A stretch of 10,263 bases of DNA from Candidatus Hodarchaeota archaeon. Its GTDB lineage: Archaea; Asgardarchaeota; Lokiarchaeia; Sigyniarchaeales; SOKP01. The position numbers were made by a program, and so were the translations under genes. The notes beneath the pieces are model-generated. The model had not been told where the DNA came from. It ran no database searches and saw only the letters and a list, made by a program, of their open reading frames with translations. Every line of letters starts with the position of its first letter. The stretch's first letter is position 1. The stretch is taken from assembly GCA_048887225.1 (NCBI GenBank), contig JBHLJY010000025.1:27112-37374 (forward strand). Reading direction: 5' to 3'. Positions 1 through 10,263 of the stretch are shown piece by piece.

Positions 1-1
1 T

Positions 2-3000
2 CCACAAGGTGATTGGGACTCATTAGGAAACGGTTCCGTTGTAATTATTGTTTACGCTAACGATACCCTTGGCAACTTAGGTTCGGCACAAGTAACAGTA
101 AGAAAAGATATAATTGCTCCATATATTATAATAGATTCACCAGAGAATAATATTTATTATGATGATGATGATCGTCCAATGATTAATATATCTGCATACG
201 ATTCAAACTTCGATTCAATCTGGTATATCATTGGAACAATTAAAATAATGCTAGAAAATAATATAGAAGAAGAAATTGACGCTTCAATCTGGAATAGCTT
301 AAAACAAGGGGAATTTTACGTTTATATTTACGCTAATGATACTCTTGATAACGTTAATGACACTTACGTGTTAATGTTATTTAAAGACACTTTAGCTCCT
401 ATATTAACAATTAATTCTCCAAATAATGGGAGTTATTATAATTATCAACCCATCATCAATGTAGCTGCCTTTGATCCGAATTTAGATGATATCTGGTATC
501 GAGTTAGCCAAGATCTAAATATAATAGGGCAAAAAATATTAGATAATAACAATACGGATGAGCCATTAAGACTAAATATTTGGGAAGGATTGGGGCAAGG
601 AGATTTTCAAATTGAATTTTGGGCAACTGATACTTTCAATAATATCAGCGACACTATTATTTTTAGCTTATATAAAGACACATTAGCACCAAAAATAGAG
701 ATTAATTCACCCAATAACCTGACTTATTGGAACACACCACCATCTATCAATGTTTCTGCCTTTGATCAAAAAATAAGTCAAATATGGTATAGAGTTTATT
801 CGACACTTACCGATTGGAGTGCTAATATAACGCTTATAAATAATACGGAAAAGTCATTTAATACTACTATCTGGAATAGCTTGGAACAAGGAGCTTTTCA
901 AATTTATTTTTATGCTAATGATTCCCTTGGGAATATGAGTGAAATTTCTATTTTAACTTTATACAAAGATACATTAATTCCTGAAATCACAATTAACTTA
1001 CCTATTAACGTGACTTTATGGAATACACCTCCGCCAATTAATATATCCGCTTCCGATCAGAAATTAAATAAAATTTGGTATAGAGTTCACATGGTATTTA
1101 ATAATTACTGGAGTGGTAATATAACGCTGACAAATAATACAGAACAGTTTTTTAACATTTCAATATGGTTATTCAGCTTACCGCAAGAATGTGAATTCCA
1201 GATTTTTATTTACGCTAATGATTCCGTAGGTAACATAAATGATATTTATGTATTAACTTTATATAAAGATGTTATAGCTCCAAGAATTACAATTGATGAA
1301 CCTGATCCGTACGATTTATTTGGAACTATAGAACCTAATTTTGATATTGTAAATGAAGATGCTAATTTAAATTCTTCATGGTATATATTAATTAATGAAA
1401 CAAATCCATTGGATCGTACAAATAAATATATATTGACAGGAGAAACTGGTACTATAAACCAAGCAGGATGGAACAGGTTTGAAAACGGTACAATAATAAT
1501 TAGATTTTATGCAAACGATACTTTAGGAAACGAGACTTATAGAGAAGTAATCGTTCGCAAAGATATTTATGCACCATTAATTACGATTTCTAATCCTGAT
1601 ATGTACGATGTATTTGGAATCATCGCCCCTAATTTCACCATATACATTGATGGTCCAGTGAATATGAGATGGTATTCGATATATAACGGATCTGATTGGT
1701 CAGAAAACTTCACTATTGCTGGAGAATTCGGTACAATAGAAGGAACAATCAACCAAACGGCATGGGATAGATGTGGAAACGGCACAGTTATAATTAAATT
1801 TTACATAAATGATACAGTAGGAAATATAGGATTCGCCTTTGTCACAGTAAGAAAAGACATATTTGCTCCTATGATTACGATTAATTTGCCAGAACTTAAT
1901 GTTTGGTTTAATAGCCCACCAACACTTAATGCCGAATGTTTTGATCCTAACTACCATACCTTATGGTATAGAGTCTATTCATCATCTTTAGGGTGGAGTA
2001 ATAATATAACATTAATGAATAACACAGATCAACTGCTTGATGGAGATATATGGAATTGGTTGGGGCAAGGAGAATTTAGAATTTATTTTTACGCTAACGA
2101 TACTGCTGGTAATCTTAACGAAACTTACCTAATATCATTTAAAGACACACGTGCGCCTAATCTTATAGTTAATTCACCCGAAGACGGATTATATTATAAT
2201 ACTCCTCCTCTTATCATTTGGTCTGCTTACGATCCAAATTTAGATGATGTCTGGTATTCTGTACCTGGTTTTGTTCCAATAGAATATCTTGAAAATAATA
2301 ATACAGAAGCTTTAAATGATACTTACTGGGAAGATTTAGATCAAGGAATGTTTCAAATAAATATTTACGCTGTGGATAGATTCAATAATGTTAGTTACCA
2401 AATTATAACATTATACAAAGATACGAGAGCACCTACTATAATAATTAATTCACCAGAAAATTTATCATATTGGAAGACAGCACCAATATTGGATATAATC
2501 GCCTATGATCCTAATTTAAATACTACTTGGTATGGGAACGGGACCCATAATTTCACTCTAACGTATATTGGACAAGAACTTGAGGCTTCAATATGGGATA
2601 ACTTACCACAAGGACCATTTATAATATATATTTACGCCAATGATACTTTCGGTCATATCAATGACATATTTCTTTTAATCTTATATAAAGATACAATAAT
2701 TCCTGAGATAACAATTATTTTACCTAGAAACGAATCGTATTGTAGGGTACCAATAGATATACATGTATCCGCATCTGATACAAACCTAAATACAACGTGG
2801 TATAGAGTTTATTCATCGTTTCTTGATTATTGGAGCGATATAATAACGCTAACAAATGATCAAGAACAGATGCTTAGTGCATCAATATGGAATATCTTAC
2901 CAGATGAAGAACCATTTCAAATATATATTTACGCTAACGATTCAGCCGATAACATAAATAATATTTATGCATTAACTATATATAAAGATGTTATCGCTCC

Positions 3001-4714
3001 AAGAATTACCATTAATATTCCTCACACAAATGATTTATTTGGAGCCAACGCTCCAGGTTTTGATATCACGATTATCGAGCCTAATTTAAACGCTACATGG
3101 TACTATTTAGTAAACACAACAAATCCGTCAGCTTTTACCGCTAACTACACATTTGTATATTTAACAGACTTTACAATTTTACAGAGCGTATGGGAACAGA
3201 TGGAAAATGGAACCGTAACGATTTACTTTTACGCAAACGACTCTGCAGGCAATATTGGGTTTAATGATATAACCGTTAGAAAAGATATTATTGCCCCTCT
3301 CATTATAATTAACCAACCCGAACAAACCGAGCTTTTTGGAGCTGACGCTCCGGATTTTGATATTACTATTGTCGAGCCTAATTTAAACGATTCATGGTAC
3401 TACTTAGTAAACGCAACAAATCCATCAGACTTTACCGCTAACTACACATTTGTATATTTAACAGACTTTACAATTTTACAGAGCGTATGGGAACAGATGG
3501 AAAATGGAACCGTAACGATTTACTTTTACGCAAACGACTCTTCGGGCAATAGTGGATTTAATGATATAACCGTTAGAAAAGATATTTATGCTCCAATAAT
3601 TACAATTATTGAACCTACTTCACTTGAATTTTATGGCATCAATGCCCCAACTTTTGAGATATCTATAAGTGGGATAGATATAAATACTACTTGGTATGTT
3701 TTAGTTGGCAACACAACTAAACATAAATTTACAGAAACGACTGGAACAATTAATCAATATGCATGGAACGGCTTTGGAAACGGATTTGTGAATATTCAAT
3801 TCTATATAAATGATACATCTAGTAATGAAAATTACCAGGATATATGGATCAGAAAAGATATTTCAGCACCAACTATTACGATAAATCTACCTATTAACGA
3901 TACTTATTGGGATACAGAACCACTTATCGAAGTAATCGTAATTGATAATTATGGTCCTATTAATATTGATTCTGTCTGGTATAGAGTCGGTTCAACTAAT
4001 AAATCATTAACACGTCAATCGCCAACAACTTGGAGCGAATTGTTTGATGGTTTGATATGGAATAACCTACCAAATGAAGGACTATTTCAAATTTACATTT
4101 ATGCAGAGGATTCTGTCGGGAATGTTAATGATACATATATGTTAACTTTATATAAAGATATTATTGCTCCAAGAATTACGATAGAATTACCAAATGAAGG
4201 TGATATAATTGGAAGGACGTCTCCTTTTTTTAATATTTCTATCCAAGAGGATAATAATTATACTTGTTGGTATACTATTGATGGGGGTAAAAATAATATA
4301 ACTTTCACCAAATTGGATGGAAGGATCGATTATGCTTTATGGGAAAATGTATGGGATAATTTATCCGTAAACTCTTATATTATAATCAGATTTTACGCAA
4401 AAGATATCGTTGGAAATATTAGTTATGCAGAAGTAAAAGTTATAAAGGGTTATTTTTATCAAACTATCATTGCCGATAATGGAGAAGATGATGGTGATGA
4501 TGAATCCGAAAGGAGTGAAATTTTATTTGGTCAAATTCCCCTGATTATTACTGGTATAGCAGTATGTATTATGATTCCTGTTTCTATAGCAATAAGAAAA
4601 AGTCGATTTTATCATTCTTACGAGAGAAAATATAAAAAAGCAATTAATAAGATTTTGTTTTTAGCTATATTCCTTTTAGTTCTAATCTTTTTAGCCTTTG
4701 CTTTCCATTTTTAA
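2..4714 (+). CDS. Giant membrane-anchored surface (glyco)protein with tandem Ig-like beta-sandwich repeats; 5'-partial, at least 1570 aa
   Basis: The frame of the 179..4714 ORF has no stop back to position 2 (PQGDWDSLGNGSVVIIVYANDTLGNLGSAQVTVRKDIIAP...), so Met 179 is internal. It contains 15 complete ~90-100 aa repeats plus one partial, with consensus KD-xxAPxIxIxxP...WY...IW...G...YAND(T/S)xGN...(L/V)xKD. It ends in an acidic linker (DNGEDDGDDESE) and two hydrophobic helices (4520-4594, 4652-4711) separated by a basic loop. Confidence 0.9.
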   Translation, partial: PQGDWDSLGNGSVVIIVYANDTLGNLGSAQVTVRKDIIAPYIIIDSPENNIYYDDDDRPMINISAYDSNFDSIWYIIGTIKIMLENNIEEEIDASIWNSLKQGEFYVYIYANDTLDNVNDTYVLMLFKDTLAPILTINSPNNGSYYNYQPIINVAAFDPNLDDIWYRVSQDLNIIGQKILDNNNTDEPLRLNIWEGLGQGDFQIEFWATDTFNNISDTIIFSLYKDTLAPKIEINSPNNLTYWNTPPSINVSAFDQKISQIWYRVYSTLTDWSANITLINNTEKSFNTTIWNSLEQGAFQIYFYANDSLGNMSEISILTLYKDTLIPEITINLPINVTLWNTPPPINISASDQKLNKIWYRVHMVFNNYWSGNITLTNNTEQFFNISIWLFSLPQECEFQIFIYANDSVGNINDIYVLTLYKDVIAPRITIDEPDPYDLFGTIEPNFDIVNEDANLNSSWYILINETNPLDRTNKYILTGETGTINQAGWNRFENGTIIIRFYANDTLGNETYREVIVRKDIYAPLITISNPDMYDVFGIIAPNFTIYIDGPVNMRWYSIYNGSDWSENFTIAGEFGTIEGTINQTAWDRCGNGTVIIKFYINDTVGNIGFAFVTVRKDIFAPMITINLPELNVWFNSPPTLNAECFDPNYHTLWYRVYSSSLGWSNNITLMNNTDQLLDGDIWNWLGQGEFRIYFYANDTAGNLNETYLISFKDTRAPNLIVNSPEDGLYYNTPPLIIWSAYDPNLDDVWYSVPGFVPIEYLENNNTEALNDTYWEDLDQGMFQINIYAVDRFNNVSYQIITLYKDTRAPTIIINSPENLSYWKTAPILDIIAYDPNLNTTWYGNGTHNFTLTYIGQELEASIWDNLPQGPFIIYIYANDTFGHINDIFLLILYKDTIIPEITIILPRNESYCRVPIDIHVSASDTNLNTTWYRVYSSFLDYWSDIITLTNDQEQMLSASIWNILPDEEPFQIYIYANDSADNINNIYALTIYKDVIAPRITINIPHTNDLFGANAPGFDITIIEPNLNATWYYLVNTTNPSAFTANYTFVYLTDFTILQSVWEQMENGTVTIYFYANDSAGNIGFNDITVRKDIIAPLIIINQPEQTELFGADAPDFDITIVEPNLNDSWYYLVNATNPSDFTANYTFVYLTDFTILQSVWEQMENGTVTIYFYANDSSGNSGFNDITVRKDIYAPIITIIEPTSLEFYGINAPTFEISISGIDINTTWYVLVGNTTKHKFTETTGTINQYAWNGFGNGFVNIQFYINDTSSNENYQDIWIRKDISAPTITINLPINDTYWDTEPLIEVIVIDNYGPINIDSVWYRVGSTNKSLTRQSPTTWSELFDGLIWNNLPNEGLFQIYIYAEDSVGNVNDTYMLTLYKDIIAPRITIELPNEGDIIGRTSPFFNISIQEDNNYTCWYTIDGGKNNITFTKLDGRIDYALWENVWDNLSVNSYIIIRFYAKDIVGNISYAEVKVIKGYFYQTIIADNGEDDGDDESERSEILFGQIPLIITGIAVCIMIPVSIAIRKSRFYHSYERKYKKAINKILFLAIFLLVLIFLAFAFHF
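110..4450 (+). repeat. Array of 15 complete Ig-like coding repeats (~270-300 nt each)
   Basis: Units start right after each KD codon pair at 110, 389, 680, 971, 1271, 1565, 1859, 2147, 2423, 2693, 2990, 3287, 3584, 3860 and 4160. Confidence 0.9.
2990..3583 (+). repeat. Recent 297-bp tandem duplication (repeats 11 and 12)
   Basis: 3134-3244 and 3431-3541 are identical over 111 bp at an offset of 297. The flanks are similar but diverged. Confidence 0.95.
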
Positions 4715-4897
4715 TTCGAGTTCTATTAAAGACACTTTATTAATTTTATCATATATGAAATGTAATAAATTACCTTTCCCTAAATCTTTTATAATCCTTT
4801 CATTTTATAGATGATAAAGTTCCCCAATTTATTTATCTAAAGAATCTGATAGCTTATAATAATTTATAATTTAAATCCTCGAGAATAATTCATTTTT

Positions 4898-4962
4898 CAA
4901 GAAAAGATAAAAATAAGAAAAAAAAAGTAAAAAACTTACTATTAACCGATGATCGAGGTTAA
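4898..4962 (-). terminator. Putative oligo(T) terminator of the 253-aa gene, preceded by a weak hairpin
   Basis: The minus strand reads TTAACCTCGATCATCGGTTAA (imperfect stem), then long T tracts (plus-strand A-rich 4898-4935), downstream of the stop at 5042. Archaeal intrinsic terminators are U tracts. Confidence 0.4.
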
Positions 4963-5041
4963 CCAACAAAAGATCAAGGTCGATCACACAGCAATCTTAA
5001 AAATGCTTCCAACTAATTGCATTCAACTGGCGATTATTTTT

Positions 5042-5803
5042 TTAAATATTATTTCGGGAGTTGGGGATTCCAGAAAAATAATTTTTATGTGTTAATATTA
5101 CCGTAAAGATCTCGCAGCCTTCAGCATATGTTGTTATATCCATATAAACAAGTTTAGGATCTGATTCATCCAATAAAACACCATCAGGTGTATAACTACT
5201 ATGAGCAAGTATTGGATTATTACAATCATATAATCGGAAAGTACCTGTCCAGATATCAGGGTGACAACCACAGCCACCACTTTCTGGAGGTAATGGCCAA
5301 TGGGTTACAGAGTAAGTTTCTACCCAATCTATATACAATTTGGCACCATCTAGAGGACACCAATGATCATTAACCCATTGCTCTAATTCGACCAATGAGT
5401 AATCAAGTTCGTAATTACCATAAACAGCGGCTTCAATAGTTAAGTCGCCAACATTATTTTCATCAATATTGTAAGGTAAGATTTGTGTTATTGTACCATC
5501 ATCTTGTTTAACTCCGAAATTCTTAAGCTTGATTGATCCTGCTTCAACTAAAAAGCCGCCGATCCTGTCTTCTTCCGGTACTAACACGGTCTTATTGTTT
5601 CCAGAATTTTCTGATAATGGAAATGATTGTTCCGAAATAGCGTTTTCCACCACATTGGATTTCCTTGTAGTTTCAATTTGAACGCTATTATTTGACCCCA
5701 TAACTCCCATGACAAATGCCACGAAAATAACAACAACTGCGATTGAGATAAGAATCCCAGCAATAGTCTTAGAATCACTTTTATCGCTGTTATCAGTTAC
5801 CAT
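5042..5803 (-). CDS. Hypothetical membrane-anchored protein, 253 aa (N-terminal TM; Cys/His-containing C-terminal domain)
   Basis: TM segment TIAGILISIAVVVIFVAFVMGVMG, a polar S/N linker, then a globular region with HWC, GGCGCHP and two more Cys. SD-like GTGAT at 5817-5813 and an in-frame upstream stop at 5849-5851. No family recognised. Confidence 0.8.
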   Translation of the reverse strand: MVTDNSDKSDSKTIAGILISIAVVVIFVAFVMGVMGSNNSVQIETTRKSNVVENAISEQSFPLSENSGNNKTVLVPEEDRIGGFLVEAGSIKLKNFGVKQDDGTITQILPYNIDENNVGDLTIEAAVYGNYELDYSLVELEQWVNDHWCPLDGAKLYIDWVETYSVTHWPLPPESGGCGCHPDIWTGTFRLYDCNNPILAHSSYTPDGVLLDESDPKLVYMDITTYAEGCEIFTVILTHKNYFSGIPNSRNNI

Positions 5804-5873
5804 TGAATTTTCATCACATTTGACTCTTAATAACCACCTTAGAATCTCTTAATTGGACTATGATTATAGTATG

Positions 5874-5897
5874 TATATAAAAATATTTAAAGGTTAT
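5874..5897 (-). promoter_or_regulatory. Candidate archaeal TATA box(es) for the 253-aa gene
   Basis: The minus strand reads ATAACC-TTTAAATA-TT-TTTATATA, 70-90 nt upstream of the ATG. The AT-rich background lowers specificity. Confidence 0.3.
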
Positions 5898-5953
5898 GCT
5901 TAAGAAATTAGAGAATTATGAAACATTTTGTTTGCTTGAAAATTTATATTAAT

Positions 5954-6475
5954 CTATGAATATAAAGAAAAATCGAAATCGGAAACAAATTGTTTAGATG
6001 ACATTTCTTTTCCCGAGCAAAACTCTTTTAATATTATTGTACTAAAAAGAAAACAGGAATATAATTTACGAATTCTTTTAAAAATAGAATTTTTTGAAAT
6101 TATTCCATCTTTTTTAAGAAATATTTGTTCGCTTATTTCGTATTTATAATTTTGGGCATCAATTCGAAAATAAATTTCTTTATTAATAAAATACTTACGT
6201 AAAAATGCAAAAAATTGAATTTTATCATTGTTTTTTAGTGAATCAAAAGTTTTAATTTCTTTTTTTGGCATTTGCGTTTGTAATGATAATATTATAGAAT
6301 CTTTATCCTTAAGTTTAAAAATAGTCATTCTATTACCTTTTGATCTTGGAGGATAAGAAAATATGAATCCAAATTCTAATTTAGAATCAGGATCAGGTAT
6401 TTTTTCTCTTAAAATCCCCTCATCTAACAAGTATTCTCGGATTAAATGCTCAATTTTACTTTTTTTCATTGACAC
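5954..6475 (-). CDS. DUF2299-family protein (conserved archaeal, function unknown)
   Basis: The N-terminus IREYLLDEG...EFGFIFSYPP, the later ISEQIF..DGIISKN.IFKRIRKL segment and the ~170 aa size resemble DUF2299 as recalled. The track start is GTG at 6475; ATG at 6469 is an alternative. Confidence 0.7.
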   Translation of the reverse strand: MSMKKSKIEHLIREYLLDEGILREKIPDPDSKLEFGFIFSYPPRSKGNRMTIFKLKDKDSIILSLQTQMPKKEIKTFDSLKNNDKIQFFAFLRKYFINKEIYFRIDAQNYKYEISEQIFLKKDGIISKNSIFKRIRKLYSCFLFSTIILKEFCSGKEMSSKQFVSDFDFSLYS

Positions 6476-6790
6476 TTCTAATCTGTAAATGAAAAAGAAT
6501 GTAATTTATTTATTCTTTTTTAATAGACAAAATTTTCTAGATAATTATTAATGATTTTTATTGTTTTTTATTAATTTTTAATATATTTGACCAACTCTTA
6601 ATTATGGTTCTTCTTGTTAATGTAACTATTAAATTAATTCTTTAATTTAAAAGATTATATTAATTTCTTTTTTCATTTTTTTCATAGGAGAAAATTGAAA
6701 AGACCATGTAAAGTATATTAATTATTATGTGATACATTAAATTTAAAAAAGTAATTGAATAATTTAACATAAGGGAATTTAATGTAATTT

Positions 6791-8803
6791 TTGATTAAGA
6801 TGGTATTGAATTTGCAAGAGGTTGGTGGTATTGAGAAGGCAACCATGGAAAAGATGAGAGCCATGGGAATAGATTCAGTTGAAAAACTAGCTTCAATCAA
6901 ACTTGAAAATTTATTGAAAATTAGTGGCATTGACAAATCTACGGCGATTAAATATATAACGAACGCTAATAAATTACTTGAAGAAATAAAAGACGACGTA
7001 ATTTCCAAAGGAGAAGAGCCAATTAGCAAAAAAGGAATTTTTGAAGATATTACTCCTATACAAGAACCAAAATTTCGAATTCCTAAAGGAAAAGAACCAA
7101 TAGACAACAAAGCAGTTTTTAAAGATATCACTTCTACGCAAGAACCAAAATTTCGAATTCTTAAAGTAAAGCAACCAAATGATAACAAAGCAGTTTTTGA
7201 AAAAAAAGTATCCTCTAAAGGAGAGATGCCACTAGATAAAAAAGTAAGAAGCCAATTGATAAAAAAATATTTAAGGAATATGCAAGAACCAAAGTTTCGG
7301 ACTCCTAAAGTAAAGGAGTCACACGATACAAAAATAGTTATTGAAAAAAAAGTTTTCCGTAAAGGAAAGGAGCCAATTGATAAAAAAGTAATTATTAAAA
7401 GAAAAGCCCCTTCTAAGTACAAAAAAATTCCTGAACAGTATAGTCCCTCTAAAGCAAAACCAATTAGAGAGGAAATACCTTCAAAAAAAAAACCTAAAAA
7501 GAAAAAAATTCAAGACACATTTTTTCCTCAAGAAATAATGCAAAAAATTCGGTTTTTACATTTTAAAATTAAGCATTTAGAAGAATTTTTACTAAAAGAA
7601 CATGAAGATATTGAATTAGAAGAGCTCAATTATGTATGGGATTATATAAAACTTTTAAATGTCAATTATAAAATTCAAAGTCAAATAAAGATTTTTAAAG
7701 AATTAGATCTTACAACGACCTTTTATGATCCTATTGAAAATAAATATATTAATATATGGGACATAATGTTTGAGTGTACTCGAGTGTTATGGGTGTTAGC
7801 AAGAGTCTATGCTCAACTTTCTGAAAAATATGAACTAGAGAACAATTTGAAAAACGCAACAATTTCGATGGTAGAATGTAGTAAAGCTTATAAAACTGCG
7901 GCACATTTTAGTGCTGCATGTACTCGTCAAGAAGATAAGGGGTTGTCCTTATCTTTTGACAATCTTGAATTGAATTCTGAAGAGGCCCGAATATTTGCCC
8001 AGAGCCTTGCTGCTACAAGAGAAGAAAATAAGAAAAACTTTTTTCTTGCGTCTAAAATGTATGCAGGTTTGAGTGCTTTATCAAAAAGATTGTCATATTT
8101 AAAGGAAAATGATAGCATAAGGAATTATCAATTAAGAGCTCAATCTAATTATGATCTAGGCAAAGCATATAATTTAAAAGCCACTGCAATATTAAAAGAT
8201 TCAGATTTAAATGAAAACGGAGAAAATATTAAGAGACTACGTCAAAAAGCTAACTATCTTTTCTCTAAGGCGGAGGGACTTTGGGAATTCATACGAGATA
8301 ATTTCAATGAACTTTCAAAAAGAGAATTGAATAATATAAGGATTAATTTATCTATTGTTAATGAAGATATTATTGAAAACGATGTAGAGATTCCAGATTT
8401 CGATAAAATTAAAGATATTGAAGAAATTGAGCCATTTATAGCAGTTCCGGAAAATGTAGCGCCTATTGTACCAAGAACTACAATGTATTTAACAAGCTAT
8501 GGTCCTAGAAATCTTGAATTTAATACATTCAAAGAATTTAAAAAGAAGAAATTAGAAACGAATTTTCGTTTAAGCAAAATAGAGAAATTACAAAATAAAA
8601 AAGCAGGAATCGGGCGAGTAATTAAAGAATTAAAAATATTAAATGAAAACAATGACATTGATATAAACACGTTTATTGAACTTTTGGAAAAATACTCGAT
8701 TGAACTCAAAATGGTTGAAAGCGCCATCGATAAATTAAAAAATCCTGATGAGAAGGCCAAAACGGTTAATAGCCAATTTAATAATATTACCGTGAAAAAA
8801 TAA
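6791..8803 (+). CDS. Multidomain protein: HhH (RadA-N/HHH_5-like), K/P-rich repeat linker, BRO1-like domain and C-terminal steadiness-box-like hairpin
   Basis: LQEVGGIEKATMEKMRAMGIDSVEKLA...LLKISGIDKSTA is a tandem HhH. aa ~241-570 align by eye with the BRO1 consensus and aa ~594-651 with the TSG101/Vps23 steadiness box. The track start is TTG 6791; ATG 6800 is an alternative. The CDS and HhH calls are secure; BRO1 and SB are inferred. Confidence 0.75.
   Translation: MIKMVLNLQEVGGIEKATMEKMRAMGIDSVEKLASIKLENLLKISGIDKSTAIKYITNANKLLEEIKDDVISKGEEPISKKGIFEDITPIQEPKFRIPKGKEPIDNKAVFKDITSTQEPKFRILKVKQPNDNKAVFEKKVSSKGEMPLDKKVRSQLIKKYLRNMQEPKFRTPKVKESHDTKIVIEKKVFRKGKEPIDKKVIIKRKAPSKYKKIPEQYSPSKAKPIREEIPSKKKPKKKKIQDTFFPQEIMQKIRFLHFKIKHLEEFLLKEHEDIELEELNYVWDYIKLLNVNYKIQSQIKIFKELDLTTTFYDPIENKYINIWDIMFECTRVLWVLARVYAQLSEKYELENNLKNATISMVECSKAYKTAAHFSAACTRQEDKGLSLSFDNLELNSEEARIFAQSLAATREENKKNFFLASKMYAGLSALSKRLSYLKENDSIRNYQLRAQSNYDLGKAYNLKATAILKDSDLNENGENIKRLRQKANYLFSKAEGLWEFIRDNFNELSKRELNNIRINLSIVNEDIIENDVEIPDFDKIKDIEEIEPFIAVPENVAPIVPRTTMYLTSYGPRNLEFNTFKEFKKKKLETNFRLSKIEKLQNKKAGIGRVIKELKILNENNDIDINTFIELLEKYSIELKMVESAIDKLKNPDEKAKTVNSQFNNITVKK
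7007..7390 (+). repeat. Degenerate coding repeats (QEPKFR x3; KGxEPIDxK-type x4) in the linker of the 670-aa protein
   Basis: CAAGAACCAAA(A/G)TTTCG occurs at 7061, 7139 and 7283 (offsets 78 and 144). 7139-7246 and 7283-7390 encode paralogous 36-aa blocks. Confidence 0.9.
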
Positions 8804-8816
8804 ACTTTAACATTCC

Positions 8817-8850
8817 AATTTCTTTCTCTTTATTCAATTTCATTATTTTT
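8817..8850 (+). terminator. Putative T-rich terminator after the 670-aa gene
   Basis: A pyrimidine/T-rich tract (TTTTCTTTCTCTTTATT...TTATTTTT) begins ~15 nt after the TAA at 8803. Confidence 0.35.
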
Positions 8851-8910
8851 AAAATAATTTTTTAATAGCATAAATGATTGTATTAAATGAATATTAATAT
8901 TACTTTATTT

Positions 8911-8915
8911 GGAGG
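8911..8915 (+). promoter_or_regulatory. Shine-Dalgarno GGAGG
   Basis: GGAGG-CATAT-ATG(8921) in an otherwise very AT-rich spacer. Confidence 0.8.
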
Positions 8916-8920
8916 CATAT

Positions 8921-10263
8921 ATGTCTAAAAAACATGTAGTTTTTCTTAATGCTATTAAGAAATTTTGGTTTTTTCTAGTAATTGGAGTAGTACTCATAAT
9001 CTTTCTATTTAATAGAGAAATTTCAATATGGATTACGATTATTTTCTTGATAGCATTAATTTCATTTTATTTACCGTCTCTTTCATTTAAATCTAGATTA
9101 ATTCGATTTATGAATAAATATAATACAATCGAGGATAAAACGGTTGCTCTAAACTTTAAGCTCCCATTAGAGGATATTAAAGAAAAAATGAATAAATTGT
9201 ATAAAAGTCAGAAAAGGAAAAATTGGCTTATTATATTTTCAACCGATCGCTATATTTTCTTTCGGCAGGACACTATTAGAAAATTTAAAGAACTCTATTA
9301 TAATGGATACAATGAAAAACAAATTTTCGAAAATTTGAAAAAAGATATAAATATTAGGACTAGAGCTGAAATTAAAGTTATAATAGATACATTAAATAAT
9401 CTAAATAAACTCAAAGATATTAAAAAATTAAGAGAAGTAGCGGCCGCAAAACCGAAAAAAGCACCAAAACTGAAAAAAGCACTAAAACTGAAAAAAGCAC
9501 CAAAACTGAAAAAAGCACCAAAACTGAAAAAAGCACCAAAACCTAAAAAAGCACCAAAACCGAAAAAACTGCCAAAACCTAAAGAAATCGAGATAGAAAT
9601 GGCATTAAAAAAAGCGGACAAACTTCACATAAAACTAATGAGATTAGATAACAAATGGCAAAAACTTGACGAAAAATATCCGAAAGATTTAGAGAAAATT
9701 CAACAACACGGTGAGCCAATTCTAGAAGAAATGATGCAATATATTGACGAAATACAAAAAATAAATATAAAATCTTTAGCAGCAAAAAAAATAATCGATA
9801 GTTGGATTCGCACATATCAATCACGAAAGGTTGCTATTGAAGAATATCGAAAAAAGCGAAAAGAAGTTTTTAAAGATATATATAGTGAATCACATGAAAT
9901 AGAACAACAGCAACTAATTGAAAGGGCAACTCTTATCAAGCCTAAGGTACCAGGTGTTCCTAAAGTCGCTAAAAAAACAATTAAACCAATTGAAATAGCT
10001 ACTCTTGTCAAACCTAAGGTACCAAAAGCTAAAAAACCAATTAAATCAATTAAAATAGATGAGAAACAGCAATCTACATATGAAAAAGTGGATTTGGCTC
10101 AATATATAAAAAAAATTTCAAAAATTTCTATAAATCTAGAAGATCAAAAGCAAAATGAAATAACTATCACTTCAGATTTATTAGACGACAATGGGGAATT
10201 AATTCAAAGAGGATGGTCTCGAAAACCAATTCTAAATTACAATCGGGAAAAAATTAAAGCTGG
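8921..10263 (+). CDS. 3'-partial membrane protein (at least 447 aa): 2 TM, winged-helix-like region, K/P repeats, MIT-like domain and DUF2804 N-terminus
   Basis: Translated by hand: MSKKHVVFLNAIKKFWFFLVIGVVLIIFLFNREISIWITIIFLIALISFYLP... stays open to the window edge. It is absent from the track, presumably because it has no stop in the window. Strong SD. The final segment QNEITITSDLLDDNGELIQRGWSRKPILNYNREKIKA (from 10151) matches the recalled DUF2804 N-terminal pattern QxEIT...LLDxxGxL...GW(A/S)RxP.L.YNR..IKA. Confidence 0.88.
   Translation, partial: MSKKHVVFLNAIKKFWFFLVIGVVLIIFLFNREISIWITIIFLIALISFYLPSLSFKSRLIRFMNKYNTIEDKTVALNFKLPLEDIKEKMNKLYKSQKRKNWLIIFSTDRYIFFRQDTIRKFKELYYNGYNEKQIFENLKKDINIRTRAEIKVIIDTLNNLNKLKDIKKLREVAAAKPKKAPKLKKALKLKKAPKLKKAPKLKKAPKPKKAPKPKKLPKPKEIEIEMALKKADKLHIKLMRLDNKWQKLDEKYPKDLEKIQQHGEPILEEMMQYIDEIQKINIKSLAAKKIIDSWIRTYQSRKVAIEEYRKKRKEVFKDIYSESHEIEQQQLIERATLIKPKVPGVPKVAKKTIKPIEIATLVKPKVPKAKKPIKSIKIDEKQQSTYEKVDLAQYIKKISKISINLEDQKQNEITITSDLLDDNGELIQRGWSRKPILNYNREKIKA
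9449..9583 (+). repeat. 18-bp tandem repeat, 7.5 copies, encoding K(P/L)KKAP
   Basis: Consensus AAACTGAAAAAAGCACCA. Units read KPKKAP KLKKAL KLKKAP KLKKAP KLKKAP KPKKAP KPKKLP KPK; units 3-5 (9485-9538) are identical. Confidence 0.97.
9926..10060 (+). repeat. Imperfect 2-copy coding duplication (72-nt offset)
   Basis: ATLIKPKVPGVPKVAKKTIKPIEI versus ATLVKPKVP----KAKKPIKSIKI; both copies contain CCTAAGGTACCA. Confidence 0.85.

Follow-up and report, generated by a model that had tools for sequence, protein, structure and literature searches.

The gene at positions 6800–8803 on the plus strand of the window, by which we mean the whole stretch of 10,263 nucleotides analyzed here, was found to encode a genuine member of the BRO1 domain family in a new architecture. 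The 667-residue protein (P0001; ATG at 6800, stop at 8803, with a TTG at 6791 as an alternative start) begins with a RadA-N-like helix-hairpin-helix (HhH) module (6800–6985; Pfam HHH_5 at aa 4–50, E 5.8e-6), followed by a basic, Pro-rich and repeat-containing linker (6986–7513) that has a net charge of +28, 30% K+R and three copies of a 7-residue motif, and that is probably disordered. Thereafter come the BRO1 domain (aa 239–560, 7514–8479), located by a structure model together with profile matches, and a helical hairpin (aa 588–652, 8561–8755) that is a probable ESCRT-I steadiness box (SB) of the Vps23/TSG101 core type, as judged from the model and from structure and profile searches. Used as a single query, the protein gave the HhH module at aa 4–50 as its sole Pfam match, with neither a Pfam BRO1 match nor any BRO1 match among PDB sequences. 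Searching with its C-terminal 433 residues (aa 235–667) gave 604 homologues when E<=0.001 was the limit. Over this region the best 120 were 52–71% identical, and the named sequences among those 120 were nearly all from Promethearchaeota/Lokiarchaeota. The names given to the homologues at NCBI were helix-hairpin-helix or hypothetical proteins, just as the original prediction, made from the DNA letters, had expected automated annotation to see an HhH protein only. The N-terminal extension was net positive in 122 of 122 long forms of the family.

Structure modeling and profile searches showed aa 239–560 to be a BRO1-fold domain homologous to the eukaryotic BRO1 domain. In an AlphaFold2 model of aa 239–652, made with 50 homologues in the alignment and having a pLDDT of 87.9, the domain formed a curved helical solenoid of BRO1 topology according to Foldseek, VIA and the ESM Atlas alike. 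When the model was compared with the PDB using Foldseek, the top 21 structures were all of BROX, Bro1, HD-PTP or ALIX, with E-values of 7e-6 to 7e-5, and the first fold not of the BRO1 type came at E 6e-3. VIA-align, run over 48,161 chains, placed BRO1 structures at Z 20.6–22.2 (277–294 residues, rmsd 3.9–4.7 Å) and the next unrelated fold at Z 12.0, and the ESM Atlas agreed on BRO1 with TM 0.68–0.71, its automatic name for an archaeal cluster being 'putative BRO1 domain-containing protein'. A generic TPR/alpha-SNAP solenoid, also considered for this region, was ruled out by these lists, with BRO1 structures leading both the Foldseek and the VIA results, and by the gap in Z from 20.6 to 12.0.

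Two lines of sequence evidence, both independent of the structure model, led to the same family. One homologue, P0149 (27% identical), matched Pfam BRO1 (PF03097) at E 3.2e-8 with 33.3 bits, which is under the 35.1 cut-off, with two further homologues (P0161 and P0162) giving E 1.8e-3 and 4.9e-4. A profile built solely from 22 Asgard homologues retrieved residues 87–208 of human HD-PTP at E 0.0036 using HMMER, with a hairpin-plus-helix block (7715–7822) aligned without gaps; a designed TPR protein scored slightly above HD-PTP with the same profile, on one short repeat only. Neither a 14-sequence profile nor a Heimdall-only profile found a BRO1 structure. The block just mentioned is the 36-residue stretch on which the original prediction of an archaeal BRO1-like domain had been centered. 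It extends from 7715 (aa 306) to 7822 within a single plus-strand open reading frame, and comprises, by DSSP on the model, a beta-hairpin (aa 307–310 and 315–318) and the helix following it. The other blocks proposed at that time were also collinear, at 7616, 7946, 8042, 8219, 8387 and 8444–8470, and the limits of the domain, given then as 7511–8500, had to be mended to 7514–8479.

Compared with HD-PTP/PTPN23 (3RAU, 5CRV and 5MK2), ALIX (2OEW and 3C3O), yeast Bro1 (1ZB1) and BROX (3ZXP and 3UM3), the archaeal domain has in common the solenoid, the beta-hairpin, the Pro-rich C-terminal strand and hydrophobic residues at the positions of L202 and I206, but it is only 10–17% identical to the eukaryotic domains, has Ala at the L189/F199 position and begins at about residue 19–24 of their numbering. 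The N-terminal approximately 20 residues of eukaryotic BRO1 domains, which supply the third strand of the small beta-sheet, accordingly have no counterpart. The expected boomerang shape was present in the model, but what had been anticipated as a small beta-sheet was a two-stranded hairpin only. The extended, Pro-rich strand that ends the domain (8432–8473) was clearly there, with P545, P550, E551 and P558 invariant and with structural alignments reaching model residue 319–321. Beyond this point the proteins differ, with an SB-like hairpin following the archaeal domain where eukaryotic proteins instead have a V domain, a proline-rich region, a phosphatase or a CAAX motif; the N-terminal HhH module and basic linker also set the archaeal protein apart from eukaryotic BRO1 proteins. 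A V domain with a proline-rich region was absent after the BRO1 domain, where about 107 residues remain that form one hairpin, and an ALIX/Bro1 orthologue by architecture was therefore ruled out.

ESCRT-I headpieces are assembled from a module known as the steadiness box. The C-terminal hairpin (aa 588–652), overlooked in the original prediction together with a short paralogue of wider distribution and a conserved neighboring gene with two transmembrane (TM) helices, was modeled with a pLDDT of 95, and among 60,000 Foldseek candidates the first 12 rows were ESCRT-I headpiece chains (TM 0.82–0.88, rmsd 0.7–2.8 Å), with none of the matches being significant (E>=0.07). VIA placed Vps23, CdvA and TSG101 at ranks 1, 2, 4, 6 and 7, with Vps23 first, and generic hairpins of integrase, OST1 and SMC proteins within 1 Z of the SB matches. 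In pairwise comparison using hhalign, the hairpin profile matched the SB of Znr-PH-CC-SB, listed as an Asgard SB protein in Table S2 of PMC10936438, without gaps over 61 columns (probability 94, score 38.4); none of the reversed, shuffled and BRO1-helix controls scored above 21.8. The hairpin thus resembles yeast Vps23 322–385 (2F66/2P22), TSG101 (6VME), the Asgard Znr-PH-CC-SB and the CdvA hairpin in being a two-helix hairpin of equal length and turn, but differs from ESCRT-I steadiness boxes in being joined to a BRO1 domain, with an identity of just 14–18% and no significant E-value by any single method. There was no Pfam Vps23_core match and no usable match in the Atlas or among PDB sequences, and with HMMER the hairpin profile did not recover the SB proteins of the same genome. 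Taken together, we consider it quite likely that the hairpin is an ESCRT-I steadiness box. To our knowledge, BRO1 and SB occur together in one protein in no eukaryote. The combination was also not listed in the running text of PMC10936438. A 588-aa protein encoded elsewhere in the genome (G000:C1:224312-226075, minus strand) was seen to carry a C-terminal SB-like hairpin (SB profile E 4e-5) and is a further candidate SB partner.

In HD-PTP, CHMP4 contacts L189, L202 and I206 together with the Pro-rich C-terminal region (PMC5501724). Mapped by a weak HMMER alignment having a one-residue gap nearby, these three residues correspond to A404, L416 and M420 in the helices (8009–8059) that would face a CHMP4 site, whereas the archaeal Pro-rich strand is equivalent to the CHMP4-contacting strand of HD-PTP by fold position and not at residue level. 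L416 and M420 were large hydrophobic residues in 90% and 98%, respectively, of 50 homologues and in 23 of 23 short forms, and the pair is kept in both paralogues along with the Pro-rich strand; A404, at the position of HD-PTP L189 and ALIX F199, was Ala in 42 of the 50. The hydrophobic ESCRT-III patch foreseen in the original prediction thus appears, on this weak alignment, to be only partly kept, with two of three positions hydrophobic and the third small. The genome encodes ESCRT-IIIA, ESCRT-IIIB, Vps4 and SB proteins, with the ESCRT-IIIA gene beside that of Vps4 and the ESCRT-IIIB gene elsewhere, in a gene order equal to the published row of Znr-CC-PH-SB, MetE and Vps20. The tail of ESCRT-IIIB is an amphipathic helix with almost no variation in sequence, and the Trp that anchors CHMP4 is missing from it. 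By our own reading it could equally suit the Vps4-binding MIM1 pattern, so its conservation needs no BRO1 domain as explanation. Complex prediction using aa 239–563 and a 36-residue ESCRT-IIIB tail gave a score of 0.02 and a mark of 0.32, which is no evidence either way. From these observations we would give the binding of ESCRT-III by the BRO1 domain roughly an even chance.

A second copy in the same genome has 412 residues and consists of the BRO1 domain and the hairpin only. Among 134 other genomes from the host's archaeal family, 126 contained the protein family; it was present in none of 14 genomes of the sister family, two single-contig genomes included, and overall in at least six Asgard families with divergence down to about 15% identity; in most Asgard families it was not found, even though ESCRT-III is general in Asgard. 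A FastTree phylogeny of 83 Asgard sequences, with its root placed on the Heimdall group, joined the HhH-bearing forms in one clade (support 0.999) nested among short forms, and the gene in the window is therefore a derived duplicate of the shorter BRO1-SB gene. In 19 of 20 loci the short form had an ATP-grasp gene for a neighbor, in 0 of 20 an ESCRT-III or Vps4 gene, and such genes were also absent from the surroundings of both paralogues and from about 2.5 kb around the 20 loci. Searching 400 Asgard genomes with Pfam BRO1 gave matches in four genomes, all of them sub-threshold, and the three of these proteins that were compared by hhalign showed no match to the Lokiarchaeial family (probability under 2). 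In another Asgard family we observed helical proteins of 370–410 aa with sub-threshold Pfam BRO1 matches (L041, L043 and L045), with L041 and L045 being unmatched by hhalign.

More distant relatives carry the domain in other combinations. Those of Helarchaeota (L046:553-2310, L047, L048 and L050) have an N-terminal protease domain of the MPN/JAB type, its JAMM motif apparently intact, joined to a BRO1-like domain, and this fusion constitutes a second link to ubiquitin-ESCRT biology. The Heimdall-group relatives (L049 and L051–L055) have a BRO1-like domain with a C-terminal C4 Zn ribbon and are encoded in a conserved gene row where an actin-like gene and that of a small GTPase also lie. In a relative from Ca. 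Borrarchaeum (L035:1243-2772), a BRO1-like domain is accompanied by a linker of acidic repeats and, at the C-terminus, by a domain of approximately 80 aa lacking a Pfam match. Compared at sequence level by profile–profile alignment, these relatives matched the Lokiarchaeial domain with probabilities of 96–98 over 225–241 columns, to be compared with 3 or less for reversed and TPR-like controls. In the relatives from Helarchaeota, Borrarchaeum and the Heimdall group, the L202 equivalent was polar and only the I206 position was hydrophobic.

Downstream of the BRO1 gene, on the same strand, lies the conserved neighbor (8921–10263, cut by the contig end), for which two TM helices are predicted and which also has a winged-helix-like region (about 9086–9415) and Lys/Pro repeats. 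Of 29 long-form loci, 24 had a homologue of this 2-TM gene next to them, and of 19 loci of the short clade none did. Its winged-helix-like region gave weak HTH_24 matches in 6 of 18 members, the best at 2e-4, and nothing significant when compared with the PDB. Following the Lys/Pro repeats, the copy in the window goes on to the first part of a DUF2804 domain (aa 411–446) at the contig end, either as a fusion or as an assembly artefact. With regards to the HhH module, this also heads four other proteins of the genome, including a translation GTPase, and such promiscuity means that the module alone is no proof of a DNA tether, which was ruled out as an argument here. The GTPase in question (G000:C5:8360-9979, minus strand) is aIF2-gamma-like, with 49% identity over 79 aa in its N-terminal HhH module, and at 3.4 kb from it a second 2-TM winged-helix-like gene (C5:13418-14023) was noted, without a BRO1 gene.

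ALIX binds TSG101 by a peptide and CHMP4 by its BRO1 domain. We propose, with belief and doubt in about equal measure, that the protein is an ESCRT-associated adaptor that brings BRO1 to ESCRT-III by way of an SB-placed scaffold. Its SB would associate with further SB-bearing proteins in the cell (Znr-PH-CC-SB and SB-Vps22), which would put the BRO1 domain on an upstream ESCRT scaffold, whereupon the concave BRO1 groove might take an amphipathic helix, likeliest the C-terminal helix of a Vps20/Snf7-type ESCRT-IIIB protein. The bridging of TSG101 and CHMP4 that is the job of ALIX would then be built into a single chain. The short BRO1-SB paralogue would be the core form and the gene in the window a later duplicate adding the HhH module and basic linker, which may work with the membrane-anchored neighbor and, more speculatively, be aimed at nucleic acid near the membrane. 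As a tentative wider proposal, which we consider rather doubtful as a whole, BRO1 would predate eukaryotes as an ESCRT module, Lokiarchaeia would fuse it to an SB headpiece and recruit ESCRT-IIIB in an ALIX-like manner, and the duplicate bearing the HhH module would, together with its membrane partner, couple this to nucleic acid at the membrane.

It is conceivable, if unlikely, that the SB does join an ESCRT-I-like assembly but that the BRO1 groove binds some other ligand than ESCRT-III, such as cargo or the 2-TM protein, with ESCRT-III use being a later, eukaryotic development. Such a role would agree with the Ala at the L189/F199 position, the close linkage between the long form and the 2-TM gene, the patchy distribution of BRO1 compared to the general one of ESCRT-III, and the fact that SARA and endofin helices bind to eukaryotic BRO1 grooves (PMC5501724), but not with the L202/I206 pair and Pro-rich strand being kept in both paralogues, nor with the 2-TM neighbor being absent from the short form. 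That this true BRO1 homologue has no ESCRT role, its hairpin being a generic oligomerization hairpin (SHOCT-like) and not an SB, we find improbable. The ESCRT-I chains at Foldseek ranks 1–12 and an SB profile match far above the controls argue against it, and a chance union of BRO1 and an ESCRT-I-like module in one chain would be unlikely, even if ESCRT gene linkage is lacking, the SB structural matches tie with integrase, OST1 and SMC hairpins, the HMMER hairpin profile misses the SB proteins of the genome and the Heimdall relatives lie in an actin-like/GTPase gene row. Convergence from a TPR/alpha-SNAP solenoid, or a gene from a eukaryote or contaminant contig, as could be suggested by 12–17% identity to BRO1 structures at rmsd 3.9–4.7 Å without a direct Pfam BRO1 match, is largely refuted and highly improbable in view of the Z gap, the hairpin and C-terminal strand in register, the sequence-only BRO1 matches beside TPR-like controls with hhalign probability under 2, the distribution with deep divergence, and the archaeal neighbors on the contig.

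With regards to earlier reports, Makarova 2024 (PMC10936438) gives no Asgard Bro1 and names ALIX/Bro1 as the main ESCRT component without an identifiable Asgard orthologue. Eme 2023 (PMC10307638) does report Asgard 'Bro1', like the present family in name and in the claimed role as an ESCRT-III regulator in Asgard. The four supplementary rows concerned, however, give proteins of approximately 75–180 aa, encoded by genomes of Heimdall, Njord and Thor, under PF18097. This accession is that of Vta1_C, with 38 positions, and the proteins lack the length needed for a BRO1 domain and belong to a different family. The main texts of two later structure-based Asgard surveys (PMC12962969 and PMC13734099) do not mention BRO1, though their tables might. 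Six or more Asgard families carry BRO1, joined to an SB-like hairpin, a JAMM domain or a Zn ribbon, and this occurrence points to an origin of the domain before eukaryotes, and raises the question whether BRO1–ESCRT-III binding is original or a later addition.

As for the remaining genes of the window, that at 2–4714 (plus strand) encodes a large surface protein having many Ig-like repeats, C-terminal membrane helices and abundant N-glycosylation sequons, as well as a near-exact internal duplication. The gene at 5042–5803 (minus strand) encodes a membrane-anchored protein of 253 aa that has a stretch rich in Cys and could be placed in no family with confidence. A DUF2299 gene at 5954–6475 (minus strand) is divergent from the BRO1 gene.

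Follow-up and report, generated by a model that had tools for sequence, protein, structure and literature searches.

A probable Vps23-type steadiness-box hairpin behind a predicted Bro1-fold domain in a Lokiarchaeial protein family

In eukaryotes, ESCRT-III is reached by two upstream routes, one through ESCRT-I/II and the other through Bro1-domain proteins such as ALIX. Proteins of the second kind are themselves linked to ESCRT-I: the PSAP motif of ALIX binds the UEV domain of TSG101, and the coiled coil of HD-PTP binds UBAP1. ESCRT-I is held together by the steadiness box, a two-helix hairpin that acts as a protein-protein assembly module. The 2024 archaeal ESCRT survey describes many multidomain steadiness-box proteins of Asgard archaea, for which docking onto ESCRT-I was proposed, and reports that Bro1/ALIX is not identifiable in these organisms (Makarova et al., 2024, PMC10936438). 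Here, we analyze an Asgard protein family in which a hairpin of this type stands behind a domain with a predicted Bro1 fold, a pairing that is unseen in eukaryotes. No paper describing the family was found in the literature searched, nor was the family found in the available part of the supplements of Makarova et al. (2024), among the entries for HhH/TPR-steadiness-box proteins.

The gene lies on the forward strand at positions 6791–8803 of the window, that is, of the whole stretch of 10,263 nt that was analyzed. The source of the protein is a Lokiarchaeial Asgard archaeon. According to the list of open reading frames and the translation, the gene encodes, in this order, an HhH module, a repeat linker, the Bro1-fold domain and the steadiness-box hairpin. 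The protein has 670 aa if counted from TTG 6791 and 667 aa from ATG 6800; the latter is the probable start codon and is used by a 100% identical database record of 667 aa (P0003). In a database search, more than 500 Asgard homologues were retrieved, which are named only “helix-hairpin-helix domain-containing protein”. The N-terminal (HhH)2 module (aa 7–53, 6809–6949) just reaches the Pfam HHH_5 threshold (27.1 bits, cut-off 27) and resembles the N-terminal domain of RadA/Rad51 (1pzn_A, E 0.0045). It is followed by a linker rich in Lys, Pro and Glu (about aa 65–238, 6983–7504), which contains a tandem repeat at 7003–7198 (period 78 nt, 2.5 copies, 83% matches; Tandem Repeats Finder) and varies in length between homologues. 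The Bro1-fold domain (aa 242–562, 7514–8476) precedes the hairpin, and the protein ends with a poorly conserved tail (aa 652–670, with the stop codon 8744–8803) that is variable in the alignment and has a pLDDT below 50 past aa 654 (residues 416–431 of the long AF2 model).

In the AF2 models, the hairpin consists of helix 1 (aa 575–619, 8513–8647; residues 336–380 of the long model, 2–31 of the isolated model), a turn with the sequence NNDID (N620–D624, 8648–8662) and helix 2 (aa 625–650, 8663–8740; residues 386–411 and 37–62, respectively). Modeled in isolation, the two helices are antiparallel and the confidence is high (pLDDT 94.6), and the same hairpin recurs in the 431-residue model. The last 27 or so residues of helix 1 correspond to the first steadiness-box helix, and the ID..F motif begins at the turn (family consensus NNDIDIxxF). 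A sequence-only reading of this DNA had assigned a steadiness-box-like hairpin to positions 8570–8743 (+); the 58-residue string that it quoted is the exact translation of aa 594–651, and the homologous core as delimited by hhalign, the A2 HMM (see below) and Foldseek extends over aa 593–651 (8567–8743). That reading had named a continuous coiled coil as the outcome that would speak against it, and the predicted turn at N620–D624 breaks the helices. The hairpin is retained in all full-length homologues aligned, even at 22–24% identity.

In a structure comparison by Foldseek, the 12 best of 350,542 PDB chains all belong to the ESCRT-I headpiece (TM 0.80–0.86, rmsd 0.6–1.4 Å), with E-values of only 0.06–0.7 and with scores that draw on sequence as well as structure. 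Superposition with VIA-align gave nearly the same Z for Vps23 (10.3), an OST1 domain (10.4) and CdvA (10.0), and many unrelated hairpins scored above 9. By itself, the geometry of the modeled hairpin is thus generic. A remnant of the ALIX V domain was also considered and rejected, as V-domain chains were absent among the 50 best Foldseek matches and the listed VIA-align matches, which is an absence rather than a proof; full-length ALIX (2oev) superposes over the Bro1 part only.

The assignment to the steadiness boxes depends on sequence comparison at the level of the family. The TSG101 sequence that the sequence-only reading had used agrees with chain 6vme_B as aligned by HMMER. The ungapped pairwise alignment of this sequence with the hairpin has 10 identities and 23 positives in 58 positions and a BLOSUM62 score of 15. 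With the register kept fixed, 10 of 20,000 shuffles scored as high; with free offsets within ±10, 84 of 5,000 did. As a comparison of two sequences, the TSG101 match is suggestive, short of decisive. A separate line of evidence is the profile comparison between a family profile of the hairpin (A2, 26 members) and a profile of the steadiness boxes of Asgard UEV-Vps23 proteins (A3, 30 segments), whose members are proteins with a UEV domain, a coiled coil and a box. With hhalign, the two matched at 96.4% (P 1.1e-9), and columns 5–63 of A2 aligned with columns 15–73 of A3, that is, over 59 columns and in the gap-free register that had been proposed. The score of this match was 47.9, compared to 15.1 for the reversed template and at most 16.4 for 60 column-shuffled templates. 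That A3 represents genuine Vps23 boxes is indicated by its PDB matches, with E-values of 2.4e-6 for TSG101 (6vme_B) and 1.5e-4 to 4.6e-4 for yeast Vps23 (2p22, 2caz, 2f66), and weaker ones for Vps28 (0.19) and VPS37B (0.43). In the converse direction, the A2 HMM scored 28 of the 30 A3 segments, including every Vps23-type one, at 9.4–37 bits (27 at ≥14 bits). In addition, four Asgard genomes without the family were searched with the family profile (E ≤ 1e-5), and each contained a matching Vps23_core-type protein of 244–257 aa (E 3e-7 to 7e-6). Three of the genomes had no other hit, and the fourth had one further, weaker hit; the layout of UEV, coiled coil and box was seen in three of these four proteins. 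The hairpin also matched the box of the Znr_PH_CC_SB protein in the same register (46%). For the Vps28 hairpin, the value was as low as 0.5%.

Several results speak against the assignment. On the protein and its C-terminus, Pfam yielded no match to Vps23_core, Mod_r, VPS28, CdvA or SHOCT at E ≤ 1. Vps23_core (PF09454) matched one of the 26 family hairpins (E 0.048), below the gathering threshold of 26.8 bits, and a search of the organism's own genome with this model did not list the hairpin locus. The A3 HMM found the hairpin in the window's protein with a domain E of 0.0085 (single sequence) and a negative full-sequence score, and it did not retrieve it at E ≤ 1 in a genome-wide search; other family members obtained 15–22 bits, compared to which the window's protein scores low. 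The A2 profile did not retrieve ESCRT-I chains from the PDB sequences at E ≤ 10. Taken together, the homology is strong at the family level, and we regard the hairpin as very probably a genuine steadiness-box homologue.

The identification of the preceding domain rests on its AF2 model (pLDDT 85). Foldseek returned Bro1 domains for all of the 21 best hits (E 7e-6 to 1.5e-4). VIA-align superposed residues 3–323 of the model on HD-PTP, BROX, ALIX and yeast Bro1 over 275–299 residues (Z 20.4–22.5, rmsd 4.0–5.0), and the next unrelated fold followed at a Z of 12. The window's protein had no match to Pfam BRO1 (PF03097), and the distant family member P0155 came close to the threshold (33.3 bits, cut-off 35.1). 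As modeled, the domain preceding the hairpin is a Bro1 fold, and the Z of 22.5 bears out the covalent link between hairpin and Bro1-like domain that the sequence-only reading had proposed. Two groups of proteins turned out not to be helpful in this context. Bro1-only relatives of 510–520 aa from another Asgard family are uninformative on the role of the hairpin because they contain an acidic repeat and their C-terminus is of another kind. The “Bro1” homologues of Eme et al. (2023), as far as the entries examined are concerned, are short PF18097 proteins distinct from this family.

Compared to the described systems, the hairpin is closest to the ESCRT-I Vps23 core (PF09454; 6VME, 2F66, 2CAZ, 2P22; Asgard UEV-Vps23), with which it shares the C-terminal two-helix architecture of about 60 residues, the register and the turn motif I-D-x-x-x-F/Y. 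It differs in that it follows a Bro1 fold instead of a UEV domain and a coiled-coil stalk, its first helix is about 18 residues longer at the N-terminal side, and it falls below the Pfam threshold. Znr_PH_CC_SB (asCOG cog.011556) likewise combines a steadiness box with domains foreign to ESCRT-I in a fusion specific to Asgard archaea, whereas the domain fused here is a Bro1 fold. In ALIX/PDCD6IP, HD-PTP and yeast Bro1, the Bro1 fold is also followed directly by a helical module; in the family described here, a single steadiness-box hairpin occupies the place of the V/coiled-coil domain of ALIX and HD-PTP, and the proline-rich tail is absent. Any link to ESCRT-I would thus be covalent and mediated by the box, in contrast to the ALIX–TSG101 interaction in trans.

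Within the taxonomic family to which the window belongs, all 25 genomes sampled contained the protein family. Genomes carry one to three paralogues; a paralogue in the genome analyzed here is P0178, with 412 aa. No UEV domain or UEV-Vps23 was matched anywhere in the 98%-complete genome from which the window derives. The protein itself was rejected as a Vps23/TSG101 orthologue, as its upstream parts are HhH, repeat linker and Bro1 fold, and UEV and coiled-coil stalk are absent. The genome encodes Vps28 (P0176) and a Znr_PH_CC_SB protein (P0177, C2:1666–3672), the box of which matches the Vps23 profile at 96.2%. In addition to Vps4 and ESCRT-III, it also encodes ESCRT-II (EAP30 45.5 bits, Vps25 50.5 bits); therefore, a bypass of ESCRT-II, as envisaged in the sequence-only reading, is not demanded by the gene content. 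The two ESCRT-III proteins (P0350 and a protein of 213 aa at C14) have acidic C-termini with MIM-like helices. ESCRT genes were not found nearby at three Loki-type loci (in three genomes) or at two loci of distant homologues.

The best explanation for these observations as a whole is that a Vps23-type box, fused behind a Bro1 fold, joins an ESCRT-I-like assembly, to which we assign a probability of roughly 55%. The docking onto ESCRT-I that was proposed for other Asgard steadiness-box proteins speaks for it; the value of 0.5% for the Vps28 hairpin, the lack of ESCRT neighbors, the ESCRT-II genes and the lack of a UEV-Vps23 match in the genome speak against it. Building on the fold of the hairpin, its homology to Vps23 boxes, the Bro1 fold and the conserved fusion, all of which the comparisons above show, the mechanism may be envisaged as follows. 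The hairpin would pack alongside like hairpins and thereby anchor the Bro1 protein in an ESCRT-I-like assembly, with the N-terminal hairpin of Vps28 and the Znr_PH_CC_SB box as candidate partners in this genome. The Bro1 domain could in turn bind ESCRT-III, and a polyanion, for example, DNA, might be bound by the HhH head together with the basic linker. That the hairpin forms a heteromeric headpiece with Vps28 or with a different steadiness-box protein is a tentative proposal to which we give somewhat less than an even chance, and every binding step in it is conditional. A three-chain prediction with Vps28 (1–100), the Znr_PH_CC_SB box (585–655) and the hairpin, each supplied with an alignment, reached 0.01 compared to a mark of 0.32; being uncontrolled, it speaks neither for nor against binding.

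The choice between hetero- and homo-assembly is one that we infer, and the strongest rival explanation is that the hairpin is a self-association module that dimerizes or polymerizes the Bro1 protein, like the ALIX V domain or CdvA filaments, without ESCRT-I subunits. We consider this unlikely, albeit a serious competitor. The hairpin sits where ALIX carries its V domain, the gene is unlinked to ESCRT-I genes, and the one to three paralogues per genome could pair mutually. Moreover, the polymerizing hairpin of CdvA is similar: the filament of S. islandicus (9s9g_A) superposes on it over 65 residues (Z 10.0, rmsd 1.2 Å), and Pfam CdvA (PF18822) has matches below the threshold in six of the 26 members (best E 0.0053). 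A similarity of CdvA to the steadiness box had already been detected with HHpred, as reported by Makarova et al. (2024, PMC10936438). However, the profile similarity is clearly higher to the Vps23 boxes, which are heteromeric modules, than to the Asgard CdvA-like profile (96% versus 67%; for the latter P 5e-5, 38 columns). The likeness to CdvA that had been noted from the sequence is supported as a more distant one, and it fits a common superfamily, not membership in CdvA. The hairpin protein has neither the PRC barrel nor the ESCRT-III-binding tail.

A second rival, which we judge to be quite improbable, holds that the hairpin is a generic SHOCT/CdvA-like one, with a turn shared by convergence or very deep ancestry, so that the link to ESCRT-I would be unspecific. 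SHOCT and CdvA (PF18822; 9S9G/9S9I) have the hairpin geometry and the turn motif in common with the hairpin, as well as a weak profile similarity, and the motif “hydrophobic-x-G/N-x-I-x3-F/Y” is also common to steadiness boxes. The Pfam matches below the threshold are scattered among CdvA (6 of 26), SHOCT (PF09851, a model of 28 positions; 4 of 26, best E 0.0039), DUF1707 (2 of 26) and Vps23_core (1 of 26). Among the PDB sequences, the profile scores best with an unrelated repeat that shares the turn motif, and similar C-terminal hairpins exist elsewhere in the genome, for example, in an ORF of 482 aa (C2:216869–218317). Against this reading, the hhalign match to the Vps23 box extends over the full 59 columns with a P of 1e-9, while the matches to SHOCT and CdvA-like sequences are shorter and weaker (4e-4 and 5e-5), and the first 12 Foldseek hits are exclusively ESCRT-I chains. 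The sequence-only reading would have been contradicted by a match to SHOCT alone; the value for the Asgard SHOCT sequences was 35% (P 3.9e-4, 43 columns), compared to 96.4% for the Vps23-box profile. The Vps23 box itself scores equal values against the SHOCT (35%) and CdvA-like (67%) profiles. These results support the view that the hairpin is nearest to the Vps23-type boxes, with the CdvA and SHOCT hairpins being more distant.

Least likely of all is an intramolecular regulator that folds onto the Bro1 domain and, for example, masks the ESCRT-III-binding surface until release: ALIX is autoinhibited via intramolecular contacts, and a flexible linker of low confidence precedes the hairpin (model residues 330–336, pLDDT < 50), but the model gives no contact information, and steadiness boxes are not known to regulate in this manner.

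A conserved Asgard protein with both modules, the Bro1 fold and the Vps23-type assembly hairpin, would imply that precursors of both upstream routes existed before eukaryotes arose, and that these routes may originally have formed one physical unit. The hairpin makes this idea testable, as it points to the N-terminal part of Vps28 and to Znr_PH_CC_SB as concrete candidate partners. In a wider version, which we regard as speculative and improbable, Lokiarchaeia would have an ESCRT-I-like headpiece with the Bro1 protein as a subunit beside Vps28 and Znr_PH_CC_SB; upstream recognition would thereby be hard-wired to ESCRT-III, the fusion would be a covalent, possibly ancestral version of the ALIX–TSG101 link, and the HhH paralogue with its membrane neighbor would form a tether between DNA or another polyanion and the membrane. 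The Znr_PH_CC_SB protein is described as membrane- and ubiquitin-reading in this version, and division or vesicle-budding sites are named as examples of where such a tether could be located.

The membrane neighbor is the conserved, co-oriented downstream gene (8909–10261, +), which encodes two membrane-spanning segments and runs off the window. It represents genomic context and a possible partner, outside the hairpin. In the window, it bears a long Lys/Pro linker, and it is 42% identical, over 152–158 aa, to the gene that immediately follows the orthologue downstream in each of two further genomes (E-values of 2e-28 and 6e-41).

The hairpin (window 8570–8743, + strand) encodes exactly the 58 residues singled out in the sequence-only reading, that is, aa 594–651 of the open reading frame at 6791–8803 (+), which specifies 670 aa from a TTG start; the protein database holds the 667-aa form that begins at the ATG at 6800. 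The genome (3.27 Mb, 98% complete, about 28% G+C; the window lies on contig 25) is that of an Asgard archaeon of the Promethearchaeota/Lokiarchaeia type. The only domain of the protein recognized by Pfam is an N-terminal HHH_5 module (aa 7–53), which is followed by a Lys/Pro/Glu-rich repeat linker that includes a tandem repeat with a period of 78 nt (7003–7198, 2.5 copies) encoding units of the 'EPKFRIPKGKEPIDNKAVFKDIT' type. A 234-aa antisense ORF over this repeat (6718–7422) is probably a repeat artefact. For aa 240–670, an AlphaFold2 model with a mean pLDDT of 85 was obtained from an alignment of 26 sequences. Its residues 3–323 (aa 242–562) adopt a Bro1 fold: all 21 best Foldseek matches were Bro1 domains, and VIA-align yielded Z scores of 20.4–22.5 to HD-PTP, BROX, ALIX and yeast Bro1, compared with 12 for the next unrelated fold. 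A low-confidence linker and then two helices (aa 575–619 and 625–650) follow in the same protein, so that the proposed fusion of the hairpin to a BRO1-like domain holds.

In direct pairwise comparison, the match of the hairpin to TSG101 (6vme_B, as printed by HMMER) was modest, with 10 identities in 58 positions and a score that was equalled in 10 of 20,000 shuffles in fixed register and in 84 of 5,000 with free offset. Therefore, profiles were used. The family profile was built from the aligned hairpins of 26 members, including three 400-aa homologues at 22–24% identity. The reference profile comprised 30 Asgard segments, drawn from 151 Asgard genomes, that match Pfam Vps23_core, mostly above the cut-off. 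Five of the six source proteins of about 220–260 aa examined at full length have the UEV-coiled-coil-box architecture of Vps23 orthologues; the set also includes two Vps28-type hairpins, one Vps23-Vps28 fusion and one differing 243-aa architecture (locus L042). Against PDB sequences, the reference profile recovered TSG101 (6vme_B, E 2.4e-6) and yeast Vps23 (2p22, 2caz, 2f66), with E values of 0.19 for Vps28 and 0.43 for VPS37B. When the two profiles were compared with hhalign, they aligned with 96.4% probability (P 1.1e-9) over 59 columns without gaps, in the register originally proposed; the score was 47.9, versus 15.1 for the reversed template and at most 16.4 for 60 column-shuffled templates.

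Among the rival hairpin sets, the Asgard CdvA-like set came closest to the family profile (67%), followed by Asgard SHOCT (35%), and the match is not to SHOCT only; the Vps23 box itself gave identical values with both sets. A continuous coiled coil does not fit the AlphaFold2 model of the isolated hairpin (pLDDT 94.6), in which two helices meet at a turn at N620–D624. In profile comparison, the match of the hairpin to Vps28 was insignificant. The Znr_PH_CC_SB protein of the genome was confirmed as box-bearing (96.2% to the reference profile), and the hairpin matched its box at 46% without a change of register.

Plain HMM searches were in agreement but asymmetric. The hairpin HMM scored 9.4–37 bits on Vps23-type boxes, with at least 14 bits for all but one. 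Across the 151 Asgard genomes, the whole-family profile matched a Vps23_core-matching protein of 244–257 aa in each of four genomes without a family member (E 3e-7 to 7e-6). In three of them this was the sole match at E ≤ 1e-5 and in the fourth the better of two; the three of these four proteins that were examined are UEV-Vps23. In the opposite direction, the outcome of the Vps23 box HMM varied by member: some scored 15–22 bits, the window's own protein reached a domain E of only 0.0085, and its hairpin was not listed at E ≤ 1 in the genome-wide search. The family also stays below the Pfam Vps23_core threshold, and the hairpin profile alone found no ESCRT-I chain among PDB sequences.

The 12 best Foldseek matches of the hairpin among 350,542 PDB chains were all ESCRT-I headpiece chains, namely yeast Vps23 and Vps28 and chains of the human 6vme headpiece including TSG101 (TM 0.80–0.86, rmsd 0.6–1.4 Å), yet with E values of only 0.06–0.7. 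Exhaustive geometric comparison did not discriminate, with Z scores of 10.3 for Vps23, 10.0 for CdvA and more than 9 for many unrelated hairpins. The top geometric match (Z 10.4) was the cytoplasmic domain of Ca. Prometheoarchaeum syntrophicum OST1/ribophorin I (PDB 8whn_A), which also matches the Asgard Vps23 box profile weakly (E 0.22); therefore, an archaeal oligosaccharyltransferase subunit may bear a steadiness-box-like hairpin.

On the combined evidence, we consider the hairpin a true steadiness-box homologue, with a probability of roughly 0.85. The observation of such a hairpin on a Bro1-fold protein is confirmed, and the homology suggested by the sequence-only reading is supported. The architecture is new, with a known assembly module placed where eukaryotic Bro1 proteins bear the V domain. 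According to Makarova et al. (2024; PMC10936438), many Asgard multidomain proteins bear a steadiness box; no published description of a Bro1-steadiness-box fusion was found in the literature searched. The Bro1 homologues mentioned by Eme et al. (2023) were considered as members of the family and rejected, as the entries consulted there are short PF18097 proteins of a different family.

The family is present in all 25 sampled genomes of the window's taxonomic family; outside it, the search of 151 genomes returned just Bro1-only relatives or hairpin-only matches. In two loci of another Asgard family (L109, 1804–3339; L110, 5840–7372), proteins of 510–520 aa match the Bro1 part only (E 1e-20 to 1e-22); in place of the hairpin they have a C-terminal domain of another kind, together with an acidic (EDAVEV)n repeat. 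A 412-aa paralogue in the window's genome (P0178; contig 7, 53519–54757; locus L013, 3520–4758) consists of the Bro1 fold and the steadiness-box hairpin only, without the HhH head, and its gene is adjacent to, and divergent from, an ATP-grasp_3 gene. The same ATP-grasp neighbour adjoins the genes for P0154 and P0155, which are distant homologues of 400 aa; an Arf/Ras-like GTPase is encoded near them. Therefore, the short form may be older, and the HhH form may be a Loki-specific derivative.

Possible partners encoded in the genome are Vps28 (P0176) and the Znr_PH_CC_SB protein (P0177), whose gene is separated from that of an ESCRT-III protein by about 1.1 kb containing a single unrelated gene. 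These three genes are located outside a compact ESCRT cluster on contig 14 (about 23300–26700) that comprises Vps22-like (EAP30), Vps25, Vps4 (MIT + AAA) and a second ESCRT-III gene. No UEV domain was found anywhere in the 98% complete genome. The hairpin protein might take part in headpiece assembly and bypass ESCRT-II, as had been proposed; since ESCRT-II is present, the gene content requires no such bypass. A further candidate for a hairpin-bearing partner is encoded on contig 2 (216869–218317; locus L111, 1370–2818): this protein of 482 aa has a Lys-rich linker and a terminal steadiness-box/SHOCT-like hairpin, which matches the Asgard Vps23 box profile with E 9e-4.

No ESCRT genes are among the conserved neighbours of the hairpin gene. 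Upstream, a giant surface protein with Ig-like repeats and a membrane anchor at its C-terminus (window 2–4714, +) is encoded here and in both other genomes examined, and a DUF2299 protein (5954–6475, −) here and in one of the two. Directly downstream, a conserved, co-oriented gene for a small protein with two membrane segments (8909–10261, +) runs off the window. Its product is 42% identical to those of the 169–171-aa downstream genes in the two other genomes and is extended here by a Lys/Pro-rich linker, which is built from an 18-nt tandem repeat (9447–9583, 7.6 copies), and by further domains, with a weak DUF2804 match at its end.

Follow-up and report, generated by a model that had tools for sequence, protein, structure and literature searches.

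A conserved gene pair in one lineage of Asgard archaea encodes a BRO1-fold protein and a membrane winged-helix protein, a putative DNA-to-ESCRT adaptor

Could two neighbouring genes of an Asgard archaeon tie DNA, or another polyanion, to the cell membrane and to the ESCRT machinery? The question is raised by a preliminary description of a 10,263-nucleotide stretch of a Candidatus Hodarchaeota genome (GCA_048887225.1, JBHLJY010000025.1:27112-37374; hereafter the window), which proposed a chromosome-to-membrane ESCRT recruitment system. All features below lie on the plus strand unless stated otherwise. Gene 1 (6800..8803) encodes 667 residues from ATG 6800, the length of the database copy, and has an alternative TTG start at 6791; gene 2 (8921..10263) is an open reading frame cut by the end of the contig. 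The genes are co-oriented and, with gene 2 starting at ATG 8921 behind a GGAGG motif, stand 117 nt apart, as described earlier. The A/T-rich spacer between them (8804..8920) contains T runs, and no intrinsic-terminator-like hairpin was found in it. Upstream of the module is a divergent DUF2299 gene (5954..6475, minus strand; Pfam DUF2299, E 2.3e-14). This gene is a frequent upstream neighbour, being divergent in three of four looked-up loci and present in several further loci by tblastn; at locus L023 it is also upstream, but on the same strand as the module.

Homologs of the protein encoded by gene 1 number over 500 (E down to 1e-193) and are named merely 'helix-hairpin-helix domain-containing protein'. 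The helix-hairpin-helix (HhH) domain at residues 7-53 (6809..6949) is recognized by Pfam HHH_5 (PF14520) at 27.1 bits against a cut-off of 27, in agreement with the preliminary description, and HHH_5 is annotated in most of the homologs. It is RadA-N-like, matching the NCBIfam RadA N-terminal region (E 8e-6). Elsewhere in this genome, this HhH module is joined to an aIF2-gamma-like GTPase. HhH and winged-helix domains are also protein-binding modules. The head is followed by a basic low-complexity linker at residues ~65-240 (6983..7510), which contains a 78-nt tandem repeat of 2.5 copies with 83% matches. This repeat (7003-7198) and a second one in gene 2 (9447-9583) are recent tandem DNA repeats, and they bear out the earlier view that both polybasic K/P linkers are expanding. 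Across homologs the gene 1 linker ranges from 63 to 285 residues, with a net charge of +15 to +40 in 30 of 30 sequences; its basic charge is kept while sequence and length vary freely.

The next part of the protein, at residues ~237-562 (7499..8476), is predicted to adopt a clear BRO1 fold: boomerang-shaped, TPR-like and helical (AF2 model, pLDDT 83.8). Alignment of the model with VIA-align gives Z-scores of 20.7-22.6 to all 16 of 16 solved BRO1 entries, with 277-303 residues aligned, compared to a Z-score of 12.2 for the best non-BRO1 fold; these next-best matches are TPR scaffolds. The top 21 Foldseek matches are all BRO1 (E 9e-6 to 1e-4), and the structurally closest clusters in the ESM Atlas belong to eukaryotic BRO1 families (TM 0.53-0.58). 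The Pfam BRO1 model (PF03097; cut-off 35.1 bits) does not match gene 1 even at E<=10, and a six-frame scan of the genome with this model gave no match at the gene 1 locus. A sequence bridge is provided by a distant family member, P0157, which matches gene 1 over its full length (E 4e-18) and reaches 33.3 bits with Pfam BRO1 (E 3.2e-8), below the cut-off. The BRO1 domain of the preliminary description is thus upheld as a fold, by predicted structure.

At the C-terminus, residues ~593-654 (8567..8752) are modelled as an antiparallel helical hairpin of ~60 residues, with helices at model residues 353-384 and 390-415 and a mean pLDDT of ~82-89. This hairpin resembles the steadiness box (SB) of ESCRT-I (Vps23/Vps28/Vps37) and of the Znr_CC_PH_SB family described in Asgard archaea (PMC10936438). 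The SB profile was taken from a Zn-ribbon/coiled-coil/SB protein of the same genome, the gene for which is ~1.2 kb upstream of an ESCRT-III gene. In hhalign comparisons gene 1 matched the SB region of Asgard Znr-CC-PH-SB proteins at 90.6% (E 1.3e-6, 61 columns) and the SB hairpin matched the whole gene 1 C-domain profile at 75.9%, with the match restricted to the hairpin stretch and a negative control at 0.3%, although composition alone can make helical hairpins score. Pfam Vps23_core (PF09454) gave no match to gene 1 at E<=10; a genome scan with it at E<=1 found matches on contigs C2, C6 and C4 only, and even true Asgard SB proteins score weakly with this model (E 3e-4 to 5e-3). A search of the PDB with a hairpin-only profile returned no ESCRT-I match. 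The steadiness box proposed earlier therefore finds its counterpart in a steadiness-box-like hairpin, which appears akin at profile level to the accepted Asgard SB hairpins, though Pfam Vps23_core does not match it. Unlike known ESCRT-I proteins, in which the SB comes after a UEV, coiled-coil or PH region, the hairpin of gene 1 comes after BRO1. From N- to C-terminus, the soluble product of gene 1 carries a RadA-N-like HhH head, a linker that is disordered and strongly basic, the BRO1 fold and the steadiness-box-like hairpin.

Gene 2 encodes, in order, a membrane hairpin, a tandem winged helix, a K/P linker, a three-helix insert, a second K/P linker and the start of a DUF2804 domain. Its two hydrophobic helices, read from the sequence at residues 19-34 and 40-55 numbered from 8909 (8963..9073), make it the membrane-anchored member of the pair, as had been proposed; they are flanked by basic residues on both sides and are kept in ~30 partner genes. 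By the positive-inside rule, we infer an N-in/C-in topology in which the winged helices would be cytoplasmic. The winged-helix-like region noted earlier is modelled as a tandem winged helix at residues 58-180 (9080..9448; AF2 pLDDT 95-98), the conserved core of the partner, with a DSSP order of H-S-H-H-S-S and then a second helical winged-helix-like unit. It aligns to the winged-helix pairs of the SelB C-terminus (1lva, 2pjp) with Z-scores of 8.5-10.2 over 104-115 residues and to the UFL1/DDRGK1 winged-helix repeats with a Z-score of 8.3, and its top Foldseek matches are nearly all winged-helix proteins. No ESCRT-II entry is among the matches listed, and no sequence similarity was found to any named family. 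A membrane hairpin anchors the winged-helix module of gene 2, unlike those of SelB, UFL1, DDRGK1 and ESCRT-II.

The remainder of gene 2 is not general to the family. The first K/P linker is a KKAPKL-type hexapeptide repeat (9447..9583; 18 nt in 7.6 tandem copies, 91% matches) with 49% K+R, 21% P and a net charge of +20, and it is missing in P0181, the closest homolog. The DUF2804 start (10151..10263; PF10974 positions 1-36 of 339, 26.1 bits) is continued on another contig, at C16:1-999, to which the window is joined by a 77-nt exact overlap. The joined reading frame is 758 residues long, of which 332 are on C16, and holds a full DUF2804 domain; the preliminary description had missed that the contig end cuts the gene and that DUF2804 continues on C16. 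P0181 shows the same fused architecture on a single contig (DUF2804, 429 bits over positions 1-339). These are the only two known proteins with the fusion, and the usual partner has 162-206 residues. The conserved part of gene 2 is thus the membrane hairpin and tandem winged helix only, a core extended by the variable K/P linker and DUF2804 in this genome and one close relative.

An MIT domain had also been proposed in gene 2, at residues ~224-342 (9578..9934), and this call was not borne out. Pfam MIT (PF04212) has no match to gene 2 at E<=10; it has 14 matches in the genome, none on the contig of gene 2. Comparison of the stretch with six MIT domains of the same genome by hhalign gave 0.2%. 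The stretch is predicted, from a single sequence, as a bundle of ~120 residues with three helices (pLDDT 80-89); solved MIT domains are compact three-helix bundles of ~75 residues. Its best fold matches are generic, namely CNOT3 (Z 10.6), BAG, syntaxin Habc and spectrin (Z 8-10.6), with no Vps4-type MIT among the matches listed. The insert is lineage-specific, being missing in P0181 and in all ~30 canonical partners. The failure of the MIT call leaves gene 2 without any ESCRT-type domain.

Do the two genes belong together? A co-oriented gene for a membrane winged-helix protein (TM-WH) follows within 36-192 nt after 26 of the 30 HhH-BRO1 genes with enough flank, compared to only 4 of 40 for the HhH-less BRO1 paralog. 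The preliminary description had named a lack of conserved adjacency as grounds for giving up its reading; within the lineage that holds both families, adjacency and co-occurrence are conserved. The BRO1 and WH families are found in 127 and 124, respectively, of the 134 genomes of the same GTDB family, and are all but absent from the rest of the 400 Asgard genomes searched. Outside that family BRO1 has weak matches in a second GTDB family, and it was not found in a sister GTDB family with closed genomes of 4.4 and 6.0 Mb. Of 70 genomes with a single BRO1 gene, 56 also have a single WH gene, and of 58 with at least two BRO1 genes, 52 have at least two WH genes. Copy numbers co-vary with a Spearman coefficient of 0.76, in a set of related genomes that are not independent. 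Genes 1 and 2 form a module that is conserved within a single lineage of Lokiarchaeia-type Asgard archaea.

Structure prediction of the BRO1/hairpin part of gene 1 together with its partner gave a complex score of 0.43 (best control, 0.12), which lies where passes of our mark are more often wrong than right unless a pairing is likely beforehand. Of 80 solved complexes 58 pass the mark, as do 2 of 110 mismatched pairs, and scores past it but no higher than 0.60 comprise 7 of the 80 solved complexes and both of the passing mismatched pairs. Three runs agreed in at least 86% of contacts, with a partner pLDDT of at least 82, and swapping out the BRO1/hairpin chain reduced the score to 0.00. These models hint that the two proteins may bind each other.

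We propose that the proteins of genes 1 and 2 would act as a pair, in which the winged helices of gene 2 could tether the BRO1/hairpin part of gene 1 to the membrane, leaving the HhH head and basic linker to contact DNA or another polyanion. A conserved hydrophobic patch of BRO1 domains binds the C-terminal helix of CHMP4/Snf7. The BRO1 domain of gene 1 might likewise plug into the cell's ESCRT machinery via the ESCRT-III tail, and the hairpin via Vps28 or other SB proteins. The outcome would be an adaptor, anchored in the membrane, through which the nucleoid could be linked to membrane remodelling by ESCRT. We infer the ESCRT-adaptor role from domain kinship only, and give the whole explanation, a conserved pair acting as a putative membrane-anchored DNA-to-ESCRT adaptor, a probability of about 40%. 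The recruitment system of the preliminary description thus stands in part: the conserved module, the BRO1 fold and the steadiness-box-like hairpin speak for it, while the failed MIT call, the lack of linked ESCRT-III or Vps4 genes and a range of one GTDB family speak against it. No ESCRT-III or Vps4 gene was found within 6 kb at 74 BRO1-family loci; in the Candidatus Hodarchaeota genome the ESCRT genes, with two ESCRT-III paralogs, are on other contigs (C14 and C2). As the family is limited to one GTDB family, with weak matches in a second, it is not a general Asgard ESCRT component.

Comparison with known systems places the pair near several of them. Gene 1 shares its predicted fold with the eukaryotic BRO1 proteins ALIX/PDCD6IP (2oew, 3c3o), yeast Bro1 (1zb1), HD-PTP/PTPN23 (3rau, 5mk2) and BROX (3zxp, 3r9m) over nearly the whole domain (chain residues ~20-360). 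In contrast to these proteins, to which it has only 10-13% identity, it lacks a V domain or proline-rich tail and adds the N-terminal HhH, basic linker and C-terminal hairpin. LEM2/Heh1 and CHMP7 act at the eukaryotic nuclear envelope, where LEM2/Heh1 joins a small helical head of DNA-binding type to a basic low-complexity stretch, a pair of membrane helices, a winged helix and a connection to ESCRT. The archaeal pair has a similar part list, as an analogy only: its parts are split over two proteins, the HhH is not a LEM/HeH fold, and no MSC-type winged-helix match was seen. The crenarchaeal ESCRT recruiter CdvA also carries an SB-like hairpin and is reported to bind DNA and membranes (PMC10936438); unlike the pair, it combines a PRC-barrel with a C-terminal peptide that binds the winged helix of CdvB, and it is without a BRO1 fold, HhH or separate membrane partner.

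The same observations can be read without ESCRT. The pair may be a membrane-nucleoid tether or scaffold, in which the winged-helix partner holds a DNA-binding head at the membrane, for example in chromosome positioning or segregation, and BRO1 and the hairpin are generic surfaces for protein binding, of TPR-like and coiled-coil kind. The pairing is conserved and the narrow range shared in the absence of any ESCRT linkage, the BRO1 core is TPR-like, as are its next-best structural matches, and the linker keeps its basic character. Against this, the presence of two distinct ESCRT-type modules in a single protein (BRO1, Z ~22; SB-like hairpin, 76-91%) is hard to attribute to chance, and the HhH-less paralog is near a JAMM/MPN protease gene in 20 of 36 loci, a neighbourhood reminiscent of eukaryotic BRO1-deubiquitinase links. 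On balance we consider a tether of this kind somewhat unlikely.

Two further explanations give the partners other tasks. The winged-helix membrane protein could sequester the HhH-BRO1 protein until a membrane or lipid signal, sensed here by the added DUF2804, frees it for nucleoid binding or transcription changes, or could itself be a DNA-binding regulator. Its tandem winged helix is like the nucleic-acid-binding pairs of SelB and MarR-type proteins, and a DUF2804 gene is listed among the targets of a glycerolipid-metabolism regulator in Pseudomonas (PMC8151288). Nothing indicates a specific DNA site or regulon, however, and the DUF2804 fusion, known from just two proteins, cannot account for a conserved pair; we regard such a regulator as quite improbable. 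The genes that follow the pair in this genome and at some other loci encode DnaJ, DnaK and GrpE, which would suit a co-chaperone or client adaptor whose TPR-like BRO1 domain binds the acidic DnaK C-terminus. This linkage is only partial, with DnaK within 6 kb at 14 of 38 pair loci (6 of 15 where the locus spans 12 kb or more), and such neighbours are absent around the HhH-less paralog (0 of 36), which makes the co-chaperone role very improbable indeed.

A dedicated 2024 survey counts BRO1/ALIX among the few core ESCRT accessory modules unidentified in Asgard archaea (PMC10936438), and the Bro1 entries in the sequence table of a 2023 survey are proteins of ~75-155 residues from other lineages (PMC10307638). 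The module may be a lineage-specific invention, or may reflect loss elsewhere or transfer, and any claim that it is ancestral to the eukaryotic systems is weakened by its occurrence in a single GTDB family among those searched. In its most specific form the adaptor reading describes a prokaryotic DNA-tethered ESCRT adaptor, in which a BRO1 and steadiness-box protein with a DNA-binding head, kept at the membrane by a dedicated tandem-winged-helix receptor, recruits ESCRT-III for nucleoid-coupled membrane scission; we hold this full version to be doubtful. If true, it would be a functional parallel to ALIX and LEM2-CHMP7 and would show a BRO1 module in archaea. A BRO1 fold joined to an ESCRT-I-type hairpin would offer a concrete, testable entry point to archaeal ESCRT targeting, strengthened by the module's own membrane partner and DNA-binding-type head, and could also tell whether a link between nucleoid, membrane and ESCRT is older than the nucleus.

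The open reading frame of gene 1 spans 6791-8803 on the forward strand, and its start is placed at ATG 6800 by homologs and by a 667-residue database copy. Its C-terminal 430 residues share 52-71% identity across more than 500 proteins, for which the most specific annotation is 'helix-hairpin-helix domain-containing protein'. An AF2 model of this part, built on 28 diverse members, has a mean pLDDT of 83.8; the best 21 Foldseek matches to it are all BRO1 domains (BROX, HD-PTP, ALIX and yeast Bro1; E 9e-6 to 1e-4), followed by a TPR protein at E 4e-3. VIA-align gave Z-scores of 20.7-22.6 to all 16 BRO1 entries, with the next fold at 12.2, and the alignments, of 277-303 residues, span model residues 1-328 and cover the solved BRO1 domains almost in full. 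We regard the BRO1 fold of this domain (residues ~237-562) as established.

Direct sequence searches with gene 1 did not reach BRO1: neither Pfam nor NCBIfam matched it to this family, scanning the genome in six frames for BRO1 gave no match at the gene, and phmmer and profile searches of PDB sequences gave no route to BRO1. Among the 56 phmmer matches in 1.8 billion representatives, none is of about the length of a BRO1 protein except members of the gene 1 family itself. A sequence bridge is provided by P0157, a distant family member of 405 residues, since it has a full-length match to gene 1 (E 4e-18) and also matches Pfam BRO1 (E 3.2e-8; 33.3 bits, slightly below the cut-off). The ESM Atlas clusters closest in structure to the gene 1 model are eukaryotic BRO1 families, and homology of the domain to BRO1 domains is likely. 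Bro1 has been reported as the best domain in Hod-, Njord- and Thorarchaeia (PMC10307638); the Bro1 sequences in the supplementary table of that study are about 75-155 residues long and are not of the gene 1 BRO1 family. Bro1 goes unmentioned in the main texts of two recent structure-based surveys.

At the other end of gene 1, residues 7-53 match Pfam HHH_5 (27.1 bits; cut-off 27), and the RadA N-terminal region of NCBIfam aligns to the same residues. The low-complexity linker that follows (residues ~65-240) contains a 78-nt tandem repeat of 2.5 copies at 7003-7198; antisense open frames across the repeats (e.g. 6718-7422, minus strand) are unsupported and were taken as by-products of repeat composition. 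Across 30 homologs the linker ranges from 63 to 285 residues and cannot be aligned, although its net charge is +15 to +40 in every one of them, and its basic character is thus a conserved property. Many of the homologs carry a second helix-hairpin-helix (HhH) within the linker. An HhH sharing 49% identity with the one in gene 1 also forms the N-terminus of an aIF2-gamma-like GTPase elsewhere in the genome (contig C5:8357-9949, minus strand of the fetched locus at L005:2358-3950).

A hairpin of two long helices closes the gene 1 model at residues ~588-650. It has no match to Pfam Vps23_core, and a hairpin-only profile found no ESCRT-I chain among PDB sequences at E<=10; the Pfam profile is weak even on true Asgard steadiness-box proteins. 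Within the genome, its best match (E 0.003) falls on the C-terminus of an open frame of 682 codons at C2:1624-3669. This frame encodes zinc ribbons, a coiled coil and, at the C-terminus, a steadiness box; it lies upstream of an ESCRT-III gene (C2:4820-5473), ending ~1.2 kb short of it, and fits the Asgard-specific Znr_CC_PH_SB family (PMC10936438). A profile of the steadiness-box region of this protein, built from eight genomes, matched the gene 1 hairpin profile in hhalign at 90.6% (E 1.3e-6, 61 gapless columns) and picked out the hairpin alone, at 75.9%, from the profile of the whole C-domain, compared with 0.3% for the K/E-rich helices of gene 2 used as a control; helical hairpins can, however, match through composition. 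These comparisons support a steadiness-box-like hairpin. The three modules read from gene 1 in the preliminary description have accordingly stood, HhH and BRO1 as named and the steadiness box in this qualified form.

The most probable start of gene 2 is ATG 8921, which has a GGAGG seven bases ahead of it, and with this start the 117-nt spacer described earlier is reproduced. The spacer is A/T-rich and contains T runs, and a search of it for a hairpin terminator found none. Counting residues from 8909, hydrophobic stretches at residues 19-34 and 40-55 are flanked by basic residues, from which we infer a membrane hairpin of N-in/C-in topology. In an AF2 model of residues 58-345, pLDDT is 95-98 over residues 58-167, where the order of elements is helix, strand, helix, helix, strand, strand and then three more helices; this region matches the tandem winged-helix pairs of SelB with Z 8.5-10.2 over 104-115 residues, which upholds the winged-helix assignment. 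A KKAPKL-type repeat (18 nt x 7.6 copies, 9447-9583) and three long helices (residues 224-342) follow. The MIT domain that had been proposed for gene 2 was assigned to these helices and rejected, as it fails on every sequence-based test: Pfam MIT has no match in gene 2 at E<=10, none of the 14 six-frame MIT matches of the genome lies in the insert, and hhalign gave 0.2% against six MIT domains from the same genome. By fold, the insert matches three-helix bundles of a generic kind, with Z 8-10.6, a range common for helical proteins, and it is missing from the closest relative of gene 2 and from all other partners.

The last 36 residues of gene 2 in the window are the start of a DUF2804 domain. 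The genome (3.27 Mb, 49 contigs, 98% complete), which the names of homologs assign to Lokiarchaeia-type Asgard archaea ('Promethearchaeota'), breaks here: the window (C25:27112-37374) stops where contig C25 does, and an exact 77-nt overlap (window 10187-10263 = C16:1-77) carries the frame onto contig C16 for 332 further codons, so that the break falls inside one continuous gene of 758 residues. This join is supported by P0181, a 661-residue protein on a single contig elsewhere that combines the same membrane hairpin and winged helices with a complete DUF2804 and has a shorter linker, and by the DnaJ, DnaK and GrpE genes on C16, which follow the pair in other genomes; as a functional clue this chaperone neighbourhood was set aside, since the linkage is only partial. 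P0181 is also the sole match to residues 226-451 (insert, second linker and DUF2804 start) among 5.8 billion proteins, and partners other than gene 2 and P0181 are 162-206 residues long. A sequence search with DUF2804 found no solved relative, and the domain has one passing mention in the literature. A second DUF2804 copy, 44% identical to the C-terminal domain of gene 2, lies at C3:44480-45490 (L008).

Conservation of the pair was assessed at loci of 74 species-level genomes with 6-kb flanks. The proposed adjacency holds in 26 of the 30 HhH-BRO1 genes that have 700 nt or more of downstream sequence: a homolog of the core of gene 2 (membrane hairpin and tandem winged helix) follows in the same orientation within 36-192 nt. 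In L041 and L097, which are two of the four exceptions, the membrane gene lies 2.5-3.4 kb further downstream. Tandem HhH-BRO1 genes surround or precede a single membrane partner in some genomes (L050:2257-7320, L041, L043, L097). Upstream in the window are a giant repeat-rich surface protein (2-4714, plus strand; >1570 residues, 5'-open, C-terminal membrane anchor), with homologous Big-type repeat proteins at the corresponding place in other genomes, and a 253-residue protein without a family match (5042-5803, minus strand; N-terminal membrane helix, Cys-rich C-terminal part), similar genes to which precede the module at a small number of further loci.

Co-occurrence, which had been named as a check, is close: among 400 Asgard genomes, the BRO1 family is present in 127/134 genomes of the GTDB family of the window and the partner family in 124/134. 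Elsewhere the BRO1 family has only weak matches, in one further family (4/5 genomes), to which the relatives P0156-P0158 belong, with none in closed genomes of the sister family, and the partner has four weak matches. Some NCBI record titles of MAGs with the BRO1 family read Hermod-, Hod- or Odinarchaeota; in the GTDB-based tally, all strong matches belong to one family.

The genome also encodes a BRO1 paralog of ~412 residues that lacks the HhH (C7:53519-54757; L006:4520-5758), and a membrane-winged-helix gene follows this form in only 4/40 cases. Genomes with one BRO1 gene have one partner in 56/70 cases and those with two or more have at least two in 52/58 (Spearman 0.76 for copy numbers, related genomes not being independent). 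From this tracking and the contrast in synteny, it seems that every BRO1 paralog has a membrane partner of its own, encoded next to it in the case of the HhH form and apart from it in that of the short form. In this genome the partner of the short form would be a stand-alone membrane-hairpin and tandem winged-helix paralog of about 186-200 residues (C5:13424-14026; L005:7425-8027), which is 42% identical to the gene 2 core and unlinked to any BRO1 gene. The HhH-less paralog adjoins a divergent ATP-grasp gene at 31/36 loci (21/21 of those of at least 12 kb), a link also kept for the distant relative P0156, and has a JAMM/MPN-type protease gene within 6 kb at 20/36 loci.

Complex prediction of the gene 2 winged-helix domain with the HhH domain and the BRO1/hairpin part of gene 1 scored 0.43 (runs 0.39-0.52) against 0.12 for the best control, a verdict of weak support. 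The mark for this score is reached by 58/80 solved complexes and 2/110 mismatches, and scores reaching it at 0.60 or under come from seven of the solved complexes and both passing mismatches. At least 86% of contacts agree between runs, with partner pLDDT of at least 82. Replacing the BRO1/hairpin chain lowers the score to 0.00, and the modelled contact is thus with this part and not with the HhH. Given the strong prior from synteny, we read the score as modest support, not proof, that the two proteins may bind each other.

Whether this pair acts with ESCRT is less clear-cut. Synteny with ESCRT loci, which had been named as a check, was not seen: neither an ESCRT-III nor a Vps4 gene was present within 6 kb of the module at any of the 74 loci, and the ESCRT genes of this genome are on C14, where Vps4 adjoins ESCRT-III (C14:26068-26709), and on C2. 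Together with the lineage restriction of the BRO1 family, this counts against an ESCRT link; the two ESCRT-type modules within the single gene 1 protein speak for it. The main rival, a membrane-nucleoid scaffold that operates outside ESCRT, is in our view somewhat less probable than the adaptor. Weighing these points, we give a probability of about 0.4 to the full adaptor mechanism, in which gene 1 and gene 2 would together connect DNA, the membrane and ESCRT.
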